Source: Flavobacteriia bacterium | Lineage (GTDB): Bacteria; Bacteroidota; Bacteroidia; Flavobacteriales; Schleiferiaceae | DNA length: 64,000 nucleotides | Reading direction: 5' to 3' | NCBI GenBank assembly: GCA_013373425.1 | Contig: JABXHW010000007.1 | Coordinates: forward strand, 3,429-67,428 | In this document: one piece after another, positions 1 through 64,000 of the stretch | Position numbering within the stretch: the stretch's first letter is position 1 | Layout of the letters: every line of letters starts with the position of its first letter | Translations under genes and position numbers: made by a program | Notes under the pieces: model-generated | What the model was told of the DNA's origin: nothing | Seen by the model: only the letters and a program-made list of their open reading frames with translations | Database searches by the model: none

Positions 1-2
1 TT

Positions 3-722
3 TGGGTACAGCTAAATGCCAATCCAGGGGGGATGATTCCGCTTGTTTTGAAGGCCGAGCATCGCGCAATGCCAGGTGGAGATGTTCTTCGGAAATCTTC
101 AGCTGCGCTTTCGGTGTTCAACATCAAGGGCCCGGGGATACATCGTGATTTGAGGATAGCAGACATCTCCAATACCAATCTTCAATTCGAAGGTCGCTAT
201 GACCATAAGCAGCGTAACCGTGAGGGTGTGCACGCCTTTTTCGAAACAACAGATATCCTTCCCATGCGCCTCTCTCTCAAGTCGCTTGACCCTTCGAAAG
301 TGGGTGGAGTGACCCTAGCCATAGTGAGCGATGAAATAAGATCGCTACAAATTACTCTGGAGGAATACCCGAACGCTTGGTGGCTGGAGAATACCCAAAC
401 AGGTGAATGGGTTAATCTAGCTGCTATGCCGTACAAGTTTGAAGTAATGTCTGGAGATACGCTCCGCTTTCGCTTATGGCGGACGAACAAGTTGGATGTG
501 ACCGAAGCTGAGAACGCACTGAATTGCCATGTACCGAGATTGTCAGATCGTGAGGTTCACAATTCAAGCGACGAAACTTGGTACCTATACGACAAGGAGG
601 GAAGGGTGATATTGAAATTGCTACCTCAGGCCACTGCCTTAATCCCTGATTTATTCGGGGTTTATATCTGGCGTACTTCAGAGTGTTTTGAAAAGGTGTT
701 TATCGACTCATCCAATCCATGA
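3..722 (+). CDS. C-terminal part of a hypothetical, probably secreted protein (5' end outside window)
   Basis: Frame is open from the window edge (WVQLNANPGGMIP...), so the ATG at 33 is probably internal. The last ~50 aa (WYLYDKEGRVI...GVYIWR) resemble a degenerate T9SS type A C-terminal domain. Confidence 0.6.
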   Translation, partial: WVQLNANPGGMIPLVLKAEHRAMPGGDVLRKSSAALSVFNIKGPGIHRDLRIADISNTNLQFEGRYDHKQRNREGVHAFFETTDILPMRLSLKSLDPSKVGGVTLAIVSDEIRSLQITLEEYPNAWWLENTQTGEWVNLAAMPYKFEVMSGDTLRFRLWRTNKLDVTEAENALNCHVPRLSDREVHNSSDETWYLYDKEGRVILKLLPQATALIPDLFGVYIWRTSECFEKVFIDSSNP

Positions 723-1403
723 CGCAATACCATACGCACTTGCGGAAGCGATTACCCCGACCAAGGTGGTTTTCAATGCTCCTTTGAATGCAGGTTGGCC
801 AGTGAGTTTACTCTTGCCATATCCAAATGCAAAAAGTGCTAGAATGGTGAACACGACAGAGTATTTAAGTCCTTCGGCGGGAGTGTCGGTAAAGAAGTAG
901 GCAGCTAAGGGAACCAGTCCACCTACGATGTAGGCACCCGCAATGTTTCCAGCACTTCGCTTGGCTTGGTGCAGATGGGGTTCGTCGAGTTCAAGCTCGA
1001 AGCGCATCATGAAATCGACCCATTTGTCTTTGTCCTTGGCGAGGTCTTCTGCCACTTGGTGACTAAGCTTAGAGGAAATCCCGTATTCTTCCATGATTTC
1101 GCGGATTTCCTCTTTTTCTTTTTCAGGGAGGTGGTCAACTTCCCAGTACTCGCGTTTTCGTTCGGCGTGGTAGTGCTCGTATTCCGTGGTGCCTGCTAGA
1201 TATCCGCCGAGTCCCATAGCTATGCTACCCGCTACGATTTCTGCCAGACCAGCTGTTATGATGATGGTATTTGAATCTAGAGCACCACTGAGTCCAGCCG
1301 TGAGTGCAAAGGGCACAGTTAGGCCGTCTGCCATTCCGATAACGATGTCGCGTACGGCCTGTGACCCTTGGAAATGCTCTTCTTTGTGTTCGTGATGTGA
1401 CAT
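708..1403 (-). CDS. VIT1/CCC1 family Fe/Mn transporter
   Basis: RDIVIGMADGL, GLAEIVAGSIAMGLGGYL and MMRFEL motifs; His-rich N-terminus; 15-bp convergent overlap with the upstream ORF. Confidence 0.92.
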   Translation of the reverse strand: MSHHEHKEEHFQGSQAVRDIVIGMADGLTVPFALTAGLSGALDSNTIIITAGLAEIVAGSIAMGLGGYLAGTTEYEHYHAERKREYWEVDHLPEKEKEEIREIMEEYGISSKLSHQVAEDLAKDKDKWVDFMMRFELELDEPHLHQAKRSAGNIAGAYIVGGLVPLAAYFFTDTPAEGLKYSVVFTILALFAFGYGKSKLTGQPAFKGALKTTLVGVIASASAYGIASWIG

Positions 1404-1433
1404 GCTTCAATATCGGATTTTTGAAGCACTTCT

Positions 1434-2564
1434 TTAGTTACTCATTGGAGTGATGCCAGGCAAAGGGTCTGGCTTTGGGAAGTAGGGAACCGTCACCGAA
1501 GGCATCAAGGAGGCGTCGATCGAACATCCATTGGCATCGGTCAACGAAATGAAACTGAATGTGTCGGCCGTGCCTGGCAAGTTCAATCCGTAAGAGCTCG
1601 TTGATATCACTTGAGTTTGAGTTCCGCTGCCGGTGTACTGATATTCCAATGTCCAAGGCCCGGTGCCCGTAAGCGTCAAATCCATAGTGTAGGCTTCTTC
1701 TAAGCATACAGAATCAATGGAGTAACTGACTGAAGGCAAAGGATTGACATGTATAGCCCAAACTACTTGGTTTCCCGTTCCAGCTTCTGTGGCAACAAGA
1801 GAATAATCTCCTGAAATAGTATCGAAGGTCACTTCAACGATAGAGTCATTGGACGTGAGATTATCATCGATGGTTCCTGCTGAGCCTCCTGAGAATGCCC
1901 AAGTGTAGGTCTCTGAAGAAATGTTGTATTCCGCCGTGTACAAGACTGCTTGATCGCCTGAACATACTGTGTCTTGAAAAGTGAAAGTGGCTTCACACAC
2001 TCCAGCGGAGCTTGTGCTTTCGTCGGCTACTTCTGTTCCATCGATTGAGATGTCATCAATAAGTGCGTCGGTATTTGTTCCTGTGGCACTCCAAGAAAAT
2101 ACCACCTGACCATATCCTGTGTAGGTGATATTGATGTTCTCGTTGATTGTAGTCGTTGGGTTACCGTTTGCATTGGCGTTTCCAGAGCGATAGTCGTGAT
2201 CTAGAATGGTTTGGCGCACAGTTCCAGATGGATCGATAATTTGGACCGTGATATTGGAATAGGAGCCCGAAGCATTTCTCAACTTGTGATTGAAGGAAAT
2301 CTGATTTGCAGCGCTGAAGTCCATGTACGGCCCTGTCAGGCTCGCAGTATTTGAACCCCCGGTAAATTCAACCAGACCCAGTTCAAAATCAGTCCCCGTG
2401 TTGATGGACTGTGAGCCAGGTATTTTATCAATTACAATGTTATTGAACTGCCAACAGTTTCCTTCTGACACGCTTTGGTCATCGTGATTGAAGTTCTCCG
2501 TAACCTGCGCGAGGCTAGAAAAACTGAATAACAAAAGCAGAACAACGTAACCTAAGTTTCGCAT
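1434..2564 (-). CDS. Secreted hypothetical protein with a beta-sandwich domain and Ig/PKD-like repeats
   Basis: Signal peptide from MRNLGY (ATG 2564); IDDISIDG-ended jelly-roll-like segment, then DTVCSG..YTWAFSGG and SVCLEE Ig-like segments. Confidence 0.65.
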   Translation of the reverse strand: MRNLGYVVLLLLFSFSSLAQVTENFNHDDQSVSEGNCWQFNNIVIDKIPGSQSINTGTDFELGLVEFTGGSNTASLTGPYMDFSAANQISFNHKLRNASGSYSNITVQIIDPSGTVRQTILDHDYRSGNANANGNPTTTINENINITYTGYGQVVFSWSATGTNTDALIDDISIDGTEVADESTSSAGVCEATFTFQDTVCSGDQAVLYTAEYNISSETYTWAFSGGSAGTIDDNLTSNDSIVEVTFDTISGDYSLVATEAGTGNQVVWAIHVNPLPSVSYSIDSVCLEEAYTMDLTLTGTGPWTLEYQYTGSGTQTQVISTSSYGLNLPGTADTFSFISLTDANGCSIDASLMPSVTVPYFPKPDPLPGITPMSN

Positions 2565-2717
2565 TCGTAGGAATTTCAGTCTGCTCCGGGGGAAGAGTGG
2601 ACAAAGGTTAGACTTTAACAAATCTCTTCAATTTAATTGAAAGACACACGGAAAGTGGTGTCATAAGATTCTGACATCTATGTACCTACGAAAGAAGATG
2701 GAATGCGGTTTTCCGGC

Positions 2718-3125
2718 TTATTTGGCAACGACGAATTCGCGAACTGACTCGCTGTAGATGGTTGCGTTCAGAAGTTGATCTAGATGATCGAAACGTACAG
2801 GCTTTTCGAGCTTTTCTCTAAAGCCGCTCTCTTCCCAGTTGAAGGTGTAAGTGGTATGCGTGCCGTCGGTGAGGGCTACTGTGTGCGTGTTGAGGTTGTG
2901 AAGTGTCTCGTTCATCTCACCCATGAAACTTGCTTCTTGAACCTCAGCAAGGCGAGTATCGAACATCACCATTTTAAAGTCGTGGCGTTGGAGTTCGTAA
3001 ACCGCTGCATCAAAGTTGGATACGGTAATCACAGATATGCCGCGTTTCGACAACATCTTTTCAATGATGAATCTGGAAAGATCGTTGCTCTCAGCGACGA
3101 GGACTTTGATAGTGTGGTCTTTCAT
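2718..3125 (-). CDS. Stand-alone response regulator receiver domain (atypical)
   Basis: VLVAESN, MVMFD (phospho-Asp), ALT and EKP motifs of the CheY fold. Confidence 0.8.
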   Translation of the reverse strand: MKDHTIKVLVAESNDLSRFIIEKMLSKRGISVITVSNFDAAVYELQRHDFKMVMFDTRLAEVQEASFMGEMNETLHNLNTHTVALTDGTHTTYTFNWEESGFREKLEKPVRFDHLDQLLNATIYSESVREFVVAK

Positions 3126-3395
3126 TCTACTCGTTTACTCAATGCAGTGGCTGCGCTTTGAAAGTGTAAAGAAGGACGCAGGGAGCGCCCTTCTTGTACT
3201 TGTGAATCATCTTGACAACGTAATAATCTCTCTCTCGCTCTCTCAATTGCGTTGTCATGCTCTCTCAAACAGTGATGATTGCACGGCAGATTAACTCTGC
3301 AACCTCTCAATTTGCTGAACAAACATCGGGTGTATAACTGAAGTAGAATGGAACATTTCGACGAATGGTTCAGAATCTACGATAAATGGGTAAAA

Positions 3396-5123
3396 TCAAT
3401 AAGCAAACACCATCTTCTTGGTATCAATTACCTCTTCGTTGATAATGAGTGTGTAGAAGAATACACCCTCCACGCCAAAGCCATGTTGGTATAGAATCTC
3501 ATTGATCCCACTCTCAACTGCTTTTGGTATTTCACTCAGTACTTTCCCATTGACATCGGTGATTCGAATGATGGCTCCCTTGCCAGTATATCTTTCCGGT
3601 GCATTGAATCCAATGATGGTGGCATCGTCGAATGGATTAGGTCGATTTTGTAAAAGTGTCGGCATACTCGGGCCATCACTTTCCTCCTCTATACCCACGG
3701 ACAAAAGAGAAATCTCCTCATTCGGTAAGCTCTCAAGTTGATTGCCGTCCACTGCGGCTAGAGAAACAAACATGGCACCACCAACCCCTGGGTCAATAGT
3801 GGCTTGCGTTCCTTGGAATATTATAAGCGTGTCGTAATCCGGACTGTTGGTTCTTACGACAAGACGGTAAGTGCCGTAATTATTTGGGTCTGTAACTTGC
3901 ACTTGAATACCATTCGGTACAGGGGCAGCGGTGAAGCTCGGTTGCTCCGGTCCAAGGGCTAAGACCGCGGCTGCAGTGCCATTGATCACGGCATTGCGAG
4001 ACAAGTAGTTGAAATCAACATAGAAACTGTCAATCTGGTTATCTCCATCGGTATCGACCCCTAGAATGTCTGCGGTTGTGTGCTGTCTGTCGTGATAGTT
4101 CGGGTCGGTTACCCCGGCATCGCCATGCTCATTCGCTGAGGTGAAACGCATTGCTGGGTATCCGCGGAATCGAAATGGAATATGGTCTCCACCTCGTCCT
4201 GTTCTGTCCTCTGCACTCATGATGGACAGGTTCATTGGAACTGCTGCGTTTGGCAACACTTCATCCTCGTACTCCATCTTGATGAAACGAGCTAACATCT
4301 TACTCACACTGTTGAATCCTCCATGTGAGTAGAGACGGGTTTGGGTAGAGTCGATATGATCTGGGAACGGACAACCAGGAGGCGATGCTGTATTTCCACA
4401 AATGATACCTCCAATCACGTCATTGTTTAATACGGCCTCAATTTGAAGATTGTTTTGCTGTGCAAAGATGGCAAAGGACAGGGCGCCGTAAAGTCCTTGT
4501 TCCTCACCGGTTGTTGGCATGAACACTATCGTTTGAGGAAAGCTGTACTGACTCATTACTCTGGCGAGTTCCATAACTAAAGCTGTGCCTGATGCATTGT
4601 CTTCCATGCCTGGAGCATCACACAGTACATCACAAGCCGTTTCACACCTAGAGTCGAAGTGACCTTCAATAATGATGAACGATTTATTGGATGTGTCTGT
4701 GCCCGGAAGAATTGCCATCACGTTTTTGTGACGTGTCATGTTGCACACGTTGATGTCGAATTGGAAGAATCCGGTTTGAAGACGGTTTTCATTCCTCGCG
4801 CTGTAATCTTGAAATTTGGATTCAATCCAGTTTCTCGCAGCGCCGATTCCCGTTGTAGCCGAAAGCGTATCTGATCCGGTGTTTCGATTTTCAAACGACT
4901 CAAGTTTGAGCAGAATCTGAAACAAACTGTCAGCCTGGACACCATTCTGAATTCCTGTTAGAATGGCCGAAGGTGCCGTTATGGGGGAGTTCTGTGTATA
5001 ATCGGCTGGATTGTAGTTGCCCATCAGGAGATTCATCCCATTCGGAACTTGAACTTTGAAGTTGGTTTGACCAAAGCTGAACGCGCTGATCAAAGTGAGC
5101 AGTAGGAGTAGACGTGTTCTCAT
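3396..5123 (-). CDS. M28 family metallopeptidase with T9SS type A sorting domain
   Basis: GHFDSR, GMEDNASG, GEEQGLYG, NNDVIG and GDHIPF motifs; C-terminal LQNRPNPF...G.YFY CTD; signal peptide from MRTRLL (5123). Confidence 0.9.
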   Translation of the reverse strand: MRTRLLLLLTLISAFSFGQTNFKVQVPNGMNLLMGNYNPADYTQNSPITAPSAILTGIQNGVQADSLFQILLKLESFENRNTGSDTLSATTGIGAARNWIESKFQDYSARNENRLQTGFFQFDINVCNMTRHKNVMAILPGTDTSNKSFIIIEGHFDSRCETACDVLCDAPGMEDNASGTALVMELARVMSQYSFPQTIVFMPTTGEEQGLYGALSFAIFAQQNNLQIEAVLNNDVIGGIICGNTASPPGCPFPDHIDSTQTRLYSHGGFNSVSKMLARFIKMEYEDEVLPNAAVPMNLSIMSAEDRTGRGGDHIPFRFRGYPAMRFTSANEHGDAGVTDPNYHDRQHTTADILGVDTDGDNQIDSFYVDFNYLSRNAVINGTAAAVLALGPEQPSFTAAPVPNGIQVQVTDPNNYGTYRLVVRTNSPDYDTLIIFQGTQATIDPGVGGAMFVSLAAVDGNQLESLPNEEISLLSVGIEEESDGPSMPTLLQNRPNPFDDATIIGFNAPERYTGKGAIIRITDVNGKVLSEIPKAVESGINEILYQHGFGVEGVFFYTLIINEEVIDTKKMVFAY

Positions 5124-5241
5124 GACATCTTGGTTTAGGACAGATAACCACAAGTTACACGATTGGTTTAGATTGAAACCATTCAGGATAAATCCTAACT
5201 TAGGTACGTATATTCCTACAACCTAACCTATCGCCGAAAAA

Positions 5242-7155
5242 ATGACCCCACTCAAGAAGTCTATTTTTCTCCTTTTCTCAATTGCTCTCTTCAGCTCTGT
5301 CCGGGCCCAAACACTAGATTCCACTGCGATTTGGGACACACTCAACTACTCGCTTCGAATCGTTTATTCCACTCCAGATGATGCCATGGAGTTGGTTGAA
5401 CTTGCTCAGAGTTCAGCCCAAACTTTGCGTAATGAAAGCTTGATTGCACGTTCCTACAACTTCTTGGGAATTGTGTACGACGTCAAGGGGATGCGACTTG
5501 AAGCATTGGGAGCTTATGGGATTGCACGAGCAAAGGCAGACTCCTTGAACGATACACGACTTTATGCCAGTGCTGTAAACAATATTGGATTGATTCAATG
5601 GCAGCAGGGAGACTATCGAAATGCAGTCATCAATTTTCAAGAAAGCCTCACATTGTTTGAAGAGATCGATGCGCCCAAAGGTGTGGCCAATACGCTCAAT
5701 AATATCGGACTCATATATACGGAGCAAGATCGATTGGAAGAAGCGCTAGAGTACTTCATGCGCGCATTTAAGGCCTATCAAAACATAGACGATATGTATG
5801 GTGAAAGTGCCGCATTGATGAATATCGGTCGAGCGTACGAGCAAGGCGATGTTCTCGACAGTGCGCGGAAATATATGTACCTCACATTAAACTTGAAACG
5901 AGAACTCAACGATCCACGCGGCATATCCATGAGCTATGCAAACTTGGGGGTGATTGCCGAAAAGGCAGGGTCGCTTGATTCGGGCATTTTCTATTTCGAA
6001 AAGGCCTTGGAGTTGGATGAGCAGAATGAGTTCACTTCAATTATGGCGCAGCATATGTCGGCCTTGGGTAACATGTACTTAAAGCAAGGTCGAGAAGAGG
6101 AAGCCGAAGCTATATTATTAGATGGACTCTACTATGCTGAGGAGCTTGGGGATTTGAAAACACTGTGGGGAATACACTATCGCCTGAGCGAGCTGTATGC
6201 AGGTCAAGAACAATGGCAGAAGGCTTATTATCACTCAGGTCAATATACCGCTGAATATCAAAATTGGCGGGATGAGGAAAAGGAACAGGAAATCATCAAT
6301 TTGCAAGAGCGATTTGATGTGGCGATGAAGGACGCTGAATTGGCGGAAGAGCGCAGAGATTCCGCAATTGCCGCAGCGAAGCTCAGAGAACAAAATGCAA
6401 CGATTGTCATAATCAGCGGGGTGGCAGTACTCATTCTGATTTTGGCCCTTTTCTTAGTCAGACGACTTCGCGCGCGTCAGCGTCGCTTGGCGGAAGAGCA
6501 CGCACTGAAGGAGCAGTTGAGCGCCACTTCTCACGAGGCGGAAATGGATGAGCAACGAAAAGGGATATCTCGAGATCTACACGATTCCATTGGATCGCAA
6601 CTCACTTTCCTCTCGAGTACACTCAAGAATTTGACTTGGGCCTTGCGGAATCAAAGTAGGCCTACAGAACAAACGCTAGATCGACTAGAAGAGGTTTCGG
6701 GGTATGCTCAGAAAACCGTAAGCGATTTGCGCGATACTGTTTGGGCGATGAACCGTGATGAAATGACTGTGGGTGAAATAATGCTGCGAACGGAGAACTC
6801 CGTAAATCAATATCGAGAGGCATTCGAAGGTATTCGGGTCGACTTTGAGACGAAAGGGGATGAGTTCGAACTTCTTCCAGCGAAGAAAGCCATGGCCGTC
6901 TATCGAATCCTACAGGAATCGTTGAGCAATATTCGCAAGCATTCCGCTGCCAATCAGGTTGTTATTGTTGCTGAAAGAGCCGATGATTCATGGAAATGGA
7001 CCGTATCTGACAATGGGCGAGGGTTTGATGCGTCCAAGGTTGCTAAGGGCAGCGGGTTAGAAAATCTAAAGGAAAGGGCGGCAAATGCCGACATGATTTG
7101 TACTATTGAATCAAGCATTGGAAAGGGAACTCAAATCCACTTGACTTCTGCATGA
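5242..7155 (+). CDS. TPR-repeat sensor histidine kinase (HisKA_3/NarX-like)
   Basis: Signal peptide, multiple TPRs, one TM helix, ISRDLHDSIGSQL H-box, QESLSNIRKH N-box, DNGRGF and GSGLENL G-boxes. Confidence 0.93.
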   Translation: MTPLKKSIFLLFSIALFSSVRAQTLDSTAIWDTLNYSLRIVYSTPDDAMELVELAQSSAQTLRNESLIARSYNFLGIVYDVKGMRLEALGAYGIARAKADSLNDTRLYASAVNNIGLIQWQQGDYRNAVINFQESLTLFEEIDAPKGVANTLNNIGLIYTEQDRLEEALEYFMRAFKAYQNIDDMYGESAALMNIGRAYEQGDVLDSARKYMYLTLNLKRELNDPRGISMSYANLGVIAEKAGSLDSGIFYFEKALELDEQNEFTSIMAQHMSALGNMYLKQGREEEAEAILLDGLYYAEELGDLKTLWGIHYRLSELYAGQEQWQKAYYHSGQYTAEYQNWRDEEKEQEIINLQERFDVAMKDAELAEERRDSAIAAAKLREQNATIVIISGVAVLILILALFLVRRLRARQRRLAEEHALKEQLSATSHEAEMDEQRKGISRDLHDSIGSQLTFLSSTLKNLTWALRNQSRPTEQTLDRLEEVSGYAQKTVSDLRDTVWAMNRDEMTVGEIMLRTENSVNQYREAFEGIRVDFETKGDEFELLPAKKAMAVYRILQESLSNIRKHSAANQVVIVAERADDSWKWTVSDNGRGFDASKVAKGSGLENLKERAANADMICTIESSIGKGTQIHLTSA

Positions 7156-7802
7156 ACACAACTTCGAACATCCGCTTAGTCATTGTTGAAGACCGGGCCG
7201 ACATGCGCGCGGCACTTGAAGAGAAGATTTCATTCTTCTCCGATTTGCAATGCGTGGGTGTTGCAGAAGATGGTGTGGACGGTGTTGGGCTCGTCAAAGA
7301 GGTTAAACCCGACTTAGTGCTGATGGACATTCAAATGCCCCACATGGATGGCATTGATGCTACTCTAGCGATTAAGTCTGAGCTTCCAAATGTAAAGGTG
7401 CTCATCATGACAGTGCTCGATGACAATGAACACATTTTCCACGCCATCAAGGCGGGAGCGGATGGTTATCTTCTAAAAGATGCTGATCCAAGCATGTTCA
7501 TATCTGCGGTAAACGAAGTGTTGAGTGGCGGTGCGCCAATGAGTCCAAATGTGGCTCGTAAGGCTTTGAACTTACTTCGCTCTGGTTCCGAGCCAGAGCG
7601 CGAACAAGCCAATCCACTTTCAGAGCGTGAACTCGAAATACTCATGGAGTTAAGTCGTGGACACGTGTATACTCAAGTGGCCGAAACCCTCACAATTGCT
7701 CCTTCTACTGTTCGAAAGCACGTAGAAAACATCTACAAGAAGCTTCAGGTCCACTCGAAGATTGAGGCGATTGATCTAGCTCGAAAACGAGGTCTTTTCT
7801 AA
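7152..7802 (+). CDS. NarL/LuxR family response regulator
   Basis: Receiver (VEDR, LMDIQMP, GYLLKD) plus LuxR HTH (LSERELEIL...TVRKHVENIYKKL); 4-bp overlap with the kinase. Confidence 0.95.
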   Translation: MNTTSNIRLVIVEDRADMRAALEEKISFFSDLQCVGVAEDGVDGVGLVKEVKPDLVLMDIQMPHMDGIDATLAIKSELPNVKVLIMTVLDDNEHIFHAIKAGADGYLLKDADPSMFISAVNEVLSGGAPMSPNVARKALNLLRSGSEPEREQANPLSERELEILMELSRGHVYTQVAETLTIAPSTVRKHVENIYKKLQVHSKIEAIDLARKRGLF

Positions 7803-7815
7803 ATCCCAATTTCAG

Positions 7816-7837
7816 AAATACGGCATCTGACGTATTT
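7816..7837. promoter_or_regulatory. Palindromic operator candidate AAATACG-N8-CGTATTT
   Basis: Perfect 7-bp inverted repeat between the response regulator stop and the next gene; assignment to this regulator is inference. Confidence 0.55.
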
Positions 7838-7885
7838 ACTCGCGACCGCTCTTATTCAATATTGCAGGAACAATTCCTACCGATT

Positions 7886-9178
7886 ATGAAAAAGAGATAC
7901 GCCTTACTATTCATAGCCAGCTTGATAGCTAGTGCGCTCACCGCACAATGGACTCCTCTTGGAATCACCGACTCGATTCAAAATCAATCTATAGAATCCA
8001 TTGAGGGAGTTGTGTATCACAATGGCAAGCTCTACGCGAATACCTTCCTGAATGGAATGATGGTCTCCAATGATTTAGGCGATTCATGGGACAGCCTTCA
8101 AGCGGTTGGTATCAATCACTATGTAGTGGAGATGAAATCTTACCGCGGCAGACTGCATGCATTTTGCCATATCAACGGACTCGTGGCGGGGATGTATTAT
8201 CACTCTGACGACGACGGTCTGACTTGGACCCTCGACACAGCGGGAATGCCTGAAAGCGCAATTACGGCGGGGTATCCTGCGAATTTTATCAATGTGGAAT
8301 TTGTAGGAGATTACATGCTGGCTCAAATGGGAACGCCGCTTCAACCATACTATCGTAAACACATTGATTCCACAACTTGGCATCGAATTCCCCTCTTTGA
8401 TAATCAAGGCGCAACCACCTGGTACGTCAAGAATGACACGGTGTGGACTTACAACATCTTCAATGTTTGGTACTCCGTTGATGATGGAAAAACATGGACT
8501 CAAACCCCTCATAATATTCCAAGTTTCGCTCCACGAGCCATGGCGAAAGAGGGAAGTACAATCTATCTCATTGGAGGTGGAGGATGGGGAAACCCAGGGA
8601 AATTGATGAAGAGTACGGACAACGGTGCAACTTGGAATCAAATGACTCAAATATCCACGCTCATTGATACGAGTTGGCTCAATCAACCGGCCGATATTCT
8701 AACCATGCATGTTTCAGGAGATGAGATTTACCTCTGCTCAACCAACGATGCTACCAATTCGGTTTTCAATGTTTGGTATAGTAACGATGGCGGAAATACG
8801 TTTGCCCCAGATACAGCCGGCCTTCACGTAGATCCGCACGGAACTGCGGCTATTGAGAATTGGTTTGAAGCCGAGGGATATCTATTCGCCGTGGCAAATT
8901 TTAAAGATGTGTATCGTAAAGGTGTGAGCATTGGAATCTTCGAGAATCAACAAACGGTTCATGCCTATCCCAACCCAGCTAACGAATGGATAGAGACTCC
9001 AGAAATGGAGGTTGGAACTCCATACGTAATTGTAGGCTTGAATGGTAGAGTGCACCAGGAAGGAAAGCTTCAAGAGAGTCACCGCATCTCGACGAGTGAA
9101 CTCCAAGACGGTATTTATGTGATTAGTTTTCAGACAGGTACTAGTGTGACGTCGTTGAAAGTGGTCGTCTCCCACTAA
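7886..9178 (+). CDS. T9SS type A-secreted beta-propeller protein (BNR/Asp-box repeats)
   Basis: SnDxGxTW Asp-boxes (SNDLGDSW, SDDDGLTW, SVDDGKTW, STDNGATW, SNDGGNTF); C-terminal AYPNPAN...DGIYVI CTD; signal peptide from MKKRY. Confidence 0.85.
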   Translation: MKKRYALLFIASLIASALTAQWTPLGITDSIQNQSIESIEGVVYHNGKLYANTFLNGMMVSNDLGDSWDSLQAVGINHYVVEMKSYRGRLHAFCHINGLVAGMYYHSDDDGLTWTLDTAGMPESAITAGYPANFINVEFVGDYMLAQMGTPLQPYYRKHIDSTTWHRIPLFDNQGATTWYVKNDTVWTYNIFNVWYSVDDGKTWTQTPHNIPSFAPRAMAKEGSTIYLIGGGGWGNPGKLMKSTDNGATWNQMTQISTLIDTSWLNQPADILTMHVSGDEIYLCSTNDATNSVFNVWYSNDGGNTFAPDTAGLHVDPHGTAAIENWFEAEGYLFAVANFKDVYRKGVSIGIFENQQTVHAYPNPANEWIETPEMEVGTPYVIVGLNGRVHQEGKLQESHRISTSELQDGIYVISFQTGTSVTSLKVVVSH

Positions 9179-9289
9179 AAGAGTCGCGTTGAATCGACAG
9201 GTCTTGTCGTCTACTCATCAGGTTTAGGAATTACAGAGAGTAGTTGTGATATTCAACACTATCAACGACCATTTTTTTCAACGGAAAAG

Positions 9290-9319
9290 CCCCATTGTCC
9301 TCCAGCAATGGGGTTTTTT
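9290..9319 (+). terminator. Rho-independent terminator
   Basis: CCCCATTG-N8-CAATGGGG followed by a T6 tract. Confidence 0.8.
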
Positions 9320-9485
9320 ATTTGTCTGAAGTTGAAATTCATACGGCTCATTCGTCATTCACTCCTCGATTTGAGACGTTCATTCCCTTTTCCCTGGTTC
9401 TATCGTGTCAGACTGTTGTGTTTCCCCTATTTTTGGGTTGTTCTCTACAGTCAAACTGATATTCATCGAACTATAACATACGACT

Positions 9486-9875
9486 ATGTCATCATTTGAA
9501 AAGGTGAAATCCTTCCTCCTAGAATTGGAGTATACAATTGTCGACGAGATTGAATCGGAAGGCATTGTTATCATAGAAAACGAAAACGCTGGAATCAGTC
9601 GCCTTATCTGCGATTGCGAAGACCCAATTTTGATTATTGAGTGTCCTCTTTTCCAGATCAACAATCCATCGGTTGAGTTGCTCACAGAGCTTCTTGCAAA
9701 GAACCGCGACATCGTTCACGGAGCATTTGCACTTACAGAAACCAACCTATTGATCTATCGCGACACACTTCAATTGGAGAACCTCGACTTGAACGAGTTG
9801 GAGGGAACATTGGATTCGTTCGAGCTTTTGCTCGCCGAGTACGCAAGTCGTCTAATCGAAATTTCAAAAATTTAA
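9486..9875 (+). CDS. YbjN / CesT-like (T3SS chaperone fold) protein
   Basis: 129-aa acidic protein with LLAKNRDIVHGAF...YRDTLQLENLDLNEL pattern; first gene of the PspA operon. Confidence 0.75.
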   Translation: MSSFEKVKSFLLELEYTIVDEIESEGIVIIENENAGISRLICDCEDPILIIECPLFQINNPSVELLTELLAKNRDIVHGAFALTETNLLIYRDTLQLENLDLNELEGTLDSFELLLAEYASRLIEISKI

Positions 9876-9878
9876 AAT

Positions 9879-10577
9879 ATGAGTCTGTTTCAAAGAATTT
9901 TCAAAATCGGTCAGTCTGAGGCCAACGCCTTAGTCGACAAACTTGAGGATCCTATCAAACTCACCGAACAAGGTATCCGTGATTTGAAAAAGGACCTCGA
10001 CAATAGCCTCAAAGCTCTTGCTGAAGTGAAGGCCATCGCCATCCGCAGCAAGCGCGACATGGAGGAAAACAACAACAAAGCGCGTTCGTACGAAGCGAAA
10101 GCCATTCAACTACTTCAGTCTGCCAAAGAAGGCAAGATGGATAGTGCTGAGGCCGATCGCCTAGCAACAGAAGCGCTCAACCGCAAGGAAGAAGTTTCTC
10201 GCGCAGCCACAGTGAATCAAGAGAATTACACGAAGCTGCAAACACAAATCGACTCTCTCAATACGAACGTTGAGAAAATCAAGTCGAACATTGCCAAGTA
10301 CGAGAACGAGCTCAAAATCTTGAAAGCTCGCGCAAAGGTGAGCTCTGCTACTAAAAAGCTGAACAAGTCGATGACCAACATTGATAGCAACAGTACGGTT
10401 TCTATGCTCGAGCGCATGAAGGACAAAGTAGCTGAAGACGAGGCTTTGGCCGACGCTTACGGCGAAATGGCTCTTCAGAGCCGTAGCATCGATGAAGAAA
10501 TCGACGAGGCTTTGGATTCATCTTCATCTGCTGGCAGCGATGCCTTGGCAGAATTGAAGGCCAAGCTGAACAAGTAA
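9879..10577 (+). CDS. pspA: PspA/IM30 (Vipp1, ESCRT-III-like) family protein
   Basis: Amphipathic MSLFQRIFKIG, LEDP..L.Q.IRDL motif, long coiled coils, terminal DALAELKAKL. Confidence 0.92.
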   Translation: MSLFQRIFKIGQSEANALVDKLEDPIKLTEQGIRDLKKDLDNSLKALAEVKAIAIRSKRDMEENNNKARSYEAKAIQLLQSAKEGKMDSAEADRLATEALNRKEEVSRAATVNQENYTKLQTQIDSLNTNVEKIKSNIAKYENELKILKARAKVSSATKKLNKSMTNIDSNSTVSMLERMKDKVAEDEALADAYGEMALQSRSIDEEIDEALDSSSSAGSDALAELKAKLNK

Positions 10578-10580
10578 GCC

Positions 10581-11117
10581 ATGGTATTCGGCTTCTTCAA
10601 GAAGAAAAAACTGGAGTACGATCCAACGGATCTCTCCGTCAGAGACCTAAAGCCTGGCTTTATTTTCGACTACGACCTCCGCGATTGGGAGGTGAAAGAA
10701 ACCAACACCTACGATTGGGGTGGAGAGTGTTTCTCGTGGGACCACAAGATTACCGATGGGAAGGATACGTTCTTCCTCGGAGTGGAAGAAGATGACGGAC
10801 TGGACATTTGTCTCATGAAACCTATTTCTATTCGCATGCTCAACATCAATCCGATGGATGAGTATGCGTCTAGAGGGACATTACCCAATCAGCTGATTGT
10901 AGATGGAGAACTCTTCGAACTCGATGAGGAAGCTCCTGGATATTTCGGTAGTGGAGTAGAACCCAAAGAATGGACGGAAATGATCAATTACGATTATGTT
11001 TCGGCCAAAGATTCATCGCGCTACCTCTGCATTGAACAATACGGAGGACGCGAATTTGAAGCGAGCATAGGTCATGAAATACAGTCCTATGAAATCTCAA
11101 GAATAAACCCTTCCTAA
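10581..11117 (+). CDS. DUF4178 domain protein
   Basis: DLKPGFIFDYDLRDWEV..YDWG...W..Y.Y pattern and position directly after pspA. Confidence 0.75.
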   Translation: MVFGFFKKKKLEYDPTDLSVRDLKPGFIFDYDLRDWEVKETNTYDWGGECFSWDHKITDGKDTFFLGVEEDDGLDICLMKPISIRMLNINPMDEYASRGTLPNQLIVDGELFELDEEAPGYFGSGVEPKEWTEMINYDYVSAKDSSRYLCIEQYGGREFEASIGHEIQSYEISRINPS

Positions 11118-11119
11118 CT

Positions 11120-11863
11120 ATGTTCCAAGGCGAGAAATTCTTCTCTGTCCTGCTCTTTGTGGGATTCGTAGGAGTCATCGTTTACGTAATCAATCTCAAT
11201 TCGAGTGCCGTAAGCGAAGAAGGCTTAGAAGTCTTCCAAAAACAACATCAAGACGAAAGTGAATACACCATTCTGCTCACAGACATGGATTATCACGACG
11301 ACAAGTACTGGCACAAGTACAAAATGCTCATCGATCGTGGTATTGGCGATGACGGTGAGGTTCGTTTCGATTCAATAGAGACAGCAGACTGGATGAGAGT
11401 CTCTCCACCGTTTTTCAAGAAGTATGAAAATGCGCTTGGAATGGAAATCTCAAGAAGCACCAATGGAATTGTAACGAATTCTGTTGCTCCTCCGGGTTAC
11501 TCAGGATATGTAGGGAATGATCGATATGGAGAATGGAGAACCGATTCACACGGCCACTCCTTCTGGCATTTCTACGGACAATACATGTTCATGCGTCATT
11601 TCTTTATGACCAGCTATTACGGTCCAACTCGCACCAGTTGGAGAAACTACGACGAGGGCTATCGACGAAACCGAAGGGACTATTATGGTCCGACGGGCAC
11701 TTTTGGAACCGGGAGATACACAACCCAGGGTCCAGGGAAGCGATCCACTTGGGGCAATCGCTCTGAGTCGTTTAAGAGCAATGTGCGCTCAAGAGTTACA
11801 CGCTCTTCGAGTAGGTACTCTGGCTCTTCGTCGCGTTCAAGAAGTGGTGGATTTGGTAAATAA
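11120..11863 (+). CDS. Membrane-anchored hypothetical protein with basic Arg/Ser/Gly tail (YjfM/DUF1190-like)
   Basis: N-terminal TM helix, SFWHFYGQYMFMRHFF segment, C-terminal ...SSSRSRSGGFGK. Confidence 0.7.
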   Translation: MFQGEKFFSVLLFVGFVGVIVYVINLNSSAVSEEGLEVFQKQHQDESEYTILLTDMDYHDDKYWHKYKMLIDRGIGDDGEVRFDSIETADWMRVSPPFFKKYENALGMEISRSTNGIVTNSVAPPGYSGYVGNDRYGEWRTDSHGHSFWHFYGQYMFMRHFFMTSYYGPTRTSWRNYDEGYRRNRRDYYGPTGTFGTGRYTTQGPGKRSTWGNRSESFKSNVRSRVTRSSSRYSGSSSRSRSGGFGK

Positions 11864-11871
11864 GAAGCAGT

Positions 11872-12768
11872 ATGGGAGATTCTATTTGGTTGACAAACAC
11901 TTGGCAAACCGCAGTTTATATTCTCGCTGCCTTTGCCCTCATTTTTATAGCTCGCCACTTTTTCATGTTCTTCAAAAAAGGACTTGATTTCAAGCACGAG
12001 CTTCTCGAAGAAGATAATTTCGCCTTTTCCATTTCGGTGGTGGGCTATTTTGTTGCGGTACTTATCTCTGTAGGTAGCGCAATTGTTGGTCCTACGCACG
12101 GTTTCGGATTGGACCTCATGTTCCTCATGGTGTATGGGTTGTTCTCCATCATCCTTCTCACGCTATCTGCGGGTATCAACGACAAGTTTATTTTGAGAAG
12201 ATTTTCGGTTCGCAAAGAGATTCATAAAGATCACAATGCCGGCACCGGTGTGATTGTAGGAGCGAATTACATAGCATCCGCGTTGATCATTTTTGGTGCT
12301 ATGACTGGCGCTGGAAAAGACTTCTTTCCTGATGTAACCCTAGGCTTCTTGTATTCCGGAATGATCACCGCTGGTGTGTTCTGGTTGGCTGGTCAACTGC
12401 TCATGGTGATTTTTACATGGGTTTACGATTTAGTTACCCCGTACAATCTTCACGATGAAGTAGAGAAGGACAATGTAGCCGTGAGTTTAGCTTATGCAGG
12501 TATGATCATCGGCGTAGGTCTGCTCATCTTCAACGGTGTAAGTGGCGACTTTTATTCTTGGGAAGATCACTTCATGTGGCTCGGAATTGAAGTAGCCATT
12601 GGATTGGTCCTTCTTCCAATCATCCGCATGATTGTAGACAAGATTCTACTGCCAGGCAGGAATATTACCGATGAGCTCGTCAATCAAGATAAACCTAACC
12701 TAGGCGTTGGATTGATTGAAGGGTTTGCCTACTTCGGAGGTGCGTTGCTCATCATTCTGAGCATCTAA
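11872..12768 (+). CDS. DUF350 (YjfL-like) multi-pass membrane protein
   Basis: Repeated helix-hairpin units ending in 'EL.E.DN.A' type motifs (ELLEEDNFA, EIHKDHNAG, EVEKDNVA, ELVNQDKPN). Confidence 0.85.
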   Translation: MGDSIWLTNTWQTAVYILAAFALIFIARHFFMFFKKGLDFKHELLEEDNFAFSISVVGYFVAVLISVGSAIVGPTHGFGLDLMFLMVYGLFSIILLTLSAGINDKFILRRFSVRKEIHKDHNAGTGVIVGANYIASALIIFGAMTGAGKDFFPDVTLGFLYSGMITAGVFWLAGQLLMVIFTWVYDLVTPYNLHDEVEKDNVAVSLAYAGMIIGVGLLIFNGVSGDFYSWEDHFMWLGIEVAIGLVLLPIIRMIVDKILLPGRNITDELVNQDKPNLGVGLIEGFAYFGGALLIILSI

Positions 12769-12777
12769 AAAGCACAG

Positions 12778-14319
12778 ATGAAAACGAGGTCGACACTCTT
12801 AAAGGCGGCGCTTTTTGCTACCGGTTTCTCGGGCATTGTTGCGGAGTATGTGCTGGCCACTTTGGCGAGTTACTTCCTCGGCGATAGTATCGTCCAATGG
12901 GCAGTGGTGATTTCGCTTATGCTCTTCTTCATGGGTGTGGGTGCAAGATCTACGCGTAGCATTGAGAAGAACGTCTTTGGCTGGTTGATGGGTACAGAGT
13001 TTATGCTGTCCATCATTGTATCGACCTCCGCATTGCTGACCTATGCCTTTGCGGCGTACAGCGACTATACCGGAATTCTGATTTATGGAATTTCAGCATT
13101 AACGGGTTTGATGATTGGTATGGAATTGCCCTTGGCGATCCGACTGAACAATCGGTATGAAGTGCTGCAAGTCAATGTTTCCAATATTCTAGAAAAGGAC
13201 TACTACGGCAGTTTGCTCGGTGGTGTGTTCTTTGTCTTCGTAGGGCTTCCTTACCTCGGATTGAGCTATACTCCCATCGTCTTAGGGATTATCAATTTGA
13301 TGGTAGGTGTGGCCTTGTTGAACGTGTTCCCGGCCTTTGGCAAGTGGAGCAAGTTGAGGTGGAACGCGCTAGCTGGAGTATTGCTCATTGGGGTGAGTTC
13401 CACTTTTTGGTTCGCCGATGACGTGATTCTCTTCGGAGAGCAGCGCAACTATCGAGATAAAATCGTTCTGGATTTGCAAACGCGCTATCAAAAGATTGTG
13501 ATGACACAATGGAAGAACGATTACTGGTTGTACCTTAATAAGAATCTCCAATTTTCCACATACGATGAGCCGCTCTATCACGAAGTGCTCGTCCACCCCG
13601 CGATGAGCTTGCATCCGAATCCAATGCATGTTGGCGTACTCGGTGGAGGTGATGGGTGCGCCGTTCGTGAGATTTTAAAGCACGAAGATGTTCGTCAAAT
13701 AAGCTTGATAGACTTGGATCCGGAGATGGTCCGTTTGGGCAGGACGAATGATGTTCTGCTTCGAACCAACGACTCGTCCTTCTACGACTCCAAAGTGAGT
13801 ACTTACTCGGATGATGCCTTCCATTTTATGGATACCACAAGGGCGATGTTCGATGTGTTGATAATCGACTTACCCGACCCGCGGAATGTGGAGTTGAGCA
13901 GATTGTATAGCTACGAGTTCTACGAGATGTGCAAACGTCACCTTCGTCCGGGTGGATTGCTAGTCACACAAGCAGGTAGTCCTTACTTTGCTCCAAAGAG
14001 CTTCGCTTGTATTGACACCACATTGAAGAAGGCCGGTTACAGCACACTTTCCATGCACAACAACATCGTCACCATGGGCGAATGGGGTTGGGTGATTGGA
14101 GCCACAGATTCAATCGGTTCCGACCAGATGATTGATAGAATGGAGCAGTTTGATTACGATGAACTGGAGTTGCGCTGGTTGAATGGTTCGGCCATTCGTC
14201 AGATTACTTCATTTGGTAAACAGTACTTCCAAACCTTTGGCGAGGAATTGAAACCAAACCACATACACGACCCGGTTTTGTACCGCTATTATTTGAACGG
14301 AACGTGGGATTTATATTGA
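12778..14319 (+). CDS. speE: Polyamine aminopropyltransferase (spermidine synthase) with N-terminal multi-TM domain
   Basis: About 7 N-terminal TM helices, then TRYQKI, LQFSTYDE..YHE, VLGGGDG, IIDLPDP and GEWGW motifs. Confidence 0.9.
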   Translation: MKTRSTLLKAALFATGFSGIVAEYVLATLASYFLGDSIVQWAVVISLMLFFMGVGARSTRSIEKNVFGWLMGTEFMLSIIVSTSALLTYAFAAYSDYTGILIYGISALTGLMIGMELPLAIRLNNRYEVLQVNVSNILEKDYYGSLLGGVFFVFVGLPYLGLSYTPIVLGIINLMVGVALLNVFPAFGKWSKLRWNALAGVLLIGVSSTFWFADDVILFGEQRNYRDKIVLDLQTRYQKIVMTQWKNDYWLYLNKNLQFSTYDEPLYHEVLVHPAMSLHPNPMHVGVLGGGDGCAVREILKHEDVRQISLIDLDPEMVRLGRTNDVLLRTNDSSFYDSKVSTYSDDAFHFMDTTRAMFDVLIIDLPDPRNVELSRLYSYEFYEMCKRHLRPGGLLVTQAGSPYFAPKSFACIDTTLKKAGYSTLSMHNNIVTMGEWGWVIGATDSIGSDQMIDRMEQFDYDELELRWLNGSAIRQITSFGKQYFQTFGEELKPNHIHDPVLYRYYLNGTWDLY

Positions 14320-14320
14320 T

Positions 14321-14626
14321 ATGAAAGCAGCGATTTATAACTATACCGCCTGGATTGAGGAGTGTGAGCCATTTCGCATTGCACGGGCTATGGATGTGTT
14401 GCTTGATGAAGCTGGCTTTCATGTGCTCCAATTCACCGATCATCATTTTGAACCGCAAGGTTACACGGCTATTTGGCTGTTGAGTGAAAGTCATTTAGCC
14501 GTTCACACCTTCCCAGAAGAAGGGAAGACGTACATTGAATTGAGCAGTTGTAACTTTGAGAAGAACGAGACCTTCGAGAAGGAACTTAGTCGTGCTGAAT
14601 TCACACTAACTACAGCTAGCGAATGA
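14321..14626 (+). CDS. speD: S-adenosylmethionine decarboxylase proenzyme (short, pyruvoyl-dependent)
   Basis: HHFEPQGYT..WLLSE/SHLAVHTFPE self-cleavage motif and downstream SSC. Confidence 0.88.
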   Translation: MKAAIYNYTAWIEECEPFRIARAMDVLLDEAGFHVLQFTDHHFEPQGYTAIWLLSESHLAVHTFPEEGKTYIELSSCNFEKNETFEKELSRAEFTLTTASE

Positions 14627-15663
14627 ATTTTGGGAAGCGCAAATATTGGATATGGGGCGTGTTGACCGCGCTGTTTTTCCTGTTGCTCTATCTCATTCAA
14701 GCTGTAGAATCTCAGGACCCTAATAGCAGCATTAAAAACATGTGGGATGCCTTCTGGTATTCTATTGTTACGCTGACAACTGTTGGTTATGGGGATAGCT
14801 TCCCGGTTACTGTTACCGGGAAGATTTTGGGCCTCATACTCATCTTTATGAGTTTAGGTCTGCTCAGTGTACTCATCGGAAACATCGCATCGCAAATCAA
14901 TCGTTATATGGAACGCAAACGCTTGGGTTTCTTCGGAACCAATGAAACCAATCACATTGTGATCATCGGGTGGAACGACATCGGCCGATTGATTGTGGAG
15001 CAGGTGATTCAAGCCGGGCAATCGGTGGTGGTTGTATCTGAAAAGAAAGAAGCCATTGAGCGCTTAAATGAGGATTATCCCGAGCGCGTCTTCGGCGTTC
15101 ATGGTGAGAAAGTATGGAGTGCCGAATCGGTGGAACGCGCGAAGATGAACGAAGCCTCTTCCATTTACATCAACGTTTCCGACGACAGCGCAGCCTTGGT
15201 TACTTTGATCAACATCCGCCAGCATTGCGCCAACGCTCAGATTGTTGTCCGCCTCACCAATACCGATTTGAAGAGCACATTCTTGAACGCTGGTGCTACC
15301 TATATCATCCCTGAGCAGGAAATCAGTTCCAAGCTTGCCGCGAGTTTCCTCTTTGAACCCGAAGTGGCTTTATTTACTGAGGATCTCATTACAACGGCAG
15401 GGGACGACAATGAGAACTTCGATTTGCAGCAGTACCGCGTTACGGAAAGCAGCCCGGTTGCTGGCTGGGATTACGGTCGCGCTTTCACGGAAATCAAGAA
15501 AGACTACAACGCTATTCTCGTTGGTCTATCCAAAGGCCAGAAGCTTCACAAGAACCCGGCAGATGATACCCGAATTGACAATGGGGATTACTTGCTTTTG
15601 ATTGCCAACGGCGCTAGCCAGGGGCAGTTGGAGAAGGCGTTTGGAGTGAAGCAGGGGAGGTGA
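14623..15663 (+). CDS. Two-TM potassium channel with RCK (TrkA-N/TrkA-C) domains
   Basis: TVGYGD selectivity filter, IIGWNDIG Rossmann-like RCK start, C-terminal HKNP..D..I..GD.LLLI. Confidence 0.92.
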   Translation: MNFGKRKYWIWGVLTALFFLLLYLIQAVESQDPNSSIKNMWDAFWYSIVTLTTVGYGDSFPVTVTGKILGLILIFMSLGLLSVLIGNIASQINRYMERKRLGFFGTNETNHIVIIGWNDIGRLIVEQVIQAGQSVVVVSEKKEAIERLNEDYPERVFGVHGEKVWSAESVERAKMNEASSIYINVSDDSAALVTLINIRQHCANAQIVVRLTNTDLKSTFLNAGATYIIPEQEISSKLAASFLFEPEVALFTEDLITTAGDDNENFDLQQYRVTESSPVAGWDYGRAFTEIKKDYNAILVGLSKGQKLHKNPADDTRIDNGDYLLLIANGASQGQLEKAFGVKQGR

Positions 15664-15669
15664 GTATAC

Positions 15670-15697
15670 AAAACAGCCACACATAGGTGTGGCTGCT
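15670..15697. repeat. Hairpin/terminator, copy A of AAAACAGCCACAC-N4-GTGTGGCTGCT
   Basis: Lies between the convergent K+ channel and methyltransferase genes; arms identical to copy B at 16818-16845. Confidence 0.85.
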
Positions 15698-15725
15698 TGT
15701 TTAATGGCTCTAGCTTTTAGTTGAT

Positions 15726-16583
15726 TTAGAGACCTTTTGAACTAGCTTTTGTTGCGATGGTGAACAAGACGTTTTTCCCACTAAAGGGATCGTCTCCCAG
15801 TACGATGTCATCTTCGAATTCGACATCTCCAAATGAACTCGTGCTAAGAATGTCTTGGATAGAGTTTTCATCGTAGAAGTGATTCCAGAATCGATAGGTT
15901 TTGACACCACCGCTCTCCTCACATATGATGTGTTGATAGAGTATTACATCAGCTTCAGGATAATGAAAACTACTGGAAAGAGTTAGATGGGCCTCATTAC
16001 TCCAAAATCCAGAAGAAGCACAGCCCCAATTTATTGGACTCACTTTAGACGCAATCTCATTTTTTCTGAGAACATCAAAGATGAACTTTCCACCATCATT
16101 CAGAGATTTCGCCACTTTTTCAATTAGAAGTAATCTCTCTTTTGGAAGCAACGGCCCAAAATCGGTGTATATCAATAGCACCAAATCATACTCTTCAGTG
16201 CCTAGGTCAAGATCTAGATAGCTTCCGTGACGGTAATCTATATCTAGCCCTTGTTCAATACTACTTTGCTTTGCGTATTCTATGGAATTTAAGGAGATGT
16301 CCATCCCCGTTACAGAATGCCCAGCATTGGCAAGTATTTCTGAATATAAACCTGGTCCACAGCCTAAGTCTAGAATTTTCAACTTACGATCTGGTGCGTG
16401 TTCATCGAGTATCCAATTGATGGTTGCATGAATTGACTCTGGCTTTCTGCTCGCCAGGTCAATTTCAGGGTTTAGGTGTACTTCTAGTAGTTGTTTTGCG
16501 ATATGTGGGTCAGTCCACATGAATGCGTTGCCCGCTTCATAAAGTGCAGGTTGACTTGATGACTTCAGAATCTCTGATATCAT
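15726..16583 (-). CDS. Class I SAM-dependent methyltransferase (lower-GC cargo)
   Basis: ILDLGCGPGLY motif I; MWTDPHIAKQLLE.HLNP..D.ASR N-terminus; spot counts of three 60-nt lines give 35-42% GC versus about 48% in a flanking line. Confidence 0.9.
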   Translation of the reverse strand: MISEILKSSSQPALYEAGNAFMWTDPHIAKQLLEVHLNPEIDLASRKPESIHATINWILDEHAPDRKLKILDLGCGPGLYSEILANAGHSVTGMDISLNSIEYAKQSSIEQGLDIDYRHGSYLDLDLGTEEYDLVLLIYTDFGPLLPKERLLLIEKVAKSLNDGGKFIFDVLRKNEIASKVSPINWGCASSGFWSNEAHLTLSSSFHYPEADVILYQHIICEESGGVKTYRFWNHFYDENSIQDILSTSSFGDVEFEDDIVLGDDPFSGKNVLFTIATKASSKGL

Positions 16584-16817
16584 GATTGTATAGATTTAGC
16601 CCAATACTAGGAATAGCAAAGGGTCATTTGATGTAAATGGAAATACAAGGGAGGCTAATTATTGAAGTCTTTCAACAATCTGCCAAGTGTCTCGGAAGAG
16701 ACTAAATGATATGGAGTCTAAAGTGCCATCGATGCAAATTTAATATATCTGCACCAACCTACAAGGAAGTAATTGACCGTGATTCCGATAGCACGCTTGG
16801 CTCGATGGCTATAAACA

Positions 16818-16845
16818 AAAACAGCCACACGCAAGTGTGGCTGCT
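16818..16845 (-). terminator. Hairpin/terminator copy B, directly after the duplicated tRNA 3' end
   Basis: Same 24 arm bases as copy A with a different 4-nt loop; U-tract on the minus strand. Confidence 0.8.
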
Positions 16846-16849
16846 CTTT

Positions 16850-16867
16850 CTTGTTGCCCGACTAGGA
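16850..16867 (-). repeat. 18-bp direct repeat of the tRNA-Gln 3' end (att-like)
   Basis: CTTGTTGCCCGACTAGGA is identical to 17049-17066. Confidence 0.9.
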
Positions 16868-17003
16868 TTGACCTCCTAACGTCGGTCCGTCCTTCTAAGG
16901 GGGGCTTTGTACCCAAGTTTTAGAACGTCACTATTCCGCTGCGCTTCATAGTTCGTTTTGCATTTACAACCGTTTCGTTCAAGCAAGCTTGGCTCACAGT
17001 CCT

Positions 17004-17042
17004 AAAAGCAAAACGGCCGCTACACTTTGTGTAACGGCCGTT
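17004..17042 (-). terminator. tRNA-Gln terminator
   Basis: AACGGCCGTTACAC-AAA-GTGTAGCGGCCGTT followed by TTGCTTTT on the minus strand. Confidence 0.85.
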
Positions 17043-17052
17043 CTAAAACTTG

Positions 17053-17124
17053 TTGCCCGACTAGGACTCGAACCTAGACTGACTGAACCAAAATCAGCTG
17101 TCCTGCCAATTAGACGATCGGGCA
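17053..17124 (-). tRNA. tRNA-Gln (anticodon TTG)
   Basis: Cloverleaf: TGCCCGA/TCGGGCA acceptor stem, GCTGA-TT TTG GT-TCAGT anticodon arm, CTAGG-TTCGAGT-CCTAG T arm; CCA not encoded. Confidence 0.97.
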
Positions 17125-17140
17125 TCCTCGATTGGGACGG

Positions 17141-17148
17141 CAAATATA
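17141..17148 (-). promoter_or_regulatory. Bacteroidota -7 promoter element (TATATTTG) for tRNA-Gln
   Basis: Exact TAnnTTTG 16 nt upstream of the mature tRNA. Confidence 0.75.
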
Positions 17149-17190
17149 TAACAAACCGTCAATTCCAAAAAAGTTTGTGCTGGGGTTTTT

Positions 17191-18174
17191 TTAGGGTGTG
17201 CGCCATGCGATGATGCAACGCGCGAAAACCCAGAGGAATAAAGGGTAGGCGAAGAGAAGAACGACAGGTAGCCACGGTTGGATGAGGAATGCCAAAGGTA
17301 ACGTGAGCACTAGCCAGAAGGGTGTACCCAAAATGATGAAGCCAATTTGAAGTGTACTCTTAAAATCGGTTCTGGAGTGCGATCGTACACGATAACGCGC
17401 TAAGAGTAGAATTGGACCGAGTAAGACATACCCGATGGGAAGCGCTACAAAGCTGAGAATCTTCCAGAGCGCCATGCGACCCACAAGCTTCTTAGTGTTC
17501 TGACAATTCCAAATTGCAATTTCGTTGTCGTCATGGACCATCTCAGATAGCTTTTCGTGAGCAAGGTCGGTGAGCTGCTTTACTTTTTGTGCGTCGGATG
17601 TATCGGCACTTTCTGGGAGTACGAGCTCCTCACCAAAATTTACCCGTACATCAGGACCCCAATTCTGCCAGTCGCTGTACTCGATTACGGCAGGAATAAC
17701 GTGCACTTCTTCTCGAGCGGCTTGATGCGCCACGGCCAGCCGAGCCCAGCTCTTTTTCAGTGGACGAATGTCACGTCTGGGCGCCGAGCTTCCTTCAGCC
17801 ATCACGGCTATCGTCCCATCAGAACTTAGGTGCTCCGAAAGCTCTTGCATGGTAGCGGGCAAGTCTTTTTTCAATGACTCACGGCCGTGATCACCGCGAT
17901 ACATGGGTAGGATGCGTAAGAAGCGCAATAGTCGATTCGAAGTAGGGGTGTTGAAGAAATCCGCACGGGCCACAAACACGGGTTTACGCCTTGTGGCGAA
18001 CAGAATAGAAAGTGCGTCGGGAAGATTGTTTTGATGGTTGGTTACTAGGATGGTCGCGCCAGTCTCAGGAACATTCTCTACTCCGCGAACTTCAAAAAGC
18101 CGACAATAGCACTTTGTATACGCCCAACGAGCATAGTGGAACAAGAGTCGATATGCGAAACCGGGGTTATTCAA
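17191..18174 (-). CDS. 1-acyl-sn-glycerol-3-phosphate acyltransferase family (PlsC-like)
   Basis: NHQNNLPD (HX4D) motif, FVARADFF, AEGS; C-terminal TM helices; TTG start. Confidence 0.85.
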   Translation of the reverse strand: MNNPGFAYRLLFHYARWAYTKCYCRLFEVRGVENVPETGATILVTNHQNNLPDALSILFATRRKPVFVARADFFNTPTSNRLLRFLRILPMYRGDHGRESLKKDLPATMQELSEHLSSDGTIAVMAEGSSAPRRDIRPLKKSWARLAVAHQAAREEVHVIPAVIEYSDWQNWGPDVRVNFGEELVLPESADTSDAQKVKQLTDLAHEKLSEMVHDDNEIAIWNCQNTKKLVGRMALWKILSFVALPIGYVLLGPILLLARYRVRSHSRTDFKSTLQIGFIILGTPFWLVLTLPLAFLIQPWLPVVLLFAYPLFLWVFARCIIAWRTP

Positions 18175-19123
18175 CCTTCAGCTTTCTATTTCTCCAATAG
18201 GTCGCTACTGTCAATCCTGATGGGATGTGCCAAATACCCCACCAAGCAGTGATTGCTGCCATTCCCCCAATCGTAAGTTCCGAAGGAAAGATGCTCGGAT
18301 TCAACAGTAGAACCAATCCCAATCCTGTGTTCTGAATGCCCATTTCGATGGAGATAGAACGTCGATCGCGTTGAGGAACGCCCCACAGTCTTCCCCAATT
18401 ATAGCCAGCCAAGAGCACCATTGAATTGTGCGCCAATACAATAAAGAAGATGGCTCCGATGAACTGCAAGAACAAATCAATATTCTTACTAAAAGCCACT
18501 CCGAGAATGGTCAGAAAGGCGAGTATACTCAACCAGCGCATGGGGGCATGCAGCTTGGCGACAAGCTTGGGTTGGTATTTCCTCAAGGCCATTCCCAGAA
18601 GTAGTGGAAGACCAAGTAGGAGGAATACAGATTTTCCGACCTCAATCGGGTCCATGGACAATTGTTGCAACAGCGGATTGTCGGCATTGCTCGTGAAGTG
18701 GGTATACAAACTTCCCCATCCCCAAAAAGTGAGCGGGGTGAGGAAGATCGATCCCAAGGTGCTGAAGGCGGTTAAGCCCACGCTCAGGGCGGAATTCCCT
18801 TTCGCCAAATGCACCATAAAGTTGGAGATGTTTCCACCTGGGCAACTGGCTACGAGTATCAACCCCATGGCCACACCGGCGGTAATGTATTGGTCGAGCG
18901 CCAGGATCATCAATAACGTAAGCGCAGGCAGGACAAGCCACTGTCCGGTAAGTCCAACCCAAACGGATTTAGGACGTTTCACGATGGCTTTGAAATCCTC
19001 GGTGTCGATACCTATGGCGACGCCAAACATGACGAAACCAAGGGTGAAATTGACAGCCGTTAAGCTCCCGGTGCTGAGGTTTAGGTCTACTGCATCGAGT
19101 GCTTCTAGAGCAGCGTTGGGCAT
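18167..19123 (-). CDS. Bile acid:sodium symporter (BASS) family transporter
   Basis: VMFGVA, ASCPGGNISN, SISIEMGIQNTGLG and WWGIWH motifs. Confidence 0.92.
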   Translation of the reverse strand: MPNAALEALDAVDLNLSTGSLTAVNFTLGFVMFGVAIGIDTEDFKAIVKRPKSVWVGLTGQWLVLPALTLLMILALDQYITAGVAMGLILVASCPGGNISNFMVHLAKGNSALSVGLTAFSTLGSIFLTPLTFWGWGSLYTHFTSNADNPLLQQLSMDPIEVGKSVFLLLGLPLLLGMALRKYQPKLVAKLHAPMRWLSILAFLTILGVAFSKNIDLFLQFIGAIFFIVLAHNSMVLLAGYNWGRLWGVPQRDRRSISIEMGIQNTGLGLVLLLNPSIFPSELTIGGMAAITAWWGIWHIPSGLTVATYWRNRKLKVE

Positions 19124-19184
19124 AGGGTTGCCGATTGGTTAAACAACCAAGTAAGCAACTTTCTGCTTTAACCGCAACTTTGAA

Positions 19185-20726
19185 TTACAATGGAATGTTG
19201 CCGTGCTTCTTCTTAGGGAGCTTTACTGCTTTGTTCTCGAGCATCTTAAATGCCTTGATGAGTTTTTCACGCGTTTGCTCTGGGATGATCACTTCATCCA
19301 CATAACCGCGTGCAGCAGCGCGATAAGGGTTGGCGAAATTATCCGCGTACTCCTTCTCCTTCTCAGCTAGCTTTGCTTCAGGATCCTCAGCGTTGGCGAT
19401 CTCTTTTCTAAAGATGATTTCCGCCGCGCCTTTGGCACCCATCACGGCAATCTCAGCGCTTGGCCAAGCAAAGTTCATGTCGGCTCCAATGTGCTTGGAG
19501 TTCATTACGTCATATGCTCCACCGTAAGCCTTACGGGTAATTACAGTGATGCGTGGAACGGTTGCTTCGCTGAATGCATAGAGAAGTTTCGCACCGTTCG
19601 TGATAATCGCATTCCATTCTTGATCGGTTCCTGGAAGGAATCCTGGAACGTCTTCGAATACCAAAAGTGGAATGTTGAAGCTATCGCAGAAGCGCACAAA
19701 GCGTGCACCTTTTTGAGACGATTTGATATCGAGTACACCGGCCAAGAAAGCAGGCTGATTCGCAACAACACCGATAGACTTACCGCCGAGGCGAGCAAAT
19801 CCAACTACAATGTTTTCGGCGAAATCTCTGTGAACTTCGTTGAAGGTTCCCTCATCAACAACCTCAGAAATCACCTCACGCATATCGTACGGTTGGTTGC
19901 TGTTGTCTGGAACGATGTCGTTCAACTTCGGACGCGACTCATCTCCACCTTCATAAGGAAGGGCAGGAGCGTCCTCTTCGCAGTTTTGAGGAACGTAAGA
20001 AAGAAGAGTTTTGATGCCTTCGATACAGGCTACTTCATTCTGGTATGTGAAGTGCGTAACTCCTGATTTAGAAGCATGAGCGCTAGCTCCACCGAGTTCC
20101 TCACTTGTCACTTCCTCGTGAGTAACGGTCTTAACAACGTTTGGTCCCGTTACGAACATGTAGCTCGTATTCTCGACCATCATGATGAAGTCTGTGAGGG
20201 CAGGCGAGTAAACCGCTCCACCCGCGCAAGGTCCCATAATCGCACTGATTTGTGGAACCACACCTGAAGCTTGTGTATTTCTGTAGAAGATGTCGGCATA
20301 GCCACCAAGAGAAACAACGCCCTCTTGGATACGCGCGCCACCTGAATCATTCAAACCAATCACAGGAGCACCATTGTCCATAGCGAGGTCCATAATGCGA
20401 CAAATCTTTTCAGCGTGCGCTTCTGCAAGTGATCCACCAAGAACGGTGAAATCCTGAGCAAACACATAGATCAATCGGCCATTTACGGTTCCGTATCCTG
20501 TTACAACTCCATCGCCGTAGAACTTCATTTTGTCCAATCCAAACAAGTTGGAACGGTGAGTTACAAGGGCGCCAATTTCTTCAAAAGAGCCTTTATCAAG
20601 TAGCAATTCAATTCGCTCTCTGGCGGTTAGCTTGCCTTTCTCGTGTTGGGCGGCAATTCGCTTTTCACCTCCGCCAAGTTTTGACTCTGCTTGAATCTTT
20701 CTCAGTTCGTTGAACTTCTCACTCAT
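19185..20726 (-). CDS. pccB: Acyl-CoA (propionyl-CoA-type) carboxylase beta subunit
   Basis: [37 protein letters not shown] and KKHGNIPL motifs. Confidence 0.93.
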
Positions 20727-20759
20727 GGTAATAGAATTGTGGGGCGTGAAGATACGAAA

Positions 20760-20845
20760 AGGTGTTGAGGTTGGAAGGTTGTAGGTGCTCGGGTTGGTGG
20801 TGCTTACGTGCTAAGGTTGGTATGTGCTCAGGTGCTAAGGTTTTG
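20760..20845 (+). repeat. Degenerate 8-mer tandem array (AGGTGCTN/AGGTTGGN, about 11 units) upstream of the four-helix-bundle gene
   Basis: AGGTGTTG AGGTTGGA AGGTTGT AGGTGCTC GGGTTGGT GGTGCTT ACGTGCTA AGGTTGGT ATGTGCTC AGGTGCTA AGGTTTTG. Confidence 0.85.
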
Positions 20846-20912
20846 AAGATTGTTGATCGAGATTGGGAGGTGTAGAATTTGGTTCGCTTAACTTGATTGA
20901 AAAGTGAAAACC

Positions 20913-21290
20913 ATGGCGACCGTAAAGAATTATACGGAGTTGAATTGCTGGAAAGAGTCAAGACTACTAGTTCAATTGGTCTATTCTTATTCGAACAGGT
21001 TAGCTGAATTCAAACAGTTTAATTTGATTAATCAATTTGAAAGGGCCGCGGTTTCCGTAATGAACAATATTGCCGAAGGATTTGATCGATTGAGTCTAAA
21101 GGAAAAGATCAGGTTTCTCAATATTTCGGTATCAAGCGCTAATGAAGTCGATAGTATGACTTACATATTGCAAGACTTACAACTTCTCTCAGAATCTGAA
21201 GTAATGACCATACGAGAACAAGTGCGAATTACAAAGGCGAGAACATTGGCCTTCATCGTATACTTAAGGTCAAAGCTGAACACACGATAG
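20913..21290 (+). CDS. Four helix bundle protein (23S rRNA IVP / TIGR02436 family)
   Basis: Y.EL.CWKES...NQFERAAVSVMNNIAEGF.R....RFL.IS..SA.EV signature; oriented opposite to both neighbours. Confidence 0.92.
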   Translation: MATVKNYTELNCWKESRLLVQLVYSYSNRLAEFKQFNLINQFERAAVSVMNNIAEGFDRLSLKEKIRFLNISVSSANEVDSMTYILQDLQLLSESEVMTIREQVRITKARTLAFIVYLRSKLNTR

Positions 21291-21346
21291 TTAGCTCAAC
21301 AAGAACTCACACGGCCCGGTCAACTTGCTCATTTACTTGAGAGCGT

Positions 21347-21386
21347 TCCAACCTGAGCACCTGAGCACCCGAGCACCTCCCAACCT
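21347..21386 (-). repeat. 8-mer tandem array (5 units), inverted relative to 20760-20845
   Basis: Reverse complement reads AGGTTGGG AGGTGCTC GGGTGCTC AGGTGCTC AGGTTGGA; abuts the lepA stop codon. Confidence 0.88.
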
Positions 21387-23182
21387 TACTCATTCAACTT
21401 CAACACCGCCAAGAACGCCTGCTGTGGGATTTCCACGTTGCCGAGTTGACGCATGCGCTTCTTACCAGCTTTTTGCTTTTCGAGGAGTTTGCGCTTACGA
21501 GAGATGTCGCCACCGTAACACTTGGCGGTAACGTCTTTTCGGAGGGCAGATAGGGTTTCGCGGGCAACGATCTTCGCGCCGATGGCTGCCTGGATGGCAA
21601 TCATAAATTGCTGACGCGGGATGAGCTCCTTTAGCTTGTTACAGAGCTTTCTACCAATGTCTTGAGCTTTGCTCTTGTGGATGAGCGCGCTGAGGGCATC
21701 AACAGGCTCTGAGTTTAGAAGGATGTCCACTTTTACCAAATCCGACTGACGGTAACCAACAGGGTGATAGTCGAATGAAGCGTATCCCTTTGAAATAGTT
21801 TTCAATCGGTCGTAGAAGTCGAAAACGATTTCCGCCAAAGGCATATCGAATGTGAGTTCAACGCGATCTGCAGTGAGGTACGTCTGACCCACAATTTCTC
21901 CGCGCTTTTCAATACACAAGGTCATTACGGCACCGACGTAATCAGATTTAGTAATGATCTGAGCTTTGATATAAGGTTCCTCGATGTGACTCAAGATAGC
22001 CGGATCCGGGTAGTCACTCGGGTTGTTTACAATGAGTCGCTCATCTGGATTCTTCTTGGTATACGCATAGTACGATACGTTCGGAACCGTAGTAATCACG
22101 GTCATGTTGAACTCGCGCTCTAGACGTTCTTGGATGATCTCCATGTGAAGCATTCCCAAGAATCCACATCGGAAACCGAAGCCCAATGCAGCAGAAGTTT
22201 CTGCTTCAAATGTAAGGGAAGCGTCGTTCAATTGAAGCTTCTCCAGTGAAGCGCGAAGTTCTTCGAACTCCTCGGTGTCAACAGGATAAATACCTGCGTA
22301 AACCATCGGCTTCACTTCTTCAAAACCAGCAATAGCGGTAGTCGCAGGATTTTCTTTTGAGGTGATGGTATCACCCACCTTTACTTCTTTGGCTTCTTTG
22401 ATACCTGAAATGATGTACCCTACATCGCCTGCAGAAATCTCCTTCTTAGGATCTTTCACGAGTTTCAAGGTTCCAATTTCATCGGCATCGTATTCCTTGC
22501 CCGTGTTCATGAACTTTACACGCTGACCTTTCTTGATGGTACCGTTCTTCACACGGAAAATCGCCTCAATGCCGCGGAAAGAGTTGAATACACTGTCGAA
22601 GATAAGTGCTTGTAAAGGTGCGTGTACGTCACCTTCTGGAGCTGGAATACGATCTACAATCGCATCGAGGATATCACCTACACCTTCACCCGTTTTGGCT
22701 GAGGCAAGTAGGATGTCTTCGCGAGTACAGCCGATGAGGTCGATGATCTGATCACCTACTTCTTCAGGGTTCGAACTTGGAAGGTCGATTTTATTCAAGA
22801 TTGGAATAATCTCCAAATCGTGCTCAAGTGCCAAGTACAGGTTAGAAATCGTCTGTGCTTGGATGCCTTGAGTAGCATCTACGATGAGAAGTGCTCCTTC
22901 GCATGCGGCGATGGAGCGAGAAACTTCATAGCTGAAGTCAACGTGACCTGGAGTATCAATCAAGTTGAACTTGTAGGTCTCGTTGTTGTATTTGTGCTCC
23001 ATTTGAATGGCGTGGCTCTTAATGGTGATACCACGCTCGCGCTCCAAATCCATGTTGTCGAGAAGCTGGTTTTGCTTTTCTCGTTCAGTCACGGTTTGAG
23101 TCAAATCGAGCATTCGGTCGGCCAGGGTGCTTTTACCGTGGTCGATGTGTGCAATGATGCAAAAGTTGCGAATATTCTTCAT
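21386..23182 (-). CDS. lepA: Elongation factor 4
   Basis: [31 protein letters not shown] and [15 protein letters not shown] motifs. Confidence 0.99.
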
Positions 23183-23297
23183 CGTAATCCTTCAGCGTAT
23201 CTAAGTGCGCAAAAGTACATTTTTTAAAGGCTTAACGAAGAAATTACTTCGATGGTTCGGCACGAAGATTGAGTCAAATTACTCAAAATCAATTGCC

Positions 23298-23954
23298 ATG
23301 ATTAAACCTATATGCTACTTGCTCTCCATTGGACTCCTCTTCCAATCTTGTGCATCCTCAACAAATCATGCTGTCGATAGCCGATGGCGAGCCATCCCAA
23401 ACGAAGAGTCGCAACTCTCAAGTCCGTTCCACCGCGGAATTTCCTACGCTACTACCGAAGATTATATGCTTACTCTGCAAGTCTACAGTGTAACTTCTGC
23501 GAGCGAACAATTCACCGTAAACTTCATCAATAAGACCAATCATTGGGTGGATGTCAATCCCACTGATTTTTCAATGACCGTGGTAGGAGGAACGACCTCA
23601 AATAAATACTATCCGTTATCCGCTCAGCAATTGAATACCATCAACGAGAACCAGCGCGCAAACAGTGGCGCTCAAGGTTTCTTCTGGACATTGTTGATTG
23701 GCGGCGGACTCATTTGGCTAATGTCCACGGCAGATGGAGACCCATACGCCCTTCAAACCGGTCAGCTCGGAATGCCCGCTCCAGAGAGTATTTTAGGTCG
23801 ACCTGGCCAAATGCTATCCCCAAGTACGATTGCGCCCGGAGACACGCTTCAAGGGTCTCTCTATTTCAAAGCCATGCCGGCCAGCATGCGCACGATACAT
23901 TTTGAAGCACCTGGATTAGAGCCGTCTGAGCTCCAGCTGGAACGAGTGAATTAG
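23298..23954 (+). CDS. Hypothetical lipoprotein
   Basis: Lipobox LFQS-C after MIKPIC; internal hydrophobic Gly-rich segment; beta-rich remainder. Confidence 0.65.
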   Translation: MIKPICYLLSIGLLFQSCASSTNHAVDSRWRAIPNEESQLSSPFHRGISYATTEDYMLTLQVYSVTSASEQFTVNFINKTNHWVDVNPTDFSMTVVGGTTSNKYYPLSAQQLNTINENQRANSGAQGFFWTLLIGGGLIWLMSTADGDPYALQTGQLGMPAPESILGRPGQMLSPSTIAPGDTLQGSLYFKAMPASMRTIHFEAPGLEPSELQLERVN

Positions 23955-23968
23955 TTTACCTTCAAGGC

Positions 23969-24514
23969 ATGGTTGAACCGTCCTCTCGAAACACTTACTT
24001 AGCTGCCATCGAGCAATCTGGAATCTTACGTGATGTAGAAACACACCCGAGGGGCTATCGATTAATTCATCCCGGAGAAACGGAGCGGTATGTGTACTTC
24101 ATTGAGAGCGGTGCGTTCCGCGTTTTCTTCGAACATGAGGATGAAGAGTACATTACCCGATTGGCTTATTCCGGAGATTTGATTACCGCACTCGACAGTT
24201 TTCTCAAAGGTGGTCCGACCACTTTTTATATCGAAGCCCTGCGCTCTTCTAAAATCAAAAGGGCTCTCAAATCTGATTATCTCGAGTTGATTCATTCTAA
24301 CCCAAAACTCCAAGACATTTGGGAGGAGCTGCTCAATGATCTTGTATTCCAGCAATTGGAACGAGAGCGTGATTTGTTGATTCCATCGCCACAGGAGCGA
24401 TTCGATAGAGTCATGAGACGCAGTCCGAAACTTTTTGCCGAAGTGCCCCTGAAATACATCGCGGCGTATCTCCGAATGACCCCCGAAACACTTTCCCGGA
24501 TCATAAATTCTTGA
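23969..24514 (+). CDS. Crp/Fnr family transcriptional regulator
   Basis: cNMP-binding-like domain (YFIESGAFRVF, FYIEAL) and PLKYIAAYLRMTPETLSRI HTH. Confidence 0.92.
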   Translation: MVEPSSRNTYLAAIEQSGILRDVETHPRGYRLIHPGETERYVYFIESGAFRVFFEHEDEEYITRLAYSGDLITALDSFLKGGPTTFYIEALRSSKIKRALKSDYLELIHSNPKLQDIWEELLNDLVFQQLERERDLLIPSPQERFDRVMRRSPKLFAEVPLKYIAAYLRMTPETLSRIINS

Positions 24515-24527
24515 TTTCAATCAAGAA
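24508..24527. promoter_or_regulatory. FNR/CRP-type box TTCTTGAT-TTCA-ATCAAGAA upstream of the DinB gene
   Basis: Perfect 8-bp arms containing TTGAT-N4-ATCAA; overlaps the regulator's own stop codon. Confidence 0.8.
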
Positions 24528-24575
24528 CAGGTTGAAGGCCATGGTCCAATTTTGTCGGTATCAAACATCAAGCAT

Positions 24576-25118
24576 ATGAAAGTTAAGTCTGATATCCTTT
24601 TAACCGAATTGGAGAGGATGGTGAAAAGCCACATTGCAAGGGTCCAGTCGTATTTAGACATGAATGCTTCCACCCTCAACAAGAAGCCTTCACCTGAATC
24701 TTGGAGTGCCCTGGAGTGTTTCGAACACCTCAATAGATATGGCCGATTCTATTTACCAGAAATTGAGAATCGAATTCAGTCGGCCACTCCGGCAAAGGGA
24801 ACTCAATTCAAGAGTTCTTGGCTAGGGGAGTACTTCGCTCAGAGCATGCTTCCAAAAGAGAAGCTAAACAAGATGAATACCTTCAAGAACATGAACCCAG
24901 CAGGGAGTAACTTGAGTGTATCAGCGGTAGAAGAGTTTATCGAACAGCAGAACAGAATGCTTCGACTACTTCACAATGCACGTCAAGTGGATTTGAAGAA
25001 GGTCAAGACGAGCATATCTATTTCAAAGTGGATTAAACTGCGACTAGGAGATACGTTTAGAGTAGTTATCTATCACAACTTGCGTCACCTTGAACAGGCC
25101 AAACGCGCCATTCAATAA
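24576..25118 (+). CDS. DinB family protein
   Basis: WSALECFEHL and YHNLRHLEQA His motifs. Confidence 0.9.
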   Translation: MKVKSDILLTELERMVKSHIARVQSYLDMNASTLNKKPSPESWSALECFEHLNRYGRFYLPEIENRIQSATPAKGTQFKSSWLGEYFAQSMLPKEKLNKMNTFKNMNPAGSNLSVSAVEEFIEQQNRMLRLLHNARQVDLKKVKTSISISKWIKLRLGDTFRVVIYHNLRHLEQAKRAIQ

Positions 25119-25152
25119 AAAGAAAACCCCGCTCGAATCCGAACGGGGTTTA
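25119..25152. terminator. Bidirectional terminator between the DinB and S46 peptidase genes
   Basis: AAACCCCG..CGGGGTTT stem with A/T-rich flanks. Confidence 0.75.
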
Positions 25153-25172
25153 TCATTTGATATAGGTTGTCG

Positions 25173-27326
25173 TTAGAAGATTCCGAGGAACTTCTTACGT
25201 GGGTAAACCAAGTCCATTTCATCCACCAAGTGACCTGCACCTGCGTACTTGTCAACGATGAAGAGAACGTAGCGAATATCAACTGAGATAGTTCTCTGAA
25301 GATCTTGTTCAAAGAAGATATCACCGCTCATTGCTTCCCAGTTTCCGTCGAACGCACAGCCAATTAATTCGCCGTCGCCGTTGATCACAGGGCTACCAGA
25401 GTTACCTCCAGTAATATCGTTGTTGCTGATGAATCCTACTGGCAATTCGCCGTTTGCGTTGGCATACTGACCGTAGTCTTTGTTGTTGTAAAGCTCAACT
25501 AGGCGAGCTGGAACGATGAATTCACGGTCGGTGTTGTCCATCTTCTCCATCACACCTTCAAGAGTAGTGTAGTGGTTGTACATCACACCATCGCGTGGCT
25601 CATAAGCGAGTACGTTACCGTAAGTAACACGCATAGTAGAGTTCGCATCAGGAGCGAAGTCGCGCTCTGGGTGCATCTCACGAATACCGGCAGTCCATAG
25701 ACGGTAGCCTTCAGCGAGTTTAGCTTCAGCACTAGCCGTTGCTCGAAGGGTGCCGATGTATGCGCCCAAAAGACCGTTGGCAACAGTCATCATTGGATCT
25801 TCAGCGAGAGGAGACTGCTCTTCAGCGTTGATCCAAGCTTCCAAACGCTTCTCGTCGGTAAGTGCAGAATTGTCGAATACATAATCTGCATACGCGTTGA
25901 AGTCACCACCAAATGCAGTGTCTACAGTTGTGAAGAAGTCAGGGTGAAGCTCTGAGTCGATGTTCTCGTTGAACAGTGCGAGCAACGCTCCCATCAAACG
26001 ACGGTCTGTTGGCAAGTGCGACTCTTCAAAGTGACCATCTGCCATTGCTGAAAGTTCCTCATTGTCGTTGCCTCTGTTGACTGCATTGTTGAATTGGTAA
26101 GCGAACAATGCGCTGCTGATACCCGTCAATCCTGCTTCCAAAGAGTATACTTCTAGCTCAACGAAACGAGCTCTTTCCGCATATCCTTCTTCCAAAAGTG
26201 TAAGCGTCTGTCCGTATTTTTCGCGGCGTGCAGGGTCAGCTGCAACCCACTCGCTGAATTCAGCTTCCATGGCTTGCTTCTTAGCCAATACATCGTTGTT
26301 GATCAACTGCTCAGTTTGACCCAAAAAGTACTTCCAATAGTTTGCTACTGAAGCGTAATCTGAAGCGAGAAGGAGGTCTACTGCCTCGTCTGCGTCCATT
26401 GCTTCACGCATGATAGAAAGACGCAAGTCGCGTACTTCTACAATAGCTGGGTGGTGAAGGTCGATGGCTTCTTGAACACCGAAAGATGAAAGGTATCGGT
26501 CGGTTGATCCAGGGTAGCCGAAGATCATCGCGTAGTCGCCTTCGTTGCGCTCCTTCATAGAAATAGGGAGGTGGTGACGTGGCTCCAATGGAACGTTAGC
26601 TGCGTCGTATTCAGCAGGCTCACCATTAGCACCCATGTAAACACGGAACATGGTGAAGTCACCAGTGTGACGTGGCCACATCCAGTTGTCGGTATCGCCA
26701 CCGAACTTACCTACACTGCTTGGAGGAGCTCCTACCAAACGAATGTCACGGTATACTTGATAGTTGAAAAGGTAGAACTCGTTTCCGTGATAGAAGCTTT
26801 CAACAGCTGCTTCGTAGAAACGGTCGTTTTTACCTTCCATCGCTTCGTCTTGAATCTTTTGGATTTCAGCAGCGATTGCTTCTTCTCTTTCACCTTCAGA
26901 CATCTCGTCGTTTACAACCGCAAGTACACGATCGGTTACGTCCGACATGTTGAGGAGGAAGCGAACATAAAGACCTTCATTTGGAAGTTCTTGTGTTTTG
27001 TCCATTGCCCAGAAGCCATCACGTAGATAGTTGTCATCTACGGTAGAGTGACCACGAACATAGTCGTAACCACAGTGGTGGTTGGTCAATAGTAGACCTT
27101 GAGATGAGATAATCTCACCTGTACAGAAACCGCCACCCATAGATACAATCGCGTCCTTAAGACTCGCATTGTTGATGTCGTACAATTGCTCTTCTGTAAG
27201 ATTGAGGCCGTGCTCCTTCATGTCTTCATAGGTGCGGCCTAGATACATTGGCAACCACATGCCTTCTCCTGCGATAGAAACAAGAGATACCATGATTGCA
27301 CCAATGGTAAGTATGAACTTCTTCAT
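25173..27326 (-). CDS. S46 family dipeptidyl peptidase (DPP7-like)
   Basis: GEGMWLP, TNHHC, DTDNWMWPRHTGDF and DITGGNSGSP motifs; FDGNWE (Gly at the S1 position, as in DPP7 rather than DPP11 FDRNWE). Confidence 0.93.
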   Translation of the reverse strand: MKKFILTIGAIMVSLVSIAGEGMWLPMYLGRTYEDMKEHGLNLTEEQLYDINNASLKDAIVSMGGGFCTGEIISSQGLLLTNHHCGYDYVRGHSTVDDNYLRDGFWAMDKTQELPNEGLYVRFLLNMSDVTDRVLAVVNDEMSEGEREEAIAAEIQKIQDEAMEGKNDRFYEAAVESFYHGNEFYLFNYQVYRDIRLVGAPPSSVGKFGGDTDNWMWPRHTGDFTMFRVYMGANGEPAEYDAANVPLEPRHHLPISMKERNEGDYAMIFGYPGSTDRYLSSFGVQEAIDLHHPAIVEVRDLRLSIMREAMDADEAVDLLLASDYASVANYWKYFLGQTEQLINNDVLAKKQAMEAEFSEWVAADPARREKYGQTLTLLEEGYAERARFVELEVYSLEAGLTGISSALFAYQFNNAVNRGNDNEELSAMADGHFEESHLPTDRRLMGALLALFNENIDSELHPDFFTTVDTAFGGDFNAYADYVFDNSALTDEKRLEAWINAEEQSPLAEDPMMTVANGLLGAYIGTLRATASAEAKLAEGYRLWTAGIREMHPERDFAPDANSTMRVTYGNVLAYEPRDGVMYNHYTTLEGVMEKMDNTDREFIVPARLVELYNNKDYGQYANANGELPVGFISNNDITGGNSGSPVINGDGELIGCAFDGNWEAMSGDIFFEQDLQRTISVDIRYVLFIVDKYAGAGHLVDEMDLVYPRKKFLGIF

Positions 27327-27358
27327 AATAGAATTTTCCTTGATTTTACTCGTGCGAG

Positions 27359-27366
27359 CAAATATA
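27359..27366 (-). promoter_or_regulatory. -7 promoter element (TATATTTG) for the S46 peptidase
   Basis: Exact TAnnTTTG about 30 nt upstream of the ATG. Confidence 0.7.
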
Positions 27367-27411
27367 AAGAACAGAGGCTTTCAAAAAGGTGTTTGATGTT
27401 GCGAGTTTGAG

Positions 27412-27556
27412 ATACGTGAACACGGATGCACGTGAGCACGTAGGCACTTCAGCCCACATACCTCTTGGTGATAACAGCCCGTGCAAGTGAACATATCGTT
27501 TGCAGCCCAAGTATCCAGTATCCAGTATCCAGTATTGAGTATCAGTATCCAGTATT
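27412..27556 (+). repeat. Composite repeat element, copy 1: 8-mer array + 37-bp core + 7-mer array
   Basis: GCACGTRR-type units 27412-27447; core 27472-27508; CAGTATY-type units (about 7) 27509-27556. Confidence 0.85.
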
Positions 27557-28345
27557 ACTAGCTATCTTCTTGGTCCCAACTTTATATATCGAGTCCCAAA
27601 GCTGAAGTCGAGCTTCTAACGCTTCAACGCATGCTTCCTCAGCCTCAAGCCATTTGCTTTCGTCGTTACCGCAGAGCTCGGTGATCATCTTCAGAGCCAT
27701 AGGACCGTGCTCGTCGCCATCGAGTTCAATGTGACGATCGAGGTAATAGACGAAGGCATCTAATTGTCCAGGGAATTTGGCGTGGAGCTCTTTCACGATT
27801 TCAGTGAACATGTCCGGAATCAAGTCTTCTCTCCCAAAGGTAAAAGCCGCCGCCATCTCGTGGGTTTTGCCACGTTTGATGATGGTGTGATTGGCACGAA
27901 GGAATTCGAGAACTCCCTCTTCAATTTCAGCCAAATTGTACTTGAGAATATCCTTCAACTTGAAGCGACGATTTACCGTCTTCAAAAAGTGAATGATAGG
28001 TCGTGTATTCGCCCCAGCCTGACGCATGGCATCCATGTACAGCTCATAATGACTTGCTGGGTTTCCCGCCGCATCTTCATCGCTTTCCTCGGCTAAGACA
28101 ATTTCGTTGATCAACCGGCGAGCCAACTTGCTCTCGGTTGGAACCCAGGCTTCGTCAACTGAAGTGAGTCGAATTTGAAGTGCCTTCAACAAACTCATAA
28201 AATCCCAAACTGCGAAAATGTGGTACTCCATGAAGCGCTTGAGGTCTTCAATGTCATTTAGGGCCTCGTATAGAGGGTGCTCTAGGATTTGTTTTCTGAG
28301 AGGTTCAATTCTTCGCTCAATGGCGATGATGTGTGAATCTTTCAT
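27542..28345 (-). CDS. DUF3050 family protein (heme oxygenase-like fold)
   Basis: FMEYHIFAVWDFMSLLK.LQ, EIVLAEESD, SHYELY, FTFGREDLIP and YLDRHIELDGDEHGP motifs. Confidence 0.88.
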   Translation of the reverse strand: MKDSHIIAIERRIEPLRKQILEHPLYEALNDIEDLKRFMEYHIFAVWDFMSLLKALQIRLTSVDEAWVPTESKLARRLINEIVLAEESDEDAAGNPASHYELYMDAMRQAGANTRPIIHFLKTVNRRFKLKDILKYNLAEIEEGVLEFLRANHTIIKRGKTHEMAAAFTFGREDLIPDMFTEIVKELHAKFPGQLDAFVYYLDRHIELDGDEHGPMALKMITELCGNDESKWLEAEEACVEALEARLQLWDSIYKVGTKKIASNTGY

Positions 28346-28393
28346 GGGGATTAAAGGACTTGGGGGAATCTAAAGGCTCAGGTAGGGGCGAGT

Positions 28394-28445
28394 CTCGTTA
28401 CTCGAAACCAGTTACCCGTCACTCGCAACTCGTTACTCGCTACTC
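28394..28445 (+). repeat. 7-mer tandem array CTCGNNA (7 units)
   Basis: CTCGTTA CTCGAAA CCAGTTA CCCGTCA CTCGCAA CTCGTTA CTCGCTA; contains the DUF2480 stop codon. Confidence 0.85.
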
Positions 28446-28952
28446 TTTTGGCTTCTTATAAATAGGAACGGTGGAACACGCCTCTCCATACATTAAACTC
28501 TGAACCACTGGCGTGAGCCGTTCCGTGAGTTTTATATACGCTTGAATAGGCACAGGTAGATTTGAACAACCCTTAACAATCACCTTTTTGCCATGGTATT
28601 CGTAGATGTCAATCTGGTCGATTACACTTTCAAAAACCATTGCCTCCAGCGCTTCACGGTCGCCAAATACGGTGCGTACAGCGCGGCCATTGAGTGCGCG
28701 GGCGACTAGTATCCACGCCCATTGTGGGATGATGGCATCTTCAGAGCAAAAGACGTGAACGTAGGCGTCGTTGTATTGCGACCAATCGTGATTTTTAATG
28801 TGCTCGCGAAAGTCTTTTTCGCGAAGCATCACACCTTCGAAAAGCCAAGGTGAAATGTCGAGTGACATTCTCTTGGTCCTGGGATAAAGCTGCTCGAGGT
28901 CGATGGTGACCAAGCCGCTTTTCTCGACTTTATTGATGATTTCGTCTGCCAT
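28440..28952 (-). CDS. DUF2480 family protein
   Basis: EIINKVEKSGLVTIDLE, CSEDAIIPQWA and S.MYGEACSTVP motifs. Confidence 0.9.
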   Translation of the reverse strand: MADEIINKVEKSGLVTIDLEQLYPRTKRMSLDISPWLFEGVMLREKDFREHIKNHDWSQYNDAYVHVFCSEDAIIPQWAWILVARALNGRAVRTVFGDREALEAMVFESVIDQIDIYEYHGKKVIVKGCSNLPVPIQAYIKLTERLTPVVQSLMYGEACSTVPIYKKPKE

Positions 28953-28967
28953 AATTCAGAGCAAGTC

Positions 28968-29306
28968 TTAGAACATACCGAGCTCGAGACGTGCCTCTTC
29001 ACTCATCATGTCTTTTGTCCAAGGTGGGTCGAATGTAATTTCGACTTCGGCTGTAGTCACGATGTCGATGGTTTTCACCTTTTCCTCTACTTCTACGGGA
29101 AGCGATTCAGCCACCGGGCAGTTCGGCGAAGTGAGTGTCATCAAAACATGCACATCTCCTTGGTCGCTTACATTAACATCGTAAACGAGACCGAGTTCGT
29201 AAATATCTACTGGAATCTCAGGGTCGTAAATCGTGCGTAGCACATCCACGACATCTTCTCCGAGCTTCTGCATCTGTTCTTCATTCAATGCCATAGCTGT
29301 ACTCAT
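28968..29306 (-). CDS. sufT: SUF system Fe-S assembly protein (DUF59/SufT)
   Basis: L.TIYDPEIPVDIYELGLVY...MTLTSPNCP...FDPPW. Confidence 0.92.
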   Translation of the reverse strand: MSTAMALNEEQMQKLGEDVVDVLRTIYDPEIPVDIYELGLVYDVNVSDQGDVHVLMTLTSPNCPVAESLPVEVEEKVKTIDIVTTAEVEITFDPPWTKDMMSEEARLELGMF

Positions 29307-29731
29307 GCTTGTTTAGATTGAAAAGCGAGGGCGTAAAACTTCATTTGTTTGATCATGGAAACGAGACCATTGGCGCGGGTAGGCGACAAGTGCTCTTTCA
29401 ATCCAATCTGATCTACAAACGATAAGTCGGCATCCACTATAGCCTGAGGGGTTTGATCACTCAAAGCGCGAATCATCAATGCGATGATGCCCTTCGTGAT
29501 GATTGCATCGCTGTCGGCCGTAAACTGAACTTTTTCACCATCGTAATCTGCGTGCAGCCAAACGCGACTTTGGCAACCCTTGATTAGGTTATCCTCTACC
29601 TTGTACTGCTCATCGATGAGTGGAAGCTCTTTGCCCAAAGAAATGATGTGATCGTACTTATCCATCCAATCCTCGAACATGTCGAATTCGTCGACAATGT
29701 CATCTGTTCTCTCTGCTATACTCTCGCTCAT
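29303..29731 (-). CDS. sufE: Cysteine desulfuration protein SufE
   Basis: IKGCQSRVW, DSDAIITKG and LSPTRANGL motifs. Confidence 0.95.
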   Translation of the reverse strand: MSESIAERTDDIVDEFDMFEDWMDKYDHIISLGKELPLIDEQYKVEDNLIKGCQSRVWLHADYDGEKVQFTADSDAIITKGIIALMIRALSDQTPQAIVDADLSFVDQIGLKEHLSPTRANGLVSMIKQMKFYALAFQSKQA

Positions 29732-29735
29732 ATCC

Positions 29736-30971
29736 TTATTTCAACATTGGGATTACACGGTTCAATCCCGCTACCAAAGTGTCGATTTCTTCTTTTGTGT
29801 TGTATAAACCCATGGATGCACGAATGGTTCCTGGAACTTCCATTCGGTTCATCAAGGGTTGCGTACAGTGGTGTCCTGTTCTAACGGCGATTCCTAATTG
29901 ATCGAGTAGGGTGCCAATGTCGTAGTGATGCAAGCCATCAATATTGAAACTGAACAATGCTGATTTGTTCGGAGCGGTGCCGTGAATTTTCAAACCTTCC
30001 ACGGACAAGAGGGCTTCAGTTCCGTACTCGAGGAGCTCTTGTTCATAGGCAGAGATGTTCTCCATGCCGAGCTCGTTCAGCCAGTCGATAGATGCGGCCC
30101 AGGCGATTACGCCTTCGATGTGTGGTGTTCCCGCTTCGAACTTATGAGGAAGTCCTGCGTAGGTGGTTTTCTCAAAAGTGACGGTGTCAATCATTTCTCC
30201 ACCACCTTGATAAGGAGGGAGCTTGTTGAGCCACTCTTCTTTGCCGTACAATGCGCCAATGCCGGTCGGACCGTACATTTTGTGTGCACTGATGGCGTAA
30301 AAATCAACATCCAAATCACGGACATCCACATTTAAGTGAGGCATGCTTTGCGCGCCGTCGATTACAACTGCGGCATCGACTTCATGCGCTAGAGCCGTCA
30401 TTTCTTTCACCGGGTTGATGGTGCCAAGTGCGTTGGAGATATGGTTGAAAGCGACCAAGACCGTCTTTTCATTCAGCAGAGCTTTGAAAGCTTCCATATC
30501 GAGTACGCCGTGATCATCCATCGGAATCACCTTCAACGTGGCGCCCTTTCGTTCACATAGCATTTGCCATGGAACGATGTTGCTGTGATGCTCAAGAGTT
30601 GAGATGATGATTTCATCCCCAGGCTTCACCAATTCGCCAAAACTCCAAGCAACCGTATTGATGCTATCCGTAGTTCCCTTCGTGAAAATGACTTCATAAC
30701 TATGCTCAGCATTGATGTGAGCACGAAGCTTTTCACGTGTGAGCTCAAAAGCATCTGTAGCACGCTGACTTAGGTGGTGTACACCTCTGTGAACGTTGCT
30801 GTTGATGGTCTCGTAGTACGAAGTGATAGCGTTGGTCATGGCTTTCGGCTTGTGCGTCGTCGCGCCGTTATCCATGTAAACCAATTTGCGTCCGTTTACC
30901 TCGCGTTCCAAGACTGGAAACTGCGAGCGAATCGCTTCTATATCAAATGGTGAAGTTGAAGTATTGCTCAT
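29736..30971 (-). CDS. sufS: SufS family cysteine desulfurase
   Basis: YMDNGATT, NVHRGVH, EHHSNIVPW, SAHKMYGPTGIG and VRTGHHCTQP motifs. Confidence 0.97.
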   Translation of the reverse strand: MSNTSTSPFDIEAIRSQFPVLEREVNGRKLVYMDNGATTHKPKAMTNAITSYYETINSNVHRGVHHLSQRATDAFELTREKLRAHINAEHSYEVIFTKGTTDSINTVAWSFGELVKPGDEIIISTLEHHSNIVPWQMLCERKGATLKVIPMDDHGVLDMEAFKALLNEKTVLVAFNHISNALGTINPVKEMTALAHEVDAAVVIDGAQSMPHLNVDVRDLDVDFYAISAHKMYGPTGIGALYGKEEWLNKLPPYQGGGEMIDTVTFEKTTYAGLPHKFEAGTPHIEGVIAWAASIDWLNELGMENISAYEQELLEYGTEALLSVEGLKIHGTAPNKSALFSFNIDGLHHYDIGTLLDQLGIAVRTGHHCTQPLMNRMEVPGTIRASMGLYNTKEEIDTLVAGLNRVIPMLK

Positions 30972-31002
30972 TGCGGTGCAAAGTTCGTAAATGATTCTTA
31001 CA

Positions 31003-31021
31003 AATTAGAATGAGTCTAGAC
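31003..31021. promoter_or_regulatory. Putative iron-regulator operator upstream of sufS
   Basis: AATTAGAATGAGTCTAGAC, imperfect 9-1-9 palindrome, 14/19 identical to the site at 32349-32367. Confidence 0.45.
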
Positions 31022-31036
31022 AAGGTTTGGGAAATA

Positions 31037-31196
31037 GTACTAAGTACTGGGTACTTAGTACTGAGTACTGAGTACTGGGTACTGGGTACTGGATACTGGG
31101 GCTGCAAATGATAATTTCACGACAGTGGACTGTTAGCATTAGAAGAACGGCCCAGTCACCGTGCCCACGTGCAGTCGTGCCTACTTGCCTGCCTAC
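31037..31196 (-). repeat. Composite repeat element, copy 2 (inverted relative to copy 1)
   Basis: GTACTGR-type x9 at 31037-31099; core 31099-31135 (27/37 gapless identity to copy 1); nnnCGTGC-type 8-mers 31157-31196. Confidence 0.88.
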
Positions 31197-31690
31197 TCAA
31201 TCTTTCTAGGATGTCCTAGTATTTCCGTGAACATGTGATGCAGTTCGAAAGTTTGCTCGGCACCTATTTTTTGACCGAATTGGGCGATGATGTAGAGGAT
31301 GAGGGCTATAATTCCGCAAGCGCCCATCGCGAAGAATGCCCAGTACTGCTCTTGAACCATCGCCTGCGACATGCCGATGATCGCCAAGAAGGTGCCCAGT
31401 ACGCCCATTGCGGCGTAGCCGTAGAAGAAGATTGACCAGACATTGGGATGTGGTCCGTATAAGCCGCGCACAATCGTGCCGTCTTCGGTTTCTTCTGCTG
31501 AAAGTTGAAGTTGTGGCGACCAGTAATGGCGCAAGGGTTCGTTGAACTCCACGATGAGTAGATGTCGCCTTTCAATGAGGTGTACCTTATCGGAGTGCTG
31601 CTTGAATCCATCTACTAACTTTTGATGAATCTCTTTAGCGGAGCCTTCCACTTCATGCTTGAATCGGGGTCTTACTCGTACGCTGGTCAT
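31193..31690 (-). CDS. Hypothetical membrane protein (2 TM)
   Basis: RVRPRF...HYWSPQLQLS...VRGLYGPHPNVW followed by two TM helices; start placed at MTSVRV because the longer ORF runs through a repeat array. Confidence 0.8.
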   Translation of the reverse strand: MTSVRVRPRFKHEVEGSAKEIHQKLVDGFKQHSDKVHLIERRHLLIVEFNEPLRHYWSPQLQLSAEETEDGTIVRGLYGPHPNVWSIFFYGYAAMGVLGTFLAIIGMSQAMVQEQYWAFFAMGACGIIALILYIIAQFGQKIGAEQTFELHHMFTEILGHPRKIE

Positions 31691-31704
31691 GGTGGTAAGA
31701 TAAT

Positions 31705-31742
31705 GAGTTTCGAGTTTCGAGTGGCGGGTTTTGGGTGGCCGG
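31705..31742 (-). repeat. 7-mer tandem array, inverted relative of 28394-28445
   Basis: Reverse complement reads CCGGCCA CCCAAAA CCCGCCA CTCGAAA CTCGAAA CTC. Confidence 0.7.
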
Positions 31743-31794
31743 CAATAGGGTTTTTGTTCGCGGTCACTTGCTTGCATATCGCTACTTTTGCCCC

Positions 31795-32274
31795 ATGGAA
31801 CACCACAAGCCCTTTATTCAGAAGTGTATCGAGTTATCTCAATCGAGTTTAGATAATGGTGATGCGCCTTTTGGATCTATCGTTGTAAAGGACGGGGAGA
31901 TTATCGCCGAATCGACCAACTATGCCGCTTCTAGAGTGAGCGATCACGCTGAGGTGGTAGCATTGCACATGGCACATGAAAAGTTGGGAACCTCCAATTT
32001 AGAGGGAGCCATTCTCTATTCGAATTGCGAACCTTGTCCGATGTGCTCCTTCATGGCACGCGAATACAAAGTAACCGAAGTAGTTTATGCCCTGCCATCA
32101 CCGTACATGGGTGGACACAGCAAGTGGAACATTATGGAGGATGATGAACTGGAGCAATTCCCTCCTTTTTTTGGCAAGCCACCCAAGGTCACCCGTGGTG
32201 TTCTGGAGGCAGAAGCAAAAGCTGTTTTCGACCAAACGCCACTCTGGATGTTTGGGTCGAATGCCAGAAGATAA
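31795..32274 (+). CDS. Nucleoside/guanine deaminase family protein (Zn-dependent)
   Basis: HAE and CEPCPMC motifs; TACTTTTG promoter element just upstream. Confidence 0.9.
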   Translation: MEHHKPFIQKCIELSQSSLDNGDAPFGSIVVKDGEIIAESTNYAASRVSDHAEVVALHMAHEKLGTSNLEGAILYSNCEPCPMCSFMAREYKVTEVVYALPSPYMGGHSKWNIMEDDELEQFPPFFGKPPKVTRGVLEAEAKAVFDQTPLWMFGSNARR

Positions 32275-32335
32275 ACGGAGTCTATGAGCCGCCTAGGAAG
32301 TGCGTAATGAACTATCTCATGTCCTCGATAGTTTG

Positions 32336-32343
32336 TACTTTTG
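32336..32343 (+). promoter_or_regulatory. -7 promoter element (TACTTTTG) for the sufA-B-C-D operon
   Basis: Exact TAnnTTTG 30 nt upstream of the ATG at 32374. Confidence 0.7.
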
Positions 32344-32348
32344 CACAG

Positions 32349-32367
32349 AATTAGACTGATTCCAAAT
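32349..32367. promoter_or_regulatory. Putative iron-regulator operator at the sufABCD transcription start
   Basis: AATTAGACTGATTCCAAAT, imperfect 9-1-9 palindrome immediately downstream of the -7 element. Confidence 0.5.
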
Positions 32368-32373
32368 AGTAGT

Positions 32374-32703
32374 ATGATCAACGTATCCGAAACAGCATTA
32401 GTAAAGCTGCAGAGCCTGATGGCGGAGGAGGGGAAGACTATCGATACTTCCTACATCCGCGTTGGCGTAACAAGTGGTGGTTGTTCAGGGCTTTCATACA
32501 AGATGGAAATCGTGAACGAACAAGTTGAAGGCGACAAGGTTTTTGAAGATAAAGGAGTCAAGATCCTCGTCGATAAAAAGAGCCTACTTTATCTATTGGG
32601 AACCACATTGGAGTACAGTGGTGGTCTCAATGGCAAAGGCTTCGCGTTCAACAACCCGAATGCATCCCGTACCTGTGGATGTGGCGAGAGCTTCGCCGTT
32701 TAA
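32374..32703 (+). CDS. HesB/IscA/SufA family Fe-S assembly protein
   Basis: GGCSGLSY and NPNASRTCGCGESF motifs. Confidence 0.95.
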   Translation: MINVSETALVKLQSLMAEEGKTIDTSYIRVGVTSGGCSGLSYKMEIVNEQVEGDKVFEDKGVKILVDKKSLLYLLGTTLEYSGGLNGKGFAFNNPNASRTCGCGESFAV

Positions 32704-32723
32704 TTTGAAGGATAGATATTCCC

Positions 32724-34166
32724 ATGAGCAATAGCGATCAGATATTAGATGACGTAACCAAGAAGGAGTACGAATACGGTTTCTACACAGAAGTAGAATC
32801 GGATCGCGCTCCCAAAGGGTTGAACGAAGACATCATCCGACTCATTTCTACTAAAAAGAATGAGCCGGAATGGATGCTCGAATGGAGATTGGACGCTTAT
32901 CGCAAGTGGCTTGAAATGACTGAGCCGACTTGGTTGAAGCCGAAATACGAGAAGCCGAATTTTCAGGATATCACGTATTACGCAGCACCAAAAAAGAAGA
33001 AAGGTCCAGATAGCCTAGATGAGGTAGACCCTGAGCTATTAAAGACATTCGAGAAACTAGGAATTTCTCTGGATGAGCAAAAGCGACTCACAGGAGTGGC
33101 TATGGACGTCGTGGTCGATTCAGTTTCGGTTGCGACTACTTTCAAAAAGACACTTCGTGAGTTGGGAATTATTTTCTGCTCAATGTCTGAAGCCATTCAA
33201 GAGCACCCAGAATTGGTGAAGAAGTACTTGGGCACTGTTGTTCCTAAATCTGACAACTTCTACGCAGCATTGAACTCTGCAGTATTCACAGATGGTTCTT
33301 TCTGCTACATTCCGAAAGGCGTGAAATGTCCAATGGAGCTTTCAACCTACTTCCGAATCAACGAAGCAGGAACAGGTCAGTTTGAAAGAACACTTGTTGT
33401 AGCCGACGCTGGAAGTTACGTGAGCTACCTCGAGGGGTGTACAGCACCGCAACGTGACGAGAACCAGCTACACGCAGCTGTGGTAGAATTGGTTGCCCTC
33501 GACGATGCGGAGATTAAGTACAGTACAGTTCAGAACTGGTACCCTGGCGATGCGAATGGCAAGGGTGGGGTTTACAACTTCGTAACTAAGCGCGGTATTT
33601 GCGAGAAGAATGCAAAGATTAGCTGGACTCAAGTTGAGACTGGTTCAGCGGTTACTTGGAAGTACCCGAGCTGTATCTTGAAAGGAGATAATTCTATCGG
33701 TGAGTTCTACAGTGTTGCTGTAACGAACAATCATCAGCAAGCCGATACGGGAACCAAGATGATTCACTTGGGTAAGAACACCAAGAGTACCATCATTTCT
33801 AAAGGTATTTGTGCCGGATCATCCGACGGCAGCTATCGCGGATTGGTGAAAATTGGTCCGCGTGCGCACAACGCCCGAAACTTCTCGCAATGTGATTCGC
33901 TTTTAATGGGCGACGGCTGTGGAAGTCACACTTTCCCGTATATCGAGACTCAAAATAAGACGGCCAAAATCGAGCACGAAGCAACGACTTCGAAAATTGG
34001 CGAGGATCAAATTTTCTATTGTAACCAGCGCGGTATCGGAACAGAAGAAGCTGTTGCCCTCATCGTGAACGGTTACGCGAAAGAAGTCCTCAACAAGCTC
34101 CCAATGGAGTTTGCAGTAGAAGCTCAAAAACTACTTGCCATCTCACTCGAGGGTTCAGTCGGATAA
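32724..34166 (+). CDS. sufB: Fe-S cluster assembly protein SufB
   Basis: [31 protein letters not shown] and EHEATTSKI motifs. Confidence 0.98.
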
Positions 34167-34211
34167 TTCAATTGTATCAATTAAAGCCACACGGGCTAAA
34201 GAAGCACATCA

Positions 34212-34967
34212 ATGCTGGATATTAAAAATCTACATGCAAGCATCGAGGAGAAAGACATCCTCAAAGGCATCAATTTGCAAGTAAAACCTGGTGAAGTTCA
34301 CGCCATCATGGGACCAAACGGTTCGGGTAAATCTACACTTTCAAGTGTGATTGCGGGTCGTGAAGACTACGAGGTAACCGACGGATCTATCGATTTCTTA
34401 GGTGAGAATGTTCTCGACTTAAGCCCAGAGGAAAGAGCACAGCTCGGCATCTTCCTTTCATTCCAATATCCAATCGAGATTCCTGGCGTAAGCGTTTCAA
34501 ATTTCTTGAAGACTTCTATCAATGAGATTCGCAAAGCGAAGGGGGAAGAGCCTATGGGTGCAGCAGACTTGCTGAAGAAGATGCGTGAGAAGTTGAAAGT
34601 CTTAGAGATGGACAAGGCTTTCCTTAGCCGCTCATTAAATGAAGGTTTTTCAGGCGGAGAGAAGAAGAGAAATGAGATCTTCCAGATGGCGATGCTCGAG
34701 CCGAAATTGGCCATCCTTGATGAAACCGATTCAGGTTTGGATATCGATGCACTTCGCATCGTTGCACAAGGGGTGAACAAGTTCCGCAATAAGGACAATG
34801 CCGTTGTTGTGATCACACACTACCAGCGCTTGTTGGACTACATCGTTCCAGATGTAGTTCACGTGTTGATGGACGGTAAGATTGTGAAGACAGGCGACAA
34901 GAACTTGGCGCTTGAGCTAGAAGACAAAGGATACGATTGGATCAAGAAGGAAGTAGCTTCCCTCTAA
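34212..34967 (+). CDS. sufC: Fe-S cluster assembly ATPase SufC
   Basis: GPNGSGKST, FQYPIEIPGV, NEGFSGGEKKR, LDETDSGLDIDAL and THYQRLL motifs. Confidence 0.98.
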   Translation: MLDIKNLHASIEEKDILKGINLQVKPGEVHAIMGPNGSGKSTLSSVIAGREDYEVTDGSIDFLGENVLDLSPEERAQLGIFLSFQYPIEIPGVSVSNFLKTSINEIRKAKGEEPMGAADLLKKMREKLKVLEMDKAFLSRSLNEGFSGGEKKRNEIFQMAMLEPKLAILDETDSGLDIDALRIVAQGVNKFRNKDNAVVVITHYQRLLDYIVPDVVHVLMDGKIVKTGDKNLALELEDKGYDWIKKEVASL

Positions 34968-34979
34968 AAGACCATTTCT

Positions 34980-36302
34980 GTGGAAGAATTCAAAGATAAA
35001 CTGGAGTCTAACTACATCGTTTTTGAGAACGAACTCAATGGCGAGGCAGATACTGCTGTGCATGGAATGCGCCGCGATGCCTTTCGCAACTTTGAGAAGT
35101 TAGGATTCCCTACGAAGCGCAATGAGGAGTGGAAGTACACCAACTTGAAGCCTATCCTCAAAGCCGATTATAAACTCTTTCCAAAGCGTGAAGATCATAT
35201 CGAGTTTAAAGATGTGAAGCGCTTTTTCTTGAATGAAATCGATAGCTATAAGGTCGTTTTCATCAATGGAGTATACAGCAGCTGGTTGAGCGAAACCACG
35301 CATCAAGGTTATGACGTTTGCACTTTTGGCAATGCGTTGAGAAAGTATCCCGAGGCGATTGATGGTTACTTCAACAAAGTGGCTAAAACCGATGAGCAAG
35401 CGATGGTTTCATTGAACACCGCGTTTGCATCAGAGGGTGCATTTATTCGCGTTCCGAAGAACAAGGTGGTGGATAAGCCTATCCAAATCATCTTCTTCAA
35501 TACTTCGGATGACCGTGAAATCATGGTGCAGCCGCGAAACTTGATCATCTTGGAACAAGGCGCGAAGGCTGAAATCATCGAGCGTCACCAATCGCTAACG
35601 GATACACCGGTTTTGACGAACTCCGTATCTGAAGTGTCGGTTGGAGCGAATGCAGAATTACATTACTACAAGCTGCAAAACGACGTACACACTTCTTCGT
35701 TGATCGACAACACGTGGATCAATCAGTATAGAGACTCGGTGGCGAAGTTCAGCACTTTTAGTTTCGGAGGTCGATTGACGCGCAATAACCTCCACTTCGC
35801 CATGAAGGATGAGAACTGCTTGACCTATATGAATGGGGTGACCATCTTGGATGAGAACCAACATGTAGATCATCATACTGTTGCCGATCACTTGGTACCG
35901 CACTGTGAGAGCCACGAGCTGTACAAGGGTATTTATGATGATACATCAACAGGTGTGTTCAATGGTAAAATCAACGTGCACAAGGATGCGCAGAAGACCA
36001 ATGCCTTCCAGCAGAATGACAACATTTTGTTGAGCGATAGAGCTACAGTAGACACTAAGCCGCAGTTGGAAATTTATGCGGATGACGTTGCGTGTTCTCA
36101 CGGTTGTACCGTTGGTCAGCTCGATGAAGAAGCCCTCTTCTACATGAAGAGTAGAGGTATTGCAGATAAAGAGGCGAGAGCTCTCTTGATGTATGCTTTT
36201 GCTTCTTATGCATTGAGCGAGGTGGGTATTCGCGAGCTCAAGCAGAAAGTGAACATGCTTATCGCAAAGAAACTAGGAGTGGATCTCGACTTTGAGTTGT
36301 AG
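34980..36302 (+). CDS. sufD: Fe-S cluster assembly protein SufD
   Basis: EEWKYTNL, GVFNGKI, TKPQLEIYADDVACSHGCTVGQLD; GTG start. Confidence 0.97.
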   Translation: MEEFKDKLESNYIVFENELNGEADTAVHGMRRDAFRNFEKLGFPTKRNEEWKYTNLKPILKADYKLFPKREDHIEFKDVKRFFLNEIDSYKVVFINGVYSSWLSETTHQGYDVCTFGNALRKYPEAIDGYFNKVAKTDEQAMVSLNTAFASEGAFIRVPKNKVVDKPIQIIFFNTSDDREIMVQPRNLIILEQGAKAEIIERHQSLTDTPVLTNSVSEVSVGANAELHYYKLQNDVHTSSLIDNTWINQYRDSVAKFSTFSFGGRLTRNNLHFAMKDENCLTYMNGVTILDENQHVDHHTVADHLVPHCESHELYKGIYDDTSTGVFNGKINVHKDAQKTNAFQQNDNILLSDRATVDTKPQLEIYADDVACSHGCTVGQLDEEALFYMKSRGIADKEARALLMYAFASYALSEVGIRELKQKVNMLIAKKLGVDLDFEL

Positions 36303-36333
36303 ACATTCTTTATCGAAATAGTAAATTACCGTC

Positions 36334-36792
36334 ATGAAACACTTCATGGCGGTTTTTTTATATCTGATTACTGGGCTTGGAGCCTTCGCTCAGACGGTTG
36401 ACGAAGTGCTAGATGATTGGCATGATGCCGCGGCTCAAGCGGATTACGATCGGTACTTCTCGCATTTCAAGGACGACAATTCGATATTCTTGGGAACAGA
36501 TGCTACAGAGCGATGGACCGTTGCTGAATTTGCGCCTTGGGCTAAACCTTACTTTGATAGAGGAAGCGCTTGGGAGTTTATCCCGGTAGACCGTTGGGTA
36601 TACTTTAGTGAAGATGGAAATACGGCCTGGTTCGATGAAACTTTGAGCTCCGAACACATGGGACCATGCCGAGGCTCGGGCGCGCTAGTTCTTACGGAAG
36701 AAGGCTGGAAGGTTACTCATTATAACCTGACCGTGCCTATTCCCAATGCCATACTTTCAGATGTGGTAGAACAGATATCGGAAGTAGAATAG
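36334..36792 (+). CDS. Nuclear transport factor 2 / SnoaL-like exported protein
   Basis: Signal peptide; WHDAAA.AD...YF, FLGTDATERW, AWFDE.L and GWKVTHYNL motifs. Confidence 0.85.
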   Translation: MKHFMAVFLYLITGLGAFAQTVDEVLDDWHDAAAQADYDRYFSHFKDDNSIFLGTDATERWTVAEFAPWAKPYFDRGSAWEFIPVDRWVYFSEDGNTAWFDETLSSEHMGPCRGSGALVLTEEGWKVTHYNLTVPIPNAILSDVVEQISEVE

Positions 36793-36814
36793 ATCCATCT
36801 CATAAACGCTCTCC

Positions 36815-37816
36815 ATGAAAACATTCAAGCACACCGAAGGCGAATTGGCCTTAGGTGAAGAAGGTATTTTTATAACACACTCCAAGGCTGAACTCAACAT
36901 TCATCGGTCAGTATCACCATCCTATTGGAGTCGCCGGCAGCGAATATTGCATGTATGCGCTATAATCTTCACTATTCCAGTTTTGCTGCCCCTTGTAAAT
37001 ATCGAAGTATCCAAGTCAATAGCAATTGGCTCGATATCCGGAATTATTCTACTCGGTGCTGTGGGGTTGTATTTCTATTTCAATTTTAAAAAATCAACTG
37101 TGCTCTATTCTTGGGAAAGCATTGGTCAAGTGCGTTTATATCCATCGGGATTGCTTGAGTGGCTGGAGAATCAGCATGACTGGAGAGGGAAACGAGTTCA
37201 GTGTAAGCCAAGAGACATGTCTAGCATACTTGCGCTCGTGCGAGAGGTCTTTCAAGACGACAAGATAAAGGTTCCCAATGCTTGGGATGGTCGCAGCGAT
37301 GCTACCTCTGAATTGAAAGGGTACAACGGAACACGAGTCAGGTTAGATAAGGAGGGCCTCTCCGTAGGCTCCATTTGGTTTTCTAGCTCTACAGAGCTTA
37401 AGCTGCAAAGTGCGCCACCTAAATTAGAATTAAAGCCGAATCAGTCAGTTCCATGGATATGGTGGCCTTTGATAATTTTATTTTTCTTGATAAATGGATA
37501 CGGTCCTATTCATGATATGGTCATGACCTCACTTCCATTTGCAGATTATTACTTGGGGATAGGGTTGTTGATTTTGGGGTTACTTCCAGCGGCTTGGCTA
37601 CTTTTCATAGTAACCACGGGAAGCGTCCTAGGTGGGAATTCCTTTATCGTGAAAAGTGAGGACATCCAGTACATTGAAATCACGGGACCCCGTGTCATAT
37701 TTGGCCTGACCTACAAGGATGGTATGGTGGTAGACTTTGAAGCGACAGCACGGGTGAAGGAAGAATTGGAGTCTCTCGATGAGGTGTCAAAAAGCCTTAA
37801 GCCAGTGACTTTCTAA
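36815..37816 (+). CDS. Hypothetical membrane protein with apparent internal duplication
   Basis: Two halves, each with a beta-rich start, two TM helices and a beta-rich end. Confidence 0.6.
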   Translation: MKTFKHTEGELALGEEGIFITHSKAELNIHRSVSPSYWSRRQRILHVCAIIFTIPVLLPLVNIEVSKSIAIGSISGIILLGAVGLYFYFNFKKSTVLYSWESIGQVRLYPSGLLEWLENQHDWRGKRVQCKPRDMSSILALVREVFQDDKIKVPNAWDGRSDATSELKGYNGTRVRLDKEGLSVGSIWFSSSTELKLQSAPPKLELKPNQSVPWIWWPLIILFFLINGYGPIHDMVMTSLPFADYYLGIGLLILGLLPAAWLLFIVTTGSVLGGNSFIVKSEDIQYIEITGPRVIFGLTYKDGMVVDFEATARVKEELESLDEVSKSLKPVTF

Positions 37817-38198
37817 AGCGTCCGTCTATGGAGTACTTTCCAGGGCCAGAAAGGAACAGAACCACGTACATCAGGCCGTAAAGCATCGACTTTTCCATTC
37901 TGGAGAATTCATCCGCGATATGGATGTCGAAAAAGGCGAATCCCATGGTGATGAGTAGGGGCACTAAGGCAAGCCGTGTGAGCCAACCAATGGAGATTAA
38001 TGCGGAACACACAACTTCTGCAAACACTGCCAGAGCTAAAGAGGCAGTTGCTCCAACGCCAAAGGGATCTGGAAAGGAAATCTCTTCTCCGGAAAACAAT
38101 CGTTCCATCTTCGGAATTCCGTGCGCAATCAACATGGTGAGCCCAGCAGTTAAACGAAGAATGAGTAATCCGAGGTCGATATGATTTTTCTGGAACAT
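37797..38198 (-). CDS. DoxX family membrane protein
   Basis: LGLLILRL..GL.M..HG.PK and AEVVCS.LI.IG..TRLA motifs. Confidence 0.92.
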   Translation of the reverse strand: MFQKNHIDLGLLILRLTAGLTMLIAHGIPKMERLFSGEEISFPDPFGVGATASLALAVFAEVVCSALISIGWLTRLALVPLLITMGFAFFDIHIADEFSRMEKSMLYGLMYVVLFLSGPGKYSIDGRFRKSLA

Positions 38199-38890
38199 TA
38201 CTTTTCTCTTCTTTCGTCTTTCTCAATCATACCGTCGCGCAAACGAATGATTCGATGCGCATGTTGAGCGATATCTTCCTCATGAGTGACCAATACAATG
38301 GTATTCCCTTGCGCGTGAATTTCATCGAAAAGGCGCATGATTTCTACCGAAGTCTTCGAATCGAGGTTACCAGTTGGCTCATCTGCGAGAATGAGAGAGG
38401 GGTTATTGACCAAGGCACGAGCCACAGCTACACGCTGTCTTTGTCCACCCGAAAGCTGACTTGGCTGGTGATCCATCCGATCACCAAGTCCAACATGATT
38501 GAGTACCACGGAGGCTTTCTCGCGACGAGTAGTCTTGTTCACGCCGGCATAAACTAGAGGCAAAGCAGTGTTGTCCAGTGCAGTTTGACGCGGTAAGAGG
38601 TTAAAGGTTTGGAAGACAAATCCAATTTCCTTGTTTCGAATATCTGCAAGTTCATTGTCAGTAAGTGAGCTCACATCCTGACTGTTCAGGTGATATTTAC
38701 CTGCGGTGGGCGTATCCAAACATCCCAACAGATTCATCAAGGTAGATTTACCTGAACCTGAAGGTCCCATCAGAGCTACGTACTCATTCTGTTCAATGGT
38801 TAGATCGATGCCTTTTAGCACCTTCACCGTATGCGTTCCCATTTGGAAATCGCGACGAATACCTTCAAGTTGAATGATGGGCTTGGCCAT
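38198..38890 (-). CDS. ABC transporter ATP-binding protein (LolD/MacB-like)
   Basis: [35 protein letters not shown] and ADEPTGNLD motifs; no adjacent permease. Confidence 0.95.
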
Positions 38891-38932
38891 GAGGAGTTTT
38901 AGTTTAGAAGAACAAGATACGATGTTGCGAGA

Positions 38933-39370
38933 CTACTCGTCCCATTCACAACCTGGAATCACTTTCGCTACAATCAATTTGGATTGAAAGGTCCAAGCCT
39001 TAAAGAGAATGCCCTCTTTGTCATACCATTCCCATTCGCCGTCTGGTGTATTTGGAGGACCGAGTTTCTCGGCAAATTCATCTCGAAGTTGCTCATCCTT
39101 AAACTGCATGATGACCTCATACAGTCTCGGGTTCATTCCGTCTTCAATGTCGAAATAATAGATAACTGAGCTGATATTTTCATGAGGATTCTCCTCCATA
39201 TAGAGGTGTCGGAAACCAGCATCGTAGACAAACTCAACATCGCTGCGCAATTGCATCAAATCGCCGGGACCCATTTCCCATTCCACCTTTTCGAGGGAAG
39301 AATGCAAGTGATTACCACCTGCGCAAGCGCCGAGGATGAACAGGGATAGGAGAGGTAGGATACGTTTCAT
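38933..39370 (-). CDS. Hypothetical lipoprotein
   Basis: MKRILPLLSLFILGA-C lipobox; acidic body. Confidence 0.7.
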   Translation of the reverse strand: MKRILPLLSLFILGACAGGNHLHSSLEKVEWEMGPGDLMQLRSDVEFVYDAGFRHLYMEENPHENISSVIYYFDIEDGMNPRLYEVIMQFKDEQLRDEFAEKLGPPNTPDGEWEWYDKEGILFKAWTFQSKLIVAKVIPGCEWDE

Positions 39371-39524
39371 AGTCGGTGGGTTCTCTTTGTAAGAGGAAAT
39401 TACATCAAAAAGGTGAGAGCACATTGCTTAGATCGAGTGAACCTGAAGTGTGGGCGTAAGTATAGACCCTAAAAACTGACAATGCCTGAAGTATTTACAG
39501 ACAAGTTTTTGAAGTAGGGCCACA

Positions 39525-39532
39525 TACATTTG
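39525..39532 (+). promoter_or_regulatory. -7 promoter element (TACATTTG) facing a region with no plus-strand gene
   Basis: Exact TAnnTTTG match. Confidence 0.5.
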
Positions 39533-39538
39533 TCGCAT

Positions 39539-39803
39539 ACCTAAAAGGGTAACGCGTTTCTTGCGTTCTACGCTTTAGAGGTTAGTAGTTAGTAGGTAGG
39601 AGGGAGAATGGAATGCAATGTTGATCCATTCTCCCAACTTACCACTCAGAAGATAAAGTGTGAATAGAACAAACTCTCGGTCGGGCTATAATTAGGTCTG
39701 TAGCTCGACATCAGGTTTAGTTGTCTGCCATCCCACAAGGCGACCGCAAAACCGACCTCTCCCAATTGCTTAGGTGGTCTCAGAGCAGGGGAGAGGTTTT
39801 TTA
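39539..39803 (+). ncRNA. Candidate small RNA (unassigned)
   Basis: Promoter-like element, three stem-loops and a terminal GC stem with a T tract; one stem needs G-U pairs that form only on the plus strand. Confidence 0.35.
39755..39802. terminator. Terminator-like hairpin at the 3' end of the ABC-F gene
   Basis: ACCTCTCCC...GGGAGAGGT followed by T5 on the plus strand. Confidence 0.65.
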
Positions 39804-41672
39804 TGCTATGTACTCACTGAGTTCCAGCCATCGCATCTCGGCTTCATCTAGTCTTTCTGAAACCTTGTTCATCTCAATCGACAGTTCAGCAATTTCTTCG
39901 GGTGAAACATCGGGCGATTCAAAGATTCCCGCAATCTCAGCTTTCCTGTTCTCAAGCTGTTCTATTTCCTCCGTCAGTGCCTCGAATTCTCGTTCTTCCT
40001 TGTAACTGAGCTTGGTCTTCTCGCGTTTCGGACGTGTATCCTTTTCCTTAGGCTCTGCGTAGAGCTTCTTCGCTTCCCGCTTTTTTTCTTGCTCGATTTT
40101 CAATTCAGCGCGGTACTCCAAGTAGTTGCCGTTGAAGTCTTTCACTTCTCCTTTTCCCTTGAAAATGAAGAGGTGATTGGTTAGCTTGTCGAGGAAGTAT
40201 CTGTCGTGACTGACGATAATCAAACATCCTTGAAACTCAAAGAGGAACTCCTCAAGGACATTCAAAGTGAGTATGTCCAAGTCGTTGGTAGGCTCATCCA
40301 GTATGAGGAAGTTCGGGTTAGCCATCAACAAGGTGAGAAGATAAAGTCGACGCTTTTCACCTCCGCTCAGCTTGCTCACATACGTGTACTGTTGATCGCC
40401 TTCGAAGAGAAATCGCTCCAAAAGCTGACTCGCCGTCATGGTCTTACCCTTCGCCAAAGGAATCACTTCAGCGATTTCTTTGATGACTTCAATAACACGC
40501 TTGTCATTGTTCAAGGTCATTCCATCCTGACGATAGAATCCAAAGCGAACGGTTTCACCGGTGATGATTTTACCACCATCAATCTCTTCTGCACCGGTGA
40601 TCATACGCAAGAAGGTAGATTTACCTACTCCGTTCTTGCCCACCAATCCGATGCGGTCACCTCTCTTAAAGGTGTAGCTAAACTTGTTGAGAATCGGTAG
40701 CTCTCCGTATGCTTTCTTTACATTGTGAAGCTCCAAGATTTTACTTCCCAAACGCTCCATCTTCACGTCGATTTCCACCTGCTTGTTCTGCACTTGCTTG
40801 TGGGCATCCGACTTCACTTTCTTGAAGGCGTCGATACGCGATTTACTCTTCCCCGTTCGGGCTTGAGGCGTACTTCTAATCCAGTCGAGTTCACGACGGT
40901 AGATGTTCTTGGCCTTTTCAATATTAGTGCGTTGAGTTTGAACACGCTCTTCCTTCTTTTCTAAATAGTAAGAGTAGTTCCCTTCGTATTTGTACAGCTC
41001 CCCCTCATCCAATTCGTATATCGTATCACATATCGCCTCTAGGAAATAGCGGTCGTGTGTTACCATCAACAAAGCAAAAGGGGCTTCTTTCAACCACTCT
41101 TCGAGCCATTCAATCATGTCGAGGTCGAGGTGGTTGGTGGGCTCATCAAGAATCAAGAAGTCGGGTTCAGTAAGCAGTAAGCCCGCCAAGGCCAAACGTT
41201 TTTTTTGTCCCCCGCTCAACAAATCAACCTTTGCGTGAATATCCTTCAAGTCGAGACGGTCGAGAATTGCGGTGAGCTTCGACTCAGTATCCCATGCATT
41301 TAAGCGCTCCATCTCTGCAAGGCTCGCCGTCATTTCCTCTCCTTTATCAGGGTGGAGAAGGGAATCTTTGTATCGAAGTACAGCTTTGAGAAGTGGATGG
41401 TCGAGCGTGAGCAACCACTCCATGACTTCAACTCCCTCAGGAAAGACTGGCTCCTGCTTCAGATAGCCAACCTTCAGATCTTTTCGAGTGACTACCCGCC
41501 CAGAATCGGGCATCTCTTCGCCCGATAGAATCCGAAGCAGTGAAGTTTTCCCCGTTCCATTTCTCGCAACGAGGGCAACCTTCTCTCTTTCTGATAGTCC
41601 AAAGGTGAGACCATCGAAAAGCGAGCGCTCTCCAAAGCTTTTTGCGAGTTGTTCAACGGATAGAATATTCAT
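39801..41672 (-). CDS. ABC-F family ATP-binding protein (Uup-like)
   Basis: Two NBDs (ARNGTGKT/LSGGQKKR/DEPTNHLD and GKNGVGKST/LSGGEKRR/DEPTNDLD), no TM, C-terminal coiled coil. Confidence 0.95.
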   Translation of the reverse strand: MNILSVEQLAKSFGERSLFDGLTFGLSEREKVALVARNGTGKTSLLRILSGEEMPDSGRVVTRKDLKVGYLKQEPVFPEGVEVMEWLLTLDHPLLKAVLRYKDSLLHPDKGEEMTASLAEMERLNAWDTESKLTAILDRLDLKDIHAKVDLLSGGQKKRLALAGLLLTEPDFLILDEPTNHLDLDMIEWLEEWLKEAPFALLMVTHDRYFLEAICDTIYELDEGELYKYEGNYSYYLEKKEERVQTQRTNIEKAKNIYRRELDWIRSTPQARTGKSKSRIDAFKKVKSDAHKQVQNKQVEIDVKMERLGSKILELHNVKKAYGELPILNKFSYTFKRGDRIGLVGKNGVGKSTFLRMITGAEEIDGGKIITGETVRFGFYRQDGMTLNNDKRVIEVIKEIAEVIPLAKGKTMTASQLLERFLFEGDQQYTYVSKLSGGEKRRLYLLTLLMANPNFLILDEPTNDLDILTLNVLEEFLFEFQGCLIIVSHDRYFLDKLTNHLFIFKGKGEVKDFNGNYLEYRAELKIEQEKKREAKKLYAEPKEKDTRPKREKTKLSYKEEREFEALTEEIEQLENRKAEIAGIFESPDVSPEEIAELSIEMNKVSERLDEAEMRWLELSEYIA

Positions 41673-41708
41673 GCGGCGAAGATACTGCAAGAACGGGGCA
41701 CAACCTCC

Positions 41709-42779
41709 TTAAAAGGGACTCTGAAAATCTGGGTTGTTTACAAAAGTGGTGTCGGTAAGCGTTCGGAGAAAGGCAATCAAATCCGATTTCTGTTGCTGAC
41801 TGAGATTCAAGCCAAGACGAATCCCGTGCATGTTCGGATCTAGATTTGGACTGTTATTCTCCACTTCTGAATCATAGAAGTCGATTACTTCAAAAAGTGT
41901 ATTGAAGCGCCCATCATGCATATATGGACCACTCAATTCGATGTTTCTCAGGCTTGGAACTTTGAACTTGCCCTTGTCTTCCTCATTCCCTGAAACGAGA
42001 AACAAACCGAGGTCGGATAAAGCAGAATCAAGGCCGTTATTCATGAATTTGTTGTTGGAAAATACCGACTGGCCATGGCAGTGAAAACAATCGGCCGCGG
42101 GACCACTTGATCCATTCTCAATATCTCCATTGAAAATCTCCATTCCCCTTTGTTCCGACGCTGTAAGTTGGGCAGTTCCTAGCATGAATCTGTCGAACTT
42201 CGAGTCGCCAGAGATGAAGGTCAGCATGAACTGCTCTAGGGCCAGGCCAATTCTATCTTCTGTGATACCTGTGGTTCCGAATGCTTTGCGAAATTCTTCG
42301 GGATAGAATGAGCTTCCTTCCAACTTCTGAATGACATTGGAAAGTTGATCATCCATTTCTAAAGGATCCTCAATAGGCATCAATGCTTGATGATGCAAGG
42401 TTTGTGCCCGCCCATCCCAGAAGAAAGAAGTGCTGTACATCAAATTCATGATTGGCATGCTGTTTCTTGTACCATTTTGCCCACGAATCCCTGTGCTCGT
42501 GGCAAGGCCGTTGTCGGTGAACGCGAATTGTGGAGCATGGCAAGAGCCGCAGCTTTGTGTTGAATCAGCGGACAGAATCGGGTCCCAAAACAACTTCCGA
42601 CCTAATGCCACGCCCTCGACAGTGAGTGGGTTGTCACTCGGAAAAGCCACTTGTGGCAATGAAGGCGGAATGGTGAGTCCAAGTGGGGTAGGAACGTAGT
42701 CTGAACGCGTATTATCTATTTCAGGCTGACAAGCCCAGACCAGTCCGATAAAAGCGAAAAGGATGAACGCGCGTTTCAT
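41709..42779 (-). CDS. mbnH: Di-heme cytochrome c peroxidase family lipoprotein (MbnH/MauG-like)
   Basis: CGSCH and CFHCH heme motifs, FFWDGRA, FKVPSLRNI and PYMHDGRF; lipobox VWA-C. Confidence 0.85.
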   Translation of the reverse strand: MKRAFILFAFIGLVWACQPEIDNTRSDYVPTPLGLTIPPSLPQVAFPSDNPLTVEGVALGRKLFWDPILSADSTQSCGSCHAPQFAFTDNGLATSTGIRGQNGTRNSMPIMNLMYSTSFFWDGRAQTLHHQALMPIEDPLEMDDQLSNVIQKLEGSSFYPEEFRKAFGTTGITEDRIGLALEQFMLTFISGDSKFDRFMLGTAQLTASEQRGMEIFNGDIENGSSGPAADCFHCHGQSVFSNNKFMNNGLDSALSDLGLFLVSGNEEDKGKFKVPSLRNIELSGPYMHDGRFNTLFEVIDFYDSEVENNSPNLDPNMHGIRLGLNLSQQQKSDLIAFLRTLTDTTFVNNPDFQSPF

Positions 42780-43540
42780 TCAGGGCGAATCGAGTTAAAG
42801 CTGAAGCTCGCTGCGATATTCTCAGAAACCAATTCTGATAAGCCGCCGTCTGTATCTCCGCTATGCGAAAACCCTCCATCTCTTTCAGGCTTGTATTCAT
42901 TCGGTGAAGAGAACAACCCATCCACGGCATAATCAATTTGAACAATTGAGTTCTCTTCTACTTTGAACGAATTATTGAGATAGATGGCTCTGCGGTTCTT
43001 TTCAAAAGCCACGTGAACTAGAATGAGATCTTCGTTTCCACTAGAGTTGATAAATCGACCTTCCAAAGCGGTGAAGACGTATCCATCCGCCCATCCCCAA
43101 TGTAGCCCGTTCACCACCGGATTTAGTGGATGTCCAGCTGCCCATTGATTGGGATTTGATTTATTGATTCTATCCTCGAGTCCTAGGTCGAAGCCGATGC
43201 CGATAAAGTCGCCGGTCAGAATTTCTCCAAACTCCCAACGGCCCATGCCATTTTCACCTTTCACAAATGCATAAGCATTCTTGGAAATCGCACGAACAGT
43301 GTCACCATTCGCCTTAATTAGAAAGGGATTTGATAGCAAGTAGTCCAATCGGGAAAGTTTGATGGAATCCCCAGCATCGCTGATGTACCATTGCTGCATC
43401 CCAAACATCTGCCCATCGAATTCATGATGGAACTCAAGTGTGAGCTGAGCAGGAGACGGATTATCAACCGGAGGATCTGGGTCCTCCCGTGTGCAACTCA
43501 ACAATGCGAATACCGCCAGAATGTAGATAGGAAATTTCAT
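42776..43540 (-). CDS. mbnP: MbnP family copper-binding lipoprotein
   Basis: LNP..NGLHWGWADGYVF (WxW motif), lipobox LLS-C, overlaps the MbnH-like gene. Confidence 0.82.
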   Translation of the reverse strand: MKFPIYILAVFALLSCTREDPDPPVDNPSPAQLTLEFHHEFDGQMFGMQQWYISDAGDSIKLSRLDYLLSNPFLIKANGDTVRAISKNAYAFVKGENGMGRWEFGEILTGDFIGIGFDLGLEDRINKSNPNQWAAGHPLNPVVNGLHWGWADGYVFTALEGRFINSSGNEDLILVHVAFEKNRRAIYLNNSFKVEENSIVQIDYAVDGLFSSPNEYKPERDGGFSHSGDTDGGLSELVSENIAASFSFNSIRPE

Positions 43541-43663
43541 AGCGCTCAAATGTGTTTCGAATTTACGAAACAGAGTTCATGCACTGATTGCTAGACTATT
43601 TAACGCGATAAACTTACCCCTTTTTCGTGTGTTTAATTTCTAGCGAAGCAGGATATTTGCACC

Positions 43664-44338
43664 ATGGGAAATACAATGTTGAAAAAGGCTGAGATTATCA
43701 AAATTGGAGCACTCCTAACCGTATTCATTGCCGGAGTGGTTGTAGCCTATCAAATTCAGAAACCAGAGCCTACCTTACCCATTTTGAATCCGGCAGACTT
43801 GAACCCTGCAATTGTAGCCGACAGCTTGGAAGGTGTTGGAGCGAATCATACGATAACTGATTTCAACTTGGTGGATCATCATGGAGTGGAGAGAAGCAAG
43901 TCGGATGTAGAAGGAAAGGTATTGGTAGTTGATTTCTTCTTCACAACCTGCCCGAGTATTTGCAAGGATATGACCAGCAACTTGAGAAAGGTTCAAGAGG
44001 CCTTTGCTGAACGAGAGGATGTCCAAATTCTTTCCCATACCGTTCAACCTACTTACGATACAGTACCTCTTCTCAATGAGTATGCGGAAGTGAACGGAGT
44101 GAACTACGACCAATGGTGGTTGCTAACAGGCGACCCCTATGAAATCAATCGATTGGCATTTACCTCCTATTTCGCGGTGATGGAAGAAGGTGAAGGCTGG
44201 GATGAGCACAGCTTTATCCACACTGAGAACATTATTCTAGTGGATCAAAGAGGTCGACTTCGAGGATTCTACGACGGGACAGATGCTATTGCTATGCAGC
44301 AGCTCATTGAGGATATTCCGCTGCTTTTGAAGGATTGA
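43664..44338 (+). CDS. SCO family copper chaperone
   Basis: DFFFTTCPSIC (CxxxC), HTE His ligand, LVDQRGRLRGFYDG. Confidence 0.93.
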   Translation: MGNTMLKKAEIIKIGALLTVFIAGVVVAYQIQKPEPTLPILNPADLNPAIVADSLEGVGANHTITDFNLVDHHGVERSKSDVEGKVLVVDFFFTTCPSICKDMTSNLRKVQEAFAEREDVQILSHTVQPTYDTVPLLNEYAEVNGVNYDQWWLLTGDPYEINRLAFTSYFAVMEEGEGWDEHSFIHTENIILVDQRGRLRGFYDGTDAIAMQQLIEDIPLLLKD

Positions 44339-44349
44339 GAGTGTTTTAG

Positions 44350-44381
44350 AAAAAAAGAAAGCCGCACAACGAATGTGCGGC
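44350..44381 (-). terminator. Rho-independent terminator
   Basis: GCCGCACA-N5-TGTGCGGC with a long A run on the plus strand (U tract on minus). Confidence 0.7.
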
Positions 44382-44482
44382 CACCTTCAAAATAATCAAC
44401 AAAAACTAAAACACAAAAATGAAAAAACTACAAAAGCTCTTCCAAGACGAATATAATTCCTTCTCGTGAGAAGTCCAAGCGC

Positions 44483-45553
44483 TTAGTGTAAATTCGACTC
44501 AATGTGTTTCATATGGTTCACAAAGTCTTCAATACTTAACGGTGAATCAATTTGCGGTAACTCGGCCGCGCTAATGTTCGATTTGAACTCTAATTGACCT
44601 TCCGCGTCATAGTAGCGAACATGCCCCAACAGTCTGCCATGCATTGGTGTGGTGAAGTATGCAGACCATTGCGCGCTGAACTCTTCAGAGTCCTGTCGTT
44701 GTTCGATAATTTCAAAGATCTGAACATCAAAATTCCTTCCTGAAACGGTCATTAATGGAATTGCATTTCTCTGCATGTAAAATGCATTTAGTGTCCCGCT
44801 CTCTGCCTGTGTCCGCAGGGCTTCGAGCTGGCGTTCAACTTCATCCCATTCTCCGAGTTCGCTGTGTATCTGAATGGATTGTAGTCGGTATTTTGCGACC
44901 TCCGGTTTCAGCTCGACGAGTTCATCGGCAAGATTGGCCGCAGCTAGCGTGTCACCCGCAAACTCCCAGTACAATGTCACCAGCTGCTGGCGAGCCATCT
45001 CACGTATTTCAGGTTTTTCAAAAACGTTGAGATTCCGCTCCCAACAGTGAATGGCGCTATCGACATAACCTTCCTGTGTAGGTAACATGCAAGTCTTTAC
45101 TAGAGCAACTCCTTTATCGTCAAAATGATCTACAGTAATCTGATAGACATGCACGGCTGAATCCAATCGCCTCATCATTTCATAGGCGTCGGCTTCAGCG
45201 AGGTAGGCTAAGAGCATGTCCGGATTCGATTTACGTGCTTCACGGAACCACTTTGCGGCATTTTCAAACTTACCAACGCCGTAATAGCTTCGGCCTAGTT
45301 CAAACTTGGTGGTGGCTGTAGCTCTAACTGTACGCACTACTTGTCGAAGAACGGACGTGCTGAGCGAATCCCTGCGCAAAGCATGAGCAGCTCGGGCAAA
45401 CATATGCACGTCTTCGATAGGTGCATCGGCAATGGTATCAATGCTTCTTAAAATCGTTGTAAAATCTCTTTGCTCGTACAATTCCTGGATGGATTGCGCA
45501 GAGGAGAAAGTGCTCCAGAATAGGGCAATTAAGAGGACCAACGGTTTCATCAT
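44483..45553 (-). CDS. Exported TPR-repeat protein
   Basis: Signal peptide, helical TPR-like repeats (FELGRSYYG.GKFENA..WF), TATCTTTG promoter element upstream. Confidence 0.75.
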   Translation of the reverse strand: MMKPLVLLIALFWSTFSSAQSIQELYEQRDFTTILRSIDTIADAPIEDVHMFARAAHALRRDSLSTSVLRQVVRTVRATATTKFELGRSYYGVGKFENAAKWFREARKSNPDMLLAYLAEADAYEMMRRLDSAVHVYQITVDHFDDKGVALVKTCMLPTQEGYVDSAIHCWERNLNVFEKPEIREMARQQLVTLYWEFAGDTLAAANLADELVELKPEVAKYRLQSIQIHSELGEWDEVERQLEALRTQAESGTLNAFYMQRNAIPLMTVSGRNFDVQIFEIIEQRQDSEEFSAQWSAYFTTPMHGRLLGHVRYYDAEGQLEFKSNISAAELPQIDSPLSIEDFVNHMKHIESNLH

Positions 45554-45600
45554 AAGGCAAAGATAGCGCGCAAACTGTATCTCATTCGTACATTAGAATT

Positions 45601-46377
45601 ATGAACGAGATAAAAGTCGCATTGTTACAATGTCCGCTCCATTGGGAGGACCCCGAAGCGAATCGTGAAGCTTTTGAGATCCGGTTGAATTCAATGGAGA
45701 AAGTCGACGTTGCATTCCTCCCTGAAATGTTCTCTACAGGTTTCTCTATGGACCCATCTTCTTTAGCTGAAACTATGACTGGACCTACCTTGGAGTGGAT
45801 GAGAGACATGAGTTCAAAGCTGGATTGCGTGTTATCGGGAAGTGTGATTATTAAGGAGGATGGAAACTACTTCAATCGCCTGCTCTGGGTTGAGCCAGAA
45901 GGGGAGGTGAGGTATTACGACAAGCGACATCGATTTAGCTATGCAGGAGAGCACGAGGAGTATACAGCAGGAGTAGATCGACCTACTTGGGAGTGGAAGG
46001 GGTGGAGAATCCGACCTCAAGTTTGCTATGATCTTCGCTTCCCTGTTTGGAGTAGAAATGATGATGATTACGACTTGCTCTTCTACGTGGCTAATTGGCC
46101 GGAACGTAGAAGTTTCCCATGGAAGTCGTTACTCACAGCCAGAGCCATTGAGAATATGTGCTACGTTGTGGGGCTCAACAGAGTAGGCGATGACGGGAAT
46201 GGAATTGCGCACTCGGGTGATTCACGCGTCCTCGATTCTTTGGGCGAATCGGTGGCAGAAGCTCAGCCAGGTAAAGAAGAGATAATTTATGCAATCCTTA
46301 CTAAGGGTCACTTGAGCTCAACGCGGGAACGCTTTCAGTTCTTGGCAGACCGAGATAGCTTCGAGATCAAGGAATAA
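45601..46377 (+). CDS. Nitrilase-family amidohydrolase (omega-amidase YafV-like)
   Basis: LPEMF, YDKRHRF and VCYDLRFPVW (E-K-C triad) motifs. Confidence 0.93.
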   Translation: MNEIKVALLQCPLHWEDPEANREAFEIRLNSMEKVDVAFLPEMFSTGFSMDPSSLAETMTGPTLEWMRDMSSKLDCVLSGSVIIKEDGNYFNRLLWVEPEGEVRYYDKRHRFSYAGEHEEYTAGVDRPTWEWKGWRIRPQVCYDLRFPVWSRNDDDYDLLFYVANWPERRSFPWKSLLTARAIENMCYVVGLNRVGDDGNGIAHSGDSRVLDSLGESVAEAQPGKEEIIYAILTKGHLSSTRERFQFLADRDSFEIKE

Positions 46378-47953
46378 TCCAAGTTTCATCGATTTCCCAA
46401 TTGGCTCTGAGCTCAATCGTTTTATCTAGATAGATCACTCGTTCGGGCTGAGTTCGATTAAAGTAGCCACCGGTGTCCCACTTGCCGTTCCCGTTTCGGT
46501 CGTATATCACACGAACATGGTACTTCTGAGGCTCAATATCAAACAAATCGATATTGATCTGCTGGGTAAACCCTGAACGGTAAGCTACATTTCCTTTATC
46601 GTTGTAAATCTCAACCACGCGCGTCGTCAAAGAATCGCTCTTCACGACTAAGTGGAATATGGAAAGCTCATTGTCAGCAAGAAATCTCAAACCTTGCGAA
46701 GTACTGTCGTTCCATCGTCCGTGTAAATCTTTTACCGCGCCTGAGTCGAGCACCCAGCGAAGTCGGTCGTTGTACTGCGCATCTACGGAAAGTCGAATCC
46801 TACGCGGACCAGATTGCGTAACGGTAAATGGAATTGGGACAGAGTCATTACGATAGACGAACACGCGACTTTCATCGAGTTCTGTTATTGGTGTACTAGC
46901 TATAGAAATAATGGAATCTGCAGGGGAAAAAGCTGAAGTCTTTTCTAAATTCAGCTTGAACTTCACTGTATCCTTTTCGATGAATCGGATAGTCATTGTG
47001 TCAAGCGATGAAGTAGCCTCGTCATAAACCGACCAGCTGGCTTGTTCTCCGTCTTTCCACTGATTCGTGTAGAAGAAAATCGTGTCGCCGTTTTCGGGAT
47101 ATTCAACAAAATGTTGAGCATTGGAAGTGTCGAGACGAGTGAATTCTACTCCTTGAGCGGGCGAACTGAAATACGCTTCAATTTTTCCAAAGCTCAGGAG
47201 TTTGCCTCGGTAAAAGCGATAGGCGGCCGGAAGTTTGAAGAGTTCAAAGTCCACTTCGGGATCGCGTTCAGAAGTGATGATTTCATCTACGAAAGCCATT
47301 CTTTCACTAGGTCCAGACCACAGATAGTTGAAATCATTGTCTTGAATGGCGAAGATTTTATAGTTCCCTGGAGCAACGTTTTCAATGGTGTAGCTACCGG
47401 TAGCGTTTGTGAGACCGTAGTACAAAGGAACTTCTTTCATGAAGACCGAATCCTCAGAATCGGGTTCGTACATGGCTACCATGATTCCCTTTTGGGCTTC
47501 ATTGGTAAATGCATCTGTCACTCTTCCTCGAACGATTTGCGAGTCGAGCACAGCCCCAGTTGAAAAGACGTATTTGAATTCAGTTTGGGCGTTGTTCTCC
47601 GTGATGTCTTTGATCGCATTTCCGAAGGAGAACGTGTACGTGGTGTTTGGGCGAAGGGTGTCCTGGAACTCGATTCGCAAGGTTTTGCCTCTCAAGCTGT
47701 GTTCAACCTTGTATTTCAATGGTGGAGATGAAATGAATTGAGATGTGAATCCGTCCACTTTCACGTATTCATCGAAGGTGATAGCCACCGACTGCCCCTC
47801 GAAATTCGTAGTACGATTAGGTGGTTCAACGCGCACCGCTTCTGGAGGCGTCGTGTCTTTTGCACCGCCATCTGGGCTGCTCTGAACGGCACAGGCCGTC
47901 ATGATGATACTCCAGGTTAGGAGAATGATGTATTTCAAACCTCTTTTCAACAT
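46367..47953 (-). CDS. Ig-like (Big_5) domain lipoprotein
   Basis: Lipobox MTA-C, P.GG.KD.TPP, FDEYV, NTTY...F..AIKDITE.N and D.NGNGKWDTG motifs. Confidence 0.85.
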   Translation of the reverse strand: MLKRGLKYIILLTWSIIMTACAVQSSPDGGAKDTTPPEAVRVEPPNRTTNFEGQSVAITFDEYVKVDGFTSQFISSPPLKYKVEHSLRGKTLRIEFQDTLRPNTTYTFSFGNAIKDITENNAQTEFKYVFSTGAVLDSQIVRGRVTDAFTNEAQKGIMVAMYEPDSEDSVFMKEVPLYYGLTNATGSYTIENVAPGNYKIFAIQDNDFNYLWSGPSERMAFVDEIITSERDPEVDFELFKLPAAYRFYRGKLLSFGKIEAYFSSPAQGVEFTRLDTSNAQHFVEYPENGDTIFFYTNQWKDGEQASWSVYDEATSSLDTMTIRFIEKDTVKFKLNLEKTSAFSPADSIISIASTPITELDESRVFVYRNDSVPIPFTVTQSGPRRIRLSVDAQYNDRLRWVLDSGAVKDLHGRWNDSTSQGLRFLADNELSIFHLVVKSDSLTTRVVEIYNDKGNVAYRSGFTQQINIDLFDIEPQKYHVRVIYDRNGNGKWDTGGYFNRTQPERVIYLDKTIELRANWEIDETWIIP

Positions 47954-48010
47954 TCCAAAGTTGCCCGCAAAGTAAATCAATTGAAGGCGAACCACACCGA
48001 TAACGTTGTA

Positions 48011-48679
48011 TTAAGCACTTGCGTATCCTAAGGCAGCAATGGAAATACTTGCAGCACCTCCATGGAGAAGTTGTTCGGCACAGGCTTCAAGCGTGGCTCC
48101 AGTGGTAAGAGTGTCGTCTACTAGTAGAATGTGCCTATTGCTGACTTGCGGGTCTTTGAGTTGAAATGAATCTGCGACATTCTCCCACCTTTCTTTCCGA
48201 TTCAGCAGAGTTTGGCTGGAGGTATTCTGGACTTTTTCCAATGCCGTGAGAAGTGGAAGTTGGCTCGATTCGCTTATACCTAGCGCAATTTCTTCAGCTT
48301 GATTGTAACCGCGAACCTTTATTTTATCTAGATGAATGGGGACAGGGACTATGCAGTCGAAGTGCATTTTAGCGGCCTGACGACGGTAGAGAATGGCACC
48401 TAGCGTTTGAGCAAGTTGCTTATTGCCTTGGTATTTTATGGCGTGGAGAGCTTTCCGAAGCGGACTATGGGTATGAAATGTCGCTAATAAGTGAGTAGAT
48501 GAAATAGGTATTCGGTCGCCGAACAACTCTTGAGCTAGAAGTTCAGGATTGAATTCAGTTGGCCAACCGGCAGCGGTGTCAAGGCAATTGAAGCACATTC
48601 CTGGTTCGTTGGGAATCAGGAGATTTGAGCACGATATACAGCGGTTCGGGAATACCCAGTTTATCCAATTTGTAAGCAC
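48011..48679 (-). CDS. ComF family phosphoribosyltransferase
   Basis: N-terminal CxxC..CxxC, VPVPIH..K..RGYNQ and LLVDDTLTTGATL motifs; GTG start. Confidence 0.92.
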   Translation of the reverse strand: MLTNWINWVFPNRCISCSNLLIPNEPGMCFNCLDTAAGWPTEFNPELLAQELFGDRIPISSTHLLATFHTHSPLRKALHAIKYQGNKQLAQTLGAILYRRQAAKMHFDCIVPVPIHLDKIKVRGYNQAEEIALGISESSQLPLLTALEKVQNTSSQTLLNRKERWENVADSFQLKDPQVSNRHILLVDDTLTTGATLEACAEQLLHGGAASISIAALGYASA

Positions 48680-48757
48680 ATTCTTATAGATTTATATATA
48701 CTGTGTTAGATAAAATACAGTTACTTTGTTCAGACCTCAATTAAATAACTCGTTGAT

Positions 48758-49651
48758 ATGAGTGAAAAGAAGAAAAGCAACAAGGGCCTAGTAGCCATCA
48801 TCATCCTTCTCCTGATCGGTTTGGCCGGCATGGGTTACATGTACATGGAGAAAGATAAAACAGTTGAAGCGAAAGATGTTGAAATTCAAGCTTTCCTTCA
48901 GGACTTAGAAGCAAAACGTACTGAGATTTCATCTATGGAGTCGCGCAACGATAGCTTGGATGAGTTCATCGTGAATCGCGAAGCAGCATTGCTTTCTTTG
49001 ATTGATAGCGTTCAAGATGCACAGCGAATGACATCAGAAGAACTCGCTCGTTACAAGAACAGCTACTACCGCATGGATGCGCAAATCAAAGAGCTAGAGG
49101 CTTCTGTTCGTGCTTGGGAGGCGCGATACGATAGCTTGGATGTTGCCAACCAACAAACCAAGATGGAATTGGCTGGTCAGATTGAGATGGGTCAGGTTCT
49201 AGAGGCTCAAAATCAAAACCTCACTAATGAAGTAGCTGCAGGTTCAGTATTGAAACTCACATCAATTTTTGCTGGAGCCTACAAGGTGTCTAGCGGTGGT
49301 GAGGAAGATGAAACTAGCCGCACTCGCAGAGCTGAGCGTGTTAAAACGTGTATCACAATTGGTGCAAATGCCATCGCATCGAAAGGAAATCGCGACGTAG
49401 TGATGCGTGTGATGACTCCTTCTGGCAACGTGCTCGTAGCGAATCGCGACAGCACAGCGGATGGTTCTAACATGTTCAATGTAAACGGCAATAGCCTCGG
49501 CTTTACTGCACGTAAGGACGTTTGGTACGAAGGTGAAGAAACCAATGTTTGCTTGAGCTTCGACCACGAAGAGTGGGACGAGGGTACGTACACTGTAGAG
49601 ATCTACATCGATGGTAAGTTTGCAAACGAAGCACGCTTCATCCTCGACTAA
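48758..49651 (+). CDS. Membrane-anchored coiled-coil protein with C-terminal beta-sandwich domain
   Basis: N-terminal TM, ~150-aa heptad region, then beta domain ending GTYTVEIYIDG. Confidence 0.8.
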   Translation: MSEKKKSNKGLVAIIILLLIGLAGMGYMYMEKDKTVEAKDVEIQAFLQDLEAKRTEISSMESRNDSLDEFIVNREAALLSLIDSVQDAQRMTSEELARYKNSYYRMDAQIKELEASVRAWEARYDSLDVANQQTKMELAGQIEMGQVLEAQNQNLTNEVAAGSVLKLTSIFAGAYKVSSGGEEDETSRTRRAERVKTCITIGANAIASKGNRDVVMRVMTPSGNVLVANRDSTADGSNMFNVNGNSLGFTARKDVWYEGEETNVCLSFDHEEWDEGTYTVEIYIDGKFANEARFILD

Positions 49652-49676
49652 GAGAAAAGGATAACCTCCTGTGGAG

Positions 49677-49708
49677 CCCCCTTCGAGAAATCGGAGGGGT
49701 TTTTTTTT
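49677..49708 (+). terminator. Rho-independent terminator
   Basis: CCCCTTCGA-GAAA-TCGGAGGGG followed by T9. Confidence 0.88.
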
Positions 49709-49948
49709 ATGTGGGGGCGCAGGGAAGTGCGGACGTGGGTGGTAGGGATGCAAGTTGAGGTGATAGAAGCGAAGAGATACCCTTGCAGATGTTTGAAGCT
49801 GTAGATAGACTTTTCCCTCTATCGAGAAGCTCATGCGCCTATTTTTCCCCACGTAGGCTATTAACAATCCTTAGTTGAGTACTTCTCGCGAATCCCCATT
49901 TATCCAATACCATACAATGTACTTTCGTTATTGGCTACAAATACAATA

Positions 49949-50935
49949 ATGAAAATGATACGAATTGTTTCGGCGGCCATTTTGGCCCTCACGCTTACGG
50001 GGTGCGTTTCTTCGAAGGTTCACCAAGAGCTTCAAACCAAATACGACGAGCTGTTAGCAGATAACGAATCGTTGCGAGCTTCCAATGAGGAGTGCTCATC
50101 CGACCTTACCGAAGCTCAGGCAATGCTTGAGCGATGTGTAGAGGCAAGAGATGCTCTCGTTCAAGATACTTTGGCGCAATTCCAATTAGTGAATCAACTT
50201 CGTCAGAGTTACGACGATTTGAACAAGAACTATGAATTCCTTCTAGAGAATAACAATACCATGCTTGCGCGCAACGCCCGTGAGAACCGCGAATTGCTCG
50301 ACCGTATGGAGGAGTTACAAGACCAGTTAGAGGGCAAGGAAGATAGCCTTCGTCGTGAGCAGAATCGCTTGAGCGACCTCAGTGTGATGCTTGAGTCGAG
50401 AGAGCGCCGAGTGAACGAGTTGGAAGGCGTAATCGCTCGTCAGGATAGCGTTGTTCGCTTCGTGCAGGAACGTGTCTCAGATGCACTTCTAGGGTTTACT
50501 GATAAAGGTCTTTCTGTTGAGATGAAGAACGGTCAGGTGTATGTATCACTTGAGAACCGTCTCCTCTTTGCATCGGGTTCTTGGACTGTTCAACAAGAAG
50601 GTAGAAATGCCCTCAATGAGCTGGCTCAAGTATTGGCCGAAAATGAGGATATCAAAATCATGGTGGAAGGGCACACGGATGATGATGCTTATCGCGGAAG
50701 CGGACAGGTGAGCGACAACTGGGATCTTTCAGTGATGCGCGCAACAAGCGTTGTGAAAATCCTTCAAGAAAATACCGGTGTTGCTCCAGAGCGTATCACC
50801 GCAGCAGGCCGTGGAGAATACATGCCAGTTGCAGACAATGAAACTGCCGAAGGCAAAGCGAAGAACCGCCGTATCGAGGTGATTCTAACTCCCGATCTTG
50901 GTGAGTTGGTAGACATCATCGGTACATTGAGATAA
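49949..50935 (+). CDS. OmpA/MotB-family peptidoglycan-binding lipoprotein with coiled coil
   Basis: Lipobox LTG-C, long coiled coil, LLFASGS, VEGHTD, NWDLSVMRA and NRRIEVIL motifs. Confidence 0.92.
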   Translation: MKMIRIVSAAILALTLTGCVSSKVHQELQTKYDELLADNESLRASNEECSSDLTEAQAMLERCVEARDALVQDTLAQFQLVNQLRQSYDDLNKNYEFLLENNNTMLARNARENRELLDRMEELQDQLEGKEDSLRREQNRLSDLSVMLESRERRVNELEGVIARQDSVVRFVQERVSDALLGFTDKGLSVEMKNGQVYVSLENRLLFASGSWTVQQEGRNALNELAQVLAENEDIKIMVEGHTDDDAYRGSGQVSDNWDLSVMRATSVVKILQENTGVAPERITAAGRGEYMPVADNETAEGKAKNRRIEVILTPDLGELVDIIGTLR

Positions 50936-50956
50936 CCGAATTAAATTCGACTAAAT

Positions 50957-50992
50957 AAGTCCTGGTGGCGTTTGTCATCAGGACTTTTTATT
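50957..50992 (+). terminator. Rho-independent terminator
   Basis: AGTCCTGGTG...CATCAGGACT followed by a T-rich tail. Confidence 0.75.
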
Positions 50993-50993
50993 T

Positions 50994-51494
50994 TTGAATA
51001 TGATGAAACAGATACTCATAGCTTTGCTTATATCGGCGAGTGCAACATGCTTTGCTCAGTCCTTTGTTTTGGGCGACGTCAATACCGATTGGTTTGAAAC
51101 CGAAGAAGGGGCCAATGGTGAATTATATGATTACCTCAATGCCAATGCGAATCCAGTGAGTGGCAGGAAGGTTATTGCCTTTTATGACTTTGATCTAAGA
51201 GAACACCCTTGTCACTATGGTCGCTCTTACGAGGGGGGAGTGTATTATGAGATGAATTCTTGTGAAGAGGAAGGTGGGGACAATGAAAAACTGTTCTTGC
51301 CCGCTGATACGGATATCGATAAGCTGAAGGCTTGGATTGAGACATTCGCTGTACTGCGCGAGGAATACTACACCTCCGAAAATTTCTCTTGGCAAAATGG
51401 CACATATGCGCCACACGGCGAAGCTGGATGCTATTACACCATCTCCGAGGATCAATATGGTCGGAAGGTCGTTGAGATTTACTGCGGATGTTAA
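50994..51494 (+). CDS. Exported acidic hypothetical protein
   Basis: Signal peptide; Cys-containing body ending YCGC. Confidence 0.7.
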   Translation: MNMMKQILIALLISASATCFAQSFVLGDVNTDWFETEEGANGELYDYLNANANPVSGRKVIAFYDFDLREHPCHYGRSYEGGVYYEMNSCEEEGGDNEKLFLPADTDIDKLKAWIETFAVLREEYYTSENFSWQNGTYAPHGEAGCYYTISEDQYGRKVVEIYCGC

Positions 51495-51497
51495 AAT

Positions 51498-51529
51498 AAA
51501 AAGGGGAGCAATTTGCTCCCCTTTGTTTT
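51498..51529. terminator. Bidirectional terminator
   Basis: AAAAAGGGGAGCA-AT-TTGCTCCCCTTTG between convergent genes. Confidence 0.85.
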
Positions 51530-53372
51530 ATTCAACGGTCACCGACTTGGCCAAGTTTCTCGGCTGGTCGACGTTACAGCCTCTCATCACAGCGATGTGA
51601 TAGGAGAGAAGTTGTAGTGGGATTGTAGTCAATAGTGGGGAGAAAGCTTCACTGCTATCTGGAATCTCCAGTGTGAAGTCTGCCATTTCAGCAATCTCTT
51701 TATCACCTTCACTCACAATGGCGATAATCTTACCATTACGAGCCTTAACCTCTTGGATGTTGCTCACAATCTTGTCGTACTGACCGTTTTTCGGTGCAAT
51801 AACAAAGACAGGCATGTTTTCATCGATAAGCGCAATCGGACCGTGCTTCATCTCAGCTGCGGGGTACCCTTCAGCATGGATGTAACTGATCTCTTTGAGC
51901 TTGAGCGCTCCTTCCAATGCAACTGGGAAGTTGAAACCACGACCGAGGTATAGACAGTTCTGTGCGTCTTTGTACTTCTCACTGATGGCTTTCACTTTAC
52001 TGTCAGATTGAAGCATGTACTCAATCTTGTTTGGAATACCGTGAAGCTCTTCCAGCAATTGCTGATAGCGAGATTCTGTCAATGTTCCTTTCATCTTCGC
52101 AATCTCGATGCTCAAGAGTGCGAGTACCGTTACTTGTGCAGTAAAGGCTTTAGTCGATGCTACACCGATTTCTGGACCTGCGTGAGTGTAGGCTCCTGCG
52201 TGTGTTTCACGAGCGATAGAGCTACCTACTACGTTACAGATTCCGAAGATCATTGCCCCCTGCTGCTTAGCCAGTTTGATGGCCGCTAACGTGTCCGCCG
52301 TTTCGCCTGATTGTGAAATTGCAATAACAACGTCTTTGTCGGTGATCACCGGGTTACGGTATCTAAATTCTGAAGCGTATTCTACTTCTACCGGGATTCT
52401 TGCCAGGTCTTCGAAGAGGTATTCTCCAACGAGGCCTGCGTGCCATGAAGTTCCACACCCTACGATGATGATACGATTGGCATTCAAGAATCTATCCTTG
52501 TATTCGAACAATCCGCCCATCTTGATCATGTGCTGATCAGGGAGCAATCGACCTCTAAATGTGTCGTAAATCGCCTTAGGTTGTTCGTAGATTTCTTTCA
52601 ACATGAAGTGCTCGTAGCCACCTTTCTCGATAGAAGCAAGGTCGAGCTGAAGTTGCTGAATGTATGGATCGATGGTCTTGTTGTCGACAATCGTTCTCAA
52701 GCTCAATCCAGAGTTGAGGTTGATGGTAGCCATCTCGCCATCCTCTAAATAAACAGCGTCCTTAGTGTATTCGAGGAATGGAGTAGCGTCTGAAGCGACG
52801 AAGTATTCGCCTTCTCCAACACCAATCACCAACGGGCTACCCATCTTAGCCGTTACAATCACTGAAGGATTGTCTACTTCAAAAACACAGATTGCATACG
52901 CGCCAATGACTTGGTTCAAGGCGATGCGAACGGCGTCCTCAAGATTGGTGTTTTCCTGATCCTTTACATCTTGGATGAGGTTGACCAACACTTCTGTATC
53001 GGTGTCGCTATGGAAGACGAACCCGCGATCTTTCAATGCTTCTTTGAGCGCTGAATAGTTTTCGATGATTCCATTGTGAATCAGAGCGATTTCTCCGTTG
53101 TTGGAGATATGAGGGTGTGAGTTTTTATCACTAGGGGGGCCATGTGTTGCCCAACGGGTATGTCCGATTCCGAGATGTCCAGTGACATCCTTACCAGCGG
53201 CTTCGCCTTCGAGATCTGAAACTTTCCCTTTTTTCTTATAAACGTTGAGGCTGCCGTCAGCAAGAAGCGCAACTCCGGCGCTGTCATAGCCTCTATATTC
53301 TAGTCTTTGTAGCCCCTTAATCAAGATAGGATAAGCATCCTTAGGGCCAATATATCCTACAATTCCACACAT
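51528..53372 (-). CDS. glmS: Glutamine--fructose-6-phosphate transaminase (isomerizing)
   Basis: MCGIVG, LEYRGYDSAG, HTRWATHG, SQSGETADT, EMKHGPIAL and PRNLAKSVTVE motifs. Confidence 0.99.
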   Translation of the reverse strand: MCGIVGYIGPKDAYPILIKGLQRLEYRGYDSAGVALLADGSLNVYKKKGKVSDLEGEAAGKDVTGHLGIGHTRWATHGPPSDKNSHPHISNNGEIALIHNGIIENYSALKEALKDRGFVFHSDTDTEVLVNLIQDVKDQENTNLEDAVRIALNQVIGAYAICVFEVDNPSVIVTAKMGSPLVIGVGEGEYFVASDATPFLEYTKDAVYLEDGEMATINLNSGLSLRTIVDNKTIDPYIQQLQLDLASIEKGGYEHFMLKEIYEQPKAIYDTFRGRLLPDQHMIKMGGLFEYKDRFLNANRIIIVGCGTSWHAGLVGEYLFEDLARIPVEVEYASEFRYRNPVITDKDVVIAISQSGETADTLAAIKLAKQQGAMIFGICNVVGSSIARETHAGAYTHAGPEIGVASTKAFTAQVTVLALLSIEIAKMKGTLTESRYQQLLEELHGIPNKIEYMLQSDSKVKAISEKYKDAQNCLYLGRGFNFPVALEGALKLKEISYIHAEGYPAAEMKHGPIALIDENMPVFVIAPKNGQYDKIVSNIQEVKARNGKIIAIVSEGDKEIAEMADFTLEIPDSSEAFSPLLTTIPLQLLSYHIAVMRGCNVDQPRNLAKSVTVE

Positions 53373-53382
53373 GGTAGTTGGT

Positions 53383-54717
53383 CTATTGGGTTTTCGTATA
53401 GTAGAGCTTCAACTGTGCCTGTTCGGCTGTGCCTAAGTTACCATTAATAACGGCTCGAGATTGATCGGGAAGACCGATTTCTGGAACCACTAAAAATCTC
53501 ACCGCGCTGTCTTTACTGTCGAGATATCTTTGAAGCTGACGTGTAATTACAAAGCGGTAATTGTTGTCGCGTAAATCGCCTGTTGTCAGACGGCCACCTA
53601 CTGCTGTTTCACCTGCAGCAGCTGGATTGTAATCAAAGATGAGTCTTCTACCCTCTTCGTCATCACGGATGATTTGCATCTTCTCCGGTAGTCGGTATCC
53701 ATTAGCGGATCCTTCTCTAACAGGAAGAAGTAGTTCAGCTCTGTTTAGAAGCCAATTCGAGTCTTTGTAATCCTTGATAAATGGAATTTCGATAGCTAAT
53801 GCAGCACCGCCCATCGCTTGGGTGTAAACAGCAGCTTCACCATTCACCACGTCTTGATTGTCGAGGTCGAATGAAGCCATGCTATAATCGAACGAGTTGA
53901 CGTTCACGATTTCGGAGGCAGCTCCAATACGAAGGTCATATTCTTCCGATTGGCTGTCATCGTTGTGGAAGTACATGCGAAGCTTTGTGTCGTTCGACGG
54001 CATGAGAAGGCCAATAATGGCCTCTGCACTCGCATCACTGCTCAACGCAATTCCGAAAATGTTCTCGATGAAATTGTCGCTTGATTCAAAGGCTGAACTT
54101 CCCTCGAGTGGGAAGATTACGTTTTGAATGAAGTTCTCATCAATAGGAATCTTGATGAATGGACGAGGTACCACGGTGTGCGTGTACAACACATCCTTTA
54201 ATGGTCGGATAGGAACGATAGCATTCGCGATTTCTTGATCTACTGCAAAGTCGCGATTGTTGTAGTAGTTGCTATCTGGATCAAGGTAGTTCGACAGGGT
54301 GTGGACGTAGATGTTAAACGGCGCTGTTGTGTCGCCATACCATGAAACGCGGCTAGCGGTGTATGGGATGAACAGGAAAGCGCTATCGCAAACGGGGTTG
54401 TCTCCGAATTGTGGAACACCACTTGGGATGAGATGGGCTACGACCTTGGCGTCGTGGCGACCAAATTCTGGATCGGTATATCCTCCAACTAAGCCAACTC
54501 CGGTGGTCGGATTATTGGAGCGTACCGAATCGTATGTGGTAGTGTAGGTTCTGATGGGTGTCATTTCCAACTGACCGAACTGAAGTTGGTCGTTGTCGAC
54601 ATAATCTAGACCCAAATCTGCATCTTCTCTATCGCAGGCTACAAAAACAACTAAAGCCATTGAAACAATGGCCTTAGTAGATATCGTGAAGAGTTTTTTT
54701 CTCATTCTGTTTGCCAA
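53383..54717 (-). CDS. DUF4270 family lipoprotein
   Basis: Lipobox FVA-C, LVGGYTDPEFG motif, terminal LKLYYTK; usual position between the GT5-like gene and glmS. Confidence 0.82.
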   Translation of the reverse strand: MANRMRKKLFTISTKAIVSMALVVFVACDREDADLGLDYVDNDQLQFGQLEMTPIRTYTTTYDSVRSNNPTTGVGLVGGYTDPEFGRHDAKVVAHLIPSGVPQFGDNPVCDSAFLFIPYTASRVSWYGDTTAPFNIYVHTLSNYLDPDSNYYNNRDFAVDQEIANAIVPIRPLKDVLYTHTVVPRPFIKIPIDENFIQNVIFPLEGSSAFESSDNFIENIFGIALSSDASAEAIIGLLMPSNDTKLRMYFHNDDSQSEEYDLRIGAASEIVNVNSFDYSMASFDLDNQDVVNGEAAVYTQAMGGAALAIEIPFIKDYKDSNWLLNRAELLLPVREGSANGYRLPEKMQIIRDDEEGRRLIFDYNPAAAGETAVGGRLTTGDLRDNNYRFVITRQLQRYLDSKDSAVRFLVVPEIGLPDQSRAVINGNLGTAEQAQLKLYYTKTQ

Positions 54718-55530
54718 TTAGGCGGTCACGTCTTCAAGGACTACATTCTCATAGAATGATTTGAATGCTGCCTTGTCTATTTCTTCGCTGGCATCGAATA
54801 TCGGAAGTCCTTTTTCTTCTGCAAAAGAAATCAGTGATTCTGGCACTTCTGGATGACCTTTTACAACCGCGTCGCAATATTCCATTGCTCCTTTGTGTAG
54901 GTTGTCGAAGTTTGGTTCGTTGAAGTGCGTAGTATCTTTTACTCCGTCGAATTTCATACCTGCAGCTAGATTCGGACCTAACTCGCCGTCGAACGTTTTG
55001 TTGTACAACGAGTAAACGATCTTAGCGTCTGCAAAGTGTGGGTCGTCAGAGTTAAATTCACGCAAATACATTGGCACAGCAGAACACATCCATCCGTGAA
55101 CGTGAATGATGTCTGGTTTCCAGCCTAGTTTGCGAACGGTTTCAATAACACTCTTTGAGAAGAACAATGCACGTTCGTCGTTGTCTTTGTGCAATTGCTT
55201 CTTATCGTTGAGCAAAGTCGATTTGCGCTTGAAGTACTCTTCGTTGTCGATGAAGTACACCTGCATTCTCGCTTGAGGAACAGAAGCCACCTTGATAATC
55301 AACGGTTGATCCATGTCGTTGATGACGATGTTCATACCACTGAGTCGAATCACTTCGTGAAGTTGATGTCTTCTTTCGTTGATAACGCCGAAACGAGGCA
55401 TGAACACTCGAACTTCGTGTCCGGCTTCATTCATCTTCTTCGGCAACTCCAAACTTGGTTTGGAAATAGGTGATTCCGGTAAGTACGGGCGAATTTCCTG
55501 AGATATGTAGAGTATGCGCTTTTTTTCCAT
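54718..55530 (-). CDS. Glycogen/starch synthase N-terminal (GT5) domain-only protein
   Basis: RILYISQEI.PY, VRVFMPRFG, YFIDNEEYF and PDIIHVHGW motifs; ~270 aa, no second GT-B domain. Confidence 0.88.
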   Translation of the reverse strand: MEKKRILYISQEIRPYLPESPISKPSLELPKKMNEAGHEVRVFMPRFGVINERRHQLHEVIRLSGMNIVINDMDQPLIIKVASVPQARMQVYFIDNEEYFKRKSTLLNDKKQLHKDNDERALFFSKSVIETVRKLGWKPDIIHVHGWMCSAVPMYLREFNSDDPHFADAKIVYSLYNKTFDGELGPNLAAGMKFDGVKDTTHFNEPNFDNLHKGAMEYCDAVVKGHPEVPESLISFAEEKGLPIFDASEEIDKAAFKSFYENVVLEDVTA

Positions 55531-55563
55531 CTTCGTTAATGCCTTTTCACTTTCAGTAGCTTG

Positions 55564-55611
55564 CAAAGGTACGATTTTTAGTGAGATGTTTCAAGCGAAA
55601 CTGTAGCTTTG
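55564..55611. promoter_or_regulatory. Divergent -7 promoter pair
   Basis: TACCTTTG on minus (55564-55571) and TAGCTTTG on plus (55604-55611). Confidence 0.7.
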
Positions 55612-55632
55612 CCCTACGTTAGCAGTAGATTC

Positions 55633-56466
55633 ATGCATATTTTTAGAGCGGTTGAATCGCTTTCTCAATTTCTTGAAGAGAGCGAAGGGCGAGTTGGGTT
55701 TGTGCCTACCATGGGTGCGCTTCATCAAGGTCATTTGGAGTTGGTGAAGGAAGCAAAGTCGAAATCAGACATTGTCGTGGTGAGCGTTTACGTAAACCCA
55801 ACACAGTTCAACAATCCCGACGATTTGAAGAATTATCCTCGCGATGAGGAAGGCGACCGTTCCAAGCTTGAGAGCGCGGGCTGTGATGTGCTGTGGTTTC
55901 CGCAGGAATCAGATATGTATCCTGACGGTGTGCATTCCGAGCAATTCGATCTAGGAATACTTGAGAATGTAATGGAAGGTAGTTTTCGTCCAGGTCACTA
56001 TCAAGGCGTAGCTACCATTGTCGATCGCCTCTTTTCCGCAGTTCGTCCCGATGTGGCCATTTTTGGTGAAAAGGACTTCCAGCAGGTGGCGGTTATCCGC
56101 AGAATGGCAGAGCTCAAGTCGCACCCAACCGAGATATTTACTGCTAGTACTATTCGTGAAAAAGATGGACTTGCAATGTCCTCGAGAAACTTGCTGCTTG
56201 AACCAAACTATCGCGAAGCTTCACCTGTTATTTACAAGGCGATGAAGCGTGCTGGGGAAGATCGTGAAAACATGTCCCCAGATCATGCGAAAGCCGCGGC
56301 TATCCGAGAAATTCAATCGTCAGGTTTGGATGTGGAATACGTCGAGATAGTAGATTCTAGCACACTGTCTTCCATTGTTAAATGGGATGAAAGTGAGGAG
56401 CCTAGAATATTTGTAGCCGCCTATGCAGGTAAGGTTAGATTGATTGATAACTTGAAGTTGAATTGA
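55633..56466 (+). CDS. panC: Pantoate--beta-alanine ligase
   Basis: [40 protein letters not shown] and VRLIDN motifs. Confidence 0.98.
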
Positions 56467-56480
56467 CTACTTTTGCCCCC

Positions 56481-56831
56481 ATGTTTATAGAAGTTGTCAA
56501 GAGCAAAATCCATCGTGTGAAAGTCACGGGTGCTGACCTCAATTATGTAGGCAGCATCACGATTGATCAAGATTTGATGGACGCCTCCAATTTGATGGAA
56601 GGCGAGAAGGTCTCTATCGTTAACATCAACAATGGTGAGAGACTCGACACTTATGTGATTACAGGAAAGCGAGGATCGGGTGAGATTACACTTAACGGTC
56701 CAGCCGCTCGACGTGTTCAAGCTGGCGATATTATCATTATTATCGCTTATGGAATGATGACTCAGGAAGAGGCAAAGAGCTTCAAGCCAACCATCATCTT
56801 CCCGAATGAAGAAAATAACACGCTCTCCTAA
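56481..56831 (+). CDS. panD: Aspartate 1-decarboxylase
   Basis: [19 protein letters not shown] and LNGPAAR motifs. Confidence 0.98.
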
Positions 56832-57831
56832 TCACTTGAATCGCACCGTAAAAAATATCCTCAAGTACATCATCTTCGTAGGTGTAGCTGTTGGACTCCT
56901 TTATCTGGCTTTTCGTGAAACTGATCCGCAGAAGTTGTGGGAAGATTTGCAGAAGGCTAAGTACGGCTATGTTCTCGCTTCAATGGCAATGGGTTACGCG
57001 GCGATTATTTCCCGAGGTGTTAGATGGAAGTTGTTGCTCGAGCCACTTGGATATCATCCTAAAACCTGGAACAGCATCCATTCTGTTTCTGTATTGTACT
57101 TCGTCAATCTAGCTATTCCAAGAGCGGGCGAGTTAGCGAGATGTACTTCCTTAAATCAGGTGGAAGATATTCCCGTAAACAAGTTATTTGGAACGGTTTT
57201 GTTGGAGCGGACCATTGATTTCGCATTCTTAATTCTCGTCTTCCTCATAACCCTCGGACTCAATTTCGATTATATTGTTCAGCTGTTTGACTTAACCTCA
57301 CAAAATGGAGGTGAAGAGTCGGGGCCCAATTACTTGCTCTACACATTGGGAGGTCTGTTCGTGCTGTCAATACTCATCTACTTTGCATTCCGCGAACGTA
57401 TTCAGGCCACAGCTCTTTTCGCAAAGATTCGCGATTTCTACATGGGCTTGAAAGAAGGCTTTAAGTCGGTTGTGAAAATGAAGAAGCAACGCGCATTCTG
57501 GTTGCACAGCATCTTCATTTGGGCCAATTACTTTTTCATGGTTTACATCTGTTTCTTCGCAATGGAGGAAACAAGCGGACTCACCATTTCTGATGGATTC
57601 TTTGTTATGGTAGCGGCGAGTTTGGGCATCGTAGTTCCTGTTCCTGGCGGGATTGGTGCTTATCACTACCTCGTAATGATGGCCATGTTTGTACTTGGCT
57701 TCGCGAATGAAATCGGATTGGCATTTGCTACAATTGTGCACAGTGCACAGACATTAATGCTCTTGGTCACGGGTGCAATAGCTTCCTTGATTTTGTACCT
57801 TGAGCGTCGCCGCAAAAGTAAGCAGGCGTAA
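56806..57831 (+). CDS. Lysylphosphatidylglycerol synthase TM-region (UPF0104) protein
   Basis: [31 protein letters not shown] and [10 protein letters not shown] motifs; true start may be a few codons downstream. Confidence 0.88.
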
Positions 57832-57848
57832 TTCATCAATACATCGGC

Positions 57849-59204
57849 ATGGCCAAAGTGAAAAAGGCATGGTTCTGTCAGAACTGTGGCGCACAACATA
57901 GTCAGTGGATGGGACAATGTTCCCGTTGTAATGAGTGGAATACTCTCGTTGAAGAGGTCCTTTCAAAACCGGATAAACGGGCCGTTGCACGTTCCGCACA
58001 GCCAGAGCGCAAAAGTCCCACGCCAATTAGATCTATTGAATACGATCAGACCAAGCGCACTTCAACCCAGGATGGAGAACTCGACCGTGTTCTTGGCGGA
58101 GGAATCGTTCCAGGCTCATTGATTCTTCTAGGAGGTGAACCGGGCATCGGGAAATCCACCTTGATGCTCCAAGTGGCCCTTCGGTCTAAGCAATCGGTAC
58201 TTTATGTTTCTGGGGAAGAGTCCGACCATCAGGTTCGAATGCGTGCTGAGCGTATTGGTATTGAGAATGAAGATTGCTTGGTTCTGACTGAAACTCGTAC
58301 TCAACATATCTTTCAACACGCAGAGCAGGTTCAGCCAGGTCTCGTTGTCGTGGACTCGATTCAAACCCTCAGTACGGAACATATTGATGCTTCGCCAGGA
58401 AGCGTTTCACAAATTCGTGAGTGTGCAGCTGAGTTTTTACAATTTGCAAAGACTACCGGCATTCCCGTGGTCTTGATCGGACATATTACCAAGGAAGGAA
58501 GTTTGGCAGGCCCTAAAGTCCTCGAACACATGGTGGATGTGGTTCTTCAATTCGAAGGCGACCGTCACCATATTTACAGATTGCTCCGAGGCCAAAAGAA
58601 CCGCTTTGGATCGACCTCGGAATTGGGGATTTATGAAATGAGGGGAGAAGGGCTCCGCGAGGTTCCTAATCCATCCGAAGTTCTGATGTCGAATGGAGAG
58701 GATAAATTATCTGGAACTGCTATCGCCGTAATGGTAGAAGGAGTTCGCCCGATGCTTGTTGAGATTCAAGCCTTGGTGTCGACAGCAGTGTATGGCACTC
58801 CTCAACGGTCATCTACCGGTTTCGACGTCCGTAGACTAAACATGTTACTGGCTGTGCTAGAGAAACGATGTGGCTTCAGGCTTGGCGCTAAGGACGTTTT
58901 CTTGAACGTGACAGGCGGCGTTAAAGTGGATGATCCAGCGATTGACTTGGCAGTAGTTGCTGCTATCCTATCAAGCGACCAAGACATCACGATTGGAAAT
59001 GGGGTGTGCTTCGCTGGTGAGGTGGGGCTAGCGGGAGAGATTCGCCCATCTAGTCGGATCGACCACCGAATCAATGAAGCCGCTAAATTGGGCTTTGATC
59101 AGGTGTTTGTATCCAAATCCGCTCAAATCGAGAAGTCGCCTGCAGAAACCGATGTGGTGAAAGTGGCGAAGGTGGAAGATTTGGTCAGAGGGTTGTTTGG
59201 GTAG
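57849..59204 (+). CDS. radA: DNA repair protein RadA/Sms
   Basis: CxxC..CxxC Zn finger, GGEPGIGKSTL, KNRFG and GEVGLAGEIR motifs. Confidence 0.98.
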   Translation: MAKVKKAWFCQNCGAQHSQWMGQCSRCNEWNTLVEEVLSKPDKRAVARSAQPERKSPTPIRSIEYDQTKRTSTQDGELDRVLGGGIVPGSLILLGGEPGIGKSTLMLQVALRSKQSVLYVSGEESDHQVRMRAERIGIENEDCLVLTETRTQHIFQHAEQVQPGLVVVDSIQTLSTEHIDASPGSVSQIRECAAEFLQFAKTTGIPVVLIGHITKEGSLAGPKVLEHMVDVVLQFEGDRHHIYRLLRGQKNRFGSTSELGIYEMRGEGLREVPNPSEVLMSNGEDKLSGTAIAVMVEGVRPMLVEIQALVSTAVYGTPQRSSTGFDVRRLNMLLAVLEKRCGFRLGAKDVFLNVTGGVKVDDPAIDLAVVAAILSSDQDITIGNGVCFAGEVGLAGEIRPSSRIDHRINEAAKLGFDQVFVSKSAQIEKSPAETDVVKVAKVEDLVRGLFG

Positions 59205-59605
59205 TGCTTAGAGGCAGAGCGTGTCTATTCTCGAGAAAAGGCGGGGGTAAAGCAGAGGAGAGGAGGCGTCGTTGCCCGGGGCGAGTACCCTCGTCCCCGA
59301 GATCAAGGTAGGTAATCGTTTCTCGCTAGTCGTGTGGTAAACGTTTACTTACGCCTCGAAAATCGACTTTAACGTGATTCACACATCTGCTTCACGAGAT
59401 TCCAGATTTCGCTTATTAATTAACGAACTTGAAAGTGGGGTCAGCGGGCTGGCCCCATGGGGAAATGGCCCCAGGATTTCTTCAATCCTTTCATTAGTGC
59501 CTATTACAAAAGCAAGTGTACTTGTCCTGTTTTAGGAACGAGATATTCAGCATAGCTTGACTAATCAAGGTGTCAATTGGAAAGGAGAGAAATGAAAAGA
59601 AGAAA

Positions 59606-60166
59606 TCAGCCGTTGAACTGATTCATGGTGATTTGCGGACCGGCTAACGCAAAGCTCTTGATGGCTTCCGTCGCCTTGTCGATACGAGGCTGTAGGTCAA
59701 GCCACTCTTTGTCGGTCCACTGACCGAGCACGAAATCAACTTGCTGACCGCGAGAAAACTCATTGCCAATACCGAAGCGGAGACGAGGATAGTCGGCTCT
59801 TCCGAGGAGCTGTTGAATGCTCTTCAAGCCATTGTGTCCGCCATCAGAACCTTTCATCTTGATGCGAATGGCTCCGAGGGGTAGGGCGAGTTCATCGACT
59901 ACCACAAGAATATTCTCGAGCGGAACTTTCTCTTGTTCCATCCAATAGCGCACAGCTTTTCCGCTCAGGTTCATGTAGGTGTTGGGCTTAACGAGAATGA
60001 GTTCTCTACCCTTCACACGAACTCGAGCTACATCGGCGTAGCGTTCGGAGGAAAAAGAAGAGGTGTCGGACGCTAGAGCATCCAACACCTCAAATCCAAT
60101 GTTGTGACGAGTGCGGTTATATTCCGCACCTGGATTACCCAAACCGAAGATCAAGAACTTCTTCAA
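59606..60166 (-). CDS. pth: Peptidyl-tRNA hydrolase
   Basis: [24 protein letters not shown] and GGHNGLKSI motifs. Confidence 0.98.
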
Positions 60167-60189
60167 AGTCGATCTCCTTTAGGGTTGTC

Positions 60190-60825
60190 TTATTCAGCTG
60201 AAGCTTCTTCAGTCGCTGCTTCTGCTGCAGCTCCCTCTTCACCTTCTGCGCCTTCTTCATCTTCTTCCTCTTCGTCAACTGCGTTACGAGCAGTTTTGAT
60301 GGTTACGATGACAGCATTAGCAGCGCTAAGGATATCAAACCCTTTAGCTTCTACAGAAGATACACGAATAGACTGACCGATACGAAGGTCGGTGATGTCC
60401 AATTCGATGCTTGCTGGAATATTTTCTGGTAGAGCTTTCACGCGAACATAACGCATGAAATGCTTTAGTTTACCACCGTTACGTACACCACGAGCGTTTC
60501 CGTTCAAGCGTACAGGTGCGTTAACTGTTACTGGCTTACCATCCACCAATTGAATGAAGTCGATGTGGGTGATTGCGTCAGTTACAGGATCAAACTGGAT
60601 GTCCTGCATAACGGCTTCTACCTCTTTACCGTCCAATTCAATTTTCGCGATGTGTACGGTTGATGTGTACACCAAATCGCGGAAGCTCAGCGTAGGCGCT
60701 GAGAAGTGGATTGTTTCTTCTCCACCGTAAACTACGCATGGCACTTGACCTTCACGGCGAAGGTGCTTAGCGTATTTTGTACCTAGATCGGTGCGAACCG
60801 TACCCTTGATAGCGATTGAGTCCAT
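60190..60825 (-). CDS. rplY: 50S ribosomal protein L25 / general stress protein Ctc
   Basis: LRREGQVPCVVYG, QFDPVTD.I.HIDF and GVRNGG motifs; acidic tail. Confidence 0.97.
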   Translation of the reverse strand: MDSIAIKGTVRTDLGTKYAKHLRREGQVPCVVYGGEETIHFSAPTLSFRDLVYTSTVHIAKIELDGKEVEAVMQDIQFDPVTDAITHIDFIQLVDGKPVTVNAPVRLNGNARGVRNGGKLKHFMRYVRVKALPENIPASIELDITDLRIGQSIRVSSVEAKGFDILSAANAVIVTIKTARNAVDEEEEDEEGAEGEEGAAAEAATEEASAE

Positions 60826-60851
60826 TGCTACTATCGATTAAGATTCCCTGA

Positions 60852-61784
60852 TTACATTACAAAGTGTCCGCTTATTGACTCGTGGTGGTGCACCTTCTTC
60901 ATTACTGCTGCGAAGATTGGTGCCACGCTCAATACTCGGATTTTATCGCTCTCCTGTCTTGGTGCAAGTGTGTCGGTAATGACTAACTCTTCCAAAGCAG
61001 AATTTTCTATTCTCTCATAGGCGTTACCTGAAAGTACTCCGTGTGTACAGTACGCACGAACACTCTTAGCGCCCTTATCCATCAACATATCTGCAGCCTT
61101 GGTCAAAGTGCCTGCAGTGTCTACCATATCATCAAGCAAAACAACGTTGCGGTCTTGTACATCACCGATAACCGTCATCTTGTCGATTACATTCGCCTTT
61201 TTGCGCTGCTTGTAACAGATTACAACTTCAGCTCCCAACTTGTTGCCATAAGCGTTGGCGCGCTTAGAACCTCCCATATCAGGAGATGCAATAGTTAGAT
61301 TATCAAGATTCATCGCCTCGATATCCGGAATGAACAAGCTGCTCGAGAACATGTGGTCAACCGGAACCTCGAAGAATCCCTGAATCTGGTCAGCGTGCAA
61401 GTCCATCGTCATGATGCGAGTGGCACCAGCCGCTGTGAGTAGGTTCGCTACCAACTTTGCCCCAATCGGAACACGTGGTTTGTCTTTGCGATCCTGACGA
61501 GCCAATCCGAAATAAGGAATGACTGCTGTGATGTGCTTGGCTGAAGCGCGCTTCGCGGCGTCACACATCTGAAGCAATTCCATTAAGTTATCCGCAGGAG
61601 GGTTAGTGGATTGTACGAGAAATACTCGACCTCCTCTAACGGTCTCTTCAAAAGATGGCTGAAACTCACCATCGCTGAACTCTTGGAAAGCTACTTTACC
61701 AAGTGGCTGTCCGTAAGCTTCCGCGATTCGCTCTGCTAGAGCACGTGAACCTCTTCCTGCAAATATCTTAGCTGATGGAACCAT
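60852..61784 (-). CDS. prs: Ribose-phosphate pyrophosphokinase
   Basis: FSDGE, PYFGLARQDRK, MDLHADQIQGFF, SPDMGG and DDMVDTAGTL motifs. Confidence 0.99.
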   Translation of the reverse strand: MVPSAKIFAGRGSRALAERIAEAYGQPLGKVAFQEFSDGEFQPSFEETVRGGRVFLVQSTNPPADNLMELLQMCDAAKRASAKHITAVIPYFGLARQDRKDKPRVPIGAKLVANLLTAAGATRIMTMDLHADQIQGFFEVPVDHMFSSSLFIPDIEAMNLDNLTIASPDMGGSKRANAYGNKLGAEVVICYKQRKKANVIDKMTVIGDVQDRNVVLLDDMVDTAGTLTKAADMLMDKGAKSVRAYCTHGVLSGNAYERIENSALEELVITDTLAPRQESDKIRVLSVAPIFAAVMKKVHHHESISGHFVM

Positions 61785-61840
61785 ACTTAATTATTAATCC
61801 CTTGAAACTGTAGTCATTCGACACTCAGTCAAAAGGGCTG

Positions 61841-61848
61841 CAAATGTA
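61841..61848 (-). promoter_or_regulatory. -7 promoter element (TACATTTG) for prs-rplY-pth
   Basis: Exact TAnnTTTG followed by CAGCCC. Confidence 0.7.
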
Positions 61849-62000
61849 TAAAACTTTAGTGTAACAGCAGGGCCTAAATACACTAATCCAAATTTTTTTT
61901 CATCGAGTGCTTGGTTTGGCGAAACTCTTTGTTGTAATTTCGCCGCCTCAGACGCTGGATAGGGTTCCACAAAGGTAACTTTAAAAGGCTTCAACGCACG

Positions 62001-62081
62001 GCCCAGGTGGCGGAATTGGTAGACGCGCACGACTCAAACTCGTGTACCACTGGTGTGCGGGTTCGACTCCCGCCCTGGGCA
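62001..62081 (+). tRNA. tRNA-Leu (anticodon CAA)
   Basis: GCCCAGG/CCTGGGC acceptor stem, GCGGAATTGGTAGACGC D arm, CACGA-CT CAA AC-TCGTG, long variable arm, GCGGG-TTCGACT-CCCGC. Confidence 0.97.
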
Positions 62082-62085
62082 CTTC

Positions 62086-62121
62086 AAAAAGCCTCTTCGA
62101 TATTCGGAGAGGCTTTTTTTT
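62086..62121 (+). terminator. tRNA-Leu terminator
   Basis: AAAAAGCCTCTTCGA-TAT-TCGGAGAGGC followed by a T tract. Confidence 0.88.
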
Positions 62122-62126
62122 GTTCC

Positions 62127-62166
62127 AGGTAACCAGGTCACGAGGTTACAAGGTGACCACGTTACT
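62127..62166 (+). repeat. Degenerate 8-mer array AGGTNACN (5 units)
   Basis: AGGTAACC AGGTCACG AGGTTACA AGGTGACC ACGTTACT. Confidence 0.7.
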
Positions 62167-62227
62167 CAAAATATTACCTTTGGAAGCTTCTTGCTCGAAC
62201 TGACACAATTTCAAACCGTTTACTCCT

Positions 62228-62656
62228 TTGACAAACAAGCAGCGTAAATACGATTCAGCCTACCTTCGAATGGCGAAAGAATGGGCGAAACTCTCGTATT
62301 GCAACCGCCGTCAAGTAGGCAGCCTCATCGTAAAAGATCGAATGATTATAAGCGATGGTTACAACGGCACGCCTTCGGGCTTTGAGAATATTTGTGAAGA
62401 CGAAGAGGGATACACCAAATGGTATGTACTTCATTCCGAAGCGAATGCCATTACCAAGGTGGCAGCGTCTAACCATTCTTGCGATGGTGGCACACTTTAT
62501 CTCACCCTTTCTCCTTGCAAGGACTGCAGCAAGTTGATTCATCAAGCCGGGATTAAACGTTTGGTATACATTGAGCGTTACAAAGACACTTCTGGACTCG
62601 AATTTCTCGAGAAAGCAGGAGTGGAAGTGTGTCAGCTGAATCCAGACGAAGAATGA
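62228..62656 (+). CDS. dCMP deaminase (ComEB-like)
   Basis: S.C.RRQVG, DGYNGTP, HSEANAI and SPCKDCSK motifs; TTG start. Confidence 0.95.
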   Translation: MTNKQRKYDSAYLRMAKEWAKLSYCNRRQVGSLIVKDRMIISDGYNGTPSGFENICEDEEGYTKWYVLHSEANAITKVAASNHSCDGGTLYLTLSPCKDCSKLIHQAGIKRLVYIERYKDTSGLEFLEKAGVEVCQLNPDEE

Positions 62657-64000
62657 AAGCATCACAGATTTATTTGCCCATGGCCCTCGCGGCCGCAGTG
62701 GTGATTGGTATGTTTATCGGCTCACGATACGACTATCCAGCGCGCCCAGCAACCATGCATAGCGAGGAAATTAAGGAGCAAAAAATCCGTCAAATCATCA
62801 ACTACATCGACTATGATTATGTGGATGATGTGAATACAGATAGCCTGCTCGACCTCACCATTAGAGACATGCTTCGCCGACTTGATCCTCACAGTACGTA
62901 CATCGCGCAGCAAAACGTACAAGCGAGCGAAGAGAGTATACAAGGACATTTCGAGGGGGTAGGTATCGAGTTTCACATGCATAAAGACTCCCTTAATATC
63001 GTGAGGGTTGTGCAAGACGGACCTGCCTTCAAAGCAGGTCTCCGCGGAGGCGATAGAATCGTTTCTATCGATGGAGAATCCGTAGTTGGCGACTATGAAA
63101 CGACAGGTCCAATTATTGAAACTCTAAGAGGTCAGTCTGGAACTAAAGTGAATGTAGAGCTCGCCCGACGTGGTTCCGATGAAATTCGAACCGCAAATAT
63201 TACCAGAGGACCGATTCCAATCCGAAGTATCGATGTCAGCTACATGGTCAACGATAGCGTTGGACTCATCAAGATTAATCGCTTTTCTGAGACTACAACC
63301 AATGAGTTTGATGAAGCGGTTATAGCCCTCAAGAGACGAGGTATGTCTCACATGATCCTCGACCTCAGAGATAACCCAGGCGGATTGCTGCGCATCGCAG
63401 AAGAAATTTGTGATGAATTCTTGCCAAAGGGTACTCGTATCGTTTATACCCAAGACAGAGAGGGCAATAGAGATGAATCGTATGCAACGAATGGCGGCTC
63501 ATTTATCAATGGTGAAGTAGTAGTTCTCATCAATGAAAACTCTGCCTCTGCGGCTGAAATCGTTGCCGGTGCATTGCAGGATAATGATAGAGCAACAATC
63601 ATAGGTCGACGTTCTTTTGGTAAAGGCCTTGTCCAGGAGGAAATGCTCTTAAGTGACGGTTCTCGCATGCGCTTGACAACCGCTCGATATTATACTCCAA
63701 CTGGAAGAAGTATTCAGCGTTCATACGAAGATGGATATGAGTCTTACCAGCGCGATTATTACAAACGCATGGAGAGTGGCGAGCTCTTCCAACCCGATAG
63801 TTCTCAATTTGATGTGAAGGATCGATACATCACTCCAGGTGGAAAAGTGGTGTACGGTGGCGGTGGAATTATGCCGGATATTTTCGTTCCTGTCGATAGC
63901 TTGGTTTACTCCAATGAGTGGTTATACTACCACTTCGGCACACAGGCCATTACCGGATTTGCTTTTGAATGGGCCGATCGACATCGAGGAGAGTTGGAAG
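62653..64000 (+). CDS. S41 family carboxy-terminal processing protease (3' end outside window)
   Basis: Not in the ORF track because it runs off the window. Translation from ATG 62653 gives LDPHSTYI, a PDZ domain (FEGVGIEF), DLRDNPGGLL, SASAAEIVAGALQD, GRRSFGKGLVQ and TTARYYTPTGRSIQ. Confidence 0.95.
   Translation, partial: MKASQIYLPMALAAAVVIGMFIGSRYDYPARPATMHSEEIKEQKIRQIINYIDYDYVDDVNTDSLLDLTIRDMLRRLDPHSTYIAQQNVQASEESIQGHFEGVGIEFHMHKDSLNIVRVVQDGPAFKAGLRGGDRIVSIDGESVVGDYETTGPIIETLRGQSGTKVNVELARRGSDEIRTANITRGPIPIRSIDVSYMVNDSVGLIKINRFSETTTNEFDEAVIALKRRGMSHMILDLRDNPGGLLRIAEEICDEFLPKGTRIVYTQDREGNRDESYATNGGSFINGEVVVLINENSASAAEIVAGALQDNDRATIIGRRSFGKGLVQEEMLLSDGSRMRLTTARYYTPTGRSIQRSYEDGYESYQRDYYKRMESGELFQPDSSQFDVKDRYITPGGKVVYGGGGIMPDIFVPVDSLVYSNEWLYYHFGTQAITGFAFEWADRHRGELE

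Follow-up and report, generated by a model that had tools for sequence, protein, structure and literature searches.

Eight co-oriented genes at positions 9486-15663 of the window (the 64,000-nucleotide stretch of DNA that was analysed) make up, judging from gene order and family profiles, a real membrane operon. We consider it probable (about 0.6) that this is a dedicated membrane modification operon and not a bulk polyamine pathway, and that it represents a class member with its own S-adenosylmethionine (AdoMet) decarboxylase and K+ channel. The type of operon is not new, this being a Bacteroidota member of an already catalogued class.

Organization and boundaries of the operon

The coordinates of the eight open reading frames were checked on the window and are given in Table 1 in the order g1 to g8. 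The genes are separated by 3, 3, 2, 8, 9, 1, and -4 nt, which matches the tight packing initially described (gaps of -4 to 9 nt), the last value being the 4-nt overlap of the start of the channel gene with the stop of the decarboxylase gene. The set is bracketed on both sides by terminator-like hairpins. The -7 promoter consensus of Bacteroidota is TAnnTTTG, and a sequence fitting it precedes the first gene. No RHH transcription factor gene is present in the locus among the ORFs of the window, the operon stopping at the channel and the terminator, and neither the ORF list nor profile searches contained an ATP-grasp gene.

Table 1. Genes and putative signals of the operon.
Feature	Position	Strand	Length (aa)	Remarks
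Terminator-like hairpin	9284..9319	+		15 pairs and T-run; ends upstream T9SS-cargo gene; 5' boundary of unit
Promoter-like -7 element TATTTTTG	9429..9436	+		fits TAnnTTTG; ~50 nt 5' of first ATG; weak lead only, read by eye
g1, CesT/Tir-like (YbjN-like) small cytoplasmic chaperone	9486..9875	+	129	CesT_Tir_1 PF22550, 147 bits
g2, PspA/IM30 family protein	9879..10577	+	232	PspA_IM30 PF04012, 152 bits
g3, DUF4178 protein	10581..11117	+	178	PF13785, 75 bits
g4, anchored protein	11120..11863	+	247	N-terminal TM anchor; no family match
g5, duplicated DUF350 (YjfL-type) integral membrane protein	11872..12768	+	298	PF03994, 171 bits, two stretches
g6, polytopic membrane domain (residues 1-220) and aminopropyltransferase (SpeE-like) domain	12778..14319	+	513	NF002956/PRK03612
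g7, class-1b AdoMet decarboxylase proenzyme	14321..14626	+	101	AdoMet_dc PF02675, 60 bits, over cut-off
g8, 2TM and RCK K+ channel (MthK-like)	14623..15663	+	346	Ion_trans_2 PF07885, TrkA_N PF02254, TrkA_C PF02080
GC-rich terminator-like hairpin	15674..15695			between convergent channel and methyltransferase genes; 3' boundary of unit

Conservation of the gene set

Synteny was analyzed in 51 related Bacteroidota and Rhodothermota loci with enough flanking sequence; all eight genes were found in the same order in 23 of them and genes 1-7 in 10 more. As this order is shared by loci of several Bacteroidota families whose proteins are only 35-65% identical, the arrangement is far beyond chance. 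The survey upholds the co-conservation of the eight-gene set, and the possibility raised in the original prediction that the genes are not co-conserved falls away because the gene order recurs across related loci.

Linkage is nested, with a core of g6, g5, and g4 to which g3, g7, g1/g2, and g8 are joined with falling frequency. Genes linked to g6 were those for DUF350 (56/60 loci, adjacent), g4 (54/60), DUF4178 (49/60), SpeD (49/63), PspA (42/60), and CesT (41/60), while a K+ channel of the same type was near g6 in 31/63 loci and one of a different type in 8/63, a Kv-type channel occupying the position of the MthK-type channel in 8 loci. Linkage of the K+ channel is thus facultative, and this qualifies the link to the channel that had been drawn at the outset. 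Any tight mechanistic coupling to PspA and to the K+ channel is conjectural, because each is absent from a third or more of the related loci. A rhomboid gene is added in 21 loci, and in two (L018 and L026) DUF4178 is fused N-terminally to g4 via a TM helix.

Features of the encoded proteins

Family profiles agree with the initial naming of PspA, DUF4178, DUF350, a TM-fused SpeE, SpeD, and a TVGYGD/RCK channel. The first gene had been called YbjN-like; there is a weak match to the YbjN profile PF10722, but at 28 bits it is inferior to the CesT/Tir-like match (Table 1). This CesT/Tir-superfamily gene directly adjoins pspA, as CesT-type genes do in 41/60 loci, and its product is a probable partner of PspA. 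From its 24% identity to E. coli YjfJ over the full length (E=3e-10), g2 is placed as a PspA-family member of a YjfJ-like branch. Orthology of g2 to E. coli PspA or B. subtilis LiaH was ruled out by scores of 42 against a cut-off of 243 (TIGR02977) and 46 against 380 (NF045984). Neither a signal peptide nor a TM helix was predicted for g3, which is predicted to be cytoplasmic, and a PDB search with it gave no sequence relatives.

The RS-tailed membrane protein of the original prediction is recognizable in g4 by its N-terminal TM anchor and Ser/Arg-rich tail. It has no match in Pfam or NCBIfam, and alignment of orthologues divides it into the anchor, a small beta-rich domain, a conserved aromatic segment, and a basic tail rich in Ser, Arg, Tyr, and Gly. 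The protein ends in Gly-Lys in every one of the sequences compared (67/67 and 120/120, that is 187/187). A lipobox Cys is found in at least 90% of the orthologues and is absent from the window copy; in this Cys and in the low-complexity tail the architecture resembles that of the Ctha_1186-domain lipoprotein, the two having been compared by architecture alone. The tail contains 18 K+R and 4 D+E here, with orthologue medians of 20 and 2. Its net charge of about +18 is unusual for an exported segment. An AF2 model of g4 (pLDDT 78) found no match in a fold search of the PDB.

Eight hydrophobic segments in g5 correspond to eight predicted TM helices. The g6 protein scores 530 bits against NF002956 (cut-off 472), the NCBI model name being "polyamine aminopropyltransferase", and 142 bits against TIGR00417 (speE), below the cut-off of 250. 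Its motifs YHE (Y267-H268-E269), GGGDGC (G289-G293), and DLPDP (D364-P368, including both Asp) are invariant in 21 sequences, as is a C-terminal extension, and the motifs that bind decarboxylated AdoMet and the amine align with those of solved enzymes. Among enzymes of solved structure, the catalytic domain is most closely related to thermospermine synthase 6BQ2 and the Thermus enzymes 1UIR/3ANX, so that by sequence it is nearest to thermospermine/triamine-type enzymes, which accept larger substrates. Fusion of the membrane domain to SpeE is obligate.

The membrane part of g6 has 6-7 hydrophobic segments with invariant acidic residues E23, E74, E116, and D141, and its most conserved segment, GLPYLGLTYTP, lies at the predicted interface beside the catalytic domain. 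K+R counts in successive loops over 78 orthologues alternate (3.0/0/2.7/0/3.0/0/3.8), which fits seven TM helices with the N-terminus inside and suggests a periplasmic orientation of the catalytic domain. This is contradicted by the AF2 model of the TM domain (pLDDT 88), whose six long helices and weak resemblance to an MFS half (E >= 0.01, TM about 0.5) would place the catalytic domain in the cytoplasm. We know of no precedent for an extracytoplasmic AdoMet-type enzyme.

The score of g7 against the TIGR03330 equivalog is 48 bits, below the threshold of 75.65. Its LSESHLAVHTFPE...SC sequence aligns to T. maritima 1TLU at the pyruvoyl-forming Glu-Ser cleavage site and at the catalytic His and Cys, and ESH...[ST]C is present in 53/60 orthologues; g7 is the predicted supplier of decarboxylated AdoMet. 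The selectivity filter TVGYGD of g8 is found in 45/45 orthologues and its best PDB matches are MthK, a Ca2+-gated 2TM-RCK channel of Methanothermobacter with the same architecture and filter. The MthK Ca2+ ligands D184/E210/E212 are replaced in g8 by N/R/T, and from this alignment g8 resembles an RCK-gated channel but does not appear to be an orthologue of Ca2+-gated MthK.

Polyamine routes

A fusion of a membrane protein to a SpdSyn-like domain, together with a class 1b AdoMetDC and DUF350, was reportedly described by Li, Kurihara, Kim, Liang, and Michael in 2019; this trio corresponds to g5, g6, and g7. Species with this system are said to have no spermidine, and the fusion is said not to complement an E. 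coli speE mutant. Their conclusion was reportedly that the fusion aminopropylates something besides putrescine, the acceptor not being identified there, and the context of PspA, g4, and channel and the Gly-Lys tail are not known to be part of that work.

In the present genome, which is 96% complete, g6 and g7 are the sole SpeE and SpeD homologues, and a genome search did not find the CASDH/CASDC route. Elsewhere an ADC-like gene adjoins a homologue of deoxyhypusine synthase, and such homologues have been named SpeY, a homospermidine enzyme (PMC10407285). The pair probably constitutes a separate homospermidine route, with homospermidine as the bulk polyamine.

Proposed role and alternatives

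A role outside bulk polyamine synthesis is supported by the ADC-like gene sitting beside the SpeY homologue, and an acceptor other than putrescine by the relationship of the SpeE domain to larger-acceptor enzymes. The initial guess of an acceptor other than a free polyamine fits with these two lines and with the reported results of Li et al., but the accompanying notion of membrane-tethered spermidine synthesis is probably wrong, bulk spermidine being an unlikely product and the loop charges suggesting a periplasmic catalytic domain. We propose that g7 would make decarboxylated AdoMet in the cytoplasm and that g6, acting at the membrane, would transfer the aminopropyl group from it to an amine other than putrescine. 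The best candidate acceptor would be the invariant C-terminal Gly-Lys of g4, the lysine of which would thereby come to carry a side chain resembling spermidine; alternatively, the acceptor may be a lipid head-group or an exported diamine. From the loop charges, both the catalytic domain of g6 and the tail of g4 would be periplasmic, and the cationic donor may be moved across the membrane by the polytopic domain, in which acidic residues are invariant; the periplasmic location of the tail is called into question by its very basic character. PspA, a membrane-repair protein, may together with its putative chaperone, DUF4178, and DUF350 sense or protect the bilayer from the cytoplasmic and membrane side, and the K+ channel may adjust ion flux or membrane potential.

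It is unlikely, though the strongest of the alternatives, that the product of g7 and g6 is a free polyamine (spermidine, a thermospermine-like compound, or an aminopropylated diamine) which is released outside via the g6 membrane domain and there coats anionic lipids and stabilizes the envelope, with PspA guarding the inner leaflet and the channel balancing charge. Such vectorial synthesis would agree with the suggestion of Ravi et al. (2024; PMC11237479) that membrane stability is served in such systems by the monitoring or alteration of polyamines. The intact catalytic motifs of g6, the acidic residues and MFS-half similarity of its membrane domain, and the lack of a second SpeE/SpeD would also agree with it, but the MFS likeness is weak, and it would be left unexplained why g4 with its invariant end shows a linkage to g6 as close as that of DUF350. 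The reported absence of spermidine and lack of complementation also speak against it.

Aminopropylation by g6 of a lipid amine (phosphatidylethanolamine or an ornithine/serine lipid), making the surface less negative in the manner of MprF/EptA-type enzymes as an envelope-stress response, is improbable. Bacteroidota are rich in amine-bearing lipids, but we know of no report of an aminopropyl-lipid, and the Gly-Lys end of g4 is again unaccounted for. The enzyme is membrane-embedded, with GLPYLGLTYTP beside its catalytic domain, and aminopropylation of other substrates has been raised for such systems (Ravi et al., 2024; PMC11237479).

There is a similarly low probability that g6 and g7 make the spermidine of the cell as a housekeeping operon, with the PspA, DUF, and channel genes as unrelated neighbors. 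A spermidine-making role keeps this probability because the genome has no other SpeE or SpeD, and the missing CASDH/CASDC route and the NCBI model name point the same way. Unrelated neighbors are hard to reconcile with a gene order including PspA, DUF4178, g4, and DUF350 that is kept across families, and a housekeeping role with the obligate membrane fusion, the separate ADC and SpeY pair, the rarity of PRK03612-type enzymes in the phylum (16/401 genomes), and the reported findings of Li et al. An anti-phage abortive-infection module, in which PspA and the K+ channel would depolarize or repair the membrane upon infection, has nothing in its favor but the name of PspA and the occurrence of a channel gene and is highly improbable, as the PADLOC hits were limited to coiled-coil noise and a methyltransferase-fold match, base composition is even without a defence-island context, membrane-fused SpeE was not found in viral contigs, and the gene order is vertically conserved.

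Comparison with known systems

The expectation that PspA-polyamine neighborhoods had already been noticed proved right, since this operon class was described, and the same hypothesis proposed, by Ravi et al. (2024, mSystems, PMC11237479), who named a CesT/Tir-PspA "second major group" with the neighborhood of Shewanella oneidensis SO_3765 (AAN56746.1) as archetype and credited the AdoMetDC link to Li et al. (2019). The present operon has in common with this second group a CesT/Tir-like protein, PspA, DUF4178, an 8TM DUF350 protein, and a polytopic (7TM) domain fused to Spermine_synth, and g4 is by its architecture a candidate counterpart of the group's lipoprotein with low-complexity tail. It differs in gene order, with chaperone and PspA leading and the enzyme late, in lacking the RHH regulator (optional there, "in some cases"), in a g1 of CesT_Tir_1/YbjN type and not DUF2170, in the uncleaved anchor of g4 in place of a lipobox, and in the appended AdoMet decarboxylase and K+ channel, which Ravi et al. 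mention only for the third group. New here are the Gly-Lys end of g4, the DUF4178-TM-g4 fusions, the loop-charge topology, the Kv-type channel swap, the rhomboid addition, and the separate ADC/SpeY route. ACL5 (6BQ2) and the Thermus thermophilus triamine/agmatine aminopropyltransferase (1UIR/3ANX) share a D-L-x-D-P type motif with g6, but they are soluble and cytoplasmic, whereas g6 adds a membrane domain of 220 residues and the invariant C-terminal extension.

The layout of E. coli yjfIJKLM-yjfC, which is the third group of Ravi et al., is parallel to that of the present locus, as was originally stated: YjfJ is a PspA homologue, YjfL is a DUF350 protein, and a polyamine-type enzyme closes the operon. 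In place of an aminopropyltransferase, E. coli has an ATP-grasp peptide--spermidine ligase there, YjfL has 4 TM helices where g5 has 8, and the E. coli operon contains neither SpeD nor a channel. Membership of the present locus in the third group was ruled out, as it has no GspS-like ATP-grasp ligase, DUF1190, or DUF2491. Profile comparison by hhalign gave no similarity between g4 and YjfM (DUF1190; 1% probability) or between g3 and YjfK (DUF2491; 2.6%). YjfM is nonetheless anchored, as g4 is, and has a tail rich in Ser, Gly, and Arg whose SRGG[YF]GR sequence resembles the SRSGGFGK end of g4.

Organization of the operon

An ORF check of the window returned the eight genes g1 to g8 exactly where the original prediction had placed them, all on the plus strand and as tightly packed as it had described, with spacers of 3, 3, 2, 8, 9 and 1 nt and an overlap of 4 nt between g7 and g8. 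Families were assigned by profile searches, which named seven of the eight genes, the exception being g4. The set is bounded by two hairpins, none comparable to these being present within g1 to g8, and the base composition of the region is even. A tRNA gene lies further downstream.

Features of the operon region and of the comparison loci (L numbers; L089 is contig 65 of the same genome and L090 is E. coli K-12)
Feature	Location	Strand	Description
TPR-HisKA_3 kinase and LuxR/NarL-type regulator	window 5242-7802		Upstream gene pair
Hairpin	window 9284-9319		15 pairs plus T-run, 3' end of upstream gene
TCATTC repeats	window 9349-9387		Three copies
g1	window 9486-9875	+	CesT_Tir_1, 147 bits; weaker YbjN match
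g2	window 9879-10577	+	PspA_IM30, 152 bits
g3	window 10581-11117	+	DUF4178
g4	window 11120-11863	+	No family; one N-terminal hydrophobic anchor, Ser/Arg-rich tail
g5	window 11872-12768	+	Two DUF350 repeats; eight hydrophobic segments
g6	window 12778-14319	+	PRK03612 membrane-type polyamine aminopropyltransferase, 530 bits (NCBI cut-off 472)
g6 membrane domain	window 12778-13461	+	Modelled part
g7	window 14321-14626	+	AdoMet_dc (SpeD)
g8	window 14623-15663	+	TVGYGD pore, TrkA_N, TrkA_C
GC-rich hairpin	window 15674-15695		Between g8 and convergent methyltransferase gene
tRNA-Gln (TTG)	window 17052-17124	-	Flanked by SAM-methyltransferase and acyltransferase genes
Replacement channel	L050:12607-13407		Same position in L055, L060, L064, L068, L072, L076, L078
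XRE-type HTH_3 gene	L015:5394-6134		246 aa
Rhomboid protease gene	L015:11919-12461		PF01694
DUF4178-g4 single ORF	L018:5134-6432		432 aa, Saprospiraceae
DUF4178-g4 single ORF	L026:7657-8928		423 aa, Saprospiraceae
ADC-like PLP enzyme	L089:1010-2401		Arginine decarboxylase-like
Deoxyhypusine-synthase homologue	L089:2441-3418		Directly follows the ADC-like gene
yjfM	L090:7388-8026		DUF1190

Conservation in related genomes

One genome per species was scanned with an alignment of g6 relatives, which yielded 520 relatives; the best 80 loci were kept and the eight proteins of the window were placed on them by tblastn. These best 80 of 520 showed identities of 50-67% and all came from Bacteroidota except for one from Rhodothermaceae. 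Gene order was counted in the 51 of them that have at least 4 kb upstream and at least 3 kb downstream. The full set in the same order was found in 23/51 loci and g1 to g7 in a further 10, while the remaining loci carried nested subsets, so that the co-conservation on which the original prediction had staked itself was borne out. DUF350 adjoined g6 most often (56/60 loci), followed by g4 (54/60), DUF4178 (49/60), SpeD (49/63), PspA (42/60), the CesT-like gene (41/60) and the MthK-like channel (31/63). The intergenic spacers of the relatives had medians of 11-84 nt, and the carriers belonged to Lentimicrobiaceae, Saprospiraceae, Marinifilaceae, Flavobacteriaceae, Salinivirgaceae, Marivirga and other Cytophagales. 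Marivirga tractuosa (L043) and Marinifilum fragile (L027) are examples of cultured species that carry this order. From the recurrent order, the nested linkage and the spacers of the relatives, g1 to g8 is predicted to be an operon-like unit kept in several families, the core of which, judged by linkage, is the enzyme g6 together with DUF350 and g4. In 21 of the related loci SpeD or the channel gene is closely followed, on the same strand, by a gene for a rhomboid intramembrane protease, which is absent from the window.

Regulatory elements were searched for as well. No Rfam element (riboswitch or leader RNA) matched within window positions 9000-16000, a sigma-70-type promoter scan did no better than chance, and a search for promoter repeats or palindromes found only matches of 6-10 nt. 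The hexamer TCATTC occurs three times, as a tandem pair (TCATTCGTCATTCA) and a third copy about 25 nt further on, between the upstream terminator and a putative -7 box, where the copies may bind a regulator or may have arisen by chance. Between the operon and the histidine kinase and response regulator encoded upstream, which are of the class that includes LiaSR, lie a terminator and a gene for a T9SS-sorted BNR protein. The pair was rejected as dedicated regulators as this neighbourhood is not kept at related loci, and the apparent kinase matches in Salinivirgaceae proved to be a TPR-SpoIIE phosphatase matching through its TPR domain only. In twelve related loci an XRE-type HTH_3 gene, oriented either way, lies some 0.5-1 kb 5' of the CesT-like gene; its product, which has no counterpart in the window, may be a regulator in those lineages.

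Relation to known systems

Ravi et al. (2024; PMC11237479) have already described the class to which the operon belongs, their second major group of CesT/Tir-PspA operons; the original prediction had supposed that comparative surveys probably knew such neighbourhoods. The parts of this group include an 8TM YjfL/DUF350 protein, DUF4178 and sometimes an RHH regulator, the example being the SO_3765 neighbourhood of Shewanella oneidensis. [quoted passage not shown] (2019; Biochem J 476:2579). The window operon differs in combining the parts list of the second group with the SpeD and the channel mentioned for the third. Its predicted role as an envelope-stress machine, which makes a polyamine or aminopropylates a lipid or protein at the membrane and couples this to PspA assembly and K+ flux, is in part supported here but is not new, since the same hypothesis is found in Ravi et al. 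(2024).

The parallel drawn with E. coli yjfIJKLM-yjfC holds for the layout, and homology can be demonstrated only for PspA (24% identity to YjfJ) and DUF350. Neither g3 and YjfK nor g4 and YjfM have profile similarity, and homology of g1 to YjfI was unsupported by the comparison. No sequence relative of DUF4178 was found in the PDB, and a profile search with g4, bearing on its membership of the Ctha_1186 family, gave only Bacteroidota entries named 'hypothetical' or 'lipoprotein' and devoid of a Pfam domain. In YjfM and its Enterobacterales relatives an anchored acidic domain rich in Cys is combined with a short hydrophobic segment and a Ser/Gly/Arg tail. This tail contains SRGG[YF]GR, which resembles the SRSGGFGK end of g4, and among 41 relatives of full length it terminates in ...ARG[HS]WGG in 33. 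The neighbour of YjfM, YjfC, bears the RefSeq name 'peptide--spermidine ligase'.

Thousands of class 1b AdoMetDC genes were reportedly found by Li and co-workers in 2019 beside a fusion of a membrane protein with a SpdSyn-like domain and DUF350. Species with such fusions are said to lack spermidine and the fusion to fail to complement an E. coli speE mutant, from which another acceptor was reportedly inferred.

The polyamine enzymes and their possible acceptor

In g6 and its relatives the motifs that bind decarboxylated AdoMet (dcAdoMet) and amine, YHE, GGGDGC and DLPDP, are all invariant. The closest solved structures are those of the thermospermine synthase ACL5 and of the Thermus triamine/agmatine aminopropyltransferase, the acceptors of which are larger than putrescine, with the classical spermidine synthases ranking lower. 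Like the Thermotoga AdoMetDC, g7 has the Glu-Ser site at which the proenzyme cleaves itself, together with the catalytic His and Cys, and 53/60 orthologues keep this set.

Were g6 and g7 simply to make spermidine, the finding would be ordinary. A search of the organism's own genome (3.09 Mb, 96% complete) revealed no SpeE or SpeD beyond g6 and g7, and for carboxyspermidine decarboxylase the nspC model matched only lysA; a Sacchrp_dh protein on contig 28, considered for an alternative spermidine route, was left unassigned, having neither an NCBIfam name nor a CASDC partner. Contig 65 carries an ADC-like gene followed directly by a deoxyhypusine-synthase homologue, of a kind known as SpeY and forming homospermidine (PMC10407285). 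This pair probably provides an operon-independent homospermidine route and hence a separate bulk source of triamine. Of 401 genomes sampled from the phylum only 16 (12 of 180 genera) have a PRK03612-type enzyme, a patchy occurrence that is a poor fit to a housekeeping gene. From the probable separate route and this patchiness we infer that g6 and g7 form a dedicated aminopropylation module.

The orthologues of the candidate partner g4 have a lipoprotein-type signal in which the Cys is nearly invariant, the window copy having an uncleaved anchor instead; they also share a small domain rich in beta structure and the conserved aromatic motif PAGYSNYVGNxKYGxW...SFWxFYGQYAFMSSMF. The AF2 model of g4 (pLDDT 78) found no match in a fold search against the PDB (best E = 0.3, TM < 0.15). 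The tail, rich in Ser, Arg, Tyr and Gly, has medians of 95 residues, 20 Lys+Arg and 2 Asp+Glu, and ends in Gly-Lys, mostly as GGFGK, in 67/67 orthologues at the loci and in 120/120 database representatives. The side chain of lysine resembles half of a putrescine, and an aminopropylated lysine would carry a spermidine-like group. This likeness makes the terminal lysine of g4 a concrete candidate acceptor of the aminopropyl group. A protein lysine or a lipid as acceptor would amount to an envelope modification of a new kind. In two Saprospiraceae loci DUF4178 and g4 are a single ORF joined by a hydrophobic helix, a fusion which argues that the two act together across the membrane, with DUF4178 predicted to be cytoplasmic and the g4 domain outside.

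Topology of the g6 membrane domain

An AF2 model of g6 residues 1-228, computed from 57 sequences (pLDDT 88), consists of six long helices, one of them of 50 residues, and Foldseek gave it a weak likeness to MFS halves (PepT2, FLVCR, VMAT, NorA; TM about 0.5, E of at least 0.01), a reading that would make the catalytic domain cytoplasmic. By the positive-inside rule it would lie on the opposite side. Across 78 g6 orthologues the mean Lys+Arg is 3.0 at the N-terminus, 0.0 in loop 1-2, 2.7 in loop 2-3, 0.0 in loop 3-4, 3.0 in loop 4-5, 0.0 in the conserved GLSYTP turn and 3.8 in residues 184-200, which fits seven TM segments, an N-terminus on the inside and a catalytic domain on the outside. Residues 144-184, a single helix in the AF2 model, form a hydrophobic stretch of 40 residues that includes invariant Gly and Pro and is too long for one membrane pass. 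On the loop charges we lean towards an outward-facing catalytic domain. In the membrane domain E23, E74, E116 and D141 are invariant, and a cytoplasmic loop is acidic and conserved.

With the outward topology the enzyme and the g4 tail would share a membrane side, the membrane domain would be a candidate conduit for the cationic donor, and a catalytic domain that is really periplasmic would be the first known case of AdoMet-type chemistry outside the cytoplasm. Should this topology be wrong, the chemistry would be cytoplasmic and the very basic tail of g4 might arrive there by way of a marginal aromatic segment; hydropathy detected no second TM segment in g4.

A possible mechanism

Membrane repair by PspA/ESCRT-III is well studied, but its widespread link to polyamine-type enzymes has no known mechanism. 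The Bacteroidota version is compact and complete, in that it brings together an enzyme to make the donor, the transferase, a channel and, in g4 with its invariant Gly-Lys end, a candidate acceptor. The reading we put forward, with a probability of only about one in eight, is that the operon aminopropylates the g4 tail at the outer face of the cytoplasmic membrane and that the polycation then acts on the envelope or the channel. Here g7 would make dcAdoMet, the polytopic domain of g6 would carry it across the membrane, and the outward SpeE domain would turn the C-terminal lysine of g4 into a spermidine-like side chain. Scorpion toxins plug channel pores externally with a lysine, and the tethered g4 polycation could act on the envelope or, for example in such a pore-plugging manner, on the co-encoded K+ channel. 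In E. coli-type operons an analogous end might be reached through the ATP-grasp enzyme YjfC, which would attach spermidine to the conserved YjfM tail. Two other readings were dismissed: as a defence system the operon had no match, and against a phage origin, viral contigs carry soluble SpeE catalytic domains only and no membrane-fused SpeE.

To the known class our analysis adds the Gly-Lys terminus shared by all g4 sequences examined, the fusion of DUF4178 to g4, the nested hierarchy of linkage, the charge-based outward topology in conflict with the structure model, the replacement of the channel and the separate ADC/SpeY route. The locus itself would not surprise a specialist; the question of the acceptor is directly testable at the window operon.

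The K+ channel

The channel g8 is MthK-like, with the Ca2+ ligands D184, E210 and E212 of MthK replaced by N, R and T, and TVGYGD is kept in 45/45 orthologues. At eight Flavobacteriaceae loci (Tenacibaculum, Polaribacter, Algibacter, Flavicella, Psychroflexus) a 6TM voltage-gated-type channel devoid of an RCK domain (PF00520, 129 bits, TVGYGD, S4-like RILRLFRLLRIFKLGR) takes the place of g8 after SpeD. A K+ channel of either type is present in 39/63 loci, and the presence of a non-orthologous channel at the position of g8 speaks for a functional, though facultative, link of the channel to the operon. In L050 and L055, two of the loci with the replacement channel, a gene for a DUF3592 protein precedes it.

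Follow-up and report, generated by a model that had tools for sequence, protein, structure and literature searches.

Two Units of a Gene-less Palindromic Cassette behind the tRNA-Gln Gene of a Bacteroidota Genome and Their Relatives behind Other tRNA Genes

Introduction

tRNA genes are the classic landing sites of integrase-bearing islands. In the window, i.e., the whole 64-kb stretch of DNA that was analysed, a tRNA-Gln gene is followed by a repeated arrangement of tRNA end, terminator and short motif, which raises the question of what this arrangement is, how it arose and how it would move. A sequence-only reading had suggested a tiny non-autonomous tRNA-targeting element or a growing cassette array, the first unit of which has no plausible gene and may be a structured RNA. 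We found that the tandem module is no local oddity but two copies of a small palindromic cassette that carries no gene.

Results

The Repeated Module behind tRNA-Gln

The module of tRNA end, terminator and motif is present twice, approximately 200 bp apart, and all coordinates of the first reading were reproduced. The features of the locus, given from the tRNA promoter onward, are as follows.

17141..17148, minus strand: promoter -7 box TATATTTG of the tRNA-Gln gene, Bacteroidota-type (match to TAnnTTTG)
17052..17124, minus strand: tRNA-Gln(UUG) gene, no encoded CCA, discriminator at 17053 (ARAGORN; Rfam RF00005, 58.3 bits)
17049..17066, minus strand: first copy of the 18-mer TCCTAGTCGGGCAACAAG (exact match)
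16850..17048, minus strand: unit 1, a complete gene-less palindromic cassette of 199 bp (homologous units behind tRNA-Gln in the genomes G002, G003, G004 and G068; fold)
17004..17039, minus strand: predicted terminator A, a 10-bp hairpin (17038-17016) and T-run, the first after tRNA-Gln (sequence and fold)
16974..16995, minus strand: 22-nt apex motif GAGCCAAGCTTGCTTGAACGAA, with stem CAAG/CTTG and loop CTTG (sequence)
16914..16973, minus strand: right arm of unit 1, complementary to the spacer, the T-run and the trailer and including a second small hairpin (fold)
16868..16913, minus strand: 3' module of GGTACAA, C-rich linker and pseudo acceptor/T hairpin with an AATCC end (conservation)
16850..16867, minus strand: second copy of the 18-mer, a spare tRNA 3' end that closes unit 1 and opens unit 2 (exact match)
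16812..16843, minus strand: predicted terminator B, hairpin CAGCCACAC/GTGTGGCTG (16843-16822) and T-run (sequence and fold)
16790..16803, minus strand: motif of unit 2, first 14 nt only, with unrelated DNA beyond (sequence)
16742-16735, minus strand: -7 box of the methyltransferase gene itself (match to TAnnTTTG)
15726..16583, minus strand: class I SAM-dependent methyltransferase gene, 285 aa (Pfam Methyltransf_25, E 1.3e-16)
15670..15720, minus strand: decayed tRNA-end-like stretch, then a second terminator-B hairpin (15695-15674) and T-run (local alignment to 16875-16812)

Unit 1 lies directly 3' of tRNA-Gln on the same strand, abutting its discriminator side. The consensus TAnnTTTG is a mark of Bacteroidota promoters, and just two such boxes were found within positions 16500-17250, one being that of tRNA-Gln. 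In agreement with the earlier description of an exact 18-bp copy starting at the last T-loop base, the 64-kb window contains just two exact occurrences of TCCTAGTCGGGCAACAAG, as compared with 0 expected from shuffles. The 18-mer spans the last T-loop base, the 3' strands of the T-stem and of the acceptor stem, the discriminator and four trailer bases (CAAG). Since it includes these trailer bases, the copy derives from the DNA of the gene and not from mature tRNA. The 14-bp motif was likewise located at both places: GAGCCAAGCNTGCT and its near-copy, identical at 13/14 positions, are found in the window solely at 16995-16982 and 16803-16790, against 0.11 expected. The full motif, however, comprises 22 nt (16995-16974), and its second copy ends after 14 nt. 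The 18-mer repeats with a period of 199 bp, and the motif with one of 192 bp.

Directly behind each of the two 18-mers stands a GC-rich hairpin with a T-run, seen in both sequence and fold, which bears out the second terminator of the earlier description as a structure; termination is predicted. The terminator A stretch showed approximately 86% identity to the module of G002, a genome of the same genus. The last 14 nt of the right arm of unit 1, CGTTCTAAAACTTG, pair with 17052-17039 at 14/14 positions to form the base stem. The 3' module, from GGTACAA to AATCC, is kept in the tRNA-Gln units of G002, G003 and G068 as well as in the tRNA-Met units of G066. Among the features of an att island, the direct repeat of the 3' part of the tRNA is present at both ends of the unit, and an integrase is absent.

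Anatomy and Fold of the Units

In order from the tRNA, a unit starts with its trailer T1, followed by the terminator hairpin with its T-run, spacer S1 and the 22-nt motif, the consensus of which is GAGCCAAGCTTGCTTGAGCGAA. The downstream half continues with S1' and an A-run and with a second small hairpin, the apex of which is often of the GCGAAGC type; after these come T1', a C-rich linker, a pseudo-T hairpin with an AATCC end and, finally, the tRNA copy. S1' and the A-run complement S1 and the T-run, and T1' complements the trailer T1. The motif forms a stem of 4-5 bp, CAAG/CTTG with a CTTG loop, which co-varies to CGAG/CTCG and CAAA/TTTG in relatives.

The arms are matched within each unit: the alignment score was 36.6 +/- 12.3 for arms of the same unit versus 15.1 +/- 7.2 for arms of different units. 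The sequences of the base stems differ, e.g., CAAGTTTTAGAACG, CAAGTAAAAGAACG, CAAGAAAGAGCAGC and CAAGATTTACAACG, each being paired by its own partner. Folding gave a four-way junction common to seven tRNA-Gln and tRNA-Val units from different species. Unit 1 of the window took the four-way-junction fold at -80.8 kcal/mol (z -6.9) as the sense RNA, gave -64.1 kcal/mol (z -3.7) as the antisense RNA, and showed a z of -5.6 with DNA folding parameters.

In relatives, the tRNA copy at the unit end matches whichever tRNA the unit follows. The full copy is kept in 22 of 59 distinct loci, its identity beginning at T-loop nt 58-60 in 16 of these 22, and the remaining 37 loci retain just 5-8 nt of the tRNA (AATCC and 3-5 nt). 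The window unit keeps an acceptor/T-like minihelix only and no dummy tRNA in which a fixed hairpin replaces the anticodon arm; a dummy tRNA of this kind, with a TCCGCC-CAAG-GGCGGA hairpin, is present in the ORF-bearing units of G064 and G066.

Distribution of the Cassettes

When a unit-core model built on sequence only was searched against 157 genomes of the same family, matches were obtained in 69 genomes from 14 of 23 genera, often in tandem with a spacing of 136-410 nt. A tRNA gene on the same strand lay just upstream in 18/20 and 22/25 of the fetched match regions (about 90%). The tRNA types followed by units are Val-TAC, Val-GAC, Met, Cys, Leu-TAG, Gln, Pro, Ser-TGA, Ser-GGA, Ser-GCT and Arg-TCT. 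The exact consensus 22-mer was found in 53 stretches of public species genomes, of which 45 are labelled Bacteroidota (Flavobacteriales, Chitinophagales, Saprospiraceae, Cytophagales and Bacteroidales); ARAGORN placed a tRNA upstream in 38 of these 45. In a Robertkochia species, the exact motif stands behind tRNA-Val. No exact 22-mer was found in a viral contig collection, and a metagenome scan with an 88-nt exact pattern gave no match. That the window units belong to a widespread family of tRNA-linked cassettes is thus well supported.

As a separate observation, the exact 22-mer is also the apex of inverted repeats in Roseburia and Acetatifactor (Lachnospiraceae) and in a record labelled Thermoguttaceae. 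These repeats follow the terminators of genes, and neither a tRNA nor a GIY-YIG gene was found near them.

Within the genus, G002 has the same double layout, with two mismatches over about 88 positions between its left modules; G003 has a single complete tRNA-Gln unit, and G004 has a tRNA-Gln unit with no recognisable distal tRNA copy. In G020, from another genus, two units follow tRNA-Val and both end in the tRNA-Val 3' end. Truncated, headless and tandem forms are all found among the relatives. In the window assembly, tRNA-Gln is the only one of 24 tRNAs found that has a downstream copy of its own end. Another contig of this assembly, C19, starts within a variant array. This array closes with a 3' end like that of tRNA-Ser and is similar to the locus at tRNA-Ser(TGA) in G002; the genome total is one complete motif-bearing unit and one variant array at a contig edge. 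The expectation that the motif is enriched behind tRNAs therefore held strongly in related genomes, but not behind the other tRNAs of this genome, where only the variant array was seen.

Empty and Filled Sites and Exchange of Modules

Empty tRNA loci, the comparison proposed in the sequence-only reading, were found in two settings. In G001, of the same genus, the terminator and flank directly follow tRNA-Gln, and this native terminator and flank recur in G003 distal to the unit, the distal tRNA copy of which carries one mismatch. The second case, a pair of metagenome contigs from close relatives, came from a scan with the 18-mer: the empty allele, L152, lacks a 176-bp insert that is present in L155, and their flanks share about 93% identity. 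The insert sits after the T-run of a terminator common to both contigs and comprises the motif, an arm complementing the shared trailer and T-run, the pseudo-T hairpin and 8 nt of tRNA, followed by a second motif and a repeat of the 3' half of the terminator. The bounds of this indel are the repeat of the terminator 3' half and not the tRNA end. Either a gain of the insert or its loss by recombination between direct repeats is possible for both the L152/L155 and the G001/G003 indels.

The left modules are 86-88% identical between species, as compared with 64-73% for the adjoining coding DNA. Identity of the modules above that of the flanking coding DNA suggests exchange or constraint. The closest matches to the A-type and to the B-type module of the window genome come from different species (G002 and G003).

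Unit 2 and the Methyltransferase Gene

The left module of unit 2 (16867-16795, with the 18-mer, terminator B and the 14-nt motif) shares 87.7% identity with that of G003. Beyond motif base 14, the sequence turns into about 1.1 kb of low-GC DNA unrelated to the cassette, with the second terminator-B hairpin at its end. The methyltransferase gene has a GC content of 41%, versus 49-50% in its neighbours, and no ortholog of it was found in the genus or the family. To judge from these sequence features, the methyltransferase DNA in unit 2 is foreign. Just past the stop codon of the gene, the decayed stretch resembles a unit 3' end with its tRNA copy, and the hairpin at 15695-15674 has arms identical to those of terminator B and a different loop. 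Unit 2 appears to have served as a landing place for a foreign gene. The motif breaks at nearly the same place in G002 and in L090, and with only three cases in all, unit 2 included, a hot spot is no more than suggested.

Genes Linked to the Cassettes

The only enzyme gene that we found linked to the units encodes a small GIY-YIG nuclease. In the tRNA-Met array of G064, two units of 409 nt each carry an ORF of 84 residues that is a GIY-YIG domain (Pfam E 5.5e-12), with the longer dummy tRNA copy behind the ORF. The next two units of this array are gene-less, and their tRNA end, terminator, spacer and motif are the same as those of the ORF-bearing units. A mix of ORF-bearing and gene-less units is also present in G066 and at the tRNA-Met locus of the genus-mate G002, and an intact nuclease cassette was found in G003. 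No recognisable enzyme was noticed as other cargo among the ORFs listed for the 2.3-kb array of G064.

Across genomes, the link between units and nuclease is loose. Small GIY-YIG nucleases are encoded in 43 of the 157 family genomes; 8 of 12 inspected nuclease loci lie directly behind a tRNA, and just 3 of these 12 have the 22-nt motif. Among the 69 unit-positive genomes, 21 have both unit and nuclease, and 48 have units with no detectable nuclease, the latter including all 35 unit-positive genomes of two small-genome genera. In the window assembly, no small GIY-YIG gene was found anywhere, and unit 1 has no ORF encoding one.

The statement that no integrase is nearby was extended to the entire 128-kb contig (C58), on which none was found; the genome encodes five tyrosine recombinases (PF00589), all of them off this contig. 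No recombinase was noticed beside the units at the approximately 100 loci inspected, ORFs having been listed for one array. Accordingly, of the two kinds of linked gene that had been proposed, the small nuclease was found in related genomes and the recombinase was not noticed.

Identities Considered and Rejected

Several known identities were considered for the units and set aside. A search of Rfam 15 matched tRNA alone (window at E<=10; six relatives at the gathering score), which leaves no known RNA family, and ARAGORN reported no tmRNA or other tRNA-like gene. A peptide encoded by the 9-codon ORF ATGAAGCGCAGCGGAATAGTGACGTTCTAA of unit 1 was rejected, as the ORF is absent in G002-G004. A guide RNA, i.e., a scaffold with an 18-nt guide, was considered because the variable 3' end matches its target; the copy includes the gene trailer, most units keep only 5-8 nt of tRNA, and no TnpB/IscB/Cas or IS110 gene was seen nearby. 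A retro-element primer site does not fit a copy that is same-sense and has the trailer rather than CCA. A MITE does not fit units in which the arms differ by locus and only the centre is conserved, in a genome with one complete unit and a variant array. An independent sRNA gene was rejected since no TAnnTTTG box lies inside the units on either strand.

Discussion

Proposed Homing Driven by a Nuclease

The reading that we prefer, although we consider it about as apt to fail as to hold, is that tRNA-linked cassettes spread by nuclease-driven homing. By analogy with known homing systems, a GIY-YIG nuclease would cut a cassette-free tRNA gene in or near the T-loop, and repair of the break would use a cassette-bearing copy as its template, with homology arms provided by the real tRNA and by the spare tRNA 3' end. 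Repair would copy everything between both arms and would leave the tRNA intact. Gene-less units would travel likewise only when the nuclease is supplied in trans, and arrays would grow or shrink through repeated homing or through recombination between direct repeats. At the window locus, unit 1 now provides the first predicted terminator after tRNA-Gln.

Homing would explain the fixed junction in the T-loop, the intact tRNA and the distal native terminator in G003. It would also account for arrays that grow in tandem, for gene-less units being carried along passively, and for left modules that are more alike across species than the flanking genes are. Since the window genome has no nuclease, its units are most likely inert, non-autonomous relics. 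The first interpretation of the locus as a tiny non-autonomous tRNA-targeting element or a growing cassette array stands insofar as the units are gene-less, tied to tRNAs and arrayed, but its implied att/integrase system found no support, the sole linked enzyme being the GIY-YIG nuclease.

Homing leaves the palindrome and the conserved apex unexplained, and it does not account for the persistence of units in nuclease-free small genomes. The terminator-bounded L152/L155 indel is not predicted by simple homing, as the arms of the filled allele match a terminator that is also in the empty allele. The 48 unit-positive genomes with no detectable nuclease are at least as compatible with a host function, or with a different mobilising enzyme.

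A Possible Host-Useful Element

A host function is the core of the strongest rival explanation, in which the unit is a structured cis element at the tRNA 3' end that is useful to the host and is not selfish DNA. We regard this as unlikely. Such an element could be a convergent terminator pair insulating the tRNA gene from antisense transcription, or it could be a tRNA-like four-way junction guiding the 3' processing of read-through transcripts. In its favour, the units behind tRNA-Leu(TAG) and tRNA-Met are conserved in the two nuclease-free small-genome genera, where base-stem changes compensate each other, the left arm forms a hairpin with a T-run and the right arm does so when read on the other strand, the base stem begins right after the discriminator, and the apex loop is of the CUUG type. 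Moreover, the sense strand folded better than the antisense strand in 48 of 66 units (p 3e-6), a bias that may reflect the terminator and a loop bonus only.

On the other hand, G001 and most family members have no unit at tRNA-Gln, and tandem, truncated and headless forms occur. The upstream terminator should halt most transcription before the fold, and the units have no internal promoter. The compensating changes could also have arisen by template switching at quasi-palindromes, which yields such changes without selection. Between the arms, no RNA-specific excess of G.U over A.C was found (111 versus 105 inter-arm pairs); the arm-mismatch count compared for the RNA-versus-DNA question was uninformative (136 versus 165). 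Thus, as to the suggestion that the first unit has no plausible gene and may be a structured RNA, the absence of a conserved ORF and the strong fold agree with it, whereas the unit has no promoter of its own and, since the G.U test was negative, the structured RNA is no more than a possibility.

Possible Remnants of Recombinase Elements or Products of Local Duplication

We consider it quite improbable that the units are remnants or miniatures of recombinase-driven integrative elements, i.e., CIME-like att-to-att scars depending on a tyrosine or serine recombinase encoded elsewhere. A direct repeat from the T-loop to just past the tRNA end is indeed the classical att layout at tRNA genes (PMC9897764, for the general pattern), in G003 the native terminator has been moved to a distal position, and the five tyrosine recombinases could be such enzymes. 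Nevertheless, the recombinase is missing from the 128-kb contig and was not noticed at the loci inspected, as described above. In addition, the same core stands behind at least 10 tRNA types with locus-specific arms, 37 of 59 units have just 5-8 nt of tRNA, one indel is bounded by terminator sequence, and the linked enzyme is a nuclease.

Least probable of all is a local by-product with no mobile element, formed by partial tandem duplication of the tRNA end and terminator with fold-back copying at hairpins: the arms are locus-specific and complement sequence of the same locus, the two left modules of G002 are nearly identical, and a palindrome flanked by direct repeats is a known slippage substrate, but homologous forms of the 22-nt apex, of the second hairpin and of the linker/pseudo-T module recur at different loci and tRNA types and in different genera and classes, which argues for common descent rather than local origin, the A-type and B-type modules are closest to different species, and a repeated de novo origin of the exact 22-mer is implausible.

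Comparison with Known Systems

The nearest precedent for nuclease-driven homing of the cassettes is SegB of phages T4 and T6, a free-standing GIY-YIG homing endonuclease encoded in phage tRNA gene clusters, which is thought to spread by cutting the nuclease-free allele with subsequent repair copying and is tied to tandem amplification of its region (PMC2988022, PMC13096335). In both cases, as seen in the nuclease-bearing cassette arrays, a small GIY-YIG gene lies among or behind tRNA genes. SegB is, however, a phage gene, is larger and has a DNA-binding domain, whereas the cassettes are chromosomal and occur across Bacteroidota, the window copy being nuclease-free. The spare tRNA 3' end, the 22-nt apex hairpin and the gene-less palindromic derivatives of the cassette family have no counterpart in SegB.

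Islands and prophages with tyrosine integrases at tRNA 3' ends are a general pattern (PMC9897764, citing Williams 2002). The cassettes resemble them in the intact tRNA at one end, the partial 3' copy from the T-loop region at the other, and the native downstream sequence pushed distally. Integrase islands, however, measure 5-100 kb, whereas a unit measures 0.2 kb, has no integrase, shares one core behind many tRNA types and forms tandem arrays; the many units with only a few nucleotides of tRNA likewise set the cassettes apart.

Gene-less imperfect palindromes of 100-200 bp that are intergenic and presumed to be moved in trans are also known as MITEs and as Correia, ERIC and REPIN/RAYT elements. 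These have conserved arms, high copy numbers and short target duplications. In the cassettes, by contrast, it is the centre that is conserved, whereas each locus has arms of its own; a genome has 1-10 copies, in a fixed position behind tRNA genes. CIMEs are kilobase-sized deletion products of ICEs, integrase-dependent, flanked by att sites and mobilised by accretion. A cassette unit is similar in being a segment with no recombination genes between target-site repeats, stacked with autonomous relatives, but no partner integrase was seen with the units. None of the systems compared unites a spare tRNA end with arms tailored to the locus and an apex that is conserved, and no published description of such cassette units was found in the literature.

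In a broader and likewise doubtful interpretation, the unit would be a new kind of self-folding, gene-less element, a four-way junction capped by the near-universal 22-nt apex and fitted with locus-tailored arms, which lodges behind hairpins (the tRNA T-arm and terminators) and is recognised by its shape by the GIY-YIG nuclease or another enzyme. The apex in Lachnospiraceae would then represent a cross-phylum, structure-guided insertion of DNA that could also capture genes, among them the methyltransferase gene of unit 2.

Significance of the Cassettes

Here, the tRNA niche is occupied by 0.2-kb gene-less units and by sister units with only a nuclease of about 85 residues. If homing with a spare tRNA end is true, it would allow DNA to insert into an essential gene by minimal means while keeping that gene intact, and foreign genes like the methyltransferase could come to reside behind tRNAs in this manner. 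The exact 22-mer common to Bacteroidota and Lachnospiraceae points to a putative conserved binding partner. At a practical level, the units supply the annotated terminators of many tRNA genes, their pseudo-tRNA fragments confuse tRNA annotation, and their arrays break assemblies, as in the case of contig C19, which begins inside one.

Empty and filled alleles of a tRNA-Gln locus

Two metagenome contigs from close relatives, L152 and L155, were found to form a clean empty/filled pair for a tRNA-Gln unit, differing by a 176-bp insert placed after the terminator common to both. A repeat of the 3' half of this terminator bounds the insert, whose arm is the complement of a trailer and T-run found in both contigs.

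A methyltransferase gene within the window array

In the array behind tRNA-Gln in the window, an apparently foreign stretch begins at the break point of the 22-nt motif of unit 2, the second palindromic cassette. It contains a class I SAM methyltransferase gene of low GC content (41%), flanked by two copies of one terminator hairpin:

16790-16843, minus strand, flank with terminator hairpin
15726-16583, minus strand, class I SAM methyltransferase gene
15670-15720, minus strand, flank with terminator hairpin

An ortholog of this gene was found neither in the genus nor in the family; the gene appears to be foreign and to have been captured by the cassette array. A useful contrast to the tRNA-Gln locus, within the same genome, is the ordinary integrase-island layout on contig C48, in which ~700 bp separate the following genes:

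C48:22368-22868, tyrosine recombinase gene
C48:23580-23654, tRNA-Met gene

Variation among units

Arrays of "headless" units, in which the terminator is missing along with most of the tRNA copy, were observed in three family genomes, at tRNA-Gln (L062, G068), tRNA-Val (L027 and L052, G064) and tRNA-Leu (L041, G145). These units retain a mere 5-8 nt of the T-stem strand, fused straight to the next spacer and motif, indicating that the repeating block can be smaller than a full unit. At the Croceimicrobium tRNA-Gln locus (L010), an 85-residue GIY-YIG ORF immediately follows the tRNA terminator and the 22-nt motif is absent; nuclease cassettes therefore occur both with and without the motif.

Outside the window, the start of another contig of the same genome (C19:1-470) falls within an array made up of three gene-less units of a variant type, with the motif AAGCTCGCTTGAGCGAA. 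This array terminates in a tRNA-Ser-like 3' end and is similar to the tRNA-Ser(TGA) locus of the genus-mate G002 (L065). Since the matching tRNA is missing from the window genome's assembly, arrays of this kind probably break assemblies.

The motif beyond tRNA loci

Genomes of Roseburia and Acetatifactor, and a record carrying the label Thermoguttaceae, contain multi-copy inverted repeats that have the exact 22-mer GAGCCAAGCTTGCTTGAGCGAA at their centre (L088, L091, L095, L096, L097, L100, L116 and L120). These repeats gave no Rfam match, and neither a tRNA nor a GIY-YIG gene was present in the fetched DNA. They are positioned directly after gene terminators, and the identical apex is present in two or three phyla.

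Follow-up and report, generated by a model that had tools for sequence, protein, structure and literature searches.

What is a gene for a 125-aa protein, bracketed by inverted arrays of a short tandem repeat, doing antisense between pccB and lepA in a flavobacterial genome? We took up this question in a 64,000-nucleotide stretch of one contig (the window), starting from a first-pass annotation made from the letters alone. On the minus strand, lepA (EF4; 21386–23182; matching PF00009 and PF06421) lies upstream and pccB (propionyl-CoA carboxylase beta/carboxyltransferase; 19185–20726; taken from the ORF list and matching PF01039 at E=6.8e-204) lies downstream. Between them, on the plus strand, the ORF at 20913–21290 encodes a four-helix-bundle protein that scored 94.1 bits against PF05635 (cut-off 33.8) and 84 bits against TIGR02436 (cut-off 24). 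Profile matches and strands agree with the first-pass annotation, which had placed a TIGR02436-type gene antisense to both neighbors. It had also considered the gene AT-richer on the strength of one spot count of 37% GC; measured over the whole ORF, the value is 37.8%, as compared with 48.1% in pccB, 47.1% in lepA, and 46.5% across the window.

Two arrays enclose the ORF. Array A (20760–20846), G-rich on the plus strand, comprises about 11 units of AGGTGCTN/AGGTTGGN. Array B (21346–21386), C-rich on the same strand, comprises five units, TTCCAACCT GAGCACCT GAGCACCC GAGCACCT CCCAACCT, which are the reverse complement of those in array A. The first was recovered as direct-repeat families D1, D3, D4, and D8 and by TRF at periods 8 and 24, the second as family D2 and by TRF at period 8 (3.5 copies, 90% matches), and both as inverted pairs I1–I7. 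Read on the minus strand, array B is a G-rich 5′ arm that begins at the lepA stop, and array A is a C-rich 3′ arm that ends 33 nt before the pccB start. These unit counts match those given earlier, and the last array B unit, which had been described as abutting the lepA stop, shares one base with it (TTA at 21386–21388). The arms are complementary over 30 nt at 87% and over 19 nt at 95%. The inverted-flank Smith-Waterman score at this locus was 40, whereas 421 control ORFs gave a 99th percentile of 29.8 and a maximum of 32; under a second scoring, the locus reached 48, versus 36 at the 99th percentile for arms paired across different loci. The enclosure of the gene by inverted arrays is thereby confirmed as a real feature, beyond chance. 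TRF found about 300 arrays of period 7 or 8 genome-wide (397 rows in total; 30 rows after shuffling the genome), which means that the mere presence of arrays does not set the PF05635 gene apart. Arrays make up 36 of the 152 contig ends in this genome.

The remainder of the cassette consists of a leader (20847–20912), running from array A to the ATG, and a 3′ spacer (21291–21345). By eye, a GAGATT motif (20860–20865 at this locus) recurs approximately 52–58 nt 5′ of the ATG in each of the genome's four cassettes, and sister species have it too. The 3′ spacer contains CTCACACGGCCCGG (21306–21319, found by eye), and a similar motif, CTCACGGGCCG, was seen by eye in the cassette on contig C21 of the same genome. 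On reading, the leader contains no canonical Bacteroidetes promoter (TTG ... TAnnTTTG), and a sigma-70 scan found no promoter-like site within it; two weak sites over the whole region, versus 1.1 expected, amount to background. Rfam gave no match at E≤1 between 20000 and 22000. Neither PADLOC nor PHROG profiles matched at the locus, and a defence or phage origin of the cassette was rejected on that basis.

The locus belongs to a cassette type that is widespread. Of 151 Bacteroidota genomes sampled, 119 encode PF05635, and a single genome can carry as many as 19 copies. Matched inverted arms surround all four PF05635 genes in the genome under study, as well as 103 of the 141 Bacteroidota loci sampled, and they are found likewise at PF05635 copies in Luteimonas, Moorena, Egbenema, and Xanthomonas, where the order is accB-[GGGAATC]-gene-[GATTCCC]-accC. 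The same cassette design is present in at least three bacterial phyla. The first-pass annotation had suggested surveying other family genes for inverted 7/8-mer arrays; their wide occurrence contradicts the notion that other family members lack them. As far as we found, a PF05635 gene within inverted arms has previously been in print for rRNA intervening sequences (IVSs) only.

Several features of this design are fixed. The flanks of 33 PF05635 genes outscored those of the 421 control ORFs for inverted similarity (median 28 versus 19, p=7e-10), and their direct-repeat scores were at background. The arms are 7- or 8-nt arrays whose unit differs at every locus, and they are complementary within one locus but not between loci: over 63 loci, the median score was 32 for own-locus arms and 20 for different-locus arms (p=2e-20). 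Arm periods were 7 or 8 with a single 6, both arms had the same period in 12 of the 12 loci where both were periodic, and period 7 occurred in none of 400 control windows. Median arm length is 36 nt, or about five units. G exceeds C in the 5′ arm at 90 of 103 loci, such that the G-rich arm is nearly always 5′, on either strand. Rho loading on an unpaired C-rich arm acting as a rut site was rejected as the cause of this polarity: the cyanobacteria Moorena and Egbenema share it, and to our knowledge Rho is absent from cyanobacteria. Co-orientation with both neighbors was seen for 46 of 63 cassettes. Measured over 67 co-oriented loci, the median arm positions are −5 nt relative to the host stop for the start of the 5′ arm and −1 nt relative to the host ATG for the end of the 3′ arm. 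At 97% of loci, AT content is higher in the ORF than in the flanking sequence.

Filled and empty sites support the view that gene and arrays act together as a single insertion. In G004, the closest sister species, the ortholog is flanked by arms built of another unit (CTTAGGG/CCCTAAG), and in two further sister species (G001 and G002) the same pccB-lepA spacer has neither gene nor arrays. Spacers at eight empty fadB-thiolase junctions measure 5–40 nt and contain no arrays. In another genome, G003, the pccB-lepA spacer holds arrays without the gene; their unit, GAGGGTT, is also found around a cassette of that genome. Outside the genus, the lepA-pccB adjacency is absent from the 80 closest lepA loci. 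Aligning empty sites had been proposed as a means of defining the ends and any target duplication, and the outcome was divided: gene and arrays are missing together from G001 and G002, and no target duplication is discernible between filled and empty sites, the empty spacers being too diverged for a firm negative. The related idea that gene-less loci might keep the arrays is not borne out in G001 and G002, but it does describe the G003 spacer.

These comparisons bear on the first-pass annotation's proposal that the arrays are the ends of a mobile or self-propagating unit. The part concerning a single unit stands, given G004 on the one hand and G001 and G002 on the other, but of mobility we saw nothing: no movement, no transposase, and no near-identical copies. 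Nor are the arrays simply the ends of this element, since arrays built of this unit or of others often occur away from the gene, in the G003 spacer as well as genome-wide. The window contains neither reverse transcriptase nor transposase, as had been noted; the only match to PF00078 in the genome is on contig C44, and none was found in the four sister genomes. Telomerase-like array synthesis by a reverse transcriptase was rejected because most cassette-bearing genomes, including the four sisters, lack PF00078. PF05635 proteins from the same insertion site group together, a sign of long vertical descent, and from dN/dS values of 0.02–0.23 we infer strong purifying selection on the protein. Between orthologous cassettes the arm unit changes and complementarity is kept.

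The protein itself offers some guidance. Its AlphaFold monomer model (pLDDT 96.5) consists of four helices. Foldseek matched the model to Xcc0516 (2GSC; TM 0.82–0.86 query-normalised and 0.90–0.94 target-normalised, rmsd 1.2–1.3), to 2RLD, and to Avd (4DWL; TM 0.73–0.75 query-normalised and 0.81–0.86 target-normalised, identity 7–10%), and phmmer against the PDB returned 2GSC at E=2.8e-13. The earlier statements that the family was first found in 23S rRNA IVSs and has its fold in common with Avd were right, and the TM values for 2GSC and 4DWL agree with the latter. The matches to 2GSC and 2RLD each comprise five chains (A–E), and we take 2GSC, 2RLD, and 4DWL to be homopentamers. By analogy with Xcc0516 and Avd, the PF05635 protein is probably a pentamer. 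A pentameric structure from the family was reportedly solved in 2006, with no function assigned. Avd, itself pentameric, makes contact with nucleic acid and with a partner enzyme. The cassette protein has the same fold as this DGR accessory protein (PDB 4DWL, 8UB7), but unlike Avd it is encoded without an adjacent reverse transcriptase and without template or variable repeats.

What might the arms do? Minimum-energy and centroid folds are predicted to pair them on both strands (z=−4.8 and −5.2), forming a predicted stem of about 36 bp that closes a loop of about 450 nt carrying the AT-rich ORF. On the sense strand, mismatches between arms comprise 191 G·U and 139 A·C (p=0.005), where strand-symmetric mutation predicts equal numbers of each. 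We lean, by a little over even chances, toward an IVS-like loop-out cassette in the lepA-pccB transcript, with the arms acting in RNA. In host read-through from lepA to pccB on the minus strand, the arms would loop the insert out, in the manner of the terminal stem of an ORF-bearing 23S rRNA IVS. The stem would be a probable substrate for RNase III, a gene for which is present in the genome (G000:C63:158634-159002), and its base would hold the two host cistrons adjacent. A ribosome stopping at the upstream stop would melt the lowest part of the stem and so expose the G-poor leader of the downstream cistron. As for the protein, it would most likely bind nucleic acid, as the partner of the arms around its own gene. 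The gene lies behind a conserved leader and antisense to the host genes in this genus, and so it probably has its own promoter. That the arrays can pair in RNA and loop out the gene much like an IVS had been suggested before; predicted folds that pair the arms, and an anatomy that matches the 23S IVSs (PMC4990558), support this.

Other observations count against this RNA-based reading. About 80% of the pairs in the stems are Watson-Crick, which leaves the stems imperfect, and the G·U excess is modest (58:42). Partnerless single arrays of arm units are common, and a pure RNA-stem model leaves them unexplained. The 5′ arm has changed roughly as fast as synonymous sites in two ortholog pairs, and therefore selection for pairing is not strict. 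According to one report, the protein encoded by the Coxiella IVS may not be produced in vivo (PMC4990558). By eye, the cassette on contig C10 contains a terminator-like hairpin between ORF and 3′ arm; the cassette's own transcript may therefore not reach that arm.

Partnerless arrays are central to a different reading, a REPIN-RAYT-like pair acting on DNA, which we consider unlikely but by no means negligible. Each PF05635 paralogue would bind, maintain, or spread the arrays of its own unit, with single arrays and hairpins that lack the gene as its non-autonomous progeny; such a pair is compatible with an RNA role of the stem. In this genome (G000), the arm units of all four cassettes are among four of the five most abundant array families (GGGTACT/ATACTGG with 89 arrays, GCAGGAAC with 29, AGGTGCT with 16, and GTAACGA with 15), and the window unit AGGTGCTN occurs in at least 11 other arrays; this unit-to-gene match is, however, only weakly unlikely by chance (roughly 0.07), and three abundant families (GTGAGCTG, TGGAGAAC, and TAGACT) have no gene in the assembly. 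In G089, 10 arm units were tested and 7 reappear at other places that lack an ORF, with AATATCGA at about 17 sites, and the gene-less hairpins read there have the units GTGAGTATTGAG, GTGAAAAG, and GAGTTGAAAG, the last being that of the eleventh cassette (L319). The GAGGGTT arrays of G003, around a cassette and in the pccB-lepA spacer alike, fit the same pattern. Xanthomonas has one PF05635 gene, with GGGAATC arms, and PMC4692102 describes GGGAATC arrays in 117 Xcc intergenic regions, including 70–75 convergent pairs with G-rich strands facing. Against this stand 80 8-kb loci around GGGAATC arrays from many taxa, none of which contained a PF05635 gene (0/80), so that we rejected adjacency of the two as a rule; moreover, although GGGAATC arrays exist in Moorena, they do not serve as arms at any of the PF05635 loci read there. 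The genes are vertically inherited, with one gene per unit, as are RAYTs (PMC5581495), and a median arm of about five units would suit a pentamer, but the 125-aa protein, a helical bundle, has no known catalytic domain, and no movement was observed. Put in full, and just as tentatively, PF05635 pentamers and 7/8-nt arrays would constitute a two-part, mostly vertical genetic system like REPIN-RAYT, in which each paralogue recognises about five of its own units, the gene resides inside a hairpin of its own repeat, gene-less hairpins and single arrays are derivatives, and the system takes up residence in transcribed DNA, at hairpin loops and at junctions between cistrons.

Far less probable is a conventional transposon or MITE, with arrays serving as TIRs for a transposase encoded elsewhere and the gene as passenger cargo. 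Gene and arms are indeed jointly present or absent at orthologous sites, the ORF is AT-richer than its flanks nearly everywhere, and the fadB-thiolase junction is filled in different bacterial families by proteins that are not one clade, which suggests repeated insertion. Yet the arms differ in every copy of a genome and could not all be recognised by a single transposase; target duplication is not apparent, near-identical paralogues are lacking, and long residence is indicated by strong purifying selection and by the grouping of the proteins by site. We give still less credence to coincidence, by which the arrays would be slippage-prone spacer filler and their inverted placement around the gene functionless. 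The abundance of period-7/8 arrays in the genome and at its contig ends speaks for it, as do the arrays in the gene-less G003 spacer, but it is already contradicted by the within- and between-locus arm comparison and the control-gene tests. Matched inverted arms at 4/4 genes here, the same arrangement in three phyla, the fixed polarity, and the siting of arms at host stop and start codons likewise tell against it. An invertible switch, in which recombination between the arms would flip the gene between sense (ON) and antisense (OFF), is the least credible of these readings, and we rejected it. It would draw on inverted arms of 30–70 nt and on the antisense window copy, set beside the 46 of 63 cassettes elsewhere that are sense; but orientation is identical in this genome and G004, antisense copies of the genus have their own conserved leader, no invertase lies nearby, and the arms are only about 80% complementary.

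Comparison with known systems places the cassette among several previously described elements. Like the ORF-bearing 23S IVSs of Coxiella burnetii (S23p) and Leptospira (PMC4990558, citing Ralph and McClelland 1993), it combines a PF05635 gene, an element size of about 0.4–0.5 kb, terminal inverted repeats that form a long stem around the ORF, and an ORF AT-richer than its host; those elements, too, have long been suspected to be mobile, with no mobility gene known. The Coxiella IVS carries the same gene family in a 28-bp terminal stem that RNase III cuts mid-stem (PMC4990558), a cleavage shown for IVSs and one that we infer for the cassette. Unlike the IVSs, the cassette lies between the protein genes pccB and lepA rather than in 23S rRNA helix 9, 25, or 45, and its arms are 7- or 8-nt tandem arrays, locus-specific and of fixed G-to-C polarity. 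With REPIN-RAYT systems (PMC3116915, PMC3337134, PMC5581495) it shares a vertical gene that is single-copy for its repeat and has inverted short repeats around it, further occurrence of the repeat as gene-less hairpins or singletons in spacers (G000 and G089), and paralogues with different repeat families. It departs from them in encoding a small four-helix bundle (only PF05635 was found) instead of a Y1/HUH tyrosine transposase, in having tandem arrays instead of single palindromes, and in the many genomes with few or no dispersed copies.

The arms also resemble heptamer SSRs, such as GGGAATC in Xanthomonas and GGGGA(C/T)T in Nostoc (PMC4692102) or TAACTGA in Beggiatoaceae, cyanobacteria, and Bacteroidetes (PMC4679880), in that both are over-represented intergenic tandem short units close to gene ends. 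The accessible parts of these two papers contain no link between the arrays and PF05635 genes. The single Xanthomonas gene, an Xcc0516 orthologue, sits between accB and accC within a convergent GGGAATC pair. The 23S_rRNA_IVP genes of cas operons (PMC3936711) are similarly wedged between operon genes, for example cmr3 and cmr2, and have the motif GxxRxxxSxxxNxxE in common with the cassette genes. Their position was read in that work as a functional link to CRISPR-Cas, and flanking arrays were not described; the comparison suggests ordinary cassette insertion into operons.

PF05635 is among the commonest small gene families of unknown function. Its fixed anatomy, with complementary locus-specific arrays, polarity, placement at host stops and starts, and purifying selection on an AT-rich ORF, leads to concrete hypotheses for a pentameric protein, and Xanthomonas campestris (Xcc0516, accB/accC) and Bacteroides thetaiotaomicron (BT_0352) are tractable strains for testing them. 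For annotation, the cassettes account for many long intra-operon spacers and many contig breaks at arrays. The design links rRNA intervening sequences, heptamer arrays, and operon-wedged family genes, including those in cas operons, which have been treated apart in the literature that we compared. Should the two-part system prove true, it would unite ORF-bearing 23S rRNA IVSs, the heptamer excess of cyanobacteria, Xanthomonas, and Bacteroidota, and the role of non-DGR Avd-like proteins.

At the pccB-lepA junction of the window, an open reading frame (ORF) of 125 codons (20913-21290, plus strand) lies between pccB (19185-20726) and lepA (21386-23182), both on the minus strand, and profile searches placed it well over the cut-off for PF05635 (94 bits) and TIGR02436 (84 bits) alike. 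About 11 AGGTGCTN/AGGTTGGN units form an array 5′ of this gene (20760-20846), and five reverse-complement units follow it (21346-21386), the last sharing one base with the lepA stop codon. The GC content of the ORF is 37.8%, against 47-48% in its neighbors. All of these elements of the first-pass annotation (the gene, its two inverted arrays, the antisense site, and the AT-richness) proved correct on re-check. We refer to such a gene with its two inverted arrays, or arms, as a cassette.

The window's genome, a 76-contig draft totaling 3.09 Mb that lepA similarity places in an Owenweeksia-like flavobacterial genus, contains about 300 arrays with a 7- or 8-nt period, a tenfold excess over shuffled sequence, so arrays by themselves are unremarkable in it; 36 of its contig ends stop inside such arrays. 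The arrangement around the PF05635 gene, unlike the arrays as such, is remarkable. Each of the genome's four PF05635 genes is preceded by an array and followed by the reverse complement of that array, with a unit that differs from gene to gene: AGGTGCTN/NAGCACCT at the window locus, and ATACTGA/CCAGTAT, GGAACGCA/TGCGYTCC, and GTAACGR/YCGTTAC at the others. For 33 PF05635 loci in 41 related genomes, the median inverted-flank score was 28 versus 19 for 421 control ORFs (p = 7e-10), and the direct-repeat flank score was at background. Arms of the same locus matched better than arms drawn from different loci (median 32 versus 20; 63 Bacteroidota loci; p = 2e-20). Arm periods were 7 or 8, with a single 6, and were equal in all 12 loci with two periodic arms. 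Clear arms, with a median length of 36 nt, were present at 103 of 141 loci, a share (73%) that applies to best-scoring Bacteroidota genes under a rather loose criterion and is not to be extrapolated to the whole family. G outnumbered C in the 5′ arm at 90 of the 103; because the arms are inverted, a G-rich arm comes first and a C-rich arm last on either strand. We conclude that the enclosure of the gene by matched inverted arrays is real.

Of 151 Bacteroidota genomes sampled, 119 encode the family, and single genomes have as many as 19 copies; one genome, G089, has 15 intact copies, each with its own arm unit. The same design is found beyond Bacteroidota, in Xanthomonas, Luteimonas, Moorena, and Egbenema. 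The sole family gene of Xanthomonas, the Xcc0516 orthologue, separates accB from accC and is preceded by GGGAATC and followed by GATTCCC units, an arrangement repeated in Luteimonas, and the cyanobacteria Moorena and Egbenema have arms of GGGAACA, GGTGTTA, GAAGTYW, GGGGTGT, and AGTGAGG arrays with unchanged polarity. Inverted arrays thus accompany family members in the window's genome, other Bacteroidota, Xanthomonas, and cyanobacteria, contrary to the possibility, raised in the first-pass annotation, that other members lack them.

An AlphaFold model of the window protein (pLDDT 96.5) has four helices and best matches Xcc0516 (crystal structure 2GSC; TM 0.82-0.86 query-normalized, 0.90-0.94 target-normalized), followed by BT_0352 and then Avd of the Bordetella phage DGR (0.73-0.75 and 0.81-0.86, respectively), along with Avd chains of the DGR ribonucleoprotein; the Avd-like fold proposed earlier thus holds. 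Xcc0516, BT_0352, and Avd are all pentamers. No reverse transcriptase adjoins the cassette gene, which rules it out as a DGR accessory gene.

Adjacency of pccB and lepA is confined to the window's genus, none of the 80 closest lepA loci outside it having the junction. The closest sister species, G004, carries the orthologue, likewise antisense at this site, with CTTAGGG/CCCTAAG arms instead. It had been considered that gene-less orthologous loci might keep the arrays; the spacers of sister species G001 (338 nt) and G002 (562 nt) contain neither gene nor arrays, and only that of G003 (368 nt), which lacks the gene, holds arrays, two direct ones of other units. The fadB-thiolase junction is another recurrent insertion site: in eight genomes without a cassette there, spacers are 5-40 nt and free of arrays, and four members of the same bacterial family that have a cassette at this junction use four different units. 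Gene and arms are therefore gained or lost as a block. Within bacterial families, cassettes cluster by insertion site in the protein tree (15 label changes versus 32 shuffled), a sign of long vertical descent; those at the fadB-thiolase junction are not monophyletic, which makes repeated insertion likely as well. Of the mobile or self-propagating unit first proposed, the block-wise presence or absence is borne out; no movement was seen. The dN/dS values of orthologous cassette proteins (0.02-0.23) argue for strong purifying selection, and in 97% of 63 loci the GC content of the ORF is lower than that of its flanks, by about 8 points.

Cassettes of the window's genus are antisense or unlinked to their neighbors and probably have their own promoter, although no canonical promoter was found in their leader. 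Their arm-to-ATG distance is 74-86 nt, and they share GAGATT(C) (TGAGATTC) about 52-58 nt before the ATG (20860-20865 in the window). Following the stop codon is CTCAC(AC)GGCCCG (window 21306-21319). Seven G089 copies (L314-L317, L319, L322, and L323) have a common leader, TTTTGTAAGGAAT-N14-16-GCTCTTAC, between 5′ arm and ATG. These conserved non-coding motifs may be promoters or RNA elements; the window region had no Rfam match.

Several observations support a reading in which the arms would pair as an RNA stem and keep the insert looped out of the host mRNA, as in an intervening sequence. The arrays pair in predicted minimum-energy and centroid folds of 20745-21400 on both strands (z = -4.8 and -5.2). 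At aligned arm positions, sense-strand G.U-type mismatches outnumber A.C-type mismatches, which are G.U on the antisense strand, by 191 to 139 (p = 0.005); strand-symmetric mutation predicts equal numbers whatever the composition, so the excess, a modest effect, points to selection for pairing in sense RNA. Both neighbors are co-oriented with the cassette in 46 of 63 cases, placing those cassettes inside operons. Across 67 co-oriented loci, the median start of the 5′ arm is at -5 nt relative to the end of the upstream host gene's stop codon, the median end of the 3′ arm is at -1 nt relative to the ATG of the following host gene, and the spacer has a median length of 473 nt, so that folding would join both host cistrons at the stem base. 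The window cassette follows this rule on the host (minus) strand, its G-rich arm starting at the lepA stop and its C-rich arm ending 33 nt ahead of the pccB start. No terminator-like site was found between lepA and pccB in the window; by eye, G001 has a terminator-like hairpin after lepA (GGCCCGGG...CCCAGGCC plus a T run; L124:460-500), so co-transcription of the two genes may be limited to genomes with the cassette. On reaching the upstream stop codon, a terminating ribosome could open the stem base and uncover the downstream gene's G-poor leader, and polarity might be fixed because that leader must be the C/A-rich arm. In two ortholog pairs (L130 versus L134, L135 versus L148), the 3′ arm, beside the downstream start codon, differs by about 5-12% and the 5′ arm by about 25% or more by eye, suggesting that the downstream leader constrains the 3′ arm. 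Three cassettes (L007, L133, and L153, from G009, G098, and G061) seemingly lie inside a longer reading frame (...SFVTIGEPD...), where the arrays could be translated.

Same-unit arrays without the gene are left unaccounted for by an RNA stem. The window's AGGTGCTN unit recurs in at least 11 other arrays of its genome, and of the genome's five most abundant array families, four correspond to its four cassette units. Seven of ten tested G089 arm units recur elsewhere, AATATCGA at about 17 sites, mostly as single arrays straight after stop codons, and gene-less hairpins exist for three of its arm units, GTGAGTATTGAG, GTGAAAAG, and GAGTTGAAAG, the last from an eleventh cassette, L319. REPIN-RAYT systems likewise have a gene between inverted repeat copies, the repeat also dispersed as hairpins and singletons, and one repeat family per paralogue (PMC3116915, PMC5581495), and the main rival reading, which leaves room for the stem to act in RNA as well, is that cassettes and dispersed arrays constitute a comparable system. 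However, the cassette protein is a helical bundle without a known catalytic domain, no PF05635 gene is present at 80 GGGAATC-array loci from many taxa, and Moorena has GGGAATC arrays, yet none as arms at its PF05635 loci examined.

Arrays also occur in other arrangements. Gene-less hairpins of inverted 7-nt arrays, G-rich arm first, directly follow lepA in other flavobacteria (L106:2885-2966 and 3291-3360; L090:5790-5870), and in L106 two near-identical ones bracket a small gene beginning MSNNDIMKKLRVALK. A composite element of fixed order (GGGTACT array, GTTCTGAACAA, ATACTGG array, CACGTGC-type core, GCTCCTGC array) is dispersed in both orientations, at window 27414-27555 and, elsewhere in the genome, at C47:46823-46972, C70:27277-27471, C59:8572-8726, C35:65944-66077, C54:37780-37911, and C76:49947-50038; its CCAGTAT-TTGTTCA end is similar to the end of the 3′ arm in the C21 cassette. 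An inverted GGGTACT pair encloses a 174-aa membrane-like ORF 2.4 kb from the genome's only reverse-transcriptase gene (C44:19007-19552 and C44:21959-22693). Matched inverted arrays bracket a phnA-like gene (C57:76509-77007) and yidC (C70:17913-19364) C-rich first, as expected for a host gene between two G-to-C elements, and hflK-hflC (C29:9262-11451) G-rich first.

In the literature searched, rRNA intervening sequences were the only elements for which a stem enclosing an ORF has been described (PMC4990558); GGGAATC pairs in convergent order have been described without the gene (PMC4692102), and family genes inside cas operons without arrays (PMC3936711). The window cassette's own peculiarities are its octamer units, its placement antisense to the host genes, and the abundance of same-unit arrays in its genome. 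In the Coxiella 23S rRNA intervening sequence, a terminal stem of 28 bp, cut mid-stem by RNase III, closes a loop that contains a gene of this family (PMC4990558); the cassette likewise has its gene inside a predicted terminal stem, and corresponding processing is predicted for it, an RNase III gene being present in the window's genome. By the literature searched, the window locus is a new example of a cassette type that is itself an undescribed variant of the ORF-bearing intervening sequence, whose arms would loop the insert out of the host transcript.
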